Shown here one piece after another: positions 1 through 64,000 of a stretch of 64,000 nucleotides of DNA. A program made the translations under genes and the position numbers. This stretch comes from a virus, in IMG/VR virus record IMGVR_UViG_3300047445_000153, positions 1-64,000 of that record; one strand, given 5' to 3'. Positions within the stretch are counted from its first letter, which is position 1. The number at the start of each line of letters is the position of its first letter. Under the pieces are notes generated by a model that saw only the letters and a program-made list of their open reading frames with translations, had not been told where the DNA came from and did not search any database.

Positions 1-242
1 ATCAGACGAACAAAACGCAACTAAAAGTCAGCCTGCGGTTACGCCTCGTACCAAATTCCGCTTTTCGTAACGCATCTCTCCATGCGTAACCGCCCCCGCG
101 CCCCCTCCACCGCCCACATTCCCCCCCCACTCTGTGCGCAAGCGCACCAACTCCCACCAATTCTAACCACACGCGACGGAGCTGTCCTACAAAACGCACC
201 GAAACGCACCCCCGTGCACTTTACATAACGACCACCGATACA

Positions 243-722
243 CTACACACTCCATACGGACCCTTTCAGTCGGGCACCCCACTTATCCGCCAACTGCACC
301 AGCGCACTGCGCGCCCGCTCCTGCGCCTGTTGGTCCGCTACCACACCCTTCTGCCGCTTCTGCGTCAGCCGCCGCTCCACATGCGTGCTGTAGGTAACGG
401 GCGCGGGAGCGGGAGCGTCGAGCTGCGCCCAGTCCGGCAACTCCTCGGGGCGCACGTCGCCGCGGGCCACGGCCCGGTGCAGCATCGCGATCTGCGCCTG
501 ACGCTGCGCCGCCAGCCGCTGGCGCTCGTCCTGCACCTGGGCGGCATGCTGATAGACCCCTTCGATCCCGTGCGACACCGCCTTCGAGTACTCCGAGCAG
601 GTCGGATCTTCGTCGCGCGTGGCTTTGCCGCCACCTTTGCGCCAGTGACCGGGCGCCCGAGCATTACCGAGAAACCCTAGCTCTTTGGTATAGAGCAATG
701 CAACGCGCTCTTGCTTGGTCAT
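243..722 (-). CDS. hypothetical protein (start moved to MTKQER)
   Basis: ORF 243..851; AGGAG RBS precedes the ATG at 722; no recognisable motif. Confidence 0.55.
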   Translation of the reverse strand: MTKQERVALLYTKELGFLGNARAPGHWRKGGGKATRDEDPTCSEYSKAVSHGIEGVYQHAAQVQDERQRLAAQRQAQIAMLHRAVARGDVRPEELPDWAQLDAPAPAPVTYSTHVERRLTQKRQKGVVADQQAQERARSALVQLADKWGARLKGSVWSV

Positions 723-916
723 TTGGCTTGTCTCCTGAAAGTGCGACGGTCGAACTTTTCCCAAGTTAATCAAAAAGCGGATTATTGATAACGCTCCCGC
801 TTCACATGCTGCCGCTCGCGCAATGGGCTGACGCGAGACGCACGCCCACACGCAGGCGCATTCACCGCGTATAAAGCCGGTGATTAAAGGGGCGCCCTTA
901 TAGCGGCGCGCATTTA

Positions 917-944
917 AAGCCGACTGGAGTTAACCAGTCGGCTT
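917..944. terminator. hairpin, possible terminator or operator
   Basis: AAGCCGACTGG-agttaa-CCAGTCGGCTT perfect 11-bp stem with AT-rich flanks. Confidence 0.5.
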
Positions 945-1147
945 AAATCCGCGTCGCGCGGATTACGTACGGGCGAATAACAAGCGCTCCAATCCGGCGA
1001 AAAGCGGCGCGATAACGAGCAGCGCGGGATTGTGACTCACGATAGCGCCAACGATGATAAGCGCAGCAAACGACAGGGAATAACGGGACATGGCGAGTAC
1101 TCCAAAATAGGGGGTTAGCGCGCCGCACGCGGCGCGCGGGATAAGCG

Positions 1148-1951
1148 TTAGGCGGTTGCCTTTTCCTTGCTCTTACGGGTGGACTTAGCCGGGGCGGGCG
1201 TTGCGTCCGGTGCGGGCAGCGCATAGGCCATGATCGTATTGCGCAACGCGTTGGCAAACGCTTCCTTTTCGTCAAACGAAAGCGCTTCAAACGCTGCAAT
1301 CGTGACTTGCGCCAGACGTGCGCCGGTCATGACTTCGGCGTTAGGCGTGGCGTCCACCTTGGGCGCATCCGGGGCGGGCGTGGCGTCCACCTTGGGTGCA
1401 TCCGGGGCGGGCGTGTCGTCCGACGTCGGGACGCTAACCGGTTGACCATCGGCACCCAGCGCGGTACCGGCGGGCGTGGCGGGCGTGGCGGGCGTGGCGG
1501 GTTTCTTACCCTTGGTCTGTGCAAAGTCAAAGTGCGCGAAGAGGGTTTCTTGCGTGTAAATCCCGTTGTCGGAGAAATACGCTTTGACCAACACAATCGA
1601 CTCTTCGATGGTCTTGGCGTCGCACACCGGCAGCAAGTCCAAACCCTTATCCTTCGCCATGCGACAGATCGCGGCCGATTTTTCGGCATAGCGCTTTGCC
1701 GTTGCTTCCGCCCGGTCAATCAACGGTTGGCGCGCGTCAGAATCGAGCGCGTCCCATTGCGTACCTGCACGCGCGGCCGCAATGGCACTTTTCAAACGCG
1801 AGATTTGCGACTTTGCGAAGCCGTGCGACTCATACCCGCCGACACGCGCGAAACCTGCGACGACTGACGCATAAGCATGCGCAACGCCCAATTCGCCATT
1901 CACGACATTGGCACCAATAACCGTTGCATCTTCAATCGAGATAACCGCCAT
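1148..1951 (-). CDS. hypothetical protein with Pro/Ala/Thr-rich linker
   Basis: 267-aa ORF, AAGGGG upstream; PATPATPATPA and tandem TPAPDAPKVDA repeats; basic C-terminus. Confidence 0.7.
   Translation of the reverse strand: MAVISIEDATVIGANVVNGELGVAHAYASVVAGFARVGGYESHGFAKSQISRLKSAIAAARAGTQWDALDSDARQPLIDRAEATAKRYAEKSAAICRMAKDKGLDLLPVCDAKTIEESIVLVKAYFSDNGIYTQETLFAHFDFAQTKGKKPATPATPATPAGTALGADGQPVSVPTSDDTPAPDAPKVDATPAPDAPKVDATPNAEVMTGARLAQVTIAAFEALSFDEKEAFANALRNTIMAYALPAPDATPAPAKSTRKSKEKATA
1344..1409. repeat. 33-bp tandem duplication in coding sequence
   Basis: GGCGTGGCGTCCACCTTGGG(C/T)GCATCCGGGGCG twice. Confidence 0.85.
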
Positions 1952-2003
1952 GATAAAACCCCTTTTTTCCGATTGGCGCCCTATTGCGCCGATTTGACTG
2001 ATT

Positions 2004-2059
2004 AGTGCGACTGTCGCACTTAATCCCGTTTGCGTAATAAGTGCGACTGTCGCACTTAT
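2004..2059. promoter_or_regulatory. two copies of a palindromic operator-like site
   Basis: AGTGCGAC-T-GTCGCACT at 2004-2020 and ATAAGTGCGAC-T-GTCGCACTTAT at 2037-2059, centres 36 bp apart. Confidence 0.65.
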
Positions 2060-2330
2060 CGCCTAGCCCTCAGAGCGCAAAGCGTGGACGCATCTCTCCC
2101 GAAGCCCAGACGCGTAACGCGTAGGCGAGCGCCCCCCTTTGCCCTCCGCCCCCGTTGCGCGGGGACCCTGCAACCCTCCTTTCATTAGATTAGATACAGG
2201 ATACCACACTTTTTACCGTCATTTTTACTGATTTTGGCGAGCATGGGCGGGAGGTTGCTGTGAATTTTTGAGATTTTCGAACTAGGGTATGTTATAGTCT
2301 GGGCTGTCACCTACCTACCCGAGCCAGACC

Positions 2331-2888
2331 ATGAAAAAACCACCCTTCACCCGTAACCAGCTGACCGTGGAGCTGGCCCGAGAATGGTTCGCCTACGACC
2401 CGGTCGAAGGCTGCGTGATCCGCATCAAGAACCCCGCCAGGGGGCTGAAGGTGGCCGGTCAGAAGGCCGCGAACTACCACCCCCCCACCAACACCATGAA
2501 ACTGACGTTCAGGGGCCTCACGATCTCTGAGCACCACATGGTCTGGGCACTGTGCAGGGGCTATTGGTCGCCTCATGCCCTAAGACACAGGGACGACAAC
2601 CGGCGAAATAACCACATTGAGAATCTGGTTGAGATGACCAACGCCTCAGACAGTTACAACGAGTTACAAACCGAGTCGAGTCCCGAGACTGGCACTTGGT
2701 CCGGGGTCGTCAAAAGTCCGACAGGAAGCTATAAGGCTCAGATTTTTAGGGGAAAGATGTACCACCTGGGAACTTTTAAGACCCCCGAGGAGGCCCACAT
2801 GGTCTACCTACGAGCCAAACATGTACTGCATAGCCCGCTTAACCGTGGAATTCCCACCGAGGAACTATTGGCCCAGGTACTTAAGTAA
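2331..2888 (+). CDS. HNH homing endonuclease with C-terminal AP2-like DNA-binding domain
   Basis: HRDDNRRNNHIENL HNH motif; GVVKSPTGSYKAQI..YHLGTFKTPEEAH AP2-like motif. Confidence 0.85.
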   Translation: MKKPPFTRNQLTVELAREWFAYDPVEGCVIRIKNPARGLKVAGQKAANYHPPTNTMKLTFRGLTISEHHMVWALCRGYWSPHALRHRDDNRRNNHIENLVEMTNASDSYNELQTESSPETGTWSGVVKSPTGSYKAQIFRGKMYHLGTFKTPEEAHMVYLRAKHVLHSPLNRGIPTEELLAQVLK

Positions 2889-3176
2889 GAGTCTGGGGGC
2901 AGATTGGAATGATCGGAGGAACTTGAAGCAACTTCTAGACTGTCTCCCAACCTTTTTTGGGAGGCTCAAGTGTTGGTTTGCAGACAAATTAACAAATTTG
3001 ACAATCTTGAGAGTTGCACAGTGACAGTTGAGTCTGTATATTTCGTTCATTGCTTCGCGATCTGTGGTGGTGAGTGAAGCGCAGCGAGGCTCCATGAGTC
3101 TCCTGTACTAGATGATTGGGTGGCCAGCTCAATCATCGACCCCAGACATGGGGATGTTTCGATCCAGCAGTGCCTG

Positions 3177-3215
3177 AAACCCCTACGACCAGCTATCGTA
3201 GGGGTTTTCCTTTTT
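3177..3215. terminator. intrinsic terminator, probably bidirectional
   Basis: AAACCCCTACGA-ccagcta-TCGTAGGGGTTT followed by a T-run, between convergent HNH and primase genes. Confidence 0.75.
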
Positions 3216-3254
3216 AGAGTTAGTAATCGTTCTCTTTGTTGAAGATTTGTAGCG

Positions 3255-5774
3255 CTAGACGGTGCTCAGCTTCTCGCCAGAAGGGGCTATTGGGGTACTC
3301 GACGACCCCGTCACGCCCACAAGTGTGAGATTTTCGTAGTTGACCTCCTGGCCCCCCATCTCCGTGCCTCTGATTAAAAGCTTGAATCCGAACTCGGTAG
3401 CCAGCTCCCTCATCTTTGCTCTGAACTGAGTCGATCCAACAGGCTTGGCACTGCCCGGTCCGACGCAGAAGGACCAATATGCTTGATAAAGTTTCAGCTC
3501 CGGAACGCAGGTGGGGGTCGAAGTCTTGGACCCAGCGGATGACTGACTTTGGAGAGGGGCGATCCGCACCTTGCCACTCTCCATGAGAAAAAAACGTACG
3601 CTGTTATTCAAATTCGCGACTTCACGCATCGTCTGGGTATGGGACTCGGGGAGCGTGTACTCATTATTTACCCGCAGCCGCAGCATCGATTGCACCGCCC
3701 AAGCGACGATTGCCTCGCGTTCCTCGACCACGATCGTGTCGCCCAGGTCAAGCCGCCGCTCCGATGCCTTCACCGGCCGGTTGAACTGGAGCACCAGCCA
3801 TCGCCGGTTGAAGCCCTCCGACGTGTCCTCCGTCTTCGGGTAGTGGTTGCTCGCGAACCAGTGCGTGCAGACGGGACTGAACCGGAAGATCTGGCCACCC
3901 TTCAGCTGCCCGCTCATCTCCGCGCCGTCGATGATGTCCTTGAACCGCTGGCCATCAACCAGCTTCTTTTCCGACAGCTCACCGGCCACGTTGATGATCT
4001 TCTCGAACATCTGCGTCGGCAGGAACTTGTCGCTCCACTCATTAGGGGGCGTCGCAGCCCGAGCTGAGTCCGGCACCAGCGCCTGAGCCACCCGCAACAG
4101 CTGGCTTTTCCCGGATTTCGGGGCGCCTTGCAGCAAAATCGCCCGTTGATACCTCGGCCCAAGCCCGAAAAGCGTCACCGCGAGGGCTTCCTGAAGCGCC
4201 ATGATCTTGGCTTCACAGTCCTCGTCCTCACCCCAGCTCTTGCGCAAAAACTCGAAAAACAGCGTCGATTTGCCCGCTAACTCGGGCATATACCGGAACG
4301 GCAGCGTGTACGTCATGCCGTAGCCGGGGTCGTGAGGCAGCAACTTCAGCTCTTCGGTCAGGAACCCATTGGCGAAGTTCACGCCCTTCACGTCGAGCGT
4401 CTTGATGCCTTGGGTCATCAGCATCTTCATGACGCTATAAACGCCCTTGAGGTCGTTGAACTTCTTGCACGCAGCCAGATGGCCATAGTCCGCGCTGATC
4501 CTCGACAGGACATACTGGTCCTCGACCTTCTCCCAGTTCGACCCCGCCCACTTCCAGACGAAGCCGTTGTGTGAGCGGATGGCATACAGCTGCTCCAGGT
4601 CCTTGATCACCGCCCGCGCGACCTCCGACTGGTCCTGGCCCTTGATGTCGCCCATGCGCAGCTCTTTGACGCGCGCCTTGAGCGTCGACACCCGCACCCC
4701 CATACCCCCCGCGAGCCCGATGAACTCAAGCAGGCGGTCCTCTTCGAGCTTGTTCAGGCTCGACGTGGTGGCCAGCTTCTGCAACGCCTTGTCGATCGAT
4801 GCCGCGCGCTGCGGGCTCTCCTTCGGAAACCGCTCGAACTCATCGATCAGGAACTGCTTCAAGTCCTCGAACGTGGACTCTTCCTGCTCCTTCGAAAACT
4901 CAAGACCGTACGCGACCTTCTCATCATTAGTCAGCCCCTCGTCCCACCCGGTCGGCAGCACCTTCTGCTTCTCGAATACGTCCCGGTGCAGGAACTTCAG
5001 CATGTTGCGCACGTGCTTGTCGACATCGATCGGGTCCCCCGCGACGTTCTCGACGAAGTCCGCGGCATAGGCCTGAAGCATGCCGATCGCCTCCTTGACC
5101 GACCGGTCACCGCGCATCACCGCGTAGGCGAAGAGTCCTGCCCGCTCGGTCAGCGACGTGTCGCGCGAGCCCGCCGAGGCGTAGTCCACCACCCGCGTCC
5201 AACCGCTGTGCGACAGCTCGACCCCCGCGCTGGTGAGCGCTGCGCGCAAGATCGCCTCGATGTTCTCGTCGAGCGGCACGAGGTTACGGTGAACATCGAC
5301 CAGCTCGCAGTTGGCCAGATACGGCATCTGCGTATCCGGGTGGATCGACGGCGGCAGCACCGATTGCGTACGTGCCGACAGCATTTCGCAGATCGTCTCA
5401 CCGCTGGTATTCTTGATCCGGAAGGTCTTCAGGCCCGAGTAGCGGTAGGCGAGCATGAAGCCCTTCTTGCCAACGCGCTTCCAGGGTGACGGCGGCAGGA
5501 TCTGCTCGATCAGGTTGATCAGCCGGACATCCTCCGTGTCGATGTCGATCATGCAGATGCCTGACTGCGGCCCGAGCACGATGCCGATGTTGCCGTCGCG
5601 GCACGACTCGATCCACTGGATCTGTTGCTCGGGCTCGACCGGATGATCGAAATAGCGCGACCAGTCGTTCGGGATGGGACGCTTTTCCAAGGGAAAAAGC
5701 GGGATGACAGGCAGGCCCGCTGCGTAGTAGCGTGGCGCTGTCTGTGCGAAAATAGGTTGACGTTCTGGTCTCAT
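3255..5774 (-). CDS. primase-polymerase / SF3 (D5-like) helicase fusion
   Basis: N-terminal Prim-Pol (GLPVIPL..KRP, NIGIVLG..IDID, SVLPPSIHP); NFANG D5_N motif; Walker A GAPKSGKS; FASN..GFNRRW. Confidence 0.9.
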   Translation of the reverse strand: MRPERQPIFAQTAPRYYAAGLPVIPLFPLEKRPIPNDWSRYFDHPVEPEQQIQWIESCRDGNIGIVLGPQSGICMIDIDTEDVRLINLIEQILPPSPWKRVGKKGFMLAYRYSGLKTFRIKNTSGETICEMLSARTQSVLPPSIHPDTQMPYLANCELVDVHRNLVPLDENIEAILRAALTSAGVELSHSGWTRVVDYASAGSRDTSLTERAGLFAYAVMRGDRSVKEAIGMLQAYAADFVENVAGDPIDVDKHVRNMLKFLHRDVFEKQKVLPTGWDEGLTNDEKVAYGLEFSKEQEESTFEDLKQFLIDEFERFPKESPQRAASIDKALQKLATTSSLNKLEEDRLLEFIGLAGGMGVRVSTLKARVKELRMGDIKGQDQSEVARAVIKDLEQLYAIRSHNGFVWKWAGSNWEKVEDQYVLSRISADYGHLAACKKFNDLKGVYSVMKMLMTQGIKTLDVKGVNFANGFLTEELKLLPHDPGYGMTYTLPFRYMPELAGKSTLFFEFLRKSWGEDEDCEAKIMALQEALAVTLFGLGPRYQRAILLQGAPKSGKSQLLRVAQALVPDSARAATPPNEWSDKFLPTQMFEKIINVAGELSEKKLVDGQRFKDIIDGAEMSGQLKGGQIFRFSPVCTHWFASNHYPKTEDTSEGFNRRWLVLQFNRPVKASERRLDLGDTIVVEEREAIVAWAVQSMLRLRVNNEYTLPESHTQTMREVANLNNSVRFFLMESGKVRIAPLQSQSSAGSKTSTPTCVPELKLYQAYWSFCVGPGSAKPVGSTQFRAKMRELATEFGFKLLIRGTEMGGQEVNYENLTLVGVTGSSSTPIAPSGEKLSTV

Positions 5775-6316
5775 GTTGACTCTTCTGTGGTGGTGATAGG
5801 TGCGCTATCGTCAAGAGCTAGTTGACGGGCCAGAGCGCCCCTAAGTCGATCCATAACCTCGGTACGCTGGGCGGGGCTCAGCGTGTCCTCCATTACTGTG
5901 AGCACGGTGTCTTGAAAGTCCTTGACCTGCTTGACCCCCATCGCCCGCTCACGAGCTGTCACAAGTCGTTCTAGAAGACTGGTCGCGGTGCGGAAGTACG
6001 CCATTTTCTCCGCTTGATCAGACTTCCCGATGGTCTTACCGTAGTTCTTCAACTCTTGAAACACCGCGTACAGGTCTTCAGCCAGCGTGCTATCGATCTC
6101 ATCCTCTGAAATCGGAATTGACTTCTCTCCCCCCTCCGTATCCTCACTCGTGTCCAGCCTCATCCAGATCGAGTCCTGGATCAACTTCTTGAGCGCATCG
6201 TCGTAAGGACAATCCGGACTCTTAAGGTAGTCGCTGTTTTCACGGGCCAGCGTGACGACAGTCTTGAAAGCCCACTGGGCATGCTCAGTCAGCTCGGGGT
6301 AGTGGTAGTCGCTCAT
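5771..6316 (-). CDS. helical phage protein, possible terminase small subunit
   Basis: GGAGG RBS before MSDYHY; adjacent to but divergent from the large terminase; function inferred from position only. Confidence 0.5.
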   Translation of the reverse strand: MSDYHYPELTEHAQWAFKTVVTLARENSDYLKSPDCPYDDALKKLIQDSIWMRLDTSEDTEGGEKSIPISEDEIDSTLAEDLYAVFQELKNYGKTIGKSDQAEKMAYFRTATSLLERLVTARERAMGVKQVKDFQDTVLTVMEDTLSPAQRTEVMDRLRGALARQLALDDSAPITTTEEST

Positions 6317-6492
6317 TGGTTCCTCCGTCGAGGAGTGCAAAGATAGCGCGGGTTGGAAAACATAAAAACAAAAATCAGCGCAACTATCAGATAAATCCCC
6401 GAAACTATCGTCTAGTCGTGTAGGAATTCAGTTTTCCTTTGTGTTGCAGGGACGCCTCATTGAGAATAGCGCCTGTTCCAAGGCCCGCCTCA

Positions 6493-8277
6493 ATGAGCAA
6501 CCCGTACCTCCAATCACTCCTCGATCGCGCTGCAAGTCGCTGGTCTACTGACCGAGCGGCGATGACCTATGGGGACTGGATGTGCGCGAACACGCACCTT
6601 GCCGACCGGCCCTTCAGCTTCAAGCGCTACCCGTTCCAGAAGCAGATCGCGGACGACATGCACCCGAACATGGACGTGATCAAGCCGTCTCAGGTCGGGC
6701 TGACCGAGCTTCAGATCCGCAAGGTGCTGGCCTTCATCGCCCGCAATCGTGGTGTGTCGGTGATCTACACGCTGCCCGACGAGAACATGATGCTGCGGAT
6801 CGCAGCAGGCCGGATCCGCCCGATCGTCGACGAGGAGAAGGTCTTCAACTTGGAGTCCATCGGCAGTGGCAAGCCCACCCGCACGAAGGAGATGATCCAG
6901 GTCGGCAAGAGCTTCCTCTACGTGACTGCGGCGGGCGAAGGCGCTGCGACCTCGATCTCAGCTGACATGGTCGTCAACGACGAAGTGGACTTGACCGATC
7001 AGGCGATCCTCGCGCTCTTCGGCTCGCGCTTGCAGGGCTCCGACTACCGGATCGCACACCGCTTCTCGACCCCGACGTTCGAGGACTTTGGCATCGACCA
7101 GACGTTCAGGGTGAGCGATCAGCACCAGTACCTGCTGAAGTGCCCGCACTGCAACCACTGGCAGCTGCCCGACTTCAACAAGACGTTCGTGCAGCTCCCC
7201 GGCCTCGGTGACCTCGAATTCGAGGAGATCGACCAGTCGATGATTGACTCAGGCCGTATCGACCTCGACCTCGCGACGGTCAACTGCGAGCACTGCGGCG
7301 GGCTGCTGGACCTCGGCGACCACGAGCGGCGTGAGTGGGTCGCGAAGTTCCCGAACCGCAAGCACGCGCGCGGCTATCAGGTCCTCCCCTTCTCGACCGA
7401 ACGGCTGGGTCCGAAGTACGTTATCACCGAGCTGTTCAAGTACAAGCGCAAGGACTTCATCCGAGGCTGGTACAACACCGTGCTCGGTCGCCCGCACACA
7501 GGCGGCGACCAGCGCCTGTCGGACGCAGACATCAACGCGTGCTTCACCGAGAACGTGCTCAAGCAGCCCCCGCTCATCGGCCTGCCCGCGTGGATCGGCG
7601 TTGACATGGGCCAGACCTGCCACATCGTGGTCGGCCAGGGCTACGACGTCAGCTCGATGCACGTGCGCGAGTTCATCGCGGTGCCGGTCGGCCAGCTGCT
7701 CACCGAGCTGGTGCGGATCTGCGACGAATACCGGGTCGTAGGCGGCTCCTGTGACCGCCACCCGTACACGCCGACCTCTGAGGCCGCGCGTGACGTCACG
7801 TACCGGCGCGTGCTGCCGAACGAGTACCGGGGCGCGAAGGAAATCAATCTCATCAAGGACCCGGCTGGCGACATCCTCTACATGCAGTCGAACCGGACGA
7901 TGTTGCTCGACGAGGTCGCGCGAGCGGTGCGTCTGCGCCGGATCAAGTTCTCGGGCTACGGCACGCAGAAGTCCGTGATCGCTGAGCACCTGAAGGACAT
8001 GGTCCGTAACGAGGAGCCCGAGAAGGAAGCGGAGTGGAAGAAGTTGAACGGCAACGACCACTACTTCCACGCGATGGGCTTCATGCTGAGCGCGGTCAAG
8101 CTGCACACGACCAACGCCTCCATCCTGATGAGCACCGAAGTGCGCAGTGTCATTGCCATTGCGGGTGCTGACATGGGCATCAACCGGACGCCAGGACTGG
8201 TGCAGCAGGTTAAACCCGGTGACAACAACCTAAGAAAGCTCTATGGCCACTCCCAAAGCAGCATCTTCCACTTCTAA
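6493..8277 (+). CDS. terL: terminase large subunit (GpA-like)
   Basis: YPFQ motif, Walker A KPSQVGLTE, Walker B VVNDEVD, FSTPT, CPHC/CEHC Zn motif, nuclease GVDMG and NDHYFHA. Confidence 0.9.
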   Translation: MSNPYLQSLLDRAASRWSTDRAAMTYGDWMCANTHLADRPFSFKRYPFQKQIADDMHPNMDVIKPSQVGLTELQIRKVLAFIARNRGVSVIYTLPDENMMLRIAAGRIRPIVDEEKVFNLESIGSGKPTRTKEMIQVGKSFLYVTAAGEGAATSISADMVVNDEVDLTDQAILALFGSRLQGSDYRIAHRFSTPTFEDFGIDQTFRVSDQHQYLLKCPHCNHWQLPDFNKTFVQLPGLGDLEFEEIDQSMIDSGRIDLDLATVNCEHCGGLLDLGDHERREWVAKFPNRKHARGYQVLPFSTERLGPKYVITELFKYKRKDFIRGWYNTVLGRPHTGGDQRLSDADINACFTENVLKQPPLIGLPAWIGVDMGQTCHIVVGQGYDVSSMHVREFIAVPVGQLLTELVRICDEYRVVGGSCDRHPYTPTSEAARDVTYRRVLPNEYRGAKEINLIKDPAGDILYMQSNRTMLLDEVARAVRLRRIKFSGYGTQKSVIAEHLKDMVRNEEPEKEAEWKKLNGNDHYFHAMGFMLSAVKLHTTNASILMSTEVRSVIAIAGADMGINRTPGLVQQVKPGDNNLRKLYGHSQSSIFHF

Positions 8278-9835
8278 GGGCATCGGCGGGGCCATCGGGT
8301 CGGCGCTTGCCATCATCCTGCCACGCACGAAGGGCGCCGGTAAGGGCAAGTCGATGCCGGGGACATTCAACCCGGCCGCGCCCGAGCAGATCCTCACGCT
8401 CCCAACCTATCGTGAGCACCTGACCGACATCTTCGCGACGCGGACGGCCAACGACTCGCGCGCGCTGATCAAACAGCTGTTTGTGCAGGACCCGGACATG
8501 TCGGCTGCGGTCAACGCGTACCTGACGGTGGCCAACACCGATATGGTGCCGGTCGTGCGTGACGTGAACGGCATGATCGACCGCGAGGGGCACAAGCTCC
8601 TGAACGCGGCGATGGAGGCCTACGACACGCGCTTCGACTACTCGAAGGGCTTCGACCTGCGTCCGTCGTTCAAGGAGCTGGCCGAGAACTTCCGCTACAT
8701 GCTACTCGCGAGCGGTACGCTGCCGGTCGAGATGGTGCTCTCCAAGGACTTCGCTCCACAGGAGTTCCGGATGATCGACCCGGTGACGCTGAACTGGAAG
8801 CAGACCCAGCCCGGTGTCTTCAAGCCGATCCAGAAGACGACCGATGGCAACGAAGTCGACTTGAGCATCCCGACGTTCTTCGTCAAGTTCTTCCGTCGCG
8901 ATCCAACCAACCTTTACACGTACTCGCCGTTCGTCTCGACGATCAACACCATCGCCGCGCGACAACAAGTCATCAACGACCTGTATCGCATCATGCAGCT
9001 GACGGGTTATCCCCGTATGGAGATCGTTGTAGTCGAGGAAGTCGTGACTCGTAACGCTCCGCTTGAGATCAAGACGGATCAGGCGAAGCTTCAAGAGTAC
9101 GTGCAGCAGGTTCTCGCCAACATCAGCGCGTCTGTTTCCAACATTCGCCCGGATCAAGCGTTCGTGCACACGGATGCCGCCGAAGTGAAGATGACGAACG
9201 AAAAGAATCCAGGCATGGCACTGGACATTTCGAAGATCATCGACACGCTCAACTCGCAGAACCAAGCGGGTCTGCGGATCATGGGCACGATCATCGGTCG
9301 AGGCAATGCGGGCGTGAACACAGCCTCAGTCGAGGCGCGCATCTTCTCGATGATCGCGGAAGAGCTGAACCAGCCGATCGCTGACCTCTTCTCCGACATG
9401 CTGACGCTGGCCATTCGCCTGCAAGGCTCGCAGTCGTCCGTGAGCGTCAAGTTCCGGCCGGTCGAGCTGCGCCCGATGACCGAACTCGAACCGATGCTCA
9501 CGATGCGTCAAGCGCGCCTGAAGGCTGACTTGTCGCTTGGCATCATCGACGACGACGAGTACCACCTTGAGATGTACGGACGCCTGCGTCCGGACAGTGC
9601 ACCTATCCTCACCGGCACGAACTTCATGCCGGGGACCAACGTGCAGGCTCAGGCCGAGCTGGACATGCAGGCCGCGGCAGCTGCGGCGGGTGACCAGAAC
9701 AACTCGAACAGCAAGACGAGCAAGAGCGATCCGTCGTCCAACGCGAAGAAGGTCACACCCAATTCCGACCCGATGGGCCGCTCGCTTGCACCGAGTGGTT
9801 CGAAGTCCGCACGAAGCAATGGCGTGAAGCCTTAA
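8243..9835 (+). CDS. portal protein
   Basis: 530 aa directly after terL, low-complexity C-terminal tail; synteny. Confidence 0.8.
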   Translation: MATPKAASSTSKGIGGAIGSALAIILPRTKGAGKGKSMPGTFNPAAPEQILTLPTYREHLTDIFATRTANDSRALIKQLFVQDPDMSAAVNAYLTVANTDMVPVVRDVNGMIDREGHKLLNAAMEAYDTRFDYSKGFDLRPSFKELAENFRYMLLASGTLPVEMVLSKDFAPQEFRMIDPVTLNWKQTQPGVFKPIQKTTDGNEVDLSIPTFFVKFFRRDPTNLYTYSPFVSTINTIAARQQVINDLYRIMQLTGYPRMEIVVVEEVVTRNAPLEIKTDQAKLQEYVQQVLANISASVSNIRPDQAFVHTDAAEVKMTNEKNPGMALDISKIIDTLNSQNQAGLRIMGTIIGRGNAGVNTASVEARIFSMIAEELNQPIADLFSDMLTLAIRLQGSQSSVSVKFRPVELRPMTELEPMLTMRQARLKADLSLGIIDDDEYHLEMYGRLRPDSAPILTGTNFMPGTNVQAQAELDMQAAAAAAGDQNNSNSKTSKSDPSSNAKKVTPNSDPMGRSLAPSGSKSARSNGVKP

Positions 9836-9871
9836 AAACTCTTTGACTCTCGTTAAGCCCATCGAAATAAT
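9836..9871 (+). promoter_or_regulatory. putative sigma70-like late promoter
   Basis: A-tract/CTCT, TTGACT-17-AATAAT. Confidence 0.45.
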
Positions 9872-9912
9872 ACGGGCTACTTAAACCGGTCGGTCGCAAA
9901 CGCACCAACGTC

Positions 9913-11034
9913 ATGCCGAAGAGCGTAGTCATCACACCGAGGATCCAAGCCCTCATCGCCCAGAACAACGGCGGTGAGTCGGTCGACCTCCAGTCGATCG
10001 CGGTCTTCGAGGCCTCGGTGCTGAACACTCGCCCGCTCTCGAAGCCGGGATCGATTTTCGACAAGGGTCAGGTGAGCGTGAGCACGCTCAGCCAGATGGC
10101 GACCTACCTGAACGGCGGCGGTTTCGTTCCGCTACAGACGCTGCACCCAGCGGGAGACGAGCTGCCGATCGGCCGCTTCTTCCACGCGCAGGTCATGCCC
10201 TCCACGCTCGCGGATGCGTCGAGCGAGCTGATCTCCCTCTTCTACCTGCCGAAGAGCGACGAGAACACGCCGAAGCTGGAGCAAGGGATCATTGACGAGG
10301 TCAGCGTTGGTGTCGTCGCGCAGCACATGAACTGCTCGCAGTGCGGCTGGGACTACATGAGCGCCGAGGCGACGTTCGACAACTTCTACGACCGCACGTG
10401 CGCGAACGGCCACGTGCTCGGCACGGATGGTGTGCACCTGAAGCTCGAAGGCCTGGACCGCTGGACCGAAACGTCGCTCGTGTCCAAGGGCGCCGCGAAC
10501 AACGCAAAGATCCTGGGCCGCGCGAAGCAGCGGCTCGGACAAGAGCAGTACGACCGCTTGGCAGCTTCGGGCGTTGCACCCGAGCAGAAGATGTTGATTG
10601 CCACCACCACAGACAAACCTCGGAGTCCGAAGATGGATAAGGAAACGCTGGAACTGATGACGCAGATGTCGGACTTGAAGGCCGATGCGAAGGTCTACAC
10701 GATCACGCTGGCCGCGAAGGATGCCGAACTCGCAACGCTCAAGGCAGCTGTCGAAACGAAGGATGCCGAGATCGCCACCCTGAAGGCCAGCGACGTCTCC
10801 ACCAAGCTGGCCGAAGTCGAAGGTCAAGTCGTCGCCCTGATGACCGCAAAAGAAACCGCCGAAACCGCGCTCGCAGCTGCTGAAGCTGAACTCGCGACGG
10901 CAAAAGCGCAAGTCGCCACGCTGCAAGCCGGTGCCGGAAACGGTGGCCGTGCCGAAGGTGCGGGCGCTGGCAACGTGAAGCTCGGACAAGCCCCGGCCGC
11001 TTCGGCGTTCAAGGCTGCGCCGCGCGCACGCTAA
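9913..11034 (+). CDS. prohead protease with C-terminal coiled-coil scaffold
   Basis: IDEVSVG, CSQCG, ETSLVSKGA protease-type motifs; Ala/Lys/Glu coiled coil; lies between portal and capsid. Confidence 0.8.
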   Translation: MPKSVVITPRIQALIAQNNGGESVDLQSIAVFEASVLNTRPLSKPGSIFDKGQVSVSTLSQMATYLNGGGFVPLQTLHPAGDELPIGRFFHAQVMPSTLADASSELISLFYLPKSDENTPKLEQGIIDEVSVGVVAQHMNCSQCGWDYMSAEATFDNFYDRTCANGHVLGTDGVHLKLEGLDRWTETSLVSKGAANNAKILGRAKQRLGQEQYDRLAASGVAPEQKMLIATTTDKPRSPKMDKETLELMTQMSDLKADAKVYTITLAAKDAELATLKAAVETKDAEIATLKASDVSTKLAEVEGQVVALMTAKETAETALAAAEAELATAKAQVATLQAGAGNGGRAEGAGAGNVKLGQAPAASAFKAAPRAR

Positions 11035-11058
11035 TCACTCGCAAACCGAGAGGAAAGA

Positions 11059-11466
11059 ATGGCAAACGTAATTGGTAATGGCGTCTCGCTTCGTGGCCTG
11101 TACCACGACGACTTCCAATACCCGTTCCTGCTCGCCACCGGAATCACCAAAGCCGACGAAGGCAAGGCTGTAGCTCTCGATGCGAGTGCAGCGAACACGG
11201 TGAAGCTGGCTGGCGACGGCGATCGGGTCATCGGCCGTCTGGAAGTGGTTGAAATCCGCGTGCAGGAAGGCATCAACATCGGCACGGTCTCGATTCAGGG
11301 TGGTCTCGACTACCCGGTCAAGGCCGGCGAAACGCTCGTCCCCGGCGACAGCGTCCTCGGCTCGACGGTCCTCGGATCGCTCAAGAAGGCGGGCGCTGGT
11401 GTTGTGACGAACCTCGTGGTCGTTCAAGTGCTGGCGAACGGCAACGCGGTCGCGATCAAGGCCTAA
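11059..11466 (+). CDS. head decoration / cement protein
   Basis: 135 aa, GKAVALD..TVKLAGDGD..GRLEVVE, immediately upstream of the capsid gene. Confidence 0.65.
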   Translation: MANVIGNGVSLRGLYHDDFQYPFLLATGITKADEGKAVALDASAANTVKLAGDGDRVIGRLEVVEIRVQEGINIGTVSIQGGLDYPVKAGETLVPGDSVLGSTVLGSLKKAGAGVVTNLVVVQVLANGNAVAIKA

Positions 11467-11574
11467 GCGCGGTCGGCTCCGTCCACCACCGGAGCCGGAT
11501 GAAAGAAGAAGCTGGGTGCCCCGACCACCACCGGGGTTCCCAGCGGGTTCAACCAAAACCACACGGATCGAAAC

Positions 11575-12762
11575 ATGCCCGATTTGATCGACATCAAGCG
11601 CGAAGCACCGGAAGTGGTGCTGAGCAATCTGCGGCCGGACGATGCGAGCGACCAAGGTCGCTCCATCATGGCCGGTCAAAAGCTGGTTCGCCTCGCGGCG
11701 GATTCCGGCCTCAACCTGCGTGACTACCTCACGCTCGCGATCGACCCGCGCAAGGCGTCGGAACCGGCACGCTACGAAGGCCTGAACGGCTACGAAGCCG
11801 CGCTGTCGTTCCTCAACCTGCCGGTTCGCCAGGACCTCGAACAAGGCGTGCTGCTGCAAGCCGCCTCGGAAACGTTCCAGACGTATCCTGGCACGCGTGC
11901 CATGTTCCCGGAAGTGATGGACGACGTGCTGCGCTGGCGCAATCGTCAAGACCAGCTGGAATCGGTCGCACCGATCCTCGCGCAATCGCGCACGATCACG
12001 GGCACCGAGATGATCTCGACGTTCGTCGACGACGACAGCGCCGAGCGCACCACGCACTCGGTGGCTGAATTCGGCCGCGTGCCGGTTCGCACGATCCGTA
12101 CGTCGCAGTCCAGCGTCGGTATCTTCAAGCACGGCTCGGGCTACCGTACCTCGTACGAGTTCAACCGCCGCGCTTCGCTCGACCTCATGACGCCCTTCGC
12201 GTCGCGTGTCGGTCGCGAGCTGGAGATCTCGAAGGTGCGCGCTGCCACGAGCATCCTGATCAACGGCGACGGCGTGAACCCCGCAGCTCCGGTGGTCAAC
12301 CTGACCGCGTTCGGCGGCGACGCAGCCAAGCCGTTCGCGACCAACTACAAGGCGCTCGCCAAGTGGTTGCTCGCTCGCGCGAAGGCGGGCTACCCGATCG
12401 ACACGCTGCTCGGCAACTACGACATGTTCATTGAAATCTTGTTCATGTTCCAGCCGGTGCTGAACCTGGGCACGGCCACGGACATCGAGAAGATGGTCGC
12501 GCACGGTGCGCCGCAAGTGAACACCAGCCTGCCGATTCTGAACAAGTCGGTGAACTTCGCGCTGTCCAGCTCGGTGCCGGAAGGCCAGCTGATCGGCTTC
12601 ACGAAGGGTGAAACGCTGGAAGAGCTGGTTGAAGCAGGTTCGAACATCTCGGAAAACGAGCGTTCGATCATCAACCAGTCGATCACGTACGTGCGCACCG
12701 AAAACACGGGCTACAAGCTCGCGTTCGGCGACACCCGTCAGATCCTCGACACCGCAGCCTAA
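11575..12762 (+). CDS. major capsid protein
   Basis: 395 aa, VAEFG..P HK97-like E-loop motif, strong codon bias, followed by a terminator. Confidence 0.85.
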   Translation: MPDLIDIKREAPEVVLSNLRPDDASDQGRSIMAGQKLVRLAADSGLNLRDYLTLAIDPRKASEPARYEGLNGYEAALSFLNLPVRQDLEQGVLLQAASETFQTYPGTRAMFPEVMDDVLRWRNRQDQLESVAPILAQSRTITGTEMISTFVDDDSAERTTHSVAEFGRVPVRTIRTSQSSVGIFKHGSGYRTSYEFNRRASLDLMTPFASRVGRELEISKVRAATSILINGDGVNPAAPVVNLTAFGGDAAKPFATNYKALAKWLLARAKAGYPIDTLLGNYDMFIEILFMFQPVLNLGTATDIEKMVAHGAPQVNTSLPILNKSVNFALSSSVPEGQLIGFTKGETLEELVEAGSNISENERSIINQSITYVRTENTGYKLAFGDTRQILDTAA

Positions 12763-12788
12763 TAGCTTCCGGGTTGAAGGGTTGAAGG

Positions 12789-12820
12789 AAAGGCCCGCCC
12801 TCACGGGTGGGCCTTTTTTC
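12789..12820 (+). terminator. intrinsic terminator after capsid gene
   Basis: AAAGGCCCGCCC-tcac-GGGTGGGCCTTT plus T-run. Confidence 0.85.
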
Positions 12821-12842
12821 ACGCCTACGGACTCCACCACAC

Positions 12843-13208
12843 ATGAAAGTCATTGCACACACCACTGGCGCCTTCCAGTTGCTGGACGCCTTCAGCGGCG
12901 ACCTCATCCCGGCGCACCGCCCCGCTGTCATCGAAAAGACGATGTTCATCACCGCGCGCCTCGCGATTGAGCAAGTGAAGATCGTCGCTGAAGTGAACAG
13001 CTCGGCGACCGACGCGCAATTCGTGAAGCACTGGAAGGACTCGGACGGCGACATGGATCTCGCGATCCAGTCGTTCCTCGCGATCTACGGCCTGGACGTC
13101 GTGGCTCAAGAAGACGTGGCTCGGGAGCGCGAAGCTGAAGCTGAGACGGCCGCGCAAGAACCCGAAGCTGCCCCCGCCCCCGACGCGAAGAAAACGTCGA
13201 AGAAGTAA
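12843..13208 (+). CDS. hypothetical head-associated protein
   Basis: start MKVIAH at 12843, after the terminator; synteny. Confidence 0.65.
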   Translation: MKVIAHTTGAFQLLDAFSGDLIPAHRPAVIEKTMFITARLAIEQVKIVAEVNSSATDAQFVKHWKDSDGDMDLAIQSFLAIYGLDVVAQEDVAREREAEAETAAQEPEAAPAPDAKKTSKK

Positions 13209-13232
13209 GGCCTCCACCGAACAGGACTCATC

Positions 13233-13649
13233 ATGGCAAGCGATCTCAAGTACAGCGTCCCGCTGAAGAACGCTCAGCAAGACGCGATCACGACCGTGCT
13301 CGGCTCGAACGCGGTGCTGGAACTCTACAGCGGCACGAAGCCCGCTGGAGGTCCCTCCACCGCAATTACGTCGCAAGTGTTGCTATCCACGCACGCGTGT
13401 AGCGCGACGTTTGCACCGGGTTCCGCGAACGGCGTGGTCACGCTCAACAGCATCGCGAACGGCACCGGCACCGCAGGCGCGGGCGCGGGCACGAACGCAA
13501 CGTGGTATCGCTTGAAGACCTCGGGCGGCGTCGCGCACGTGGACGGCACGGTTGGTATCAGCGGCTGCGACCTGAACATCGACAACCCGAACATCGCGAC
13601 TAATCAGGTGGTCAAGGTGACGAGCTTCACGCTGGCTAACGGCAACTGA
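13233..13649 (+). CDS. virion structural protein (beta-rich)
   Basis: LELYSGTKPA..ATWYRL..DGTVG..DL pattern seen in phage structural proteins; AGGA RBS. Confidence 0.65.
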   Translation: MASDLKYSVPLKNAQQDAITTVLGSNAVLELYSGTKPAGGPSTAITSQVLLSTHACSATFAPGSANGVVTLNSIANGTGTAGAGAGTNATWYRLKTSGGVAHVDGTVGISGCDLNIDNPNIATNQVVKVTSFTLANGN

Positions 13650-13669
13650 TGTTCTGATCGGGGGCACGC

Positions 13670-16003
13670 ATGGGTAGCCTCTCCGGCTCCACTACCATCC
13701 TCGCGGGCACGGAGACATTCAACCTCTCGTCGCCCGCGCAGACGGACTGGATTCAGTTCCCGCAGTCAGCAACCACGCCGAACCGGAAGTCAGGGGGCGG
13801 GTCGACCATCGGCCTGCCCACGCTCCTCGGTCCCGGCACGAAGACCTGGGGTGGCTTTGCCTTCGGGTATGGCTACACGTGGACGGGTGGCACGCCGACC
13901 GCGTCCGCTACCGCGCTCAAGCAAGGCATCTTCGTCAGCGTCTCACCGTCAGCGATTGGGCAGGGCTATCAGTTCACTCTGCCCGCTGACACCACCGAGC
14001 GCACCGTCACGATCTACTGGGGCGGCAATAGCTGTGCCTCGCAGCTTGATTTCACGCTGTCTGATGGTAGCGCGGCAGCACTGCAACACAACCCGACTGC
14101 TGCCGGGAATGGGGCTGCGCAATACCTGAGTACGACGCTGACGTACAGCGCGGACTCGGCGGGGCAAACGCTCACGTGCAAGCTCGTGGTCAAGACGCTC
14201 GTGGGAGGGAGCGGCAACGTCTGGATGGGCGCGGCCAAGTACCTGAACTCTACAACGACGACCTCCACCGGCACGGGCGCCGCTACGCAGGGCCGGAACG
14301 TCAGCTCGGCCTCGGGCTCGGTCGAGATCTCGGGCTCGGGTGCGGCCACCGAAGCGAAGGACACGGCAAGCGCTACCGGCGCCGTAGGCGTGGCGGGGAC
14401 AGGCTCGGTGACTCAGGCCCAGGACGTCAGTGCGGCGACCGGTGCGGTCGGTGTGGCGGGCACCGGCAGCGCCACGCAGGCGAAGAACACAGCTGCGGCA
14501 ACCGGCGCCGTAGGCGTGTCAGGAACCGGTAGCGCCACGCAGGTGAAGAACACGGGTGCGGCAACCGGCGCCGTGGAAGTCTCGGGCACAGCATCGAGCA
14601 CGCAGGCAGTGGGCTCGGGCAACGGCACGGCGCAGCTCGGGATCACCGGCACCGCGGCGTCTAGCGAGCAGCCAGACACGAGCGCGGCGAGCGCGGGGGT
14701 GGAGGTCAGCGGCAACGCTGCCTCGACGCAGGCTCGGGATACAGCTGCGGCCACCGGCAGCGTGCAGGCTACCGGGTCCGGTGCAGCGACGCAGCAGAAG
14801 GACATGGCGTCGGCTGTGGTCACGGTGGACGTCACCGGCTCGGCGGCGTCGGTCCAGGCGCCGAACATCTCCGAGGCCACCGCCGTGATCGGCGACGAAT
14901 CGCACGGTGCTGGTGCGGCCACGCAGGCGCCGAACGTTTCGAACGCAACCGGCTCGGTGTCGGTCGAGGGGAGCGCCGCGAGCACGCAGCAAGCCGACAC
15001 GGCGGATGCAACCGGCTCGGTGTCGATCGAGGGTACCGGCGCGGCGACGCAGGCGCCGAACATCTCCGACGCGACGGGCACCGTCACGGGCAGCAATGAA
15101 GTGACCGGCACGGGCGCCGCCACACAGGCGCCGAACGTGTCGACCGCGTCAGCAACGGTGGTGGTCACGGGTTCTGCGTCAAGCGTGCAGCGCAAGAACG
15201 TCTCGCACGCATCAGCTTTGGTATCTGGGGGTGATACGCCGCCCCCGATCCGTAACGTTGTTCTGAACAGAGGACGAGCCATGAAATGGTTCCAAGCGGG
15301 TGAAGACCTCACCTTCGACATCGACATTCTGGTCAACGGCATTCCGTCGCAGCCCGACGCGGGCACGGTCAGCTACACGGTGCGCGATCAGGCTGGCCAG
15401 CCGATCCCCGGTCTGAACCAGCAGCCGGTCGCCGTGCCGGGGACGACCGCGTCGATCTCTGTGCCCGCCAGCGCCAACCAGCTTGCCTCGGGGTCCGAGA
15501 GCGAGTCACGCATCGTGACGCTCTCGTTCATCGCGGCCGGACAGAGCCGCCAGCTGCGCACGTCCTACAGCCTGCACGCGTTCCTACCCATCGAAGCCTC
15601 ATGCGACGCGGTGCGCAGCTTAGTCGGGGTGTCGGTGGACGAACTACCGGACGACGACATCGATCTGGTCGTCTCCTACTTCGACCTCGTGGCTGAGGAG
15701 GGCGAGACATTCCGCAGCGCCTTTACGGCAACGAACCAGTCGCGCGGGGCGGCGAACCGCGCGCTCGCGCTGCGCGCCGCGCTCGATGCTGTCCCGTCGT
15801 TGCAGCTGCGGATTTTCCAGTCGCGCCAGAGCGAGAACTCATCGTTCAGCCGCTTCACGGCGGTTGACTTCGAGCGCTTGAAGAATGATCTGCGCGACAA
15901 GCTGGCCGCAGCACTGAAGAGCATCACGGCCCCCTCGGTCAGCGCCTCGATCCCGACGCTGTTCGTGGTGTCATCCCCAACCGACTCTCTGACGAACTCA
16001 TAA
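13670..16003 (+). CDS. fibre-like protein with 21-aa repeats fused to a probable head-tail adaptor domain
   Basis: N-terminal beta domain, about 15 GxGxATQAxxxxxATGxVxV repeats, C-terminal domain from MKWFQA. Confidence 0.7.
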   Translation: MGSLSGSTTILAGTETFNLSSPAQTDWIQFPQSATTPNRKSGGGSTIGLPTLLGPGTKTWGGFAFGYGYTWTGGTPTASATALKQGIFVSVSPSAIGQGYQFTLPADTTERTVTIYWGGNSCASQLDFTLSDGSAAALQHNPTAAGNGAAQYLSTTLTYSADSAGQTLTCKLVVKTLVGGSGNVWMGAAKYLNSTTTTSTGTGAATQGRNVSSASGSVEISGSGAATEAKDTASATGAVGVAGTGSVTQAQDVSAATGAVGVAGTGSATQAKNTAAATGAVGVSGTGSATQVKNTGAATGAVEVSGTASSTQAVGSGNGTAQLGITGTAASSEQPDTSAASAGVEVSGNAASTQARDTAAATGSVQATGSGAATQQKDMASAVVTVDVTGSAASVQAPNISEATAVIGDESHGAGAATQAPNVSNATGSVSVEGSAASTQQADTADATGSVSIEGTGAATQAPNISDATGTVTGSNEVTGTGAATQAPNVSTASATVVVTGSASSVQRKNVSHASALVSGGDTPPPIRNVVLNRGRAMKWFQAGEDLTFDIDILVNGIPSQPDAGTVSYTVRDQAGQPIPGLNQQPVAVPGTTASISVPASANQLASGSESESRIVTLSFIAAGQSRQLRTSYSLHAFLPIEASCDAVRSLVGVSVDELPDDDIDLVVSYFDLVAEEGETFRSAFTATNQSRGAANRALALRAALDAVPSLQLRIFQSRQSENSSFSRFTAVDFERLKNDLRDKLAAALKSITAPSVSASIPTLFVVSSPTDSLTNS
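14270..15215 (+). repeat. 63-bp (21-aa) degenerate tandem repeat array
   Basis: GTGSVTQAQDVSAATGAVGVA-like units. Confidence 0.8.
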
Positions 16004-16515
16004 TGGCCATCGTGAACCTCACGCGTGTCCTGATCAACACGACGCGCGGCAACTCGAAGATCTGGGGCAACGTCACTCTGCCGACCCCCGGCACGAGCGG
16101 CACCGTTGCGTTCGGGCCTGTTGCGAAGGTCCTGCTCGCGAAGCGTGGCTCAGTCGCGTACCCCGGCGACACCGTCATCGACCTCGACGACCGCTACGTC
16201 CTCGGCTACTACAGCAAGTCGGCCAACGACGAGCTGTTCCGCATGTTCCGCACGCCCTTCGCTGCGGACGTGATGCGGGTGGTCCCCGGCCAGGACCCGG
16301 TGACGGGATTCGATCGAGGCAGCAAGCCGGTGAAGGTCGGCTTCGCATGGTACGACTCGATGAACACTGGCTACGAGAATGACGTCAACTCGCTCAAGCG
16401 CACGAAGTACCGGATCATCACCGGCTTCGATCTGAAGGTGGGCGACCTACTCGATGGCATGAAGATCGCGACCGTCGCACAAGAGCTGGGCGTCACAATC
16501 GCTGAGGCCGAGTAA
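16003..16515 (+). CDS. putative head-closure / neck protein
   Basis: translationally coupled, neck position, QDPVTG motif. Confidence 0.55.
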   Translation: MAIVNLTRVLINTTRGNSKIWGNVTLPTPGTSGTVAFGPVAKVLLAKRGSVAYPGDTVIDLDDRYVLGYYSKSANDELFRMFRTPFAADVMRVVPGQDPVTGFDRGSKPVKVGFAWYDSMNTGYENDVNSLKRTKYRIITGFDLKVGDLLDGMKIATVAQELGVTIAEAE

Positions 16516-17378
16516 TGGCAACCCGTCCGCTCGACAAGGAATGGGCCGAGGTTAAAGCCTACGTGGAGGATATCTTCTTCACGGACCTGAACGAGAAGAT
16601 CGAGGGTGTTGCCGTCGATCTTGCGGATGAGATCGAGAAGTCGATCACCAAGCAGCTCGACACCTTCTTCTCGAACTTGGCGAACATGTTCGGGAACTGG
16701 GCGAACGGAGCCCCGGATTGGGTGCTTGATACCAACGGCGAGTGGCAGAACTACGCCTACTCTTACGCGGACTTCAAACAGGTCAAGAAGCGCGGTAGCC
16801 GGGACTTCTTCGTGCTGCGTGAGATGGCCCCGGCCTTTCGAGGCAAGTCCAACCTGGATCGCTACCTGCGTCGCCAGCGCCAGAAACGCGACACGAAGAC
16901 GAGAAAGAAAGGTCAGCTGAAGGGGCCGAGCCTCAAGCAAGAGATCAAGAGCCTAGCGAATCCCTCGAAGTATTGGGGAAGGCCCCTCGTGCTGATCGAG
17001 TCCCATACGAATACCCGCGGCAGGGATGGCAAGCGGCGTTACAACAAGGGCGTGACGCGCATGGGGAGTCATCCAGGCGGGCGGATCATGAACATCAAAG
17101 GGGACTTCGTCACCCTCCATGTCGAGTGGCTACCCGCGCTTTCAGGGCTTGACGTGCTCGAACGGGGCATCACCGAAGAGCCCGCTGCCGCAATGGGAAA
17201 GGGTGCGGGGGCTAGTCTTCCTCACGACGTGATTGCGAAGCTGATGAACCGCGAGATGCGCAACGACGGAAAGCTGGCGTACCGGCCGCTGCTTGGCCCC
17301 TACATGCTCTGGTATCAAGACACCACGGTGAGGCAGGTCATGCGGAAGACCGCCCTACCCTACGGACCACAACTATGA
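16515..17378 (+). CDS. putative neck / tail completion protein
   Basis: coupled ORF, basic, neck position. Confidence 0.5.
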   Translation: MATRPLDKEWAEVKAYVEDIFFTDLNEKIEGVAVDLADEIEKSITKQLDTFFSNLANMFGNWANGAPDWVLDTNGEWQNYAYSYADFKQVKKRGSRDFFVLREMAPAFRGKSNLDRYLRRQRQKRDTKTRKKGQLKGPSLKQEIKSLANPSKYWGRPLVLIESHTNTRGRDGKRRYNKGVTRMGSHPGGRIMNIKGDFVTLHVEWLPALSGLDVLERGITEEPAAAMGKGAGASLPHDVIAKLMNREMRNDGKLAYRPLLGPYMLWYQDTTVRQVMRKTALPYGPQL

Positions 17379-17836
17379 TCAGCGAAAACATTTACGAAGA
17401 CCTGCTCGCGAGCCTGATGAAGTTCTGCAAGGATTTCGCGGCTGAGATCAATGTCGTCGATGAAGACCCATTCCAGCCGGTGCTTCTCGACGCTCTCAAC
17501 GACTATGAGCAGCTGCCGAAAGGGTCGTTGATTGGCGTGGCGGGCTACACGATCGACATCGACGAACATCTGGTGTCGGTGAAGACGATGATCGGGATTG
17601 GAACCGAGAACGACACGAACACGTTCCGCTTGACGGCGGCGATGGGTAAGCTCGTCAATCGGCTCTTGCCGACGAAGCGTATCGACGTGATCGATTCCGT
17701 GACTGGGGAAGTGCTCGGGGGGATGTCTATCGAATCTGGCGTTCGAGTGATGCCAGCGAGTAATGCAGGCGGACGGACCATGAAGTACATCGCGTTCATG
17801 GCCTCATCCGACGTCACTGTGGCTCTTTCTTCTTGA
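17375..17836 (+). CDS. putative tail terminator
   Basis: 153 aa, acidic, just upstream of tail tube. Confidence 0.5.
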   Translation: MISENIYEDLLASLMKFCKDFAAEINVVDEDPFQPVLLDALNDYEQLPKGSLIGVAGYTIDIDEHLVSVKTMIGIGTENDTNTFRLTAAMGKLVNRLLPTKRIDVIDSVTGEVLGGMSIESGVRVMPASNAGGRTMKYIAFMASSDVTVALSS

Positions 17837-18008
17837 TGCTCTCGATCAACTTCAGATCAGAGCTTGTGCCAACGTCGATCCCAGCTTCAATCAGCAAGAT
17901 CAGCTCGGCGTTCTTCGTGCGCCGGTTGATCTTGGCCCGCACCACAACCTGTTCGTGAACCTCGCGCGGCAGGCGCAACGTCGAAGCCACCATATCGTCC
18001 ATTTCCAT
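17814..18008 (-). CDS. Arc-family ribbon-helix-helix regulator
   Basis: STLRLPREVHEQV..RAKINRRTKNAELILLI Arc pattern; AGGAG RBS. Confidence 0.8.
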   Translation of the reverse strand: MEMDDMVASTLRLPREVHEQVVVRAKINRRTKNAELILLIEAGIDVGTSSDLKLIESIKKKEPQ

Positions 18009-18032
18009 AACTTGGTTCTCCTATCAACCAAT

Positions 18033-18069
18033 AAAAACCTTTGATTCTCAAAGGTAGCACACGTAGCAT
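18033..18069 (+). promoter_or_regulatory. putative promoter of tail tube gene
   Basis: AAAAACCT TTGATT-17-TAGCAT. Confidence 0.55.
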
Positions 18070-18104
18070 CCGTGCTACCAGATTTTTCAACCGGAGAACT
18101 CACG

Positions 18105-18896
18105 ATGGCTGGTGAAGCAAAGTCAAATAAGTTCATGCTGGGCACGGCCACCGTGATGATTGGCCCCCAGTCGGAACTGTTCAACCTGAACCCGCTCGAA
18201 CACTCGATCGGCCTCGTCAAGAACTTCACCATCAGCGGCGAACCGGCATACACCGAACTGACGCAGGGCGTGAAGAACTCGGTGGTGTACTCGGTGATGA
18301 CCGGCAACCCGGTCACGGCGACGATGGAAGTGTACGAACACACGTCGAAGAACTTGGCCTATGGCCTGGGGCTCGACGGCTCGACGTTCGACCCGACCAC
18401 GGTCAGCACCACGACCAACGCCGACATTCCGGCCAACCCGGCGGGTACGTCGCTGATCCCGGCGACGCTCGTCACGGGCTTCACGGAGGGCGACTGGCTT
18501 CAGGTGCTGACCCCCGGCATCGCCGACAAGGTGCTCGTCGCCAAGATCAAGACGATCGACGCGACGGCGAAGACCTTCACGGTCGAGGATGAGCAGTCGT
18601 TCGACTACGCCATCCCGTCTGGCGCGGTCATCAAGAAGGTGAACGTGGTTGGTATCGGCTCGCGCTCGGACCAGCCGTTCCTGTCGGCAAAGGTCGTCGG
18701 CCAGCTCGCGGACACCACGCCGGTCGCGCTGCTGATCCCGAAGATCCGTATCACGGGCGGCTTCACGCTGGCGTTCAAGTCGGACTCGTTCGGCAACCTG
18801 CCGTACAAGTTCCAGCCGTACGACCTGACGCTGGACGACCCGTTCTACGACACCTTCCTGCCGTTCGGTCAGGCGATGCTCGCAGCGGCAAACTAA
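18105..18896 (+). CDS. major tail (tube) protein
   Basis: GGAG RBS; position before chaperones and tape measure; SIGLVKNFTI, LAFKSDSFGNLPYKF. Confidence 0.8.
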   Translation: MAGEAKSNKFMLGTATVMIGPQSELFNLNPLEHSIGLVKNFTISGEPAYTELTQGVKNSVVYSVMTGNPVTATMEVYEHTSKNLAYGLGLDGSTFDPTTVSTTTNADIPANPAGTSLIPATLVTGFTEGDWLQVLTPGIADKVLVAKIKTIDATAKTFTVEDEQSFDYAIPSGAVIKKVNVVGIGSRSDQPFLSAKVVGQLADTTPVALLIPKIRITGGFTLAFKSDSFGNLPYKFQPYDLTLDDPFYDTFLPFGQAMLAAAN

Positions 18897-18912
18897 GGTT
18901 CTTCGCGGTACT

Positions 18913-18970
18913 AAAAAGATCCTTGATGCACCAAGCCACACGGTCTAAGATCCGTGTGGCTTTCTCATTT
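18913..18970 (+). promoter_or_regulatory. overlapping terminator-like hairpin and promoter
   Basis: AAGCCACACGG-tctaagat-CCGTGTGGCTT plus T-run; TTGATG-17-TAAGAT with the -10 in the loop. Confidence 0.55.
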
Positions 18971-18981
18971 CCGGATCAAAC

Positions 18982-19410
18982 ATGTCCACCACCACGAAGA
19001 AACCCACAGCTCCCGTGCCGCGTCTGAAGGTCACCGTCAACGGCGAGCCGCGCGAGCTGTTCATGTCGTTCGGCTTGCTCAACGAGCTTTGCCGAGGCGT
19101 CGGCAACGTCCAAGCCGCGATCCAGATCCCGGCCGACTCTGAGCTGCGCGACTACACCCTGATGGCCATCCTGTCGCCGCGCGATGCCCACGGCGAGGTC
19201 CAAGACCCGATCAATCTACGCTTGCTGGACATGTCGCTCGACGACGCCGAAGCCGTGCTGACCTGGGCCTCGGAGCACTGTTGCGATTTTTTTCTGCGGA
19301 CGATGGAGAGAATCGTCAAGACGCAGGAGAAAAATCTGGAGCGATACACGAAACTCGCACCAAAAAGCCAGGAAAGCTCACCGCCTTCACCGACTGGTTC
19401 CGCGACCTGA
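18982..19410 (+). CDS. tail assembly chaperone (gpG-like)
   Basis: between tail tube and tape measure; DFF motif on T TTT TTT. Confidence 0.75.
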   Translation: MSTTTKKPTAPVPRLKVTVNGEPRELFMSFGLLNELCRGVGNVQAAIQIPADSELRDYTLMAILSPRDAHGEVQDPINLRLLDMSLDDAEAVLTWASEHCCDFFLRTMERIVKTQEKNLERYTKLAPKSQESSPPSPTGSAT

Positions 19411-19697
19411 GCTTCACGGAAGGGGTCTGCTGGGCGTTTGATGTAGTGCCCTCCCAGCTCTCCCGAATTATCTGGTCCTACACCCGCGAGGACATTAAAA
19501 TTCGCACACGCTTGAAGCTTGGCGAGGGTCAAGCGCATCATGTGCAGCAATTCCAGACGATCGCCACCCTTCTCTCCGGATTCTTAGGCTCTGATTCTGC
19601 CGACTCAAGTGGCTCAGATAGTGAGTCATCCTCATCGGTGCCGAAGAACTTCGAGGATGCGCAACGTCAACTAGCAGCAGTCTTCGGGAAATCGTAG
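19287..19697 (+). CDS. -1 frameshift extension of tail chaperone (gpT-like)
   Basis: slippery heptamer T TTT TTT at 19287-19293; -1 frame open to 19697, ending just before the TMP start. Confidence 0.65.
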   Translation, partial: FFSADDGENRQDAGEKSGAIHETRTKKPGKLTAFTDWFRDLSFTEGVCWAFDVVPSQLSRIIWSYTREDIKIRTRLKLGEGQAHHVQQFQTIATLLSGFLGSDSADSSGSDSESSSSVPKNFEDAQRQLAAVFGKS

Positions 19698-19698
19698 G

Positions 19699-22600
19699 AT
19701 GGCAGATAAACAGCAGATCAAGGACTTCAAGATCGGTCTCGGCCCTGCCGAGGACACGTTCAAGAAGTACGACCAGCTCTCTGACGTTCTGAAGCAGGTC
19801 TACAACGACCTTCTGAAGATCAAGGAAGTCGGTGCGAAGATCACCATCGGTGCGGTGGATCAAGCTTTCACCAGGGAGCTTGGTGGTCTGCAACGTGAGA
19901 TGCGTACGCTTCTCAACGCCCTCCGCTCCGGGAGCCCGAACGCACAGTTCAACTCCGCGACCCTCTCGGGCGCGAATCAGTCGCGTACCTTTCAGGACAA
20001 GAACGTCCCCCTGCTGGCGAACAAGCAGCTCAACGCCTACTACGAGCGGCGTGCGCTGCTCGACAAGAACCTCTCCGTCACGGCTGAGGCGAATCGCAAG
20101 TACGCCAAAGACCAGATCAGCCTCAACGGTGAGATCGAGAAGACGCTCAAGCGTGTCACCGCCGCGCAAGAGCAGTACAAGCAGGCGTTGATCGACGGCG
20201 ACCGGGTGGTCTCGGATAGCGCCAAGCGTGAACTGCGCCAAGGCCGCGATCGCCTGGAACAACTTCAGAAAGAGCTAGAGCTGCGCCAGCTCGGCTCGAA
20301 GGTGCGCCTCGGGCGTGCACTCGATCAGGGGCAGCCGAAGGTCACGCAGGTTGCGCGTGATCAGCTTGAACAGCTCGACGCTGACAAGCAGACGCTCGCC
20401 CTGGCTCGTCGTGCGGCAGCGGCAGCGCAGCGCCAAGCCGAGTCTCAATCCAGGCAGGAGCTGGATCGCCTTGGCAGGCAGATGCAGAGCGCGCAGGTCG
20501 AGGACAACCGGAGGACGGTCTCTGACTCCGTGAAGCTCGAAACGAACATCCGCCGCGCCGAGTTGTGGAAGCGGATGGACGACGCAAGGAAAGAAGCGGC
20601 GCTCGAAAAGGCAATGCGTCAGGCCTTCGCTGAAGACGCGCGTCGTGACCGCGCGCAAGAGGCACGACTCGATAGCCAGATCCGTCAAGCCGAACTCTGG
20701 AAGCGGATGGATGACGCGCAGAAGGAAGCCGCGCTAGAAAAGATGATGCGGCAGGCCGCTGCCGAGGACAAGCGCCGCACGCTCGCCCAAGCGAACGCGC
20801 TCGAAGCGAACGTGCGCCGCGCCGAGCTGTGGAAGCGGATGGACGATGCGAAGAAGGAAGCTGCGCTCGAAAAGGCAATGCAGCAGGCCTTCGCTGAAGA
20901 CGCACGCCGCACCCGGCAGCAGGACGCTCAGCTCGACGCGAATATTCGCCGCGCGCAAGTCTGGAAGCGGATGGATGACGCGAAGAAGGATGCTGCGCTT
21001 GAGAAGGCTCTGCGGCAGGCCTACGCCGAGGACGCACGTCGCGAGGCCGCGAAGCAGAATGCCACCCCCGCTGCGCAATCCGCACGCGACGCGCAGACGC
21101 GCCAGCGCCGTTACCGGCAGGCCTTCGGCGACGGTGGTGCTGCCATCGCGCTGACGCAGACTGCACTGCTCGCCAACTACACGATCACTCAGGGCTTCAT
21201 CAATGCGTTTGCGAACGCGATCCGCTTCACCGTCGAGTACGAGGAAGCGCTGGCCCACCTGAAGACGATCGCTGGTGCCACGCAAGGCCAGATGACAGAG
21301 CTGTCGGCGACGATCGAGGGTGTCTCGAACGCGACCCGCTACAGCGCGGTGGACCTGACGAAAGCTGCTGCCGCCCTGTCGGAGACGGGTGTCACCGTGG
21401 GCCAGATGGGCGTCGCGCTCAAGGGCGTGGCAGACCTCGCGACGGCAACAGGTGAGGACTTCAACCAGACTGTCGAGACCGTTACCGGCGCGCTCGGCGC
21501 GTTCAAGCTGTCAGCGACCGACACTGTCCAGATCACGAACCAGATCGCGCAGGCAGTCAACTCGTCGCGCCTGACAATGGACAAGCTGCGCACGTCGATC
21601 GAAACGGCGGGCGAGACCGCGAGCGAAGCCGGTGTCTCGTTCAAGGACATGCTGGCTGCAACCGTGGCCATCACTGACAACGGCACCGCCTCGGGCGCAA
21701 CGCTCGGCGGTGGTCTGCGCCAGTTGCTGATCGACCTTGAGAAGCCCAGCAAGGCGCTGAAGGCGATCCTCGACCAGCTCGGCCTCACGCAAGAGGACAT
21801 CAGCGTCAAGACGCATGGCTTGGCGGGCGCGCTGCAAAACCTGAAGGACGCGGGCTTCACGTCGGCCGACGCGTTGCAGGCGTTCGAAGCACGTAGCGCC
21901 TCGGCGTTCACCGCGCTGTCGAACAACCTGCCCCGCATGGCTGAGTTCCAGCAGTCGCTGAACAACACCGACGCGGCGGCACGTGCCAACGCCGAGCAGT
22001 TCAACACGCTCGGCGCGCAGTTCGATCGCTTCAAGAATCAGGCAAGCGCGCTGGCGGGTGACGCGTTCAAGCCCCTGCTCGATGGCTTCAAGAATTTGCT
22101 GAAGGTGACCTCTGACGCGTCGGCCTTCTTGCGTGAGTTCGAGACAACTGTCGAGGTCGTCGGCATCGCGGTCGGAACCGGCACGCTCGCGGTGGGGATG
22201 GCCTATTTGGGCAAATTGATCGGAGGCCTCTCGGGGCTCCTGTTCGTGAGCGCGGAGGCCTCGGTCGGGATGGCCGCGATGGGTGCTGCCATCGGCCCAG
22301 TCGTCGCCCTGATCGCGGGGCTCGGGGCGGGCATCGCCTACTTCGTGTCGAAGGCCAAGGAGGCTGAGGACACGTTCGACAAGCAGCGCACCGCCGTCAA
22401 CGGCGCGAAGGACGCGATGCAGGAGTCGAAGCAGGCCTACGACAGCGTCGGCAAGCAGATCGACACGCTGCGCAGCAAGACGCAGGCCCTGAACAACGAC
22501 AAGGGCGCGCTGAAGAGCGCAACTGATGACGCGGCGCAGCAGTTCGAGAAGTACGGCGTTCAGCTCGACAAAAGCGGGATCGAGAAGACGCAAGACCTGA

Positions 22601-25600
22601 TCGACAAGCTGGAGGACCTTCGCCACCAGCTGGCCAAGCGCTACGAGATGAACACCGACGTGCTCAGCTCGCAGCTGGGCGTCATGATCGACAAGGCGCG
22701 GGAAGCGGCGGGTGAGCGCGCGAGGGATCTTCAAGGGCGTGCGACCGCAGGCCCGAGCGACAAGATCCGAGCGGCGCTGGCAGGAGATGCCCCGAACGTC
22801 GACGTCGGCGAGGGCTTCCTCTCACAAAATGAGAAGAACCAGAGCCGCTTCGGGTTGCTGCCCGGTCGCAAGCAATCGCAGGGGTTCCTCCCGCTGGACA
22901 CGGGCTTGACTGCCGAGACCATTCCGGCTGTCCTCCAGTACCTGAAGGATCTGGGTGTGGACGTGACGGAGCAGGTCAAGGCGGGCTTCGAGGACGTCGC
23001 GGGTATCCACGGCCAGCCTAACAACCTCGTGGCCCAAGCAGCGGCTCGTACGGCCATCAGCGACGCCGTACAGAAGGCTGGCCAGCGCGGACGCGCGGCT
23101 GACGTCACCGTAGACGACAAGAAGATCGCAGCGGGGACCGTCCAGGCACTGACGAACCTGCTGGACAACGTTACGAAGGTGTCGCAGAGCGTCCAGGCCG
23201 CAGAGGGCTTCGAGCGCGACAAGAAGAACGCTGACAAGTCATCGGCAAACCAGAAGTTCGCGAACGGCAACCCCGACGCGCAGGCGCTCGCCGCTACCGT
23301 TAAGGCCGCAACGCAAGCCACGGAGAACGTACTCGGTGCCGCCTCTGGGCCGGTCGAGCGCGTCTGGTCTGCGCTCAAGCTTCAGGAGACGGGCAACCGC
23401 CAGTTCGACAAGTTCGGCAACCCGCAGAGGTCGATGCCGGGGGACCCTGACAGCCCGGTCGGCATCGCGCAGATCCGCCCGAGCACGGCCCGCGAGGTCG
23501 CCGCGAAGAACGGTATCCCGTTCGACCTGAACGCGCTCAACACGGACTCGGCCTACAACGAAAAGCTTGGCAAGCTCTACCTCGGGCAGCAGATTCAGCG
23601 GTACGGCGGCGACGTCAACCTCGGCCTTGCAGCCTACAACTGGGGGCCGGGGAAGTTCGACAACTTCCTCGGCCAGAAGACAAAGGACGGACGGTCTTAT
23701 GACTACCGCGACCCGACCGGTGTCACGAAGGACGAGTTCCTTCAGCTGCTCTCGCAGGCCAGCCCCGAGACTGGCCGGTACGTGTCGACGGTTGGACGTG
23801 GCATCGGCGCGCTTGGCCGTCTGAACAACCTTGAAGGCAACTCGGGCCTCATGAAGCAGAGCGAGGACAACAGCGCGCTGCTGCGTCAACTCGAAGCCAA
23901 ACTGGCTGAGGCGACGACCGAGCCTGAAAAGGAGTTTCTGAAGGGGCAGATCGATGACCTGCAAACTGCACAGACCTCGATTCGTTCGAGGCTGGAGTCA
24001 GCTCGTGCTGAAGCCGCTACGGCACTGAAGAAGACCGATCAGGCCGCAGCCCGCGCGCTCAAGGCGCAGCTCGCCAAGACCGATCAGGAGATGCAGGGGA
24101 CGCTGGATCCGGATAAGGCCGAGGCCCTTGGCGTGAAGGCCGTTACGCTCATCACGGACGAGTACAAAGGCCACATCGAAACGCTTGAACGGTCGAGCGC
24201 GAAGATGGGCAAGACCGGTGAGTACTCGGATGAGGTCAAGGAACAACTTGAGTCGCTGCGCACCGAGATGGACGCAGCCGTCAAGACGCAGATCGAGAAG
24301 AACGCGCAGCACGTCGGAGCGCTGAAAGAGCGGATCCGACAGGAAGAGTTCAAGTCGGAGATGCGTGCGAGCGACCGGGCCTTCGCCTCCTTCATGAACA
24401 AGCTGAAGCAGGACGAGCAGACCCGTGCCGTGCAAATGGCCATTGACCTGAAGCAGAACGCTCGCCCGGTGACGGAGGACCAAGCGCAAGCTCAGTTCAT
24501 GGGCGACCCGCGCTTCGCCGGACGCTTCAGCGGCGTTCAACGCCAGAGCCTGTCCATGAAGGCTGCTGCGGATCAGGACGCCACCGACGCGAAGGACTTG
24601 GTCACCTACTCAGCGAACCTACGCGCGCTTCAAGAGTTGCGAGCCAGGGCAGAGCGGGAACTCGCCAAGACGGCGGGACTGGGTGATGAAGGTGATGGGA
24701 CGAAGGGCTCCGCGACGGGGCTGTTCGCGAAACGCGACGCGCTGGCACCAAGCCTGCGGCCGGAAGATCAGGCCGAGTTCAAGCGCACCGAGGATGAGAT
24801 CACCCGCCTTTCGGCTAAACGCCAGCAGTCGCAGGCCGAGATCACTGACCTGAAGAACAAGGAAGTCTCGCTCACGGAGAAGCAAGCGCAGCTCGAAGCG
24901 AAGATGGCCGCGAAGAACGAGGCAACTCCGTTTGGGCTGATGGAGGGGATCAACGCAGCGAACCAGAACTTCCTCACGACGCACGACCAGATGGCGCTGG
25001 CCCTCGACGACTACAACCAGCTGCTCAACCAGTCGACCAACGCCTTCGCCAAGTTCTTCGACGACATCCTCACGGGGTCGAAGAGCGCGGGCGAAGCGAT
25101 CAAGGATTTCGCGCGCTCGTTCCTGCAAGCGATGTTGCAGATCCTCGAACAGCAGGCCGCGCTGGCTGTCGTGAAGTCGATCATCGGAGCGTTCGGGGGT
25201 GGTGGGAGTGGTGTGGGCGGTGGCGCTGGGATGACGGGTGGCTTCGACTCAGCCGGTACGGCCTTCGCAATCCAAGGTGGTGTCGTGAGCGCAGGCGGCA
25301 CCATTACGCGCGGTGGTTCGATGCGCCGTTACATCGGCGGCGGCAAGGTGCAAGGTCCGATAAACACGCGCGACTCGGTCCACGCCCTGCTCCAACCGGG
25401 CGAAGTGGTGATGAACACGAGCGCGGTGGACTCGGTCGGGGAGGACTTCTTGAACGGCCTGAACGCGCAAGGCAACCGGGTGGTCTCGAAGAGCACACCG
25501 GCCCCGCAAGCGAAGCGCGAGAAGCAGCCTGACCACGTCAACGTCTGGGTAGTGGCGCCTGACCAGAAGCCGCAGCTCGGCCCGCGCGATGTCCTGGCCA

Positions 25601-25674
25601 CGATCTCCGATGACATCATCCGCGGTGGCTCGACGAAACAGCTGATCAAGCAGGTAGCAATGGGACAAGTCTAA
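19699..25674 (+). CDS. tail tape measure protein with lytic transglycosylase (SLT) domain
   Basis: 1991 aa helical; TP901-type core; hydrophobic segment; QETGNRQ..GIAQIRPSTA..LAAYNWGPG; LLQPGEVV C-terminal motif. Confidence 0.92.
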   Translation: MADKQQIKDFKIGLGPAEDTFKKYDQLSDVLKQVYNDLLKIKEVGAKITIGAVDQAFTRELGGLQREMRTLLNALRSGSPNAQFNSATLSGANQSRTFQDKNVPLLANKQLNAYYERRALLDKNLSVTAEANRKYAKDQISLNGEIEKTLKRVTAAQEQYKQALIDGDRVVSDSAKRELRQGRDRLEQLQKELELRQLGSKVRLGRALDQGQPKVTQVARDQLEQLDADKQTLALARRAAAAAQRQAESQSRQELDRLGRQMQSAQVEDNRRTVSDSVKLETNIRRAELWKRMDDARKEAALEKAMRQAFAEDARRDRAQEARLDSQIRQAELWKRMDDAQKEAALEKMMRQAAAEDKRRTLAQANALEANVRRAELWKRMDDAKKEAALEKAMQQAFAEDARRTRQQDAQLDANIRRAQVWKRMDDAKKDAALEKALRQAYAEDARREAAKQNATPAAQSARDAQTRQRRYRQAFGDGGAAIALTQTALLANYTITQGFINAFANAIRFTVEYEEALAHLKTIAGATQGQMTELSATIEGVSNATRYSAVDLTKAAAALSETGVTVGQMGVALKGVADLATATGEDFNQTVETVTGALGAFKLSATDTVQITNQIAQAVNSSRLTMDKLRTSIETAGETASEAGVSFKDMLAATVAITDNGTASGATLGGGLRQLLIDLEKPSKALKAILDQLGLTQEDISVKTHGLAGALQNLKDAGFTSADALQAFEARSASAFTALSNNLPRMAEFQQSLNNTDAAARANAEQFNTLGAQFDRFKNQASALAGDAFKPLLDGFKNLLKVTSDASAFLREFETTVEVVGIAVGTGTLAVGMAYLGKLIGGLSGLLFVSAEASVGMAAMGAAIGPVVALIAGLGAGIAYFVSKAKEAEDTFDKQRTAVNGAKDAMQESKQAYDSVGKQIDTLRSKTQALNNDKGALKSATDDAAQQFEKYGVQLDKSGIEKTQDLIDKLEDLRHQLAKRYEMNTDVLSSQLGVMIDKAREAAGERARDLQGRATAGPSDKIRAALAGDAPNVDVGEGFLSQNEKNQSRFGLLPGRKQSQGFLPLDTGLTAETIPAVLQYLKDLGVDVTEQVKAGFEDVAGIHGQPNNLVAQAAARTAISDAVQKAGQRGRAADVTVDDKKIAAGTVQALTNLLDNVTKVSQSVQAAEGFERDKKNADKSSANQKFANGNPDAQALAATVKAATQATENVLGAASGPVERVWSALKLQETGNRQFDKFGNPQRSMPGDPDSPVGIAQIRPSTAREVAAKNGIPFDLNALNTDSAYNEKLGKLYLGQQIQRYGGDVNLGLAAYNWGPGKFDNFLGQKTKDGRSYDYRDPTGVTKDEFLQLLSQASPETGRYVSTVGRGIGALGRLNNLEGNSGLMKQSEDNSALLRQLEAKLAEATTEPEKEFLKGQIDDLQTAQTSIRSRLESARAEAATALKKTDQAAARALKAQLAKTDQEMQGTLDPDKAEALGVKAVTLITDEYKGHIETLERSSAKMGKTGEYSDEVKEQLESLRTEMDAAVKTQIEKNAQHVGALKERIRQEEFKSEMRASDRAFASFMNKLKQDEQTRAVQMAIDLKQNARPVTEDQAQAQFMGDPRFAGRFSGVQRQSLSMKAAADQDATDAKDLVTYSANLRALQELRARAERELAKTAGLGDEGDGTKGSATGLFAKRDALAPSLRPEDQAEFKRTEDEITRLSAKRQQSQAEITDLKNKEVSLTEKQAQLEAKMAAKNEATPFGLMEGINAANQNFLTTHDQMALALDDYNQLLNQSTNAFAKFFDDILTGSKSAGEAIKDFARSFLQAMLQILEQQAALAVVKSIIGAFGGGGSGVGGGAGMTGGFDSAGTAFAIQGGVVSAGGTITRGGSMRRYIGGGKVQGPINTRDSVHALLQPGEVVMNTSAVDSVGEDFLNGLNAQGNRVVSKSTPAPQAKREKQPDHVNVWVVAPDQKPQLGPRDVLATISDDIIRGGSTKQLIKQVAMGQV
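20533..21045 (+). repeat. 4 x 132-bp (44-aa) tandem repeat in tape measure
   Basis: TGGAAGCGGATGGA at 20566, 20698, 20830, 20962. Confidence 0.9.
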
Positions 25675-26066
25675 TGGCCATCTCGCCGACATTTGATTTT
25701 TCAAACCACATGGTTGAGGAGAAGTACCCGGATCCGGGTACTACGGTCGTGCTCGGCAACTCATATCGGTTTGCTACGCCCCCAACGTCGCCCGATCAAC
25801 GCATCTTCGTTCTCTCCTTTGAGTCGATGTGGCGCGGCATCACGGCCAACGGCGCGATGGACTCGACCACGAACTACAAGAACAACGCGGGGGCTCTGCT
25901 CCTGTTCTACGAGAACTACAAGCTTCACAAGACCTTCCAGTACCCCCACCCGTGGCTAGGCCTCCTGAACGTTCGCTTCAGCAAGCCGCTAGAACTTCCG
26001 AAGGGTGTGAAGGGTGGAGACGGCTGGACGGAAGGCTTCAGCCTTGAATTCGTGGAGATGCCATGA
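25674..26066 (+). CDS. distal tail protein (lambda gpM-like)
   Basis: 130 aa after TMP; tail tip synteny. Confidence 0.6.
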   Translation: MAISPTFDFSNHMVEEKYPDPGTTVVLGNSYRFATPPTSPDQRIFVLSFESMWRGITANGAMDSTTNYKNNAGALLLFYENYKLHKTFQYPHPWLGLLNVRFSKPLELPKGVKGGDGWTEGFSLEFVEMP

Positions 26067-26560
26067 CGATCGACACAATTCCGCAGACCCACATCGACGA
26101 TGCGTACAAGCTTGATGCAGACGCGAAGATCGACTTGTTCAAGATCGTCCTCAACCAGATCGGTGGGAGCACCACTGTCTGCGTGACCGCGAGGAAGGAT
26201 GTGGTGTGGCAGGGCCTGACGTTCGAGTCTATCCCGGTCAGCTTGACGCAGGAAGGTGCAAATGCAACCGGTGAGTGGAAGCGTCCGAAGTTCACGCTCG
26301 CAAACCCTGACGGTGTCTGGTCAGCGTTCATCGCGCAGGGCAAGCTTGATGGTGCGCAGATCACACGCTACCGCGTGCTGCTCTCACACCTGATCGCAAA
26401 CGCGGGCATCTTCCAGATGAACACGTGGCGTATCTCGAAACCTCTTCAGCTGAATAAGACCCTCGCGACATTCGAGCTGCGCTCGCCTCTCGACGGACAG
26501 CAGTTCCTGCTGCCGGGTCGAGCCTTCTATCCACCTGAATACCCGCATGTCTCTCTTTGA
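26063..26560 (+). CDS. minor tail protein L-like (short)
   Basis: IDLF..VVWQG..PKFTLAN..GAQITRYR..FELRSPLD..LPGR. Confidence 0.75.
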   Translation: MTIDTIPQTHIDDAYKLDADAKIDLFKIVLNQIGGSTTVCVTARKDVVWQGLTFESIPVSLTQEGANATGEWKRPKFTLANPDGVWSAFIAQGKLDGAQITRYRVLLSHLIANAGIFQMNTWRISKPLQLNKTLATFELRSPLDGQQFLLPGRAFYPPEYPHVSL

Positions 26561-27065
26561 AAAGTACACCGAGGGCTACGAAGGCATCCCGTATGTAGTC
26601 GGACGAGACGACTGCTACGGTCTCGTGCGCCGCTGGATGGCCGACAAGTACGGCATGAAGCTGACCAACTACGCTCGACCGTTCGGATTCGACGATTCTG
26701 GCCTGAACCTCCTCACGGACTACTTCAACCGTGAGGGGTTTCAGATTGTGTGCGTGCCGTTCAATCGACTGGAGATCGGTGACCTGTTGATGATGCGGCT
26801 CGCGAACCGGAGTGGCCACGCGAATCACATCGGGGTCTATGTCGGCAACGGCTACATGCTGCACCACTTGTTCAACCAGAAGTCGGTCGCGGACCCTCTC
26901 ACTGACAGATGGACGGGTCGCGTGCTGGACGTCATCCGCCATCCCGACATCACTGCGAAGAACCTGGAGCTGGTAGAGAAGGTCGACATCATGAACTTCC
27001 TACCTCCGCACTTGAGGGCAAGATATGAACGAATTACTGCTGGCTCTGTGGAACCCGCAGGTTGA
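26547..27065 (+). CDS. NlpC/P60 tail tip protein (gpK C-terminal-like)
   Basis: PYVVGRDDCYGLV, GDLL, NHIGVYVGNG.MLHH. Confidence 0.85.
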   Translation: MSLFEKYTEGYEGIPYVVGRDDCYGLVRRWMADKYGMKLTNYARPFGFDDSGLNLLTDYFNREGFQIVCVPFNRLEIGDLLMMRLANRSGHANHIGVYVGNGYMLHHLFNQKSVADPLTDRWTGRVLDVIRHPDITAKNLELVEKVDIMNFLPPHLRARYERITAGSVEPAG

Positions 27066-27390
27066 GCGCTGCGGCTTTGTGCTTGATGACGGGTCGATCG
27101 TCGAGTGTCCTAACGTTGATCCGAACCCCGAGAAATCCTTTGAAATCAGTCCGGACTCCATCGGACAATACGAGGGCCGCGTGTCGGCCACTTGGCACAC
27201 GCACCCCCGAACTGGGCCGAACCTTTCGGTCGAGGACTATCGGGCCTTCCAAAGCTACCCCGACTGGTTCCACTACATCGTCAGCGAAAGCGAGGTCTGG
27301 TGCTACTACGTACGGAACAAGGCGGTGATACTCCATGAAGACGATCTATCTGCATGGCTCCCTGAAGGAGCTGCATCCAGAACCGATTAA
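27025..27390 (+). CDS. JAB/MPN domain tail tip protein (gpK N-terminal-like)
   Basis: ERCGFV..CPN..WHTHP..LSVED JAMM motif. Confidence 0.85.
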   Translation: MNELLLALWNPQVERCGFVLDDGSIVECPNVDPNPEKSFEISPDSIGQYEGRVSATWHTHPRTGPNLSVEDYRAFQSYPDWFHYIVSESEVWCYYVRNKAVILHEDDLSAWLPEGAASRTD

Positions 27391-27967
27391 GGTCCACGCC
27401 GACACGGTGGCCGAAGCCCTGTCGATCTTGAGGCAGTACCCCGGCTTTGACGTGGAGAATCCCACCCCGGTACGCGTGAAGGGCGTAGAGTGCCGCGACG
27501 CCGTCTATGCGCCGACCGAGCTGGAAGAGCTGCACATCTACCCCGCTCTCGCTGGCTCGGGTGGCAACGGCGGTCTGTTTCAGATCATCATTGGCGTGGT
27601 GATGGTTATCGTCGGCATCGTGCTTAGCGTCTTCGGGTACGGCGCTGGCACACCGCTGATTACGAGCGGTGCGATGATGATCCTGGGGGGCATCCTCCAG
27701 ATGCTCGCGCCAACCCCGAAGTCGAACACTGGCAGCTCAGACCAGTCGCTCTATGTCCCCTCGAACCAGAACACCGTGAAGATCGGCACGCGCATCCCGC
27801 TGATCTATGGCCGCGTGCGTCACTTCGGGCACTACCTGTCGTTCAACGTCGACTCGAAGCGCCTGGACGACAGCACCATGAACCTTGCTGGCTACTGTAG
27901 CGGTCGCACCGACGCCAACGGGAACCGATACTCCTACGGCCAGGATGGCCACTGCCTGCTCGCATAA
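27335..27967 (+). CDS. tail assembly protein I-like
   Basis: ubiquitin-like N-terminus ending GSGG, hydrophobic segments, NTVKIGTRIPLIYG. Confidence 0.85.
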   Translation: MKTIYLHGSLKELHPEPIKVHADTVAEALSILRQYPGFDVENPTPVRVKGVECRDAVYAPTELEELHIYPALAGSGGNGGLFQIIIGVVMVIVGIVLSVFGYGAGTPLITSGAMMILGGILQMLAPTPKSNTGSSDQSLYVPSNQNTVKIGTRIPLIYGRVRHFGHYLSFNVDSKRLDDSTMNLAGYCSGRTDANGNRYSYGQDGHCLLA

Positions 27968-27968
27968 T

Positions 27969-30900
27969 ATGACCGACGCCGTAATCAACTACCCGAAACT
28001 CAGCGGAGCCGGTGGGGGCCAGAAGCAGCCCAGCCGCACCGACGACAACCTTTTCTCGCGCGACGTGGTAGAGATGGTCTTCGCCCTCGGTGAAGGCCCG
28101 ATTCGTGGCCCGGTCGATGGCATGAAGACGATCTACGTCGGCGGGACCCCGCTGATGTCTCAGGACGGGAGTGTCAACTTCGACAGCTTCAACGTCGGGA
28201 TCATGCGGGGCCACGCGGGCGATCCCCCGGTCAACTACCGCCTCGGCGGTGAGACGTCGAATACCGCGGTGGGCGTGCGGCTCTTCCAAGGGACTTGGGT
28301 CAGCCGAGCCACCAATGATTCGTTGAAGGGCAAGGTTGACCAGCTGCAAGCGCGGATGCTCTTCAACACGTTGTACAAGTCGAATGACGATGGCACGTTC
28401 AATCACACCGCGTCATTCGAGATCCAGTACCGCCAATCCACCAGCCCGAACTGGACGGCGGTCAACGGTGGAACGATCAACGTCACGGGCAAGACGACGG
28501 CGGGGTATGTCGTCGACTACGTGTGGGACGTGCCGCGTGTGAACGACACGTGGGTCATCCGGGTGAAGAAGAACAACCCTGATTCAAGCACCACAGATTT
28601 CGCCGACTTCAGCTGGGAGTCCTTTCAAGAGGTCACGAAGGGCAACCGCACGTACGATCGCGTGGCGCTCATGCACGTCGTCGCGCTCGCGACTAGCCAG
28701 TTCGGCTCGGTTCCGGAAATCGGCCTCGATATTGACGGTCTTGAGATCTTGGTCCCGACGAACTACAACCCGGATCTGCGTACCTACTCTGGTGCCTGGG
28801 ATGGGTCGTTCAAGCAGGCGTGGACGAACAACCCTGCGTGGGTTCTCTATGACCTGATCATGAACCCCAACTACGGGCTGCGAAAGTACTACCCGTGGTT
28901 GACCTGCAATCGCTTTGACTTCTACGACGCTGCGGTGTTTTGCGATACGCCAGTGGCGAACGGACGGGGTGGGGCGCAGCCGCGCTACACGTTCAACATG
29001 TCGATCAAGGACCAGCAGTCTGGGCTGGACATGTTGCAATACGTGGCGGGCTCGTTCGGTGCGATCATCTTTGATGACGCGACTGGAATGGTCCATCTGC
29101 GCGTCGACAAGTGGGAAGAACCCACCCTGCTCTTCACTCCCGAGAACGTGACGCCCGAGGGCTTCACCTACACGTTCACGGACATGACGACTCGATACAA
29201 CGATCTCACCGTCAAGTTCGTGAACCCAGATCTTGACTGGCAAGAGGACATTCGTCCCGCTCGCAGCCCGGACCACATCGCTCTGAACGGAAGCATTCCG
29301 CTCACCTTCGATGCTGTTGGCTGTACCGACGAGCATGAAGCGCTGCGTCGTGCCCACTACCGCCTCATCACGGCGACGACGGAATGCGCCACGGTGACGT
29401 TCACGACCGCGCGGCTCGGTGTCCTTCTCGACCCGTACAAGACGATCTACGTCGCCGACCCAGTGACGGGCTGGGCTACGAGCGGCCGGATCAAGTCGAT
29501 CGCTAACGGCAAGATCAACCTTCGTGACCCGATCTACTTCACGCAGAACCAGAACTTCGGCCTTCGCTTGCAAACGACCACCGGGCTCGTGAACCTCGTG
29601 GTCAACCCAGGCAAGGTCGGCGCGGTGTACGAGCTGTTGATCGTGAGCGGCGTGCTGCCGCCTAACATCCCTGACCGCACCGTGTTCTCGATCGAGGACA
29701 ACGGCGGCTTCGGCTTGGCCAAGCCGTTCCGCGTCATGTCGATTGAACCGGTCGACAACAACCCGAACCAGTTCACTATCACTGCTGTTGAGATGAACGT
29801 CAACAAGCAGTGGGCGGCAGACAACTGCATCCCAATTGGTTCGGTTCCCTACTCGTTCAAGAACCCGTTGATCCCGCCCCCGCCAACCAACCTCGTTGCC
29901 GAGTCCGGTACCGACATGCTGCTGCTCGGCCAGGATGGTTCGATCATGGCGCGGATCTTCGCGCACTGGGACCCACCGGGCAACGCGCTGGTCGAGAAGT
30001 ACATCATCCGCTGGCGCGAAAGCCTCCAGTCGACGTGGTTCGAGACGAACAGCACGGGTGAAGGCGTGATCCTTGCACCTTGCAAGACCGGTACCCTGTA
30101 CGACATCGTGGTGGAGGCGGTGAGCGCGTTCGGCTACCGCAGCGCGCAGCTCGCGATGTGGAACTACAAGTGTGTCGGCAAGGACCAGCCCCCGAGCAAC
30201 GTGAAGAACTTCCGCTTCGAGCGGCGCGCACTCGACATCCTGCTGAGCTGGGACGCGATCCCTGACCTCGACCGCTTCGGCTACGAGATCCGGCTGGGAG
30301 ACACGTGGGATACCGCGAAGGTTCTGATCACTGACTATGCGGCGACGAAGTATGCGTGGACGACGGATACGGGAGGCTCGTACAGCTTCCTGATCCGAGC
30401 GAAGGATACGTCGGGTAACTACTCGCCGCAGGCCACGCTGTGCTTGGCGCTCCTCGCTGGACCGTCGCCGGTCAGCGGTGTGATCGCGGTTCAGTCGGGC
30501 AACTTCGTCGACATCCGCTGGGACCCGAATCCCGAGGACAACATTCTCGACTACGAGATCCGTGAAGGAGCTACCTGGGCCACCGCGATCTTTCTCGCGA
30601 AGGTCAAGTCTACGAGCTACCACGTGACGGCGGGCGCCGCGGGCACGCGCCTATTCTGGCTCAAGGCCATCGCTTCACCGGGGATCTACTCCGACAAGGC
30701 GACGTTCGTCACGACCGACATCGCGAAGTCCGACAACACCAACCTGCTGTACACGACCGACGAAGTGGTGAACAACTTCCAAGGTGCGAAGTACAACATG
30801 GTCACGTACGGCCCGAACCAGCTGCGTATGGACGACGGCCAAACCAAGTCGGAGTACATGTTCTCGGTCGCGCTGCCCGATGTGTTCAAGGCGCAGAACA

Positions 30901-31562
30901 GCTTGTTCATCGGGCTGAACGCCATCGTCGACGACAAGACGACGTGGGCTCAATCCACGTTCCCCTGGAATGACCCGATCGCAAACAAGACATGGACGAC
31001 GCCGGGTGACGTCGCCTCGATCGTGTATAGCATCCAGATCGCAATGTCGGTAGGACTCCCGGCTAATGTCCTGTACCAGTGGCGGCTCGACAACGTGCTC
31101 ACCTACGCGGGCACCGGCGAGGATGGTGCGGTGGTCGAGAACCAGACCGTCACCTACAAGCCGAGCAAGTTCGGGGCGGGCCTCTGGTGTCAGGTCGCGC
31201 CGCTTCAACCGCTGCCGACTAAGGTGAAGTACAGCACCAACGTGCCGAACGCTTTCTCGATGAGCTTCTGGATCCTTCCTGATGACCTGACCGACAAGGT
31301 CTTCGCCACCGTGGTTGGCCGGGATGGCAAGTTCATCCGCATCGGCTACACCGCAGCTACGCAGTCACTGTATGCGATCGACAACGATGGTACGAAGGTA
31401 TCGATGCCGGTTGGTCTGCTTGTCGGCCAGCGCTACCTCGTCGGCTTGTCGCAGGACTTGAACGATCGCCGGATCTACTTCGGCAAAGAGAATGGCGCGT
31501 GGTATCGCGCGTCGATCGCGAAGGCTGGCATTGGTGCCGGAATCTACGTCCAACTGTATTGA
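27969..31562 (+). CDS. central tail fibre / host specificity protein J-like
   Basis: ALGEGPIRG, WDGSFK.AWTNNPAW, PRYTFN, FN3 repeats. Confidence 0.92.
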   Translation: MTDAVINYPKLSGAGGGQKQPSRTDDNLFSRDVVEMVFALGEGPIRGPVDGMKTIYVGGTPLMSQDGSVNFDSFNVGIMRGHAGDPPVNYRLGGETSNTAVGVRLFQGTWVSRATNDSLKGKVDQLQARMLFNTLYKSNDDGTFNHTASFEIQYRQSTSPNWTAVNGGTINVTGKTTAGYVVDYVWDVPRVNDTWVIRVKKNNPDSSTTDFADFSWESFQEVTKGNRTYDRVALMHVVALATSQFGSVPEIGLDIDGLEILVPTNYNPDLRTYSGAWDGSFKQAWTNNPAWVLYDLIMNPNYGLRKYYPWLTCNRFDFYDAAVFCDTPVANGRGGAQPRYTFNMSIKDQQSGLDMLQYVAGSFGAIIFDDATGMVHLRVDKWEEPTLLFTPENVTPEGFTYTFTDMTTRYNDLTVKFVNPDLDWQEDIRPARSPDHIALNGSIPLTFDAVGCTDEHEALRRAHYRLITATTECATVTFTTARLGVLLDPYKTIYVADPVTGWATSGRIKSIANGKINLRDPIYFTQNQNFGLRLQTTTGLVNLVVNPGKVGAVYELLIVSGVLPPNIPDRTVFSIEDNGGFGLAKPFRVMSIEPVDNNPNQFTITAVEMNVNKQWAADNCIPIGSVPYSFKNPLIPPPPTNLVAESGTDMLLLGQDGSIMARIFAHWDPPGNALVEKYIIRWRESLQSTWFETNSTGEGVILAPCKTGTLYDIVVEAVSAFGYRSAQLAMWNYKCVGKDQPPSNVKNFRFERRALDILLSWDAIPDLDRFGYEIRLGDTWDTAKVLITDYAATKYAWTTDTGGSYSFLIRAKDTSGNYSPQATLCLALLAGPSPVSGVIAVQSGNFVDIRWDPNPEDNILDYEIREGATWATAIFLAKVKSTSYHVTAGAAGTRLFWLKAIASPGIYSDKATFVTTDIAKSDNTNLLYTTDEVVNNFQGAKYNMVTYGPNQLRMDDGQTKSEYMFSVALPDVFKAQNSLFIGLNAIVDDKTTWAQSTFPWNDPIANKTWTTPGDVASIVYSIQIAMSVGLPANVLYQWRLDNVLTYAGTGEDGAVVENQTVTYKPSKFGAGLWCQVAPLQPLPTKVKYSTNVPNAFSMSFWILPDDLTDKVFATVVGRDGKFIRIGYTAATQSLYAIDNDGTKVSMPVGLLVGQRYLVGLSQDLNDRRIYFGKENGAWYRASIAKAGIGAGIYVQLY

Positions 31563-31564
31563 TC

Positions 31565-32026
31565 ATGCCGCACACAATCTCTGACGTTACGATCAAGTCA
31601 ACCCTGCTCGACGACGACAGCTTCCCGGCGTTGCTCTACGGCGACGCCCCAGCTGGCTTCTCGAAGTTCCAAAACTTCTTCGCGGGTGACTACACCTACA
31701 AGAACGCGATCTTCCGCCTCGGGATGGAGTCGGAGAACGGGGACCGGGGCATCATCGAAAAGCTCCAGCTGGTCGTCGATGTCCCCGACATCTTCGACCG
31801 GGGCTCGAAGATCATCAACGTGGCGAACAGCGTGCACGTCAACTTCAACCGCACGTTCCACATTCCACCCACGATGGTCGTGGCCGTGGAGAGCGCGAGT
31901 GATGCGTGCGTGGCGCGCGTGGTGGACGGCTCGGTGACGAAGACGGGCTTCGACTGCTACCTCGAACGTACGGTGGACAAGGCGAAGATCACAGGCGCGC
32001 TGACCTGGGCTGCGCACGCGTACTAA
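31565..32026 (+). CDS. small tail tip protein (lectin-like beta fold)
   Basis: VDVPD..DRG..FNRTFHIPP..VTKTGF..WAAHAY pattern. Confidence 0.6.
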   Translation: MPHTISDVTIKSTLLDDDSFPALLYGDAPAGFSKFQNFFAGDYTYKNAIFRLGMESENGDRGIIEKLQLVVDVPDIFDRGSKIINVANSVHVNFNRTFHIPPTMVVAVESASDACVARVVDGSVTKTGFDCYLERTVDKAKITGALTWAAHAY

Positions 32027-32061
32027 AACTCCTTGGGCGCGCTGGCCCGCGCCCGTAAAAT
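32025..32061 (+). promoter_or_regulatory. putative promoter of fibre-Hint-rSAM module
   Basis: AAAACTCC TTGGGC-17-TAAAAT. Confidence 0.5.
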
Positions 32062-32085
32062 TCGGGAACCAGAGGACACCACCAC

Positions 32086-33567
32086 ATGCAGCAATACACT
32101 CAGATTCCAGACAGTGCGCGAGTCTCCGACTCGCTGCTGCCGCTCCTGAATAACGACCAGACCGCGATCTCGCGCAACTCCGGCCCGAACTTCCCGACCG
32201 TGGGGCTGGTCGTTGGCATGCCCTACTACAGCACGAGCCAGAACAAGCTCTATCGGCTGTCGAGCGTGTCACCGCTCACGTGGGTGGTCGAGCTGGATTA
32301 CACGCGTCCCTTCGCCTATCAGGACAGCGTGGACGCGGCTAACGCGAACGCGAACGCGCGGGTGTCGCGAGCTGGCGACACCATGACCGGTTACCTGACG
32401 CTGGTCAACGACCCGGTCTCCGCGCTGCACGCCGCGTCGAAACGGTACGTCGATGCACAGGCAACGAATGCAATCAACAGCGCGAACTCGCGGGTCTCGC
32501 GTGGCGGCGACAGCATGTCGGGGTTCCTGACGCTGTACACCGATCCACAGCAGCCCTACCACGCCGCGACGAAGAACTACGTCGACTACCTCTACAACGT
32601 GGTGCAGGGCGCGAAGCTGAACCGTAACGGTGACACGCTCGGAGAGGTCTTCAACAACGGCTGGTACCGCTCGAACGGCGTGACGGGCTGGTACAGCCAG
32701 ACCTTCGGCGGCGGGATCTTCATGCAGGATACGTCCAACGTGCGTATCTACGGCGGCAAGGGCTTCAGCACCGACTGGCACTCGCTCGAACAGGGCACGG
32801 GGATGATTTGGACGAGTGGCTACGGCTGGCTTCACGAGCGCTTCGCGTCCAAGAGCGCCGAGGGCGCCCTGACTTCGGTCGGTACGCTGAACAGCCAGCC
32901 GAGTGGCGTCGTGCTGCCGCAGGCTTTCTACCTCCAGAAGAGCGGCAGTCAGGTGCAGCTGGTGCGTACGCTCGGCAACTGCAACTGCAACTGCGCCTGC
33001 ACGTGCTTCCCGGCTGGGACGCGGATCCTGATGGGCGACCGCAAGACGTGGCGCACCGTTGAGTCGCTGATGGTTGGCGAGATCGTCATGACCCCCACCG
33101 GCCCCGAGCCGATCATCGAGATCGAGACGCCGTTCCTCGGCGAGCGCTCGATGTGCATGTTCGCCGACGGCTCGCTCAAGTGGACCGATGACCATGCGTT
33201 CTGGACGCGCCGCGACGGCGTGGAAGGCTTCGCGGTGGTCGACAAGGCCTCGTTCATGAACGGGGTCCATGCGGGCGTCGTGAAGGGCCTGAATGACCAT
33301 GACGACCTACTGGAGCTGAACGACAAGCTCGACGAGTTCGCGCATCTCGATGGCTGGAAGAAGAAACGCGTGTTCCGCTACCCCGCCCCCGCCGAGACCA
33401 AGGTCTACCTGCCGATCGTCGGTGGCTCCCACATGATCATCGCGGAAGGCTTCGTCGTCAGCGCTGGCATGGACGAAGCCACCTTCGACTACGACAGCTT
33501 CGAGTGGAAGGGCATGGCCCTCGCCCACGTGCCGCTCAACAAGGAGCTGTTCAATGCTCGTCCATAA
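32086..33567 (+). CDS. tail fibre with Cys-rich motif and C-terminal Hint domain
   Basis: GDTMTG..HAA(S/T)K.YVD fibre repeats; GWY..GGGIFMQD shufflon/fibre-like motif; NCNCNCACT; CFPAGTRI (Hint block A), TDDH (block B), VY..V..SH..AEGFVVS (block F/G). Confidence 0.8.
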   Translation: MQQYTQIPDSARVSDSLLPLLNNDQTAISRNSGPNFPTVGLVVGMPYYSTSQNKLYRLSSVSPLTWVVELDYTRPFAYQDSVDAANANANARVSRAGDTMTGYLTLVNDPVSALHAASKRYVDAQATNAINSANSRVSRGGDSMSGFLTLYTDPQQPYHAATKNYVDYLYNVVQGAKLNRNGDTLGEVFNNGWYRSNGVTGWYSQTFGGGIFMQDTSNVRIYGGKGFSTDWHSLEQGTGMIWTSGYGWLHERFASKSAEGALTSVGTLNSQPSGVVLPQAFYLQKSGSQVQLVRTLGNCNCNCACTCFPAGTRILMGDRKTWRTVESLMVGEIVMTPTGPEPIIEIETPFLGERSMCMFADGSLKWTDDHAFWTRRDGVEGFAVVDKASFMNGVHAGVVKGLNDHDDLLELNDKLDEFAHLDGWKKKRVFRYPAPAETKVYLPIVGGSHMIIAEGFVVSAGMDEATFDYDSFEWKGMALAHVPLNKELFNARP

Positions 33568-34255
33568 AAGCCTGATCCCCACGGATCTCTCAGAAGAAGA
33601 CGCCGCTCGAATCACCGACATCGTCACCGTGCTGCCTACGGAGACGGGCTTCGTCTTGCAGTGCGCATCGCTCAGCCTCTACTGGCAGTTCAACATGAAC
33701 CTCGTCCAGTATGGTAACGACATCATGTACTTGACCCGCACGCGCGGAGGTACGTGGGCCGTGATGTGGGCGACGGATCTGCACGAGTCGCGTGACAGCT
33801 GGTCTGAGGCGATGCTGCGCAAGAACGTCGATGAGTTCCGCCCGGTGGTGATGATCGGCATCAACCCCGAGAAGACCGACTACACGGCGATCCTCTTCTG
33901 CAACACACGCGAACCGAACAACCCGAACCCCACGGTCGACAACTCGACGGACAGCGGCGACATGGCCATGAAGCGGTTGATGCCGAGCATCGAACCGCTG
34001 CTGCAACGGCACTGGGCCAAGCACAAGCTACTCAAGCACACGAAGACGAACGACTCGCTCGCGGCGCTTGAGGCCCAGGTCGATCTGCTGACGAGCTGGT
34101 TGATCGAGCTGCTGCCTGCTGAGAAGGTGCAGCGACTCATCGATGCGGGCGTGCTGACGCTGAAGGATGAAGCCGCTACCCTCGACGACGTGGTGGCCTT
34201 CAAGACAGCCTTGCGAGAACGCCAGCAGGTCTACCTCACCACCATCGGCAAATGA
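33554..34255 (+). CDS. hypothetical protein in fibre/rSAM operon
   Basis: overlaps both neighbouring genes; helical C-terminus. Confidence 0.7.
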   Translation: MLVHKSLIPTDLSEEDAARITDIVTVLPTETGFVLQCASLSLYWQFNMNLVQYGNDIMYLTRTRGGTWAVMWATDLHESRDSWSEAMLRKNVDEFRPVVMIGINPEKTDYTAILFCNTREPNNPNPTVDNSTDSGDMAMKRLMPSIEPLLQRHWAKHKLLKHTKTNDSLAALEAQVDLLTSWLIELLPAEKVQRLIDAGVLTLKDEAATLDDVVAFKTALRERQQVYLTTIGK

Positions 34256-35598
34256 CAACCTTCGTCCTCAAAACGGCCGAGGGCCGCGACTTCTTCTACA
34301 ACAACATGCGCAGCACGCTGGTCGACGCCTGCACGGGTCGCCCCGTGCTCGCTCCGCGAGAGGTTGACACCCCTCGAAGCCCTGCCCCGCAAGACTTCCG
34401 CAAGTCGGAAACGATCCGGACGCTGAAGATCCAGATGGGTCTGTCGTGCAACTACAGCTGCGAGTATTGCTCGCAGCGGTTCGTGCCGCACGCGGAGCCC
34501 ACCGGCCCCTACTCGGTCGATCACTTCATCTCGCGCCTGAGCTGGAACGCCTCGCTCGCGGACGACGCCACGGTGGAGTTCTGGGGTGGCGAGCCACTGG
34601 TCTACTGGAAGACGCTGGTCCCGCTCGTCGAGCAGCTGCGCATTCGCTACCCGGCGCTGACCTTCAAGATGATCACGAACGGGTCGCTGCTCGATCCGAT
34701 GAAGGCGAGCTGGCTGATCGCGAATGGCTTCCACATCGGCATCTCGCACGACGGTCCTGGCCAAGCCGCACGCGGGCCGGACCCGCTCGATGATCCCGAG
34801 AAGCGCGAGGCGATCCTGATGCTGTACCGGCGCCTGCGACCGCTCGGGCGTATCAGTTTTAATGCAATGCTGCACTCGCAAAATACATCGCGTGCGGCGA
34901 TACAACAGTTCTTCGTCCGGCTGACGAACGACGCGGAAGTGCCCATCGGCGAGGGCATGTTTGTGGATGCCTACGACGAGGGCGGCAGGGGTATGTCTTT
35001 CCTTGACGCTCAGGATCACGTCGACTATCGTCGCAAGGCGTTCGACGAGCTGAAGGCGGGGATGGCTCTCAATTTCAGCTCGGTGACCGAGAAGATCTAC
35101 GACTTCGCAGACTCCTTGCAAACGGGTCGCTTGGCGTCCACCGTTGGCCAGAAGTGCGGTTCCGATCGCTCCGACAGCCTCACGGTGACGCTCGACGGCG
35201 ATGTCCTCACGTGCCAGAACGTATCGGCTGTCTCCGTCGCCCCGAACGGAAAGAGCCACCGGGCTGGCTCGATCGAAGACATGGCTGCGGTGCGCGTGCA
35301 GTCCTCGCGCCACTGGTCGACCCGCGAGCACTGTTCCAGCTGCCCTGTCGTGCAGCTATGCAAAGGCTCTTGCATGTTCCTCGAAGGCGATCTCTGGGAT
35401 GTCACGTGCGATACCGCCTACAGCGATAACGTCGTGTTCCTGGCGACTGCCCTCTTGGAGCTGACAGGCTGTACGTTGCAACGCATCGAGCCGATGACTG
35501 GTTCGCTGCCCGAAACCCGCCAGAGTGTCTTCGGACCTCTGGCGCATAAGCGGACCACCACCCGCAAAATCATACGGATCGAAACGGAAAAATCATGA
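34252..35598 (+). CDS. radical SAM protein with SPASM domain
   Basis: CNYSCEYC; FWGGEPL; ITNGSLL; ISHDG; C..GDVLTC..CSSC..LCKGSC..C SPASM cysteines. Confidence 0.92.
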   Translation: MTTFVLKTAEGRDFFYNNMRSTLVDACTGRPVLAPREVDTPRSPAPQDFRKSETIRTLKIQMGLSCNYSCEYCSQRFVPHAEPTGPYSVDHFISRLSWNASLADDATVEFWGGEPLVYWKTLVPLVEQLRIRYPALTFKMITNGSLLDPMKASWLIANGFHIGISHDGPGQAARGPDPLDDPEKREAILMLYRRLRPLGRISFNAMLHSQNTSRAAIQQFFVRLTNDAEVPIGEGMFVDAYDEGGRGMSFLDAQDHVDYRRKAFDELKAGMALNFSSVTEKIYDFADSLQTGRLASTVGQKCGSDRSDSLTVTLDGDVLTCQNVSAVSVAPNGKSHRAGSIEDMAAVRVQSSRHWSTREHCSSCPVVQLCKGSCMFLEGDLWDVTCDTAYSDNVVFLATALLELTGCTLQRIEPMTGSLPETRQSVFGPLAHKRTTTRKIIRIETEKS

Positions 35599-35984
35599 GC
35601 ACACCGCAAGCACCACAGCCACAGCAAGACCCGATGCCCCTCATCCGCACGTTGCAGGCGCAGCGCAACATGGCGCTCGACCAGCTGGCCGACACCAGCG
35701 CCGCGCTCGAACACGTGCAAGCCGTACTGCGTGGCACGCAGGAACTGGCCGCGAAGCAGCAGTCGGAGATCGACGATCTGAACATGCGGATGGGCAAGAC
35801 GCTCGCCGCGCTGGCGAGCATGCAAGACTGCAACGCGAAGCTCACCGAGCAGAACCTCGATCTGCAAATCGATCTGGACGAGGCCCGTCGAGTTCCGGAC
35901 GCGGAGATCGCGGTGGCCGTAGAGTCACCGGCAGGCGTGCTGACGCTGCCGGTGGCTTATCCGTCTGCTTCGGACGAGCTGTAA
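35595..35984 (+). CDS. coiled-coil hypothetical protein
   Basis: coupled to rSAM stop; LQAQRNMALD heptads. Confidence 0.65.
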   Translation: MSTPQAPQPQQDPMPLIRTLQAQRNMALDQLADTSAALEHVQAVLRGTQELAAKQQSEIDDLNMRMGKTLAALASMQDCNAKLTEQNLDLQIDLDEARRVPDAEIAVAVESPAGVLTLPVAYPSASDEL

Positions 35985-36098
35985 TCATGCCCGTCTTCTT
36001 GGTCATGTGGCTGTTCTGGTCGGTGATCCTGTCGCCGACCCGGCCTTCGGGATACGACCTGCCGAAGCCCTGATACCACGCTGGTTCAAGCTGGTTCC

Positions 36099-36124
36099 AA
36101 AGGACACCGAACGGTGTCCTTTTT
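36099..36124 (+). terminator. intrinsic terminator
   Basis: AAAGGACACC-gaac-GGTGTCCTTT plus T-run. Confidence 0.8.
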
Positions 36125-36137
36125 CGTTTGTGGTGCA

Positions 36138-36177
36138 AAGAAACTCTTTGGACCAACGTAAACGCTCCCCTTAAAAT
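36138..36177 (+). promoter_or_regulatory. putative promoter of lysis cassette
   Basis: AAACTCT TTGGAC-18-TAAAAT. Confidence 0.45.
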
Positions 36178-36207
36178 TTCGGCACTCACCACCACCACGA
36201 GTGCTCG

Positions 36208-36741
36208 ATGTCCATCACCGCCGCCCAGCTCCAGAGGGTTTGGAAGCGCGCGCCGGCCGCGCGCTGTGCCCTGTTCGCCCCACTTCTCTCCGACGCGATG
36301 GCTCGCTTCGGTATCGACACGCTCGAAGAGACGGCCGAGTTCATCGCGCAGGTCTCGCACGAGTCTGGAGAAGGCCAGTGGCTTGAAGAGATTGCGAGCG
36401 GCAAGGCCTATGAAGGCCGCTTGGATCTCGGCAATACCGAGCCGGGGGACGGGGAAAAGTTTAAGGGTCACGGGATGATCCAGTGTACTGGCCGCAAGAA
36501 CCATCTCTTGATGGGAATGCTGCTTGGCCTGGACCTCATCGCCAACCCTCGCCTGCTGTGTGAACCGAAGAACGCGTGTGACAGCGCTGCGGCTTTCTGG
36601 TGGAACCACAAGCTCGACGACCTCGCGGCCAAGAAGGACTTCGTCAAGGTGACGAAGGTGGTCAACGGCGGTACGAACGGTCTAGCGGAACGGCAAGCCT
36701 ACCTTGCACTCGCCCGCGCAGCGCTCACGGAGATTGCATAA
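36208..36741 (+). CDS. endolysin, glycoside hydrolase family 19
   Basis: FIAQVSHESG, YEGRLDLGN..GDG.KFKGHGMIQCTGR, TKVVNGGTNG. Confidence 0.9.
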   Translation: MSITAAQLQRVWKRAPAARCALFAPLLSDAMARFGIDTLEETAEFIAQVSHESGEGQWLEEIASGKAYEGRLDLGNTEPGDGEKFKGHGMIQCTGRKNHLLMGMLLGLDLIANPRLLCEPKNACDSAAAFWWNHKLDDLAAKKDFVKVTKVVNGGTNGLAERQAYLALARAALTEIA

Positions 36742-37128
36742 ATGAACCGGAAAGACTTCTTCTTCAGAGCAGCTTTCACGACATGGGCGTTGATCGTAGC
36801 TGGAATCGCCGTGGTGAATTCGATGGATGTCGGTGGTTGGACCTTCACCGGAATCATGGTGGCAGTAAGCGTCCTGCTGGTTGCTGACCTGCTGGTCAAT
36901 GACCTTCTACCAGAGCGTTTTGTTTTCAAGCGGGCTATGGAGTGGCGGCAATGGGCCTACACGCTCGCGGCATTTTCCTACGCGTCACACCTGTTCGTTG
37001 CTGAGCAGTCAACTAGAAGCGTGCGTATAGACATGCTCGTTATTTACAGCTCGATGTCGATATTCGCTTTGATGTTGAGCTTCCGAAATCTTTTTCACGT
37101 ACGGGGTCGAGCGTGCAGAGAACAATAA
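36742..37128 (+). CDS. membrane protein (holin/antiholin candidate)
   Basis: 3-4 hydrophobic segments inside the lysis cassette. Confidence 0.6.
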   Translation: MNRKDFFFRAAFTTWALIVAGIAVVNSMDVGGWTFTGIMVAVSVLLVADLLVNDLLPERFVFKRAMEWRQWAYTLAAFSYASHLFVAEQSTRSVRIDMLVIYSSMSIFALMLSFRNLFHVRGRACREQ

Positions 37129-37514
37129 AGCAGTGGGCCGTACTTCTTAGCCTCATGTGGTCGGTGACTGCGTATGCAGCCACTCACTCGGATGTCGCGT
37201 TCGGGGCTGACTTGGCCAGCATCCCGGTGATCGCCTACATGATCACCGTGATCCTGAGTGGCATCGGTGGTGCGGCCTTCACGCTTCAGCGCTTGTCAGC
37301 CGCCCCCGATCTATCGCGGTGGAAGCTTGAAGTCTCGAAGGATCTCGTGTGCGGGGTCGCCGCGGGTCTTGTCACGTTCTTCTTCTGCGAAGCAATGCAC
37401 TGGTCTTCGACGAGTGAGGCTGGTGCGATCACGGTCGCTGGTTACGGCAGCTCGAAGGTACTTGACCTGTTCCTCAACCGCTTCACTCAGCAAGCCGGGG
37501 ATGCCAAGCCGTGA
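37113..37514 (+). CDS. holin
   Basis: several TM segments, LSGIGG..AGLVTF..AGYG pattern. Confidence 0.65.
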   Translation: MQRTIKQWAVLLSLMWSVTAYAATHSDVAFGADLASIPVIAYMITVILSGIGGAAFTLQRLSAAPDLSRWKLEVSKDLVCGVAAGLVTFFFCEAMHWSSTSEAGAITVAGYGSSKVLDLFLNRFTQQAGDAKP

Positions 37515-38008
37515 AAATCACCTTGATCGTTTCAGCCATAGTCGGATTGCTTGGGACTGCTATGGGATGGGGACTCACGCACGGTTATTACCGCAGCGTG
37601 CTGGCTGAGAACGCATTGGCCCTCTCTCAAGCGCAGCAACGCGCGGATTCACTCGCGCTCTTCGCACAAACCCAGTCGACGCTGGTCATCAACCAGATCG
37701 ACGCGACCTATCAGGAAAAGCTCCATGAACAAGATGCTCTCCACGCTCGCGATCTCGCTGATGTTCGTTCCGGTGCTCTGCGGTTGCGGGACTCCGGCGC
37801 CAAGTGCCCCGCCCAAGTTTCAGCTGCCCCCGGCGCCAGCGTCGGTGACGGTCAAGCAGGAGCCGAACTTTCGGCTGCGGCTACTGAATTTCTTCTCAGT
37901 GAAGCCGAACGAGCTGACCGCGTCGCCATTCAGCTTGGCGCCTGCCAACAAGTAATCGAGTCCGACCGCAAGACCCTTGACCAACTCTTCAACAGGATTT
38001 CTGAATGA
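37511..38008 (+). CDS. i-spanin (Rz-like)
   Basis: N-terminal TM, coiled coil, DVRSGALRLR, AERADRVA.QL.ACQ. Confidence 0.85.
   Translation: MKITLIVSAIVGLLGTAMGWGLTHGYYRSVLAENALALSQAQQRADSLALFAQTQSTLVINQIDATYQEKLHEQDALHARDLADVRSGALRLRDSGAKCPAQVSAAPGASVGDGQAGAELSAAATEFLLSEAERADRVAIQLGACQQVIESDRKTLDQLFNRISE
37725..37955 (+). CDS. o-spanin (Rz1-like) embedded in i-spanin
   Basis: AGGA RBS; MNKMLSTLAISLMFVPVLCG-C lipobox; Pro-rich. Confidence 0.8.
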   Translation: MNKMLSTLAISLMFVPVLCGCGTPAPSAPPKFQLPPAPASVTVKQEPNFRLRLLNFFSVKPNELTASPFSLAPANK

Positions 38009-41000
38009 CAACGAATACCGGCGTTCCAACAAACCCGGATGGCCAGACACTGGCGCTCGTCGTGGCGCCAGTCCTCTCCACCACGCCGCACGCTGCGAGC
38101 AAGATCCTGTACGGGTCTGGCGCACCTTCGGCTTCCATCGGCGTTGACGGTGACTTCTACCGCAACCTCGACAACGACGACATGTATGGCCCGAAACTGG
38201 CTGGGGCATGGCCGGATGGGTACTCCATCCGCGGCTTCCAGGGGGACCCCGGTCCGGCTGGACCTGCTGGTCTTCTGGACCCCGAACAACTGGACGACAT
38301 CGAGACGTCGGCCGAGGCAGCGGCAGCGAGCGCAGCGGCATCGGCGCAAAGCGCCGTAGCAGCTGCGGCAAGCGCGACGGCGGCGAACACGTCGAAGGTC
38401 GCAGCGGGCACGAGCGCAACAAACGCCGCAGCCTCCGAGACGGCCTCGAACGCGAGCAAGGTCGCGGCAGCAGCGAGCGCAACCGCAGCATCTGGATTCG
38501 CCACGCAGGCTGCATCTAGCAACACTGGTGCGACCACTGCTGCGACAGACTCGGCCGCAAGCGCAACCGCCGCGAACGCCTCGAAGATCGCAGCAGGGAT
38601 CTCGGAAACGAACGCAGCCGCCTCAGCCGTGGCAGCGAACACGTCGAAGGTCGCAGCGGGCGTCTCGGAAGGCAACGCGGCAGCAGCTGCTGTCGCAGCG
38701 GGCATCGCTCGGGATGAAGCACAGACGGCAGCGCAGCAGGCCCTGCAAGGCGCCGCGCCGATCGTGTCCCCTGCTTTCACCGGCAACCCGACCGCACCGA
38801 CACCGGCGACTTCCGACAACGATACTTCGGTCGCGACCACCGCGTTCGTGAAGGCAGCAATCGCAGCAGCGGGTGGTGGCGGCGGCGGCGCAGTGTCGAC
38901 CGTCGCGGGCCGCACGGGCGACATCCTGCTCACAATCGCAGACGTGACGGGCGGCGCACCGCTGGCCTCCCCCACCTTCACGGGAGATCCGAAGGCACCG
39001 ACCCCGGCAACCAGCGACAACGACACGTCGATCGCGACCACCGCGTTCGTGAAAGCGCAGGCCTACGCCCCGCTCTTGTCGCCTGCCCTGACGGGTACGC
39101 CGACTGCACCGACTGCGGCGGCTGGGACCAGCACAACCCAGCTGGCCACCACCGCGTTCGTCACCGCAGCAATGGCAGCGGGCGCAGGCAGCGGCGATGC
39201 GGGTGTGCGCTTCGTCGAGTCGTTCCCCTCGGGCGGCACCGACGACACGACCCAGCTGACCAACGCGCTCGCGTGGCTTCAGGCTGCTCCGCGTCGCACG
39301 CTGGCGATGCAGCACAACAAGGCCTACACGCTCGGCCACCAGATCACGGTGCAAGGCGCGTCGTGGTTCCGCATCGAAGTCAACGGCGCGACCATCAAGG
39401 CAGCGAATGGCATGCCCTGCCAGTTCGGTGACTGGATGCTGAACTTCGTGAGCTGTACGGATGGTGTGATCGTCGACCTGAACTTGGACGGCAACCGCGC
39501 GAACCGCCCGGTGGTCGTTGGTCTGCAAGAGGCACACAACATCCGCGTGTGGAACAACTGCAAGCGCATCACGTTCGTGCGTACCCAGTCCGACAATGGG
39601 TGCTGTGACGGCTTCTACATCGGTGCGGACGACGTGACGAACCTGTCCACGTTCCCGACCGACATCCGGCAGATCGATTGCGGCGCAAACAACTCGTTCC
39701 GCAACGGGCTGTCGCTGATCAACTCGGTCAACTTCGAGGACTACAGAGGCGCCTACAACAACTCGGTCGGCACGGCGCCTGAAGATGGTGTGGATTGCGA
39801 ACCGAACGGTGACGTGGCTTCTGGTGACCTGGGCAACATCAACCCGCGCTTCTACCACACGACGGCCAACGGCAACAGCGGTCTCGGGTTCCAGATCTTC
39901 CTCGACTCCAACCACGGTGTGAAGCTGTACGACGTCACGGCCAGCGGCAACATCTCGGGTGCAGTCAGCGCATTCCGCGGTGGTGTCGAGATCTACGGCA
40001 TCACGCTGGAAGGTAGGCCGGGGATGGATACCGACCGGGGGGTGATCGACTTGGCGGGTGCTGGCGCGGGCTTGAGCGTCATCAAGGACGTCGTGGCGCG
40101 TGACTACATCACGAACGACAACGACCTCCGTCCGATTGTCTTCGTCGACGTCGACGTGGCGGGACCTGTCACGGTCGATAACGTGAAGACGTTCGACTGT
40201 GACTGCCCGATCCTGATTGCCAACTCCCCGGTTGAGCTGGCGCAGAACCTCGAAGCGCATGGCCAGATGGGTGGCTACACCGTCAAGCTGATGGCGGGGG
40301 CTGACCAGTCTACGCTCAAGGGCATCACGGCCCACGACGGCCAGCTGGGCGTGTACGTCAACGCACCGGATGTCTCGGTGAACGACGTGAAGCTCCACAA
40401 TCTGGAAGTCACCGCCCCGTTGATCGTGTTCGACACGGGCGCGCTGCGGCCCTCGCTCGACGGTGTCGAGCTGTTCCAAGACGCGGGCGTGCCGTCCGGC
40501 CAGATCGGGGTGTCCTTCGCACAGGCTCCGGTACGCGCGACCAACATCGTCGGTCACGTGCGGACTGGCACGGCCTGGACGCCGACGACGCTCATCTCGT
40601 TCGCAGGCGGCACCACGGGCTCGCTGATCGCCAACAACTCGCCGTCGACGGTCAGCTCGGGTGTGGCTCCGCTCGCCTCCCCGGCTTTCACTGGCAACCC
40701 CACCGCGCCCACCCCGGCGACGTCCGACAACGATACATCGGTCGCGACGACCGCTTTCGTGAAGGCGGCAATCGCCGCAGCTGGCACGGGTAGTGGCGCA
40801 CCGCTCGACTCCCCGGTCTTCACCGGCAACCCGACCGCACCGACACCGGCCACGTCGGACAACGACACGAGCCTCGCGACGACGGCGTTCGTGAAAGCGC
40901 AGGCGTACGCACCGCTCGCCTCCCCCGCCTTCACCGGCAACCCGACCGCGCCCACTCCGAGCGCTGGTGACAACGACACGTCGGTCGCGACGACGGCCTT

Positions 41001-42222
41001 TGTCACGGCTGCGATCGCAGCTGCGGGCACGGGTGGTGGCGGCACGACCACGGTGCGGCAGACGGCGCTGCGCAACTGGAAGAAGTCGAACACCAGCAAG
41101 ATCGCGGCGCTCATGGGCCGTGGCCAGTCTGGTTTCGGCCGTGGCCGGATCCTCGGCATCGGCGACTCGTTCACGGCGGGGTTCGCGGGAGCAGGCACGT
41201 CCTTCACGAACGGACGCTCGCAGTCGTTCCTCACGCATCTCGCCCGAGCGATGGCCGCACGGGGCATGAAGGCGACGGCGGATTGGGCGGTGGGTGACGG
41301 CAACTCGGGCGACGTGCCGCTGGTCTACGATCCGCGACTGGTGCTCAGCGGGGGTGCGAGCCTGCTGGATACCTCTTTCAAGTGCCTCGGTGGCAGCGGC
41401 TGGACGATGGATGGTACCGGCAACCGGATCACCTTCACGCCGGTGGACGCGGCAGGCGTGGCGATTGCGTTCGACACGGTCGAAGTGCTGGTGATGTGTA
41501 ACAACAACACCGGGGTGTCGGGCAACTTCGACGTGTTCTACAACGGCAATTTCACCACGCCTGCGCAGACGGTCACCAGCAACGACATCATGGGCGTGAA
41601 GAAGGTCACGCTCACGGTGCCCGGTGCGGCTGGCACGACGGCGAACTCGGTGACGTTCCAGCGCAAGACCAATACGACGTTCATCGCGGCGGTCGGCACG
41701 CGGGTTGCATCCAAACCCGGCATCGAGATCATCAACGCGGGTAGCACGGGCACGCCGCTGGCGACGTATGCAGCAGCCCCCGGCTCTACCAGCGGCTCGG
41801 GTGACTCGAACACGTGGAACACGCGTGCAGCGGCGAACGTGCTGATGGACACGAACGCGGTCAACGTGACGTTTATCAACGGCTGGTACAACGACAAGGA
41901 TGCAGCCTCGACGATCGCCGCCACGCAGACGCAGCTCGCCAACCTGATCACCGCCGCGAAGGCTTGGGGTGATGTGGTCTTCATCGGCTACGCGCCGCTC
42001 GACCCGAGCGACACCACGCTGACCCTCTACAACCAGTGGCAGGATGCGATGTATGCGACGTGTATCGCCGCTGACATCCCGATCATCGATCCGCCCGCAC
42101 TGCTGCCGGTGTATGCAACCGGCGTGTCGTACGGGCTGTACGGTGACTCGCTGCACTTGAACGGTTCCGGCCATGCGCTCATCGCGCGATCCATCCTCGA
42201 AGCTATGAGTGACATCGCGTAA
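38005..42222 (+). CDS. tailspike/fibre with beta-helix depolymerase-like and SGNH esterase domains
   Basis: Ala-rich Stf-like stalk; 6 SPxFTGxPTAPT..ATTAFV repeats; GTDDTTQL and DG-rich beta-helix; GDSFT..NAG..N..DSLH SGNH blocks. Confidence 0.85.
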   Translation: MTTNTGVPTNPDGQTLALVVAPVLSTTPHAASKILYGSGAPSASIGVDGDFYRNLDNDDMYGPKLAGAWPDGYSIRGFQGDPGPAGPAGLLDPEQLDDIETSAEAAAASAAASAQSAVAAAASATAANTSKVAAGTSATNAAASETASNASKVAAAASATAASGFATQAASSNTGATTAATDSAASATAANASKIAAGISETNAAASAVAANTSKVAAGVSEGNAAAAAVAAGIARDEAQTAAQQALQGAAPIVSPAFTGNPTAPTPATSDNDTSVATTAFVKAAIAAAGGGGGGAVSTVAGRTGDILLTIADVTGGAPLASPTFTGDPKAPTPATSDNDTSIATTAFVKAQAYAPLLSPALTGTPTAPTAAAGTSTTQLATTAFVTAAMAAGAGSGDAGVRFVESFPSGGTDDTTQLTNALAWLQAAPRRTLAMQHNKAYTLGHQITVQGASWFRIEVNGATIKAANGMPCQFGDWMLNFVSCTDGVIVDLNLDGNRANRPVVVGLQEAHNIRVWNNCKRITFVRTQSDNGCCDGFYIGADDVTNLSTFPTDIRQIDCGANNSFRNGLSLINSVNFEDYRGAYNNSVGTAPEDGVDCEPNGDVASGDLGNINPRFYHTTANGNSGLGFQIFLDSNHGVKLYDVTASGNISGAVSAFRGGVEIYGITLEGRPGMDTDRGVIDLAGAGAGLSVIKDVVARDYITNDNDLRPIVFVDVDVAGPVTVDNVKTFDCDCPILIANSPVELAQNLEAHGQMGGYTVKLMAGADQSTLKGITAHDGQLGVYVNAPDVSVNDVKLHNLEVTAPLIVFDTGALRPSLDGVELFQDAGVPSGQIGVSFAQAPVRATNIVGHVRTGTAWTPTTLISFAGGTTGSLIANNSPSTVSSGVAPLASPAFTGNPTAPTPATSDNDTSVATTAFVKAAIAAAGTGSGAPLDSPVFTGNPTAPTPATSDNDTSLATTAFVKAQAYAPLASPAFTGNPTAPTPSAGDNDTSVATTAFVTAAIAAAGTGGGGTTTVRQTALRNWKKSNTSKIAALMGRGQSGFGRGRILGIGDSFTAGFAGAGTSFTNGRSQSFLTHLARAMAARGMKATADWAVGDGNSGDVPLVYDPRLVLSGGASLLDTSFKCLGGSGWTMDGTGNRITFTPVDAAGVAIAFDTVEVLVMCNNNTGVSGNFDVFYNGNFTTPAQTVTSNDIMGVKKVTLTVPGAAGTTANSVTFQRKTNTTFIAAVGTRVASKPGIEIINAGSTGTPLATYAAAPGSTSGSGDSNTWNTRAAANVLMDTNAVNVTFINGWYNDKDAASTIAATQTQLANLITAAKAWGDVVFIGYAPLDPSDTTLTLYNQWQDAMYATCIAADIPIIDPPALLPVYATGVSYGLYGDSLHLNGSGHALIARSILEAMSDIA

Positions 42223-42252
42223 CAACCCTGTTGTTTCCGTAGTCGTCCGTTT

Positions 42253-42278
42253 GGGAGCCTTCGTGGCTCCCTTTTTTT
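42253..42278 (+). terminator. intrinsic terminator ending late operon
   Basis: GGGAGCC-ttcgt-GGCTCCC-TTTTTTT. Confidence 0.85.
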
Positions 42279-42288
42279 ATGTATGATG

Positions 42289-42394
42289 AACTAGTCGACG
42301 GCCTAGCTAGCTAGCTAGTTTGTTGTCAAGCGTGCGTCTAATCGGGTCAACCTCCATCCACGGAGTTGAACTCCACCGCTCGATAGTCTATCCT
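42289..42394 (+). promoter_or_regulatory. par promoter/operator region
   Basis: (CTAG)4 at 42303-42318; palindrome GGAGTT-G-AACTCC 42362-42374 overlapping TTGAAC-17-TATCCT. Confidence 0.5.
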
Positions 42395-42427
42395 CCTGCA
42401 ACAATCCATCATAACTAGGAGCGCAGG

Positions 42428-43096
42428 ATGACTGTCGTTGCGTTAGCCGTAGAGAAGGGTGGTGTGGGGAAAAGCAACCTGACGGAATCGTTAGCCGCGC
42501 TGCGCGCTGGGTTGAAGTACCGCGTGGCGATCTTGGACCTAGACCGTCAGGCGTCCACCAGCAAGTGGGGCTTGCGAAGAAAGGACACAGGAGGTCTTCC
42601 TCACGTCCACATAGAGAGGGGGGCGGGTGTCGACGAGGTCGTCGTGCTGGAGGACTTTAGGCGTCGGTTGTCGGACCTGAAGCAAGCGTATCAGGACGTG
42701 TTCATTGATGTCGGGGGGCAGGACAACGGGCTGTTCCGCGAAACGCTTTTGTTGGCGGATAAGGTCGTGGCCCCGTTGGTGCCTGGACCCGCAGAAGCCG
42801 ACACAGTCATCGACCTTGCGAACACGCTGCGCGGCATGAGGCAACGCCCGGACGTCCGCGTGGTGCTGAACATGGTCAGCGGGATGCCGAACCTGTTACG
42901 CGTCATGCAAAGCACACTGGACGACCACAAGGATGTCTTGCCGACCGTTGGCTTCACGATCGGTCGGCGCGTCGCGTTCCCGTACGCGAGCGCGGCAGGG
43001 AAGGGCGTGAGCGAGCTGGCCACCCGCAAGGAAGGGTTTGATCCTGCTGCTGCAAATGATCTGCGCAGCCTTTACTTGGAGATTTTCGGAAAATGA
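42428..43096 (+). CDS. parA: ParA family partition ATPase (type Ib)
   Basis: deviant Walker A KGGVGKS, DLDRQAS, FIDVGG; no N-terminal HTH. Confidence 0.92.
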   Translation: MTVVALAVEKGGVGKSNLTESLAALRAGLKYRVAILDLDRQASTSKWGLRRKDTGGLPHVHIERGAGVDEVVVLEDFRRRLSDLKQAYQDVFIDVGGQDNGLFRETLLLADKVVAPLVPGPAEADTVIDLANTLRGMRQRPDVRVVLNMVSGMPNLLRVMQSTLDDHKDVLPTVGFTIGRRVAFPYASAAGKGVSELATRKEGFDPAAANDLRSLYLEIFGK

Positions 43097-43491
43097 GCAC
43101 AGCCCGATTCAACGCGAAGAGCAAGAAGGAGTTTTCCGATCTCGCGCCCGCAGAGGAGGGCGCACAGGCGGCTCCGGAGACCCCACCCGCTACTCAGCCC
43201 TCAGCAGAGCCTCAGCAGCCCGCTGTGGCCCCTCCTGTGCAGCAGCTGGTGGCAAACCACCCTCCTGCGAAACCGCCTTTGACTGCTCCAGCGTTGCCGC
43301 AGGGCTACGTCAAGAAGCGCGGTGTTCGAGACCGTGGCCAGCCGCTGAACGTGTTGATCCCGTCGCCACTGTTCGACAAGCTCCAGCAGACGGCGCGCGA
43401 CCTGGGCGTCACGCAGAAGGACATCGTGGCCAAGGCGATCGAGAAGGAGCTGAAGCTGATCGAGTTCGAACTGGGGCAACCGGGCGGGTGA
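43093..43491 (+). CDS. ParG-like ribbon-helix-helix partition protein
   Basis: coupled to parA; disordered N-terminus; LNVLIPSPLFDKL..GVTQKDIVAKAIE. Confidence 0.75.
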   Translation: MSTARFNAKSKKEFSDLAPAEEGAQAAPETPPATQPSAEPQQPAVAPPVQQLVANHPPAKPPLTAPALPQGYVKKRGVRDRGQPLNVLIPSPLFDKLQQTARDLGVTQKDIVAKAIEKELKLIEFELGQPGG

Positions 43492-43507
43492 CCGTGGATT
43501 TGCCCTA

Positions 43508-43841
43508 TTGGGAGGATTTCCGGGTTGCGTTAGTTCGGAGGAAATGGTTATCCACAAACGCTCGCGCGGGGTTTGTAGACGTTTGTATACGTTTGTAGGA
43601 GGCTGAGACCCTTCACCAGTAAGGCTTTGCTGGGAGCTATTGGGAGGATTTCCAGACGCATTGGGAGAATTTCCAGACGAACTGGGAGGATTTCCGGGTT
43701 GGTGATTGGGAGGATTTCCAGACGAATGCCTGTTATCCACAGGTTTTGCCCGGAAATCCTCCCAGTGACAACGGATCGGGAGGGATGATAATCTAAACCC
43801 TCCCAGTCATCCGGCCTGCGACAACCCGGAAATCCTCCCAA
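43508..43841. repeat. iteron-type plasmid origin: 7 iterons and 2 DnaA boxes
   Basis: TGGGAG(G/A)ATTTCC direct copies near 43509, 43641, 43662, 43683, 43707; inverted copies near 43752 and 43828; TTATCCACA at 43548 and 43733. Confidence 0.9.
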
Positions 43842-44596
43842 TGAAACTCAAGCACGCGAAGGCTGCGATCGATTTAGTCGATCGGCATGTGACCCTGCAT
43901 AACGACCTTGTCGTTGCCTCGCATGGGCTGAAGACCCTGGCTGAACAGCGCATCGTGAAGTCGTGCGCGGCCAAGATCGACTCCGTGCGGCTTGAGAACA
44001 ATCGATACAAGATCAAGCTAAACGCGAGAGAGTATGCAGAGACCTTCGGGCTGGATATGGCCACCGCCTACGAGCAGCTGAAGAGCGGGTGCACAGAGCT
44101 GACTGAGCGGTGGATCGAGTGGTCGGAGACGGTGGTGAAGGAGAGGGGAGTCATCGCGCGGCATAAGGACCGCTGGGTGAGCGGTGCGACGTACGTCGAC
44201 AAGGCGGGTTGGATCGAGCTGCGGTTCACGCCGGAAGCGACGCCGTTCCTGAACGTGCTCCGTGGCAACCACACGACCTACTTGCTGCGGCAGGCTGCGT
44301 CGTTGCGGTCGATCTACTCATGGCGGCTGCTGGAGCTGCTGATGCAGTTCAAGGACACTGGCTGGCGGCAGATGCCGATCAAGGACTTCCTCCGCGCGAT
44401 GGACGCGAAGCCGAGCCATATGCAGAACTTCAAAGATGCTCGGAGGCAGATCATCGAAGTCGCGGTGAAGGAGTTGCAAGAGAAGGACGGGTGGATGATC
44501 GATTGGGATACCGTCCGGGAGGGGCGGAAGGTTGTAGGTATCAAGTTCAACTTCAAACGTGATCCTCAAGGAAAACTGGCCTTCACAGAGGCCTGA
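43841..44596 (+). CDS. plasmid replication initiator (Rep_3 / RepB family)
   Basis: HNDLVVASH.L..EQRI, RWVS..Y..G.IELRFT, LRSIYSWRLLELL, AVKEL, GRKVVGIKF. Confidence 0.92.
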   Translation: MKLKHAKAAIDLVDRHVTLHNDLVVASHGLKTLAEQRIVKSCAAKIDSVRLENNRYKIKLNAREYAETFGLDMATAYEQLKSGCTELTERWIEWSETVVKERGVIARHKDRWVSGATYVDKAGWIELRFTPEATPFLNVLRGNHTTYLLRQAASLRSIYSWRLLELLMQFKDTGWRQMPIKDFLRAMDAKPSHMQNFKDARRQIIEVAVKELQEKDGWMIDWDTVREGRKVVGIKFNFKRDPQGKLAFTEA

Positions 44597-44599
44597 CTT

Positions 44600-44815
44600 A
44601 TGCCAAAGCTTGCCCAGCTCGCTGGCCAACGATTCGGCCGACTGGTCGCGGTCGAGCGTGTACAACCCGAAATCCCGAGGGCTCAATGGCTCTGCGTGTG
44701 TGACTGCGGCGCCACAACTGTCACGTACGCGGAGAACCTTAAACGTGGCCGGACCAAATCCTGCGGGTGCCTCCCTCGGGAACGCGTGCGGATTTTTAAA
44801 CTTCAAAAGACATGA
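44600..44815 (+). CDS. stand-alone N-terminal domain of phage HNH/AP2-type endonucleases (possibly truncated)
   Basis: LAGQRFGRLVAV..WLCVCDCG..NLKRG.TKSCGC with no nuclease domain. Confidence 0.6.
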   Translation: MPKLAQLAGQRFGRLVAVERVQPEIPRAQWLCVCDCGATTVTYAENLKRGRTKSCGCLPRERVRIFKLQKT

Positions 44816-45165
44816 CCCAGACGTTGCAGGAGATGGAGGCTGAGCTGGCCGCGCTGTACGCGAAGGTACAGGCAGAGAAGACGCGCGTACGTACGACCGC
44901 GCTCGAAGGCATTAAAGCCATGCTGGAGTCGGGCACGCTGACGGCTGACGATCTGCGGGAGCTGCTACCCCCACCCCCGCCTCCTGAGCGTCCCAGGCGG
45001 GACTACAGGAGGCCTCCGAAGTATCGCGACCCTGAGAGCGGCGGCACGTGGACGGGGCAGGGGGCCGAGCCGAACTGGATCAAGGGCAAGAACCGAGACC
45101 AGTTCTTGATCGATCAGCGCTCCTCGATCTCGACCAGCTCGGGCTCGAACGTGAAGGGCTCGTAG
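44812..45165 (+). CDS. hns: H-NS family nucleoid-associated protein
   Basis: short coiled coil plus PPKYRDPESGGTWTGQGAEPNWI. Confidence 0.88.
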   Translation: MTQTLQEMEAELAALYAKVQAEKTRVRTTALEGIKAMLESGTLTADDLRELLPPPPPPERPRRDYRRPPKYRDPESGGTWTGQGAEPNWIKGKNRDQFLIDQRSSISTSSGSNVKGS

Positions 45166-45455
45166 GTCACCAGTGTGATGCCCCATGAGCCATTGAGTGG
45201 TGGCCACCCTTCGACCTCGCCGCTGTTGAAGCGCTGCTCGGGGTCGAAGTGTTCAGCGCTCTCGGCCATGAACGTTGCGCAGAACATCTTCAGCACAGCG
45301 TCGAGGGGCGTGTCGTGCCTCAGCCGGTACTCGTGACCACCCCAGAAACTATTGATTTCGAGCAGCTTGTCTTCGGTCAAGATCTCGTGGTCGATCTCGA
45401 CGGTCATCTGGTAGCCGTCAGCGTAGATCAGGTTGTAGCGCTTTTTATTAGTCAT
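45114..45455 (-). CDS. phage protein, DUF2528-like
   Basis: VEIDH..EINSFW..RL..AVLKM..EGWP..GI pattern. Confidence 0.6.
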   Translation of the reverse strand: MTNKKRYNLIYADGYQMTVEIDHEILTEDKLLEINSFWGGHEYRLRHDTPLDAVLKMFCATFMAESAEHFDPEQRFNSGEVEGWPPLNGSWGITLVTYEPFTFEPELVEIEER

Positions 45456-45696
45456 GAAACATCTCCTTGAACGCTTGGCGCTTCGCACGAACCGTCTCTA
45501 GCAACTCGCGCTCTTTCTGTTTGTCCCGCTTGAGCATCGGCGCCCATGCGAGGTAGTGCTCACCGACTTCGCCGATCCACGTGCCGGTGACGAGGATGCC
45601 GCCGACCGTCAGCAGCATGCACTTGGCGAGGCCGTGCTTGGGCTTCTCGTAGGTCCAGGCCACGGTCTGCGCGGCCACGTATTCTTGTGCTGTCAT
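45448..45696 (-). CDS. hypothetical protein
   Basis: coupled small ORF in minus-strand array. Confidence 0.6.
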   Translation of the reverse strand: MTAQEYVAAQTVAWTYEKPKHGLAKCMLLTVGGILVTGTWIGEVGEHYLAWAPMLKRDKQKERELLETVRAKRQAFKEMFHD

Positions 45697-45974
45697 GCCA
45701 CATACTCCTCGAATGAGAGTGCGACGTGCCCGTCCTTGAGGCCGTAGCCCGACTGCACGTGCGTAATGAGAAGGGTCTGGATCCAGCCGGTGTAGATGAG
45801 GGGAGCACCAGCTTGCATCTCCTCGAAGCTGTGCTGCGTCTGGTACAGCTCCAGAACGTCCCCCACCCGATAGCCCCGGTCGTTGAAGCGGATCTCGGCC
45901 CGCTTCAACCCATTGGCGACGTCGTCGAAGGTTTGAGGATCAGCCTTCAACAGATGAATTCTGCGTGTGGTCAT
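45693..45974 (-). CDS. ASCH/PUA-like protein (DUF3850)
   Basis: HLLK..F..V..G.KRAEIRFNDRGYRVGD.LEL. Confidence 0.8.
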   Translation of the reverse strand: MTTRRIHLLKADPQTFDDVANGLKRAEIRFNDRGYRVGDVLELYQTQHSFEEMQAGAPLIYTGWIQTLLITHVQSGYGLKDGHVALSFEEYVA

Positions 45975-46181
45975 CTAATCTTCCTCCCTGAACGCTGTGC
46001 GCCGCGCGTGATGGCTCACTTCGAACCAGCCGCCGCAGCGGTGTTTGAACTGCTCGCCTTTGAAGTCACCCGCTTCCAGCTCACCGAGCTGGTTGCAGTG
46101 CGGGCAGTACACGTAGATGTCATTGCTGTTGCTCTCACGGTGATACTCCTTCACCGTGAGGATTTCGTCGGTTACGCTCAT
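45975..46181 (-). CDS. small Zn-ribbon protein
   Basis: CPHC..HRCGGWFEV. Confidence 0.55.
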   Translation of the reverse strand: MSVTDEILTVKEYHRESNSNDIYVYCPHCNQLGELEAGDFKGEQFKHRCGGWFEVSHHARRTAFREED

Positions 46182-46492
46182 TTGTTCTCCGTCACGATGG
46201 TTTCGGTCTCGTCGCGGCGACAGTTCTTGCCGCAGTTGACCGTGTAGTTGCGATCAGTCGTGACCTTGGCGTTCGGGCAGCTGGTGAAGAAGTGATCCGT
46301 TCTATCAACCCGGAAGGCGTAAACCTTGCAGCCGTCCGCTTCACGGATCACGTGCGGCGTAGCCTCGCGCTTTTCGTCAGCTCTGCGCTGGCGTTCGCTC
46401 TCCTGATGCCACTCGGACTGGTCGCAGCGGTACAGGCCGAAGCCAACAAGACCGATCACCCCGATGGTGATAGTGAAGTCTTTCCAGCTCAT
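46178..46492 (-). CDS. hypothetical membrane-anchored protein
   Basis: N-terminal hydrophobic segment; DGCKVY, CGKNC. Confidence 0.6.
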   Translation of the reverse strand: MSWKDFTITIGVIGLVGFGLYRCDQSEWHQESERQRRADEKREATPHVIREADGCKVYAFRVDRTDHFFTSCPNAKVTTDRNYTVNCGKNCRRDETETIVTENK

Positions 46493-47061
46493 GCTGCCTC
46501 CGTGACGTGTGGTTTGCGCTTACGCACCGTGCCAGACGGCGACATGTAAAGCTCGTCTTGCGCGGCGCGCAGCAGGTTGAACTTGCGGTGTGCGTGGTGC
46601 TCGACATCGACGCCCGCGACGTACTCCAGATCGCGCAGGCACAGCAGCACGTCGGCCGCTTCACCACCGACTTCCTTCGCGTCGTACTCCTCGGATACCT
46701 CGCTCGGGAACACGGTCTTGCCCGTCACGCGCGAAGCCTTCAACGCCTGATTGGCCAGCGAGTCGCCGACAACCAGATGGATTGCGCCGGGGTGCGCGCC
46801 CGTGGCCAGACACAGCTCGACACACTCTTCGAGCGCACGCATTGCGATGGCCTGGGGCGTGCGCCTCGGGACGTCGAACCGCGTGCCGATGAAGTCGACG
46901 AAGAGACCGATGTCGTCCGGCCGCACTTGATACTTCTGGAGGAACGACTGGAGTTTGACGCGCGTCTCGCGAACGGCCTTGCACATCTCTCCGGTCTTGT
47001 TGGCCTTATCGGCGATGTGGTCGACCATCTCAAGGACTCGACCGATGGCTGCGGGTGTCAT
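46489..47061 (-). CDS. MazG-like NTP pyrophosphohydrolase domain protein
   Basis: RALEECVEL..GEAADVLLCL..GVDV..KF. Confidence 0.6.
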   Translation of the reverse strand: MTPAAIGRVLEMVDHIADKANKTGEMCKAVRETRVKLQSFLQKYQVRPDDIGLFVDFIGTRFDVPRRTPQAIAMRALEECVELCLATGAHPGAIHLVVGDSLANQALKASRVTGKTVFPSEVSEEYDAKEVGGEAADVLLCLRDLEYVAGVDVEHHAHRKFNLLRAAQDELYMSPSGTVRKRKPHVTEAA

Positions 47062-47168
47062 GCTTTCCTCACGAAATGTTTTTCAGACGGCAGACAACAC
47101 TTCTGTCCGGCTTCGAGTTCCCGCGTGCACCACCAGCAACGGTGGTCGTAGCGACAGAGCTTCATGGT

Positions 47169-47360
47169 TCACTCCGGTCGGGTGAACTCGCGCTTGGGCC
47201 AGACACGGATCACCGGCATGTGATTGCCGGTGGCGAGCGGTTCCAGTGGCTCGCGGGTGACTTCGAAGTTCACGCCATGCTTGTCTGCGTAGTCGACCAG
47301 ATCAGCAATTGTCGAGATGATCACGCGCTCGACTGCCGGGTCAATAAGGACGTTCTTCAT
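47169..47360 (-). CDS. hypothetical protein
   Basis: small ORF in array. Confidence 0.5.
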   Translation of the reverse strand: MKNVLIDPAVERVIISTIADLVDYADKHGVNFEVTREPLEPLATGNHMPVIRVWPKREFTRPE

Positions 47361-47405
47361 AGGATGCCTAATGAAAAGTTGATCATCGGTATTATGTCTA
47401 GTCGC

Positions 47406-47696
47406 CTAGACCCCACCGAAGGACTCGTACGGGCTGACGGCCTCGCGTTGCAGGATCGGCCCGATGCGGTCTACTTCCAGCTGGCGAGCCCCACCGTACG
47501 GGAAGCACATCGCATCCCAGGCCTCCGGCAGCTGGGTGTAGTGCCGGACCTGCTCGGGCGCGCTGTACTTGATCCCGTCGCCGTAGGCGTCGTTGAAGAT
47601 CTCGCGCTTCTCGCGCTCGGCGACCCGACGTGCATGCGCCTCGTTGTCGGCCTCTACCACGACTGGGATCGTGATGTTGAGTTTGAAGATCGGCAT
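47406..47696 (-). CDS. hypothetical protein
   Basis: GGAGG RBS, coupled. Confidence 0.6.
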   Translation of the reverse strand: MPIFKLNITIPVVVEADNEAHARRVAEREKREIFNDAYGDGIKYSAPEQVRHYTQLPEAWDAMCFPYGGARQLEVDRIGPILQREAVSPYESFGGV

Positions 47697-48295
47697 CAGT
47701 CGGCCTCCAACTCAAGCACCCGCTCCAAGAGGCAGTCAGCCTGATGGTGCAGACCCGCCAACTCGTTCTCACGATTGGTGATGATGAAGTCGTAGAGCCA
47801 GTCGTCGAGACCACCTTCGCTGCTGTGGTCGCGCACAGCAGGCGGCACCCCCGGTCGATTCACGCGCACGAAGGTGACATCCACGTCGCCCGCGAGCATC
47901 CGGCCACCTTCACCTTCCGGGTAGCGCCAGTCGTCGATGACGTACACGCGCGAGGGGTCCGCCCGGTGGTCGATGCGGATGCGGGTCATGGTGATACTGG
48001 CCCAGAACTCCGGGTGGATCTCGCGGCCGATGTCCCCGATCGAGCGCATGAGCTGGCGCGGCGTGATGCCGTACAGCTCGCTGATCGGCAGGTTCTTCAT
48101 CTCCGGATCTTCCACGATGATCGCGGCATGCTCCGGTCGTACACCGGCTTCGATCAGCAGCTGTACGACGAGCGCCTTGATCGGGCCAGCGAAGCGGTGA
48201 CGCCGCACACCGTGCGTGCGCTCCAGATACTTCGCGACGGTCGTCTTGCCGTGGTGCATGTCGCCTGCGAGGGCGATGATTCGTGGCTTGCTCAT
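47696..48295 (-). CDS. deoxynucleoside monophosphate kinase
   Basis: GDMHHGKTT, FAGPIK, TPRQLM..GD.GR, IDDWRYPE, DHSSE. Confidence 0.85.
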   Translation of the reverse strand: MSKPRIIALAGDMHHGKTTVAKYLERTHGVRRHRFAGPIKALVVQLLIEAGVRPEHAAIIVEDPEMKNLPISELYGITPRQLMRSIGDIGREIHPEFWASITMTRIRIDHRADPSRVYVIDDWRYPEGEGGRMLAGDVDVTFVRVNRPGVPPAVRDHSSEGGLDDWLYDFIITNRENELAGLHHQADCLLERVLELEAD

Positions 48296-49275
48296 CGCAG
48301 GTCCTCCACGAACACGCGCTCGAACGGGCGCTCCAGATGGGCGTGGTCCATCATCACGCGCAGGCCGTTCAGCTGTGCCCCGGTCAACGGCGTGTTGGCC
48401 ATCTTGTCGGTCTCGGCCAGCGTCATCGAACGACGCAGGCGCGGCGGTGTCGGCAGGCCCTTGAGGGAGATCTCGACGTCCTTGCGGTGCTGGTGCCAGC
48501 CGCGCAGATTGCCGGACGTCGCGGTCGACGTCAGCATCGGCGTGGCCTGATGTTCAGTGGGTGATGCATGGATGGGATGTGATCCGACGAGCTTGCTGTA
48601 GCGATCCCGCTCCTTTTCCTGCGAGGGGTTGCCGTCGAATGGTTCATAGCTGATACGCGCGCAGCGTGCAGCCGAAAACTGGAGCTGGTCGTTGAGCGAC
48701 AGCTTGCGGCGCTCTTCGGTGAGAACATACGGGAGATGCCACTCGTTGTAGCGGAGCAGCTTCGGCACGCTGGTCTCGATCGCGGTCATGATCTCGATCG
48801 CGAGGTCGCGCATCGTCGGATCCGCGTCGGGATGGCAGCGCAGCATGTCGAAGTTGTCCCAGTCCGTCGCCGTGATCAACACGTCGAGGTACTGGTACGG
48901 CTCGGTCACGCGGTTGGCGATTTGCTTGTGTGCGCCGAGCATCATCAGCCCCCAGCTGTGCAGAGCCGCAAACAGCGACGCTGACTTCCAGATGGCCTTG
49001 GCCCCCTTCAACCGCCAGCCGGTGAGCTGTGCGCCCGCCTGCATACCTGGCTTGTTGGTGCCCCACTCCGTGGGACAGGCAGGGTCGAAGATGACTTGAT
49101 CAAGCATCTTGCTGATCGGCTTGGCACGCGAGGAGCCCGAGTTCTGAGAGAACGCTCGATGTCGGAGCAGTTCCGCCGCGACGATGCGCGGGAAGCGGAC
49201 TTTCACAGTGGTGATACGGACGCCATGCTGTGCGATGGAGTCCTCGATTACTTCGGCCAGAATTGTTGGTTTCAT
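48292..49275 (-). CDS. thyX: FAD-dependent thymidylate synthase (ThyX-like)
   Basis: AELLRHRAFSQNSGSSRA, HKQIANR, SAARCARISY, HASPTEHQA. Confidence 0.8.
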   Translation of the reverse strand: MKPTILAEVIEDSIAQHGVRITTVKVRFPRIVAAELLRHRAFSQNSGSSRAKPISKMLDQVIFDPACPTEWGTNKPGMQAGAQLTGWRLKGAKAIWKSASLFAALHSWGLMMLGAHKQIANRVTEPYQYLDVLITATDWDNFDMLRCHPDADPTMRDLAIEIMTAIETSVPKLLRYNEWHLPYVLTEERRKLSLNDQLQFSAARCARISYEPFDGNPSQEKERDRYSKLVGSHPIHASPTEHQATPMLTSTATSGNLRGWHQHRKDVEISLKGLPTPPRLRRSMTLAETDKMANTPLTGAQLNGLRVMMDHAHLERPFERVFVEDLR

Positions 49276-49329
49276 TGTTCGATTCAGGAGCGGTGGTGGA
49301 CGCCCCTTTGCCTGTTAAAAGTTTTGTTT

Positions 49330-49908
49330 TTAGGAGTTACGTGCGTCGAGCCCGCCCTTGTCTGCCCGTGCTTCAGCAGCGACATTCGAATACTTGTCGG
49401 GGAAACGCTCTTGAAGCTTCGCGATGTTCTCCGCCATGAGATCTTCGATCGTGAAAGCTTGCAAGGCATCGCAGGCATGAGTCACTGCGGCAACGATGTT
49501 GATCAGGCTGCGCATGACGAACTCCCGGCTGGCAGGGCTGTCAAGCAGAGGAGCCTGGAAGGCAATGAAGCCGATTTCCATCGCGATGCGGCACGCGATC
49601 ATGTTCAACTGCGTGGCCGTGCCGAAGCGCGAGAAGTCTTCGAACAGGCCCTGACCTGTCGGGACGTCGCAGTCGATCGCGTCAGCTGCGATGGCCACGT
49701 ACCAGAGGAGATCTCCAAGCTCCTCGCGCATGTGACCGATGAACTCAACCGACAACGGCTTTTCATAGATCGCGATGCGTTTGACTACGGTTGTGAATTC
49801 GCCGTTCTCGGTGGCCAGACCAAGGATGGCGTGATTGAGACGCAGGTGAGTCGTAGCTAACGGCTTCTCGGTGCGTAGTGCCAAAGGCTTGTATTGCTGA
49901 AAGTTCAT
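49330..49908 (-). CDS. MazG-like nucleotide pyrophosphohydrolase
   Basis: LGLATENGEF, EELGDLLWY, NIAKLQERFP. Confidence 0.85.
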   Translation of the reverse strand: MNFQQYKPLALRTEKPLATTHLRLNHAILGLATENGEFTTVVKRIAIYEKPLSVEFIGHMREELGDLLWYVAIAADAIDCDVPTGQGLFEDFSRFGTATQLNMIACRIAMEIGFIAFQAPLLDSPASREFVMRSLINIVAAVTHACDALQAFTIEDLMAENIAKLQERFPDKYSNVAAEARADKGGLDARNS

Positions 49909-49929
49909 AGTCGTTGTGGTGGTGATCGG

Positions 49930-50280
49930 TTAATAAGTTTCAGGCGGTGCTGTGAACCACAGACGGCGCCTTTCTGTTGCTACCGCAGGCAGTGCGTACT
50001 GAATCAGGAACCCCTCCTGATCCTTCTTCTGCATCAGCGTTACCAACCCCTCGTCATGTTTGATGCGAGCAACAAACAAGGTATGGAGATCCCGCTGATT
50101 CCATCTGTACTCACCCGGTTGCCTACGGGCGATGATGAATCGATACAGCTGCGGGTCTCCCCAGTTGGAGAGATCAAGCTCCTTCATCTCTTCAACTACG
50201 CGCTCCACGGTGGTGGCGAGGAGCGCAGCGATATACGGGGGCGTACAGTTTTGATCCAACAGCGTCTTGATGTTTTCCAT
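49930..50280 (-). CDS. hypothetical protein
   Basis: AAGGGG RBS; ORF in array. Confidence 0.6.
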   Translation of the reverse strand: MENIKTLLDQNCTPPYIAALLATTVERVVEEMKELDLSNWGDPQLYRFIIARRQPGEYRWNQRDLHTLFVARIKHDEGLVTLMQKKDQEGFLIQYALPAVATERRRLWFTAPPETY

Positions 50281-50292
50281 GATCCCCTTATT

Positions 50293-52320
50293 TCATGCGG
50301 CTTCCTTGAGAGGTAGCGTGAAAACGTGATCAGCGATCGGGCGCTTGTGCGTCACCACGATGACCTGCTTGATCGTCTCCTTCAACCGCTGGAGACATTC
50401 CGCCGTATAACGTGCGCGTTCCTCGTCCATGCTTTCATCAAATTCATCCGCCATGAACACGGAAAACACACCATTGGTCAGCACTTGGCCCAGCCCGATT
50501 CGCAACGCGAGATTGGCGACTGCCTTGCCCGACCCAGACAACGTTTGAACCTGCTGACCGTCGACCGTGATATTGAATTCGTCGTCGACGATGATCGAGC
50601 TGCGTGCGCCGCCCGTCATCTGGTTCAGCAGCAGGCTCGCCACCTTGTTCAACGACGGGATCAGGAACGACTTGATCACCGTCTTGGCTTCGACGATGGC
50701 CGCTTTGGCCTTCGTGTAATCCTCAGCCTGTGCGAGCAGGCCGTCCAGCTTTTCTTTATCCACCGCGTAGGTCGCAGCAGAAGCCTCGTACGCGGCTTGC
50801 GCCTGCTCGTAGGCACGCGAGGTCACGAGCTTGCCTTCCAGCCCCTTCAGCTGCCCTTCCACGGGCTCCAGCTCGGCGATGCGCGCTTCGCGCTCGGCCA
50901 GCTTGTCGAAGAACTGCTTGTACGCCAGCATCTGCGCGCCGTGGGCCAGCATCGCGCCTTCGTACTTCTGGCGTGCAGCGATCTTCGCCGACTGGTCCGG
51001 GTTCGTCTTCAGCAGCTCATCGAGCTGGACGATCTGCTTGGCGTTCGCGTCGAACTCGTCCTGCTTCGCGTCGATCTCCTTCACCTTTTCTTTGAGCTTG
51101 GCTTGCAGCTCGGTATGCTCGTCCGCGAGCCGGTGATTCAGCTGCTCAATAGACAGTTCGAGGTCCGTCTTGCGCTGGATGTTGCCTTGCAGCGAGCGCT
51201 GGGCGTTCAGGTAGCCGCCTGAGAACTCCGATGCTGGCGTCTCGACCACGTCGGCGTAGGCGTCAAGCGCGTGGCTCGCGAGCGGCCACTGGTGGGCGCA
51301 CGCGGGGCACGTGTGGTTACCCTGCCCCAGCAGCTTCTGCTTCGCTGACCAGCGGTTGTGCATCTCCTGCTGCGCGAAGGCCGCGTCGATCTCCTCGGTG
51401 GTCATCGTCGGCATCACCAGAGCAGCGAGATCCTGCTTCGCGCGCGCCAGCTCCTTCGCCGTCCGCGACTCCCCGTTCATCTCGCCGTGGATCCTCAGCA
51501 GCTCACATTCGAGCGCCGTCCGCTGGCGCATGATCGTCGAGGCGTTGGTGTCGGCCAGCTTGCGTGCGTCCAGCAGGCCCGTACGCACGCCCTGGAGGCC
51601 TTGCAGCGTCTCGATGGTCTCTGTGACCTCGCACGTCGGCGCGACCGGCTCAGCGGGCTTGTGAGCGACCATGCCACGCAGCTGGTTCAGTTCCGTGGCG
51701 AAGGCGACGGCAAGGGCGCGGCACTGTTCCAGCGTCGTGCTGCTTTCGTAGTCGGCCGGCGCTTCAGGCTGCACCGGCTCGCGCAGCACGCTCGCGATGC
51801 CCTCCGCTTGGCGGCGGAACGTGAGCGCAGTCTCGCCCGCGTCCTTGGCCAGCTCATCGAGCACGTTCAGGCCGATCGTCTGGTCGACGATCTTCTTGCG
51901 CTCAGTCGGCTTCGCGTCCGACAGCTTCTCGATCTGGCCTTGCAGGCAGGCGTTCGCCATCGTGAACACGTCGAAGTCGTAGCCGAAGATCTCCTTCATC
52001 TTGGCGTTCACCGGCTTCGTGCCGACCGCGACGTCCTCAACGTCCTCGTCGGTCAAACGTCGGAGCTTGGCGTTCTTGATCGTGCGCGTCACGCGGTACT
52101 GCACGCCCTTGACCATGAAGTCGAGGCTCACTTCGAGCTTCTTGTAGTCCTCGGCCGCGCCACGCAGCGCGACGGTACCCCACAGCGCGAACAGGATCAT
52201 CTCCAGCGTGACGCTCTTGCCGGACTCGTTCTTGCCCGTGATGGCGGTCTGCCCATTCTGAAAATGGAAGATCGAGTTCGGATGACGGTAACCGTTCGTG
52301 ATTCGCAGTTGTTGGAGCAT
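50293..52320 (-). CDS. SbcC/Rad50-like ATPase
   Basis: GKNESGKS, coiled coils, CPAC Zn hook, LSGSG signature, FMADE, VTH. Confidence 0.9.
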   Translation of the reverse strand: MLQQLRITNGYRHPNSIFHFQNGQTAITGKNESGKSVTLEMILFALWGTVALRGAAEDYKKLEVSLDFMVKGVQYRVTRTIKNAKLRRLTDEDVEDVAVGTKPVNAKMKEIFGYDFDVFTMANACLQGQIEKLSDAKPTERKKIVDQTIGLNVLDELAKDAGETALTFRRQAEGIASVLREPVQPEAPADYESSTTLEQCRALAVAFATELNQLRGMVAHKPAEPVAPTCEVTETIETLQGLQGVRTGLLDARKLADTNASTIMRQRTALECELLRIHGEMNGESRTAKELARAKQDLAALVMPTMTTEEIDAAFAQQEMHNRWSAKQKLLGQGNHTCPACAHQWPLASHALDAYADVVETPASEFSGGYLNAQRSLQGNIQRKTDLELSIEQLNHRLADEHTELQAKLKEKVKEIDAKQDEFDANAKQIVQLDELLKTNPDQSAKIAARQKYEGAMLAHGAQMLAYKQFFDKLAEREARIAELEPVEGQLKGLEGKLVTSRAYEQAQAAYEASAATYAVDKEKLDGLLAQAEDYTKAKAAIVEAKTVIKSFLIPSLNKVASLLLNQMTGGARSSIIVDDEFNITVDGQQVQTLSGSGKAVANLALRIGLGQVLTNGVFSVFMADEFDESMDEERARYTAECLQRLKETIKQVIVVTHKRPIADHVFTLPLKEAA

Positions 52321-52332
52321 GATGTTCCCCGG

Positions 52333-53337
52333 TTAAGCGTTACGTTTTTCGAGATACTTCGCGAGGAAGTCGCTGGATACATCAGCGCTCACCCCATGCT
52401 TCGTGAAGCAGCGGCCCAGGATGTCCTGCATGTCGAAGCTCTCGACCTGCATGGTGATGTCGACGAACTCCTCGCCGTTATCAGCGATAGGCTTCGTCGT
52501 GACCGACCACGCATCGATCGGGAAGTCGATCTGTTCACCCGGCTTGAGCAGCACGCGCACGGCCATGTCATGGAAGAGAGTCGGGTCGGACATGAGCGCC
52601 GTCTTCACGTCTTCGAGGCTCATGGTCACGTACATCGACTCGTCGGGATCTTCACCGTGGCTATACGGTTGCATCGAGCCGGGGAACACCACGCGGATGC
52701 CGTTGATCTCTTCGTCGAACGGACGGTGATCATGGCCGCTGACCACCAGCTTCGTGAACGGGCGCAGCTCGAACAGGGGGATCGCGTTGTGCGGCGACTC
52801 CTCGAACGTCACGCGGTCCCAGTGGCCGACGACGAGGTCGTACTCGCGGTAGTCTGCGCCCCCGCCCAGATTGCGCGCCATCTCCTTCGAGTTGATGAAG
52901 GGATGCCACGGTACGATGCCCAGACGAAAGATGCCGTGTTCGAGGATTTCGACTTGGTCCTTCACGACGATCACGCCGCTGTCTTTCAGCAGCTCGTACA
53001 GCAGATCGAAGGAGCTTGCTTTGTCCGCGTCGCGGGAGGCGTCATGGTTGCCGCGCAGGAGCACGAACCACGTCTTCGGGTTCTGCTTGACCGCATGCCG
53101 GTACTGGTCAGCAACACGCAGCACGTACTCGGGCGCGACCACGTACTGATCGAAGATGTCGCCCAGGCAGATATTGACATCGAGGTCGGGTGTCGCCAGC
53201 TCGCACACGAACTGATTGAAGACTGAAGCTTCACGCTCCCCTTGCCGTTCAAGCGGGACACCCGTCTTAAACGAACGGCCAAGGTGCACGTCTCCAATAA
53301 AGCCAACGCGGGCGTTGGCAATTTCCATGACCTTCAT
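52333..53337 (-). CDS. SbcD/Mre11-like nuclease
   Basis: GDVHLG, GDIFD, GNHD, GH, GHDH. Confidence 0.9.
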   Translation of the reverse strand: MKVMEIANARVGFIGDVHLGRSFKTGVPLERQGEREASVFNQFVCELATPDLDVNICLGDIFDQYVVAPEYVLRVADQYRHAVKQNPKTWFVLLRGNHDASRDADKASSFDLLYELLKDSGVIVVKDQVEILEHGIFRLGIVPWHPFINSKEMARNLGGGADYREYDLVVGHWDRVTFEESPHNAIPLFELRPFTKLVVSGHDHRPFDEEINGIRVVFPGSMQPYSHGEDPDESMYVTMSLEDVKTALMSDPTLFHDMAVRVLLKPGEQIDFPIDAWSVTTKPIADNGEEFVDITMQVESFDMQDILGRCFTKHGVSADVSSDFLAKYLEKRNA

Positions 53338-53450
53338 GATTTACCCCTTAATGGGTCAGTGTGTATCCGAAAAGGAAGACCACCCCGGTGGTGAACAGCG
53401 AGGCGGTTACTACCTGGACCAGCTTGAGGAGCTGGTCCACTTTGTTGATT

Positions 53451-54059
53451 TCAGCTTGGGACATCGACAACTTGACCGGCAACAGAGAGGGAGGGATGCT
53501 TCGTGGAATGCTCGCGCACCGCGTAGATCACCTTCAACTGATGGAACACGTCGAACAGCGCGCTGTGTGCATCGCCGACGAACGGGATCTCGCGCTCGAA
53601 CGCGGGCGGCTCCTGCGGCCAGTAGCGGCCACGGATCCACGAGTTCATGTCGTTGGTGTAGCGAAAGTGGAACGGGTTCGCGACCTCGAACTGGCGGAAG
53701 TAGCTTTCGAGGAACGGGAACTCGAAGTGAGAGGGCTTGGCCCACAGACGCAGCGTGTCGTTGTACGGGTCGGTCCCCACCTTGCACCACGTCACGAAGT
53801 CTTCGAGCACCTTCTTCGGTTGCTCGGAACGCTGCATGATGCTGGTCAGGATGTGACGCTTGTCCTTCAGCCACCACGCGCGTGTGTCTTCGTCGAAGTA
53901 GCGCTTCGGGGGGATCATCAGGCAACGGTCGAACGTCTCGGGCATGATCTCACCCGAGGCGAAGTCGAAGCGCACTGCTGCGATTTGGATGATCGCCGAC
54001 GAACCGGGTTCGGTACCCGTCGTTTCGAGGTCGACCATTACGTCAAGATACTTTGTCAT
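53451..54059 (-). CDS. DEDDh 3'-5' exonuclease
   Basis: MVDLETTG, IIQIAAV, HSALFD. Confidence 0.85.
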   Translation of the reverse strand: MTKYLDVMVDLETTGTEPGSSAIIQIAAVRFDFASGEIMPETFDRCLMIPPKRYFDEDTRAWWLKDKRHILTSIMQRSEQPKKVLEDFVTWCKVGTDPYNDTLRLWAKPSHFEFPFLESYFRQFEVANPFHFRYTNDMNSWIRGRYWPQEPPAFEREIPFVGDAHSALFDVFHQLKVIYAVREHSTKHPSLSVAGQVVDVPS

Positions 54060-54507
54060 TACTTTGGCCAGATAGAAGAAGTGCGAATCGTGGATGATTC
54101 GAGAATAGGTGGTGGGCTATCTCGGACCACTTCACCGACATTGCATCATGGTCGATGAGAAACGCTGCGTTGATCACATACCACTCGCCGGTTGATTCCC
54201 GACGAATGATGAATAGGTACTGCCCGCCAGCTGTGATAGCTTTGCGCGCGGCACGCCATTGGTTTTTGGAGATCATGCTGAGGCGAAACGACGGCTCGTG
54301 AGCCGTGCTCTTCACTTCAGCGTAGAACATCATCCCGTCCCACGTCACGACGAAGTCGGCGGGCTGGGCGTCCTTGATTGATTTCTTGAGACCAGTTGCT
54401 CCGCGCACGTAGGCGGTATCGGTCAGGCGCTCGACAGCCGCGCGCTTCCCGAATGGCGCAAAGAACGAGACGAACTCATCCTCCGCGTCTTTCCAGACGT
54501 GCTTCAT
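54043..54507 (-). CDS. PD-(D/E)xK nuclease, probable Holliday junction resolvase
   Basis: AE..PADF..YAEVKS..Q. Confidence 0.7.
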   Translation of the reverse strand: MKHVWKDAEDEFVSFFAPFGKRAAVERLTDTAYVRGATGLKKSIKDAQPADFVVTWDGMMFYAEVKSTAHEPSFRLSMISKNQWRAARKAITAGGQYLFIIRRESTGEWYVINAAFLIDHDAMSVKWSEIAHHLFSNHPRFALLLSGQSNDKVS

Positions 54508-54592
54508 TTTTCTTTGACTTTTACCAGTGGTGGTGGTGTCTGAGGATTATAAACAAGATGCAAGCTTTAAGGATCAATGTTGTAAAAAAGTT

Positions 54593-55915
54593 TTACACGA
54601 CCTTGTCAGTCCTGAATCTCGTATATACGGGATTGCGCAGTGCGCCACCCGAGGTTACCTCCATGTACTCACACTCCAGCACCCAGCCAAGCATCTCCTC
54701 GCGCTCGGCCCAGAACTTGGCACGCTCCTCGGGCGTGAAGCCGCCGCCGACGTTGGTTCGGAAAGGCATGCCGTCTTCGAGCTTGCCCTCGATAGTGAAG
54801 CCACCAAGCACGTGCTCGAAAGCCCCCTTCTTCTTGCCGTTGTAGTAGGCGACGATCTTGCCCTCGGCCGTGTGCAGCGGCTTGCCCTTCAACCAGAACG
54901 GGGAGCGGCCCCAGACGTACGGCGCGTCGAGCTGCTTGAGCATGAAGCCTTCGAAGCCCTGCGCGACGGCGGTGTTGAAGAAGGCGTTGACTTCCTCGCG
55001 GCTGTGGACCACTTCCTTGTAGCTCGGGTACAGCTTGCCGTGCCAATCCACACCATACTCGACCTCCGTCGAGCAGACCTTCGCCAGCGCCGCGTCGAGC
55101 TGCGCACTGCGCTCCTGCTGCGGGCGCAGACAGACCTGCTGGTCCCACTCCGTGCGGGTGAGCCAGTCGTACGCATAGAAGCGCACAGCTGACCGATCCG
55201 CGCCCTCCTTCTTGGCCTCCATCGTCGCCGTCCACGAAGGGTGCTTCTTGCTCGGGTCGATGATGTGGATCATCGCTTCGCCGTCCAGCACCATCGGCTG
55301 GTCGCCGACCAGCTCCTGACGCAGTGCCTGCATCTCGCCGTCGAAGAGCCCACCGAGCCAGTACGTCTGGTCCAGGCCGTCGCGCGAGTAGCCGACCACC
55401 GGCCGGTCGGGGGTGATGAAGAACGTGACCCGCTGGCCATCCATCTTGAACTCGATCTGCGCCGGGAACGCCGGGTCGTGGTCGCCGTACTTCTCTGCCA
55501 GCATCACGTCGAACACCGGGATCAGGCCGGGGAAGACCTTGTTGATCTCCTTCGCGCCGATGCCGATGCGCAAGTTCTTGCGGAGCACAGCCGCGAGGTT
55601 GTCGGCGGTCTCGACGGTGTACTGCGCCAGTGTGCAGCGGATCGCATCCTTCGCGGCATTGCCAGTCAGGCTCCGGGTCGACAGGCTAAGAAGCAGCTGG
55701 ATGAACTCCTCACCGTTGTCGACGTCTTCGACGCGGGCCGTCAGCGGCATCTCGAAGTCCTTCACGCCGTACGTCACGAACGGGCTCAACGCCGCGACCA
55801 GCATCGTCTTGGCGAACTCGTTCGGATCGGCGCCGAGCTTGGTCAAAGCTTCCGTCTTCGCGGTCTTGCTAGTGGTGGCCTTGCACTCGGCCATCAGTCG
55901 GTTGAAGCGTCTCAT
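54593..55915 (-). CDS. ATP-dependent DNA ligase
   Basis: EFKMDGQR, LDGE, FYAYD, EGFMLK, WLKGK, LRNP. Confidence 0.92.
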   Translation of the reverse strand: MRRFNRLMAECKATTSKTAKTEALTKLGADPNEFAKTMLVAALSPFVTYGVKDFEMPLTARVEDVDNGEEFIQLLLSLSTRSLTGNAAKDAIRCTLAQYTVETADNLAAVLRKNLRIGIGAKEINKVFPGLIPVFDVMLAEKYGDHDPAFPAQIEFKMDGQRVTFFITPDRPVVGYSRDGLDQTYWLGGLFDGEMQALRQELVGDQPMVLDGEAMIHIIDPSKKHPSWTATMEAKKEGADRSAVRFYAYDWLTRTEWDQQVCLRPQQERSAQLDAALAKVCSTEVEYGVDWHGKLYPSYKEVVHSREEVNAFFNTAVAQGFEGFMLKQLDAPYVWGRSPFWLKGKPLHTAEGKIVAYYNGKKKGAFEHVLGGFTIEGKLEDGMPFRTNVGGGFTPEERAKFWAEREEMLGWVLECEYMEVTSGGALRNPVYTRFRTDKVV

Positions 55916-56193
55916 GCTTTGTGTTCCTTGTAGGCGCGCTGTTGCCAATCGATCACATCGTCGTTGCGCGTTTTCCATTCGGCGGGCGGGTTGATGATCG
56001 TGCCGGTCTTGGGACGAACCAGCACCACGTTGAGAAATTCCAGCTTGCTCATCGCCTCCCGCAAAACCGTGCGGCTCACGCCGAGCTGTTTCGCCAGTTG
56101 GTCTTGGGCGGGGAGCTGTTCCCCATGCCCGGTTTCGATGATCAGGTCCACCAGCTGGTCGAGCGCTCTGCCGACCATAGACTGCGTACTCAT
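55912..56193 (-). CDS. GntR-family winged HTH protein (DNA-binding domain only)
   Basis: GEQLP..LAKQLGVSRTVLREAM..L..V..RPKTGT. Confidence 0.85.
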   Translation of the reverse strand: MSTQSMVGRALDQLVDLIIETGHGEQLPAQDQLAKQLGVSRTVLREAMSKLEFLNVVLVRPKTGTIINPPAEWKTRNDDVIDWQQRAYKEHKA

Positions 56194-56420
56194 GACACTT
56201 TCTCCTTCAAGTATTCTTCGACTGCGGCCTTAGCTTCGGCGACGAGACGAACTGCCTCGTCGCCTTCGCCGTTGATCGTCAACACCCGCGCGATCTCGCG
56301 CAGCGCGCCCTTGAGGGGCAGCGTTGCGTCATCGCTGCTGTTGCTCCATGTTTCCTCCGACACGTAGCCGGTGTCGGTGTCGAACGCAACCTGCACACGG
56401 CTTTTCACGATGGTGCTCAT
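56190..56420 (-). CDS. hypothetical protein
   Basis: coupled small ORF. Confidence 0.6.
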   Translation of the reverse strand: MSTIVKSRVQVAFDTDTGYVSEETWSNSSDDATLPLKGALREIARVLTINGEGDEAVRLVAEAKAAVEEYLKEKVS

Positions 56421-56674
56421 GCTGCTTGCCCCTGTGGAATGCTGAAGGTGTACGTCGCGACCGGGTACTGGATCGTCAACATATGCTTCACATAGAACTT
56501 CCCAGCATCCGTGATGACTAGCCCTGTCAGGCTGTTCATCTCAGCTACGCCCGCATCGACGAGGCGACGGGCGGCTTCACCGTGGGTCACGGAGCGCGTG
56601 TAATTAACGGGCTCCCCGGAGTAATACAGCTGGAGCAACATCTCCAGCTCGGCAACGTTGCGCGGCCTGCTCAT
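56417..56674 (-). CDS. hypothetical protein (wHTH-like)
   Basis: coupled to polymerase stop; LV.AG..ITDAGK. Confidence 0.55.
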   Translation of the reverse strand: MSRPRNVAELEMLLQLYYSGEPVNYTRSVTHGEAARRLVDAGVAEMNSLTGLVITDAGKFYVKHMLTIQYPVATYTFSIPQGQAA

Positions 56675-59376
56675 GCGGTGCACTCCTCTTCTTGTTCGAC
56701 GGGCATGCCGTCGAGGATGTAATCCAAAATCGCCTTGCGCTCTTCCCGCGTGGCATGCTTGCCCCAGCGGTCTTCAGAGACACACGGCAACCCCTTTTGC
56801 ATTTCCATCAGTTCGACCTGACCGCTGGTCGACGTCTTCGGGTTCCACGCCTGCAACGTCTTGCCGATCGCAAGCGATGAGTCCAGCATCAAGTTCTTGA
56901 TCAGGCCGCTGTCCTTGATCATCTCCTCATACAGCACGTCGAGGAAGTCGAGCACTTGCGAGCGCGGCACGCTGTAAACCAGCTCATCGTGGATCAGCAG
57001 GTAGAAGCGCGCACGGAAGGCCTCAGCCTTGATGCGATCGTTCATGCGCGCCATCGTCCGCTTAGCAAGCGCAGCACACAGCCCCTGCACCTTCGCGTTC
57101 ACACACTGGTTGCCAGCACGGCGATTGATCTTCTTGATGACCAGTTCACCGAACGCCGCGATGGCCGGGTCACCATAGGACTGGAACTTCATCCGCATGA
57201 TGTTGACCCACTCGTCGGTCGACTCGAAGCGGTCCCGCCGATGATGGTCCGGCAGCTCGACGTAGCCCAGCTCGCGCGCCTCGTTGATGGTGCCGATGCG
57301 CCACTCCTCGGCCACGGGGAACGTCGCACGGTACTTGTCCGTCATCTCCCACATGGTCTCGCTCGACCACCCCAGGACCTCGGCCGTCGTGCCGAGCGCA
57401 CCTGAGTACCAGTACCCGAAGTTCGCTGGCTTGCCCACGTCGGTGCGCAGCTGCTTCTTGTTCGGGTTGTTCTCGTACTCTTCGTCGGTCAGCCCCATCA
57501 GACCGGTGACGGCCTCCTTGTGCAGATCGTCGTGCGGACGCTGGCCATAAGCCTTGCGGAACTTCGGATCGTTCGAGTAATCCCCGATGATCACCAGCTC
57601 CACTGCCGACCAGTCGGCCGATACCAGCACGTGCTCCTCGCCCTCTGCGTCGTCGTCATCGGCCTCGAAGAAGCCCCGGACATACGCCGCCTCACCGAAC
57701 TTGCTGAGCTGCTGGCCGTTCGGGTTCTGGCACGAGCTGCGGCGGGTCGCCAGCAGCGACGACAGCTGCGGATACACGCGACCGGTGTCCGGGTCCACCA
57801 GCAGCAGGTACGGGGTCAGGTACAGCTTCACGCGCTGCGCGAGGCTCGCCATCGCCTTGTACGTGCGGAAGACCGTGAGGCCTGCCTCGTAGCGCTCGAT
57901 TACCGAGATCTTGTTGAGCGTCAGGCCTAGCTTCAGCTTCAGCGCCGGGGCCACTTCGCCCTTGTCGTCGATCTCCAGGCCTGCGTCGCGGTGCTGCTTG
58001 ATCCAGCGGCGCTCCAGCTCATCACGGCAGTCGCCATCGCTCTGCGTCTTGCCATCAGCCTGCATGTACGAGCCGCGCAGCAGGTCATAGATGACCGTGC
58101 GCATCGGCATGTAGTGGACCAGATTCACGCCGCTCGATTCCTTCATGCCGCGCTCGGTCGCCCACGCGGCCGACACCGGGCTGCGGACCTGATAGCACTG
58201 CTCGAAGTCGTCGTCGCTATCCGGTGACAGCGCCCACTTCTCGATCTGCTGGCGGTACTTCTTGTAGCCCGTCGAGCCCTTGACCGGGTCGACATACCAC
58301 TTGTCGTACTTGGCCAGCTTCTCGTGTGGCTCGTCATCGAACGGCAGCAGCGCCTTGATCGCGGCCTTCATGGTGCGAAGGTGACGTGCCTCGTTCGAGC
58401 GCTCGATGTCGCGGCGTTCGAGCACCGCCTTGCCGTTGAGCTTGATGCCATGCTGCCACGCCTCGGAGGCCGAGCGAACGAACGGCATCTCCTGCTGCAT
58501 GAACGTGTTGAAGACCGGTGGGTTGGTCTGCATGATGTACTGCATGAGGCGGTGGAACAGCTGCACACACCAGTACGCATCGTCCACGCCGTACTCGTAG
58601 ACCTGCTCGCCGGTCAGCATGCCCATGTGGACTTCGTCGCCCAGCGTCTCGTCGAAGGTCGCCATCTTGTAGCCGAACCAGCTCAGCACCGCGCGCTTCA
58701 GGTCGTAGCCGATCTTGATCGACGCGACGTAGCCGTTGTAGCTGTGCGCTGAAGTCGACTCCTTGGCCGTGACCTTGAAGACCAGATCTTCTTGGTCCGC
58801 GTTCAGCGTCATGCCCTGCTCGTAGCCCGCGAACTTGCGCGAGACGATCGGCAGCAGCTTCTCGATGCCCCCGAGTCCAGGCTCGCGGAACGTGTCCTTG
58901 AAGTAGGTGTCGGGCGAGTACGCGGACACGGCCATCTGCAACGTGCAGATGACCTTGGTGCCCAGGTCGTAGCCGAGGGACTTCATCATCATCGTCCACT
59001 CGAAGCCCGCGTTGTGGATCAGCCAGTAGGCGTCCGGCGCCTTCGCATCGAGCAGGCGCTTGGCTTGGCTCCAAGGCACACGGTTCTCAACGTCCGCGTG
59101 CTTCAGGTTGATGTAGTAGCCCAGCTCGTTGCCGTCCGGGTAGATCGAGAAGCCCGTGACGTTGGTCCGGTTCGTGTCGAAGACGAGGCGCGTGGACGAG
59201 GACTTCTTGCCTTCGTCGTTGACCTTCATGAAGAGGTTCAAGCCTTCATGACGTTCGCTGTCCTCGGTCTCGATGTCGAAGCCGACAAAGCCGACCGACG
59301 CAATCTCCGAGATGAGCGCTTCCGCGTAGTCATCCCAGTTGCGCGCGTCGATCAGAATTTTCCGATCGCGATCCAT
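56671..59376 (-). CDS. DNA polymerase family A with 3'-5' exonuclease
   Basis: GFDIET, HNAGFE, YGVDDA; motif A SADWSAVE, motif B R..GKPANFGYWY, motif C IHDEL. Confidence 0.93.
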   Translation of the reverse strand: MDRDRKILIDARNWDDYAEALISEIASVGFVGFDIETEDSERHEGLNLFMKVNDEGKKSSSTRLVFDTNRTNVTGFSIYPDGNELGYYINLKHADVENRVPWSQAKRLLDAKAPDAYWLIHNAGFEWTMMMKSLGYDLGTKVICTLQMAVSAYSPDTYFKDTFREPGLGGIEKLLPIVSRKFAGYEQGMTLNADQEDLVFKVTAKESTSAHSYNGYVASIKIGYDLKRAVLSWFGYKMATFDETLGDEVHMGMLTGEQVYEYGVDDAYWCVQLFHRLMQYIMQTNPPVFNTFMQQEMPFVRSASEAWQHGIKLNGKAVLERRDIERSNEARHLRTMKAAIKALLPFDDEPHEKLAKYDKWYVDPVKGSTGYKKYRQQIEKWALSPDSDDDFEQCYQVRSPVSAAWATERGMKESSGVNLVHYMPMRTVIYDLLRGSYMQADGKTQSDGDCRDELERRWIKQHRDAGLEIDDKGEVAPALKLKLGLTLNKISVIERYEAGLTVFRTYKAMASLAQRVKLYLTPYLLLVDPDTGRVYPQLSSLLATRRSSCQNPNGQQLSKFGEAAYVRGFFEADDDDAEGEEHVLVSADWSAVELVIIGDYSNDPKFRKAYGQRPHDDLHKEAVTGLMGLTDEEYENNPNKKQLRTDVGKPANFGYWYSGALGTTAEVLGWSSETMWEMTDKYRATFPVAEEWRIGTINEARELGYVELPDHHRRDRFESTDEWVNIMRMKFQSYGDPAIAAFGELVIKKINRRAGNQCVNAKVQGLCAALAKRTMARMNDRIKAEAFRARFYLLIHDELVYSVPRSQVLDFLDVLYEEMIKDSGLIKNLMLDSSLAIGKTLQAWNPKTSTSGQVELMEMQKGLPCVSEDRWGKHATREERKAILDYILDGMPVEQEEECTA

Positions 59377-59378
59377 GC

Positions 59379-59564
59379 TTACTCCATCGTGCTTGCGGCG
59401 ACTTCCGAGCCGACCAGCGCGACGGCGAACATGCCGATGCCGTCATCGCGCTTGATGATGGAGCGGATCTCATCTGCTGCTGCCTGGATCTTCGCCTGCG
59501 TGTCTGCATCTTGCTTGCCGATCTCGTCCTTGACGATGAGCAGCTGAATGTATTCCGGTGCCAT
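59379..59564 (-). CDS. hypothetical protein
   Basis: fills gap between exonuclease and polymerase. Confidence 0.55.
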   Translation of the reverse strand: MAPEYIQLLIVKDEIGKQDADTQAKIQAAADEIRSIIKRDDGIGMFAVALVGSEVAASTME

Positions 59565-59592
59565 TGTTTCGATCCTGTTGTGGTGGTGGTGG

Positions 59593-60375
59593 TTACAGCA
59601 TGAAATCTTTCAGCACATCGTTGAGCACGCGATCATCGCGCTGGCCGACAACGAGGTTGTCGAAGATGTCTTGGAGCGGCACGTCGTAGAAGCCCGTGAT
59701 CTCCCACATAGCCTTGAGCGTCGCTTCGTTGGCCTTGACCCATTCGATGGTCTTCTTGCCGAGATTGAAGCTGCCAGCTTCGCTGTCCCAGCACGGCGTA
59801 TAGTCTTCCGTGAAGTACTGAAGCCAGCGCTCGCGGTCGCAGTGCTCCCACGCCTTCGGGCCGAAGCCAGGGATGCCGGGGATCTTGTCCGAGCTGTCAC
59901 CGACCAGCGTCTTCATCAACCGGACTTCGGTGAAGTCGGTGTGGGCGTAGCCGTTCTTCTTCGAGCCGATCATCGTCGTGTGCTGGCCGTCACACACGGC
60001 GAAGTAGTCGCCGTCAGTAGAGTGAATCCTGATGGCGTCCGTGCTCGGCTTGTAGTGGTTGGCAAGCTTGACGATCACGTCATCTGCTTCCCACCCCTTC
60101 AGCTCCAGCGACATGCAGCGCGTGAAGCGCAGCACCTGCTTGAACAGATCCGCTGTCTTGTAGAACTGGTCAGGCGCCGGTTGGCGTCCGACCTTGTAGC
60201 CGGGGAAGACCTTGCGACGACGCTCTTTAGCGCCGTGGCCATCCCAGCACCAGATGATCGTATCGAACATGGGGAGCATGTTCATCTCATACAACACGTC
60301 GCGGATCGTGCCGTTCGCTTCGAACTTGATTCGAAACTGGTTGTTGCCATCTATCAGATGGAGAGTGCGTTGCAT
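59593..60375 (-). CDS. 5'-3' exonuclease / flap endonuclease
   Basis: LIDGNN, WDG, YKVGR, EADD, STDGD, LVGDSSDKIPGIPGFGPK. Confidence 0.92.
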   Translation of the reverse strand: MQRTLHLIDGNNQFRIKFEANGTIRDVLYEMNMLPMFDTIIWCWDGHGAKERRRKVFPGYKVGRQPAPDQFYKTADLFKQVLRFTRCMSLELKGWEADDVIVKLANHYKPSTDAIRIHSTDGDYFAVCDGQHTTMIGSKKNGYAHTDFTEVRLMKTLVGDSSDKIPGIPGFGPKAWEHCDRERWLQYFTEDYTPCWDSEAGSFNLGKKTIEWVKANEATLKAMWEITGFYDVPLQDIFDNLVVGQRDDRVLNDVLKDFML

Positions 60376-60397
60376 GGTTGACCTCGCAGGGGCGTAG

Positions 60398-60430
60398 AAA
60401 AAGCCGCGAACTTTCCCAAGTTCGCGGCTT
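60398..60430 (-). terminator. intrinsic terminator
   Basis: AAGCCGCGAACTT-tccc-AAGTTCGCGGCTT with A-run on the left. Confidence 0.8.
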
Positions 60431-60447
60431 CCGATGACGCTAGGCGG

Positions 60448-61185
60448 TTAGGCCGTCGCGCCTTCTTCCTGCTCTACTTCTGCGTACTCGCCCAGCGACT
60501 CCCAGCACATCACGCCCCAGGCGTTGCCCGCCTTGTTCGTCATCCGCTTCGAGGTCACCTTGACCGCCACTTGCGCGCCGATCAGGCCTTCCTGCATGAC
60601 CCGCTGGTAGAAGTCCTGCCATTCCCGCCAGTTGGTCGTCGACGTGGCGTAGCCCACGCGGGTACCCGCCTTGGCCAGCAGCACGCCCTTCGGCGACACG
60701 ACGTCTTTCGTCAGGACCATCGGGACGTCGACCGAACGATACGGCTTCTGCTTGTTGTCGATGGTGGTCGCTTTCGTGATCGCCTCGACCCAGCTGATGC
60801 CCTTGTCGCTCTGCACGCCGTCGTACGTCGACCAGTACTGCGCGGGGTTCCCCGCCTTGATCGACATCTTCGGCGCGAAGCCGATGCCTTCGGTCATGTC
60901 GATGTAGGCGTCGAACTCTTGAATGAGTTCTTCGCCGCCGACGAGCATGCCGTATTCCTTGACCTTCGCCCAGATGTCGACGTTCATCGCGCCGGTCATC
61001 AGCTGGTCCATCGAGAGCTTCTGACCCGGCGTACCCGGCATGGCTACTGCACCGGGTTGAGCGACTGCCACGGCCCCGCCTGCTGCTGCGGTTGCTGCCG
61101 CGTTCGATGCTGCTGCGCCTGCTGCTGCGGCGATTTGGCCTGCTGCTGCTTGGGCCTTTTCGATTGCTTGTTGGATCGGATCCAT
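60448..61185 (-). CDS. probable single-stranded DNA-binding protein
   Basis: AAGG RBS; replication cluster; aromatic beta-rich core; acidic C-terminal tail. Confidence 0.55.
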   Translation of the reverse strand: MDPIQQAIEKAQAAAGQIAAAAGAAASNAAATAAAGGAVAVAQPGAVAMPGTPGQKLSMDQLMTGAMNVDIWAKVKEYGMLVGGEELIQEFDAYIDMTEGIGFAPKMSIKAGNPAQYWSTYDGVQSDKGISWVEAITKATTIDNKQKPYRSVDVPMVLTKDVVSPKGVLLAKAGTRVGYATSTTNWREWQDFYQRVMQEGLIGAQVAVKVTSKRMTNKAGNAWGVMCWESLGEYAEVEQEEGATA

Positions 61186-61335
61186 AATGCCTTTTCCTTT
61201 GAAATGTGAAAGCGCCAGTTTCGGGTTCGTAAAACCTCGCGACTGAGTGGTGGGATCAGCAGCGAGTTCGAAGATCATAGCTTCGATCTTCTAACCATTC
61301 AATCGGAACTAGACGATAGTTCCAAAAGAATTTTC

Positions 61336-62778
61336 TTACATAAAGTCAGCCATCGCGATCTTGCGTGCGGTGGCCTTGCTCTTGTCAAACAGCTCCACCT
61401 CCTCCTGCCGTCGTTGCTCTGACAGCTTGAAGATCTCTTTGGTCGGATCGACCTTGTGTGCTTCTCTCGACTTCTGCTCGATGATCTGCATGATGCGTTG
61501 ATCGATCGAGTCACGGTATTCGAGTACGTAGATCAGCAGCGCGCTGGTACGAGCGCCACGGATGCCACGTCGATACGCCTGGACGAAGCTATCGTCCATG
61601 TAGTTGAGCGACGTGAAGACCATCACCGACAGGTGGTGCCAGTTAAAGCCCACGCCTGCTGTATCCGGTGAGGCCACCACGCAATCGAGCTGGCCCGCAC
61701 GGAAGGCCTGATCGATCGCAGCGCGGCGCGACGACGATACGTTGCCGTTGATCAGCGCCGTGCGCAAGCCCATCGACTTGGCGAGCGCAACGATGCGCTC
61801 CATCTCCGGGATCAGCGCGGCGAAGATCGCGATCGGCTCGCCCGACTGAACCGCGTCGGCCAAGTGGATGATCAGACGTTCGTCCTTGCCGGTCTTCTCA
61901 CCCTTCGCGATCCCGAACGTCTCGGGGTGCGACATGATCTGACGGCAGCGCATCGCGTTGACGGCGGGTGTCGCTCCCTCAAGGAACTCATCGGTCAGCT
62001 CGACGAGTGCTTCATCCTCCATCTCTTCATAAGCTTTGCGCTGCTTGGGCGACATGTCACACAACTCGGTCACGATCACCTTCGCTTCTTCCCCGTGGAC
62101 CTCGGTGAAGGTGTGGCGCACCGCGACGCGGGCCAGGATCTGAGCCAGCTTGTCGTGGTTGGTCCAGCCGATGGTCGTGCCGTACTCGTCTTGCAGCCGG
62201 TGATACCCGAGGAAGCCGCCGAACGTGCCGTAGAAGCGCGGCTCGATGACCTCAATCGTGGGGTACGCACTGCCGATGTTCCCCTTGATGATGGTCCCCG
62301 TCATGCCGAGGTTGTACGTGATCTGGCGCATCGCGAGGATCCAGTTCGTCGTGCGCTTCGCGTTGTACCCGGCATAGCCGAGATGCAGTTCGTCTACCAC
62401 GCACGCATCCAGCTCGGAGTGCAGGCCCTTCATCTTCTGCCACTCATCCGAGAAGCGCTGGAAGCCCATCAGGAACACCTTGGCATTCGGGTTGCGCATC
62501 TGGTTGTCACGCCGCTTCGTGTCGCCGTCGATGATCTGGATCTCCTCGGGCTTGAAGTTCGTGAACTCAAGGAGTTCGTCCTTGTTCTTTCGCAACAAAC
62601 TCATCGGCATCACGAACGCGGTCTTGACCTTCAGCACGCTCCACAGGTACCAAATGTACATGCAGGCTGATCCCGTCTTCTGGCAGGCCGGGTCGCTCAG
62701 GTTCAGACACCGCTTGGTCGCGATGTAGAACGCGAGATCTGCGATCTGGTGGTCGCGGGGGACCTTCTTCTCGATCAT
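61336..62778 (-). CDS. SF2 (SNF2-like) helicase
   Basis: PRDHQ, SDPACQKT, VVDELH, MTGT, GVGFN, QAYRRGIR. Confidence 0.88.
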   Translation of the reverse strand: MIEKKVPRDHQIADLAFYIATKRCLNLSDPACQKTGSACMYIWYLWSVLKVKTAFVMPMSLLRKNKDELLEFTNFKPEEIQIIDGDTKRRDNQMRNPNAKVFLMGFQRFSDEWQKMKGLHSELDACVVDELHLGYAGYNAKRTTNWILAMRQITYNLGMTGTIIKGNIGSAYPTIEVIEPRFYGTFGGFLGYHRLQDEYGTTIGWTNHDKLAQILARVAVRHTFTEVHGEEAKVIVTELCDMSPKQRKAYEEMEDEALVELTDEFLEGATPAVNAMRCRQIMSHPETFGIAKGEKTGKDERLIIHLADAVQSGEPIAIFAALIPEMERIVALAKSMGLRTALINGNVSSSRRAAIDQAFRAGQLDCVVASPDTAGVGFNWHHLSVMVFTSLNYMDDSFVQAYRRGIRGARTSALLIYVLEYRDSIDQRIMQIIEQKSREAHKVDPTKEIFKLSEQRRQEEVELFDKSKATARKIAMADFM

Positions 62779-63041
62779 TGAACCCCCCGGAATGCAGGCA
62801 CTGTCTTGACCCTCACGAACTCTCGCGGCTGGACGTTGTAGAGCGCGATGTACATGCCGCTTTCGAGCCAAGCCACTGGCTCGCGGGTGGTATCTCCGAA
62901 CTTCGCATCGTCCGGGTCCAGGTAGTCCCTTTGCACACGGAGCACCAGTCGGGGCACGCCGTGGAGGCTGTCCATCCAGTGGACGTTGCTGTTACGTCGC
63001 AGCGTCATCTTGGCCAGCTGGTCGATCTGGTCGTCAGTCAC
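62775..63041 (-). CDS. hypothetical protein
   Basis: coupled ORF. Confidence 0.55.
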   Translation of the reverse strand: MTDDQIDQLAKMTLRRNSNVHWMDSLHGVPRLVLRVQRDYLDPDDAKFGDTTREPVAWLESGMYIALYNVQPREFVRVKTVPAFRGVQ

Positions 63042-63949
63042 GAGCGCGCCTCCTTCACTTCGAGTGTGACCCTGTCGATTAGAGCCTCCCTGTCGGCTGC
63101 GGCGAGTAGGTCTTCAATCTTGCTCGCCCATCCGTTGTGAATGTGCACGCCTTTGTACTCGTCGGCGGCCGGGTTGTACGTGCGCAACTCGTGCGCGATT
63201 CGCATCAGCGCCGCATCCTTTTCGGCGTCCGCACGCTCAAACAGCCACGTCATCGCGTCTTGGACAGATTGAATCGTGCGCGGCGCTTCGCTCATTTCTG
63301 TCTCAATATTGGCACCCCAAATGCGCAGAACGAAGTCCGGGTAAATCGTCACTTTCCGCTCGCCGTGCCAAACCTCAACCGGCTTATCTTCGGCGTCCGC
63401 ACGCTCATTACTCGCGCCTGCTGTGGCTAGGGCGTCGCGGATCATCAAAATCACTTCGCCGATCTTGTCTGCGGTGTTCGATGCTCGATCAGCGCGCAAG
63501 TCGCCATATGACTGAATCGCCTCTATTATTTCCTTGCTCACCGGAAACGCCCCCGCTGTGTCGGCGTCAGCACGCGGGGCAGGTACGGGCGAAAAATCCT
63601 CGATCGCGTCGATCATTCCGGAGCCGTAAGACTTCGAACGCGGGGCGATAGGTGCGGTGACAAGGACCACATCATGTGGTGCGGGCTTGTATCCGTCGAA
63701 TGCCCACAGCAAGCACGGCTCTTTGCTACGCCCGTCGTAAAATGCCACCGCCTCACGCGGGGCAGGCACCGGAGCGAAATCCTCAATCGCGTCGATCATT
63801 CCGGAGCCGTAAGACTTCGAATGTGGGGCGATAGGGGCGGCGTAAAGCTTCGTCCCGATTGGCAACGTCTTAAGCACTTCCTCTTGAATCACCAGATCAC
63901 GCTCTGCGAACGCGTCAGGGTCGCCATACTTATTGACCACTTCCGCCAC
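63038..63949 (-). CDS. mosaic hypothetical protein with internal repeats (may start beyond the window edge)
   Basis: two APIAP.SKSYGSGMIDAIEDF.PVPAPR units, two ERADAE units. Confidence 0.6.
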   Translation of the reverse strand: MAEVVNKYGDPDAFAERDLVIQEEVLKTLPIGTKLYAAPIAPHSKSYGSGMIDAIEDFAPVPAPREAVAFYDGRSKEPCLLWAFDGYKPAPHDVVLVTAPIAPRSKSYGSGMIDAIEDFSPVPAPRADADTAGAFPVSKEIIEAIQSYGDLRADRASNTADKIGEVILMIRDALATAGASNERADAEDKPVEVWHGERKVTIYPDFVLRIWGANIETEMSEAPRTIQSVQDAMTWLFERADAEKDAALMRIAHELRTYNPAADEYKGVHIHNGWASKIEDLLAAADREALIDRVTLEVKEARS

Positions 63950-64000
63950 CGCCTCACTCTTGCCGCCCTCGGCGCAGCCTGCCGACCTCCATTCGCCGGT

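Follow-up and report, generated by a model that had tools for sequence, protein, structure and literature searches.

Among the described systems closest to the locus reported here, cluster A mycobacteriophages encode their own DNA Pol I. The type Ib partition system of TP228 (ParF/ParG/parH) combines a small ParA without an HTH and, after it, a small RHH adaptor with a flexible N-terminal tail, and short tetramer boxes are located upstream of the partition operon. In cluster A, parABS, in a few phages together with RepA, was described in place of the integration cassette, with RepA sufficient for autonomous replication (Wetzel et al. 2020, PMC7157519). Burkholderia phage KS14 lysogenizes as a plasmid, as shown there by plasmid preparation (Lynch et al. 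2010, PMC3091744). A limited literature search returned no phage-plasmids of the Achromobacter phage JWF group, and such elements might not yet be in print; further cases may be listed in Table S1 of PMC7157519 or in the PMC10879196 datasets.

We analyzed a 64-kb stretch of DNA (the window; positions 1 to 64,000) from IMG/VR record IMGVR_UViG_3300047445_000153, an 81,905-bp tailed phage record obtained from rhizosphere metagenomes, the DNA being total metagenome and not a virion preparation. As deposited, the record is linear with ends that do not overlap, and IMG/VR gives it a CheckV completeness of 100%; relative to its closest relative, G012, approximately 3.3 kb, which may hold a gene, is possibly absent between the record ends, and the last 33 nt had no match among viral contigs or metagenome contigs. 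Judged by gene order and homology, the backbone is a member of the Achromobacter phage JWF group of siphoviruses. It runs colinear with two isolates, the phages JWF and 2-1, neither of which has the cassette described below, and JWF homologues were identified for 56 of 100 crude ORF calls, an ORF set that includes some wrong-strand shadows. JWF-type terminase, portal, capsid (major head), tape measure, tail, and endolysin/lysis genes were present with no obvious truncation, so that by colinear JWF homologues the tailed-phage gene set (packaging, head, tail, and lysis) is complete. No tRNA genes were found within the window. Members of this group were isolated as Achromobacter phages; Xylophilus and Ralstonia are hosts of more distant relatives.

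The sequence-only reading had credited this phage with a replisome of its own, which was borne out by homologues of the annotated JWF primase (69% identity), PolA (65%), helicase (62%), 5'-3' exonuclease (45%), ligase (44%), and SbcCD (SbcC 44%, SbcD 49%). No recognized origin-binding protein was identified outside the cassette among the replisome genes compared with JWF. Between 42.2 and 45.2 kb, we identified, in this order, a terminator, a CTAG-box cluster, ParA, an RHH-like partner, an iteron origin, Rep_3, an HNH-like remnant, and H-NS; the parA gene, RHH partner, iteron origin, DnaA boxes, Rep_3 gene, and H-NS gene proposed in that reading were all recovered where it had placed them. The features are as follows.

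42253..42279, + strand: intrinsic-terminator-like hairpin and T-run (7-pair stem, 6 GC, T7)
42291..42318, no strand: cluster of five CTAG tetramers upstream of parA, candidate RHH-protein target (centromere or operator)
42428..43096, + strand: parA, small Walker-type partition ATPase, 222 aa, no HTH at the N-terminus (type Ib-like)
43093..43491, + strand: putative RHH centromere-binding adaptor, 132 aa (weak profile matches)
43507..43529, + strand: isolated iteron directly after the stop of the RHH-like gene
43548..43556, + strand: DnaA box 1, TTATCCACA, perfect match
43571..43600, + strand: three tandem 10-bp GTTTGTA repeats read from the sequence, candidate DNA-unwinding element
43639..43727, + strand: four tandem iterons from the repeat search, start-to-start 21, 21, and 24 bp
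43733..43741, + strand: DnaA box 2, TTATCCACA, perfect match
43749..43842, no strand: two inverted iterons (43749-43766 and 43825-43842), candidate autorepression operator
43841..44596, + strand: rep, Rep_3 iteron-binding initiator (WH1 + WH2), 251 aa (Rep3_N 1e-35, Rep3_C 8e-15)
44600..44815, + strand: HNH-like 71-aa ORF (phrog_374 4.3e-19, profile positions 192-255 of 617)
44812..45165, + strand: H-NS family gene, 117 aa, with the H-NS DNA-binding domain at the C-terminus (Histone_HNS, PF00816, 2.6e-11, 45.2 bits)

The terminator-like hairpin stands after the tail-fibre gene and marks the left edge of a variable slot, and a near-identical hairpin was found ahead of parA in the relative G004. 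CTAG is scarce in the 81.9-kb genome (43 copies vs approximately 292 expected), and the cluster upstream of parA is the only place in the whole genome with at least 3 copies within 60 bp; in G004, 5 of its 14 CTAG lie at the equivalent site. ParA matched CbiA (7e-11), AAA_31 (1e-10), and MipZ (1e-7) in Pfam and the "ParA-like partition protein" phrog_164 (8e-27) in PHROGs, and it scored 90.7 bits against the NCBIfam ParA_partition model, under the 180-bit equivalog cut-off. It has KGGVGKS near the N-terminus (deviant-Walker-A), is without an N-terminal HTH, and over residues 2-166 weakly matched ParF (4dzz, 1.3e-4) and ParA (5u1g, 1.5e-4) in PDB. The start of the RHH-like gene overlaps the parA stop, and its product consists of an N-terminal tail rich in Pro/Ala/Gln and a C-terminal RHH-like domain, weakly matched by Pfam RepB-RCR_reg (2.6e-5, residues 84-121) and NCBIfam PRK13702 (4.6e-5). 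A single-sequence AlphaFold model of this protein, of low confidence (pLDDT 61), placed helices at 92-103 and 108-126. No similarity to ParG was detectable; G004 has a homologue with 69% identity across the C-terminal 45%.

The iteron core TGGGAGGATTTCC was found, at up to 2 mismatches, in 7 copies in the window (5 direct and 2 inverted), all located at 43509-43840, where 1.02 copies were expected by chance and none of 100 shuffles reached 7. Likewise, the window has just 2 perfect DnaA boxes (0.06 expected), both inside the origin. The GC content of 43568-43600 is 0.42 vs 0.61 for the genome, which makes the candidate unwinding element AT-rich in relative terms only. A promoter-like GTGACA-16-GATAAT (43765-43792) lies between the inverted iterons, the second of which overlaps the rep ATG, and the same layout at the rep promoter was identified in G004, G013, and G017. 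An Rfam search of the inverted iterons returned nothing beyond a chance miRNA match. Rep matched the PDB entries 1hkq (4.6e-13), 1rep (9e-9), and 2nra, "PI protein" (8.5e-5), which are initiators of iteron plasmids: RepA of pPS10, RepE of F, and pi of R6K. Its identity is 44-48% to annotated plasmid initiators, 43.7% to KS14 gp37, and 75-78% to Rep in records G013-G018. None of these 6 records has a JWF-type capsid gene; a phage portal is present in G013 and two terminase-like genes in G014, and the VirB4 family had no match in the 5 records of this set that were searched.

The 71-aa ORF that follows rep resembles HNH endonucleases only in their N-terminal zinc-ribbon part, with no match in Pfam or NCBIfam, and is probably a remnant. 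The H-NS gene is the final gene of the slot, and at its 3' end it runs 52 nt into the conserved DUF2528 gene. Among 12 near-complete records, H-NS genes were found only in the par/rep-bearing genomes (3 of 3 vs 0 of 9 others), and the present genome has two.

The position of the cassette was compared across the nearest relatives. Nucleotide homology to G012 ends at 42098, and homology to G012, G002, and G003 ends at approximately 42.1 kb or earlier and restarts at 45113-45130, giving the slot sharp borders. A tyrosine integrase was identified in 7 of 11 near-complete IMG/VR relatives, 6 of the 7 being integrated proviruses, and in 4 of the 7 (G002, G003, G005, and G006) the integrase and the DUF2528 homologue are 0.3-3.6 kb apart; one relative sits within a 290-kb Burkholderia paludis contig. 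A homologous ParA/RHH/iteron/Rep_3 cassette was present at the same place in 1 of the 11 only (G004), with co-varying iterons, G012 carries there a non-homologous ParA/winged-helix module with a DnaA box and 23-bp repeats, and 2 of the 11, JWF among them, have a slot empty of such modules. In the profile searches of relatives, including those for Rep_3, integrase, and H-NS, JWF had no match. The slot of phage 2-1 (37.6-42.0 kb) holds four genes annotated "hypothetical protein." By comparison of these genomes, the block between the tail-fibre gene and the DUF2528 gene is an exchangeable lysogeny slot, and set against a core-protein tree rooted on JWF, ((G000,G012),(G002,G003)),G004, its content must have changed several times.

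We further searched for integrases and repressors. Integrase and resolvase families (PF00589 and PF00239) had no match at E<=1 in the whole record, whose ends do not overlap, and HTH_3, S24, and HTH_26 (PF01381, PF00717, and PF13443) had none at E<=1 in six frames of the whole record. The claim that integrase and CI-like repressor are missing, made earlier for the window, thus extends to all 81,905 bp for the families searched. No repressor family was identified by Pfam and PHROGs among 30 early-arm ORFs, most early proteins being without a family match. A 17-bp palindrome, a candidate operator set, is dispersed over the early arm, is shared with G012, and is missing from G002. An Arc-like gene (17814-18008, phrog_3178 1.5e-6) was considered as its binder and is not supported, because the predicted strand residues are the same in G002, where the palindrome is absent.

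Taken together, we consider it likely that this JWF-group siphovirus is temperate and that 42.2-45.2 kb serves as its lysogeny module, with a plasmid-type cartridge in place of the integrase. Since a replication-and-partition kit stands where relatives have an integrase, the phage most likely persists as a low-copy plasmid. The sequence-only reading had proposed a phage-plasmid formed when a virulent-type siphovirus captured a maintenance cassette. Its phage-plasmid part agrees with the full phage backbone, the intact iteron replicon, the par genes, and the lack of an integrase; its virulent origin is not supported, as the group has many temperate members, and the integrases in relatives, the relative inside the Burkholderia paludis contig, and the G012 module in the same slot argue that the backbone is not of a virulent type. 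Exchange of lysogeny modules at a fixed slot is a better description than conversion of a virulent phage. The gene content is that of a phage-plasmid, a known lifestyle that would now be found in a new phage group, and suggests two replication modes.

Gene content, repeat architecture, slot position, and the slot contents of relatives are what we observed, and each functional step of the following model is inferred from them. After infection, the DNA would circularize and the lytic arms would be silenced by a regulator. Rep_3 monomers would bind the four tandem iterons and, with host DnaA at the two flanking boxes, open the adjacent low-GC repeats and load the replisome of the host, which would then perform theta replication at low copy, while Rep dimers at the inverted iterons around the rep promoter would autorepress rep and pairing of iterons would limit copy number. 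ParA and the RHH adaptor, the latter probably on the CTAG boxes upstream of parA, would segregate the copies. The H-NS proteins may act as silencers of phage genes or leave the H-NS pool of the host untouched, and at induction the phage primase-helicase, PolA, helicase, ligase, and nucleases would take over.

Other explanations were weighed against this plasmid-type lysogeny module. The replicon and par genes might serve a carrier state or pseudolysogeny, preventing dilution in slow-growing rhizosphere hosts with no true repressor and no stable immune lysogen. The HTH_3, HTH_26, and S24 repressors not found in the record, the early proteins mostly without family, and the two H-NS genes, which could give leaky silencing, fit such a state; however, isolate genomes contain relatives of the same backbone as stably integrated proviruses, so this backbone can be repressed, and the dispersed palindrome common to G012 resembles an operator set, and we regard a carrier state as unlikely. 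Less credible still is that Rep_3 and its iterons act as a lambda-O-like early lytic initiator for the phage replisome, with ParA and the RHH protein being regulatory. The phage does have a primase-helicase and polymerase with no recognized origin-binding protein elsewhere, but JWF, 2-1, G002, G003, and G005-G009 have the replisome without any Rep_3, indicating that lytic growth does not need it; moreover, the cassette occupies the integrase position of relatives, and the nearest relatives of Rep are plasmid initiators.

The element could also be a mere plasmid by now, a defective phage-plasmid that has lost the capacity to form infectious particles, given that phage-plasmids decay into plasmids (Pfeifer and Rocha, PMC10879196) and that the record comes from total metagenome DNA with no virion preparation. 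Against this stand the JWF homologues for 56 of 100 crude ORFs, the structural and lysis genes without obvious truncation, and the CheckV completeness of 100% per IMG/VR, which make a defective element very improbable. The least probable explanation, with hardly any weight left to it, is a chimeric assembly in which a plasmid fragment was joined to a phage contig. This is a metagenome assembly, and loose contig ends were found at 43130 and 45119 in other runs, belonging to related sequences with different neighbours; but the left border is bridged by contig X3 (41912-42800) and the right border by X2 (44744-45412), both from runs other than the probable source and without differences across the borders, so the junctions questioned by the sequence-only reading are each spanned by a contig from another run. 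In addition, G004, a separate record, has a homologous cassette at the same position, and the GC and GC3 of the cassette match the rest of the genome.

With a plasmid-type lysogeny module at this position, the phage-plasmid lifestyle would reach a group of Burkholderiales siphoviruses with a self-encoded replisome, the JWF group. Virulence should not be assumed from a JWF-like backbone alone, and the slot therefore needs inspection. The small ori-rep unit (approximately 1.1 kb), alone or together with par, could serve as a low-copy vector in Burkholderiaceae, and the link of H-NS to episomal forms, together with the absence of a recognized repressor, offers leads on how such phages stay quiet. 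More speculatively, and with rather low confidence, the slot cartridge (an integrase, one of two par/rep replicons unrelated to each other, or none at all) may set the mode of persistence, with episomal forms relying on phage H-NS and a non-HTH regulator at the 17-bp palindromes. If so, one recombination event could move an 80-kb phage with its own replisome from one lifestyle (integrative, episomal, or apparently virulent) to another, and H-NS and the palindrome regulator, with no CI-type repressor, would keep the lytic genes silent.

Among known systems, the backbone relatives are JWF and 2-1, with colinear genomes of approximately 82 kb, approximately 72% nucleotide identity from terminase to capsid, and 64-65% amino acid identity in PolA, whereas their slot is without annotated ParA, Rep_3, or integrase. 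The replicon resembles those of pPS10, F, and R6K in its WH1-WH2 initiator, approximately four tandem iterons of approximately 21-22 bp, DnaA box(es), low-GC repeat region, and inverted iterons over the rep promoter; it differs in its low identity to the solved proteins (E 5e-13 to 9e-5) and in its location within an 82-kb phage. As in TP228, the cassette has a small HTH-less ParA followed by a putative RHH-type adaptor, with candidate tetramer boxes upstream, but ParA matches ParF weakly (1.3e-4), the adaptor is without ParG similarity, and the CTAG boxes are a candidate site. Phage P1 likewise combines an iteron-controlled plasmid replicon and partition in lysogeny with a separate lytic replication mode and has many repressor operators dispersed over its genome, whereas its RepA and ParA/ParB are of other families, it is not known to encode a DNA polymerase, and its repressor, C1, is known.

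KS14 shares a Burkholderiales host, a ParA, and the 251-aa Rep_3-type gp37, 43.7% identical to Rep here, and differs in its 32-kb P2-like myovirus backbone without its own replisome, in rep and parA not being adjacent, and in the presence of a serine recombinase (PMC3091744). Cluster A phages, as described in PMC7157519, differ in their actinobacterial hosts, in a type Ia ParA/ParB with parS, in a RepA unrelated to Rep_3 with no iterons found in that study, most using an RNA-based origin, and in an immunity repressor that is known there, whereas no repressor was found in the present record. They are alike in being temperate siphoviruses whose par/rep cartridge follows the virion genes at the position occupied by the integrase cassette in close relatives, and exchange between integrase and par/rep states was inferred there (PMC7157519). 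With three kinds of lysogeny cartridge in one slot of otherwise syntenic genomes, the JWF group would provide a Gram-negative counterpart of the cluster A integrase/parABS exchange.

We identified every component of the maintenance block that had been read from the sequence alone, with parA, an RHH gene, an iteron origin, a Rep_3 initiator gene, and an H-NS gene lying between a tail-fibre gene and a DUF2528 gene. Family matches were strong for Rep and H-NS, good for ParA, and weak for the RHH protein, whose predicted model had a pLDDT of 61 and two helices. The 71-aa ORF following rep matched an HNH-endonuclease PHROG at positions 192-255 of 617 only, and because of this limited match, we read it as a probable endonuclease remnant.

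Features of the block and its neighbors, in window positions
Stop at 42222: tail-fibre gene, 1405 aa, left neighbor of the block
42253-42279: terminator-like hairpin
42291-42318: five CTAG tetramers
42428-43096: parA (CbiA 7e-11; phrog_164 8e-27)
43093-43491: gene of 132 aa, RHH-like domain at the C terminus (Pfam 2.6e-5, NCBIfam 4.6e-5)
Between the RHH and Rep_3 genes: origin region, 350 bp, with the next six features
Directly 3' of the RHH stop: isolated iteron
43548: perfect DnaA box 1
43571-43600: three tandem 10-bp GTTTGTA repeats, GC 42% vs 61% for the genome
Four tandem iterons, spacing 21, 21, and 24 bp
43733: perfect DnaA box 2
43765-43792: promoter-like GTGACA-16-GATAAT, flanked by two inverted iterons
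43841-44596: Rep_3 gene (Rep3_N 1e-35, Rep3_C 8e-15)
44600-44815: 71-aa ORF
44812-45165: H-NS gene (2.6e-11)
3' end at 45114: DUF2528 gene, leftward, right neighbor of the block

The 13-nt iteron core TGGGAGGATTTCC (at most 2 mismatches) was identified in 7 copies in the 64-kb window, all inside 43509-43840, against 1.02 expected by chance, and 7 copies were reached in 0 of 100 shuffles. The perfect DnaA box TTATCCACA occurred in the window at its two origin positions only (0.06 expected), and the second inverted iteron overlapped the rep ATG. The layout is that of a textbook iteron theta replicon. The best solved relatives of Rep were 1hkq (4.6e-13), 1rep, 2z9o, and 2nra ("PI protein"), which we take to be pPS10 RepA, F RepE, and R6K pi, and Rep was 44-48% identical to annotated plasmid initiators of Caballeronia, Xylella, Burkholderia, Ralstonia, and Pseudomonas. 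Rep homologues of 75-78% identity, with an origin-rep region of 69-77% nucleotide identity, were found in 6 further IMG/VR records (G013-G018), 4 of 93-216 kb with end repeats and 2 shorter linear fragments. A 41-43% identical ParA lay upstream of Rep in 5 of these 6, none had the JWF-type capsid, and G013 and G017 had the same layout of 1+4 direct and 2 inverted iterons. Phage portal and terminase-like genes were present in G013 and G014, respectively, and a VirB4 family search of 5 of the 6 gave no match.

The nearest named phages of the backbone were the Achromobacter phages JWF (81.5 kb) and 2-1 (82.7 kb), with about 72% nucleotide identity across terminase to capsid and 64-65% for PolA; Xylophilus phage Lumi, Caulobacter phage Seuss, and several Acinetobacter phages were more distant. 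JWF had colinear homologues for 56 of 100 crude ORF calls, some of the 100 being wrong-strand shadows, and its annotation bore out the replisome genes listed in the sequence-only reading. The late arm of JWF ends in a tail gene and abuts the leftward arm directly, phage 2-1 has four hypothetical genes at this junction, and no ParA, Rep, or integrase was annotated at this position in either phage. A 64-aa Arc-like RHH gene at 17814-18008 (minus strand), antisense inside the late structural operon, was present in all relatives, including JWF.

The whole record (G000), of which the window is the initial 64 kb, is a single contig of 81,905 bp from rhizosphere metagenomes (sequencing-run look-up), classed linear and listed by IMG/VR with a CheckV completeness of 100%. 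No exact terminal repeat was found at its ends. Because the ends do not overlap and, in the closest relative (G012), small leftward genes span about 3.3 kb between the homologues of the last and first genes, a short piece may be missing between the ends. In JWF (NC_029075), the first two genes are annotated at 62-1291 and again at the right end at 80137-81366, which gives this phage a direct terminal repeat about 1.4 kb long; the start of G000 is colinear with that of JWF but has no such repeat.

Scanning IMG/VR with the capsid protein gave 15 loci in 12 distinct longer records (G001-G012, with JWF as G010), of which G001 is a 41-kb fragment ending short of the slot between the tail-fibre and DUF2528 genes, leaving 11 near-complete relatives. 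A tyrosine integrase was identified in 7 of the 11 (G002, G003, and G005-G009); 6 of these 7 are classed as proviruses, with the integrase about 0.6-2.8 kb from one provirus end. The distance from integrase to DUF2528 homologue was 0.3 kb in G002, which was assembled with a 127-bp end overlap, and about 3.4-3.6 kb in G003, G005, and G006, and no DUF2528 homologue was found in G007-G009. A 372-aa ParA-like ATPase (AAA_31 6e-14; G003:C1:2641-3759, minus strand) adjoins the integrase of the integrated relative G003. A capsid homologue (79%) also lay within a 290-kb contig of Burkholderia paludis MSh1. G004 harbored, at the corresponding position on the map, a ParA (42% by six-frame search, 40% by tblastn), an RHH protein, and a Rep_3 (41%), with the same origin layout, a co-varying iteron ATTGGGACATTTTCCGGGTT, and, 5 kb further along the slot, an H-NS gene. 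G012, whose eight core proteins were 86% identical to those of G000, held in its slot a VirC1-like ParA, a 144-aa uncharacterised protein, a DnaA box, a pair of 23-bp repeats plus one inverted copy, a 189-aa winged-helix protein scoring above the Pfam thresholds for RepL and for HTH_Crp_2, and then a small HTH_26 protein. In JWF and G011, searches for integrase, ParA, and Rep_3 found none, and the slot was empty.

Nucleotide homology between G000 and G012 ended at 42098 and restarted at 45113-45130 in all 3 comparisons (G012, G002, and G003), so the block initially delimited at 42428-45165 coincides almost exactly with the variable region. A chimeric assembly at these borders, under which the cassette would be an artifact, was weighed with contigs of four runs besides the probable source, aligned to 38-50 kb. 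Both borders were bridged, the left by X3 record 12 (41912-42800), with X4 record 20 covering 42249-43296, and the right by X2 record 6 (44744-45412, zero differences), which argues against a chimera; the compared runs, all of them rhizosphere metagenomes from 2023, may stem from one campaign. Contigs with loose ends at 45119 (X5), which falls exactly on the right slot border, and at 43130 (X2 and X4), just inside the RHH gene, matched G000 from there on and had unrelated sequence ahead of it. They show co-occurring related elements with other neighbors in these samples and fit module exchange in the population.

Eight core proteins, concatenated to 5,756 columns and analyzed by maximum likelihood with JWF as the root, gave the topology ((G000,G012)100,(G002,G003)100)98 with G004 outside, so the two Rep_3 carriers, G000 and G004, are not sisters; their cassette proteins were 40-41% identical against 73.5% for their cores. 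The slot content was thus exchanged repeatedly. Gene content and the slots of the relatives support reading G000 as a probable phage-plasmid, for which anatomy and comparison together make a well-supported case, but not its proposed descent from a virulent-type siphovirus, as integrases occur in 7 of 11 relatives. JWF is itself called temperate, with matches to putative Burkholderia prophage regions, in one paper (PMC9959647), and an integrase is reported for a distant Ralstonia relative (PMC13197380). Capture of a cassette by a virulent phage should give way to a reading in which the members of a largely temperate group exchange a lysogeny cartridge.

CTAG was strongly depleted in G000 (43 copies vs about 292 expected), and the cluster of five upstream of parA was the only site with at least 3 copies inside 60 bp. 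In G004, 5 of 14 CTAG copies lay at the equivalent position, and the two genomes were alike in the terminator hairpin and in the stretch from the CTAG boxes to the parA start codon. We propose these boxes as a candidate binding site of the RHH protein. A dense TACATACAT/ATGTAT repeat array directly upstream of the VirC1-like parA of G012 (L046:8233-8372) may serve the alternative cartridge as its centromere.

The absence of an integrase or CI-like repressor, first noted for the window, extended to the 81,905-bp record, in which integrase, resolvase, HTH_3, HTH_26, and S24 families had no match. A family scan of 30 early-arm ORFs found no regulator and yielded an ArdA-type anti-restriction gene, a second H-NS gene, and a NinX-like gene. 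The ArdA-type gene (69514-70326, minus strand; L054:7514-8326; Pfam 1.8e-26) is kept in G002, G003, G004, and G012 and has no JWF homologue. A 17-bp palindrome, AGTGCGAC-N-GTCGCACT (at most 3 mismatches), was identified in 7 copies in G000 (740, 2004-2020, 2040-2056, 74493, 74875, 80130, and 80821), all within or at the start of the leftward early arm and mostly intergenic, with the 2004/2040 pair 53-105 bp upstream of the first leftward gene. In G012, the corresponding region had 10 copies, and G004, G002, G003, and JWF had 0. The palindromes look like a candidate dispersed operator set common to the sisters G000 and G012.

The second H-NS gene (70508-70915, minus strand; L054:8508-8915) encodes a protein sharing 63% identity with the first across its C-terminal 38 residues. 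PF00816 matches were confined to the par/rep carriers, with two each in G000 and G004 and one in G012, and none in the other nine near-complete records (seven integrase carriers, JWF, and G011). Simple shared ancestry does not account for this pattern, because G004 falls outside the clade holding the integrase-bearing G002 and G003. H-NS "stealth" proteins are known from plasmids, and the distribution fits an episomal lifestyle; with 12 genomes, it is a lead, not a result. The leads to follow are this tracking of episomal forms by H-NS and the missing repressor with its dispersed candidate operators.

In the literature searched, of which coverage was partial, no phage-plasmid of the JWF group was described. 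The kind is already known, and G000 adds a member. Pfeifer and Rocha describe interconversion of phage-plasmids, integrative prophages, and plasmids (PMC10879196). Burkholderia phage KS14 lysogenises as a plasmid, as shown by plasmid preparation (PMC3091744); its Rep (gp37, 43.7% identity) is of the same family as that of G000. The closest described case is that of the cluster A mycobacteriophages, of which about 20% are without an integration cassette and carry parABS colinearly in its place, with five having parABS and a RepA necessary and sufficient for replication (PMC7157519).
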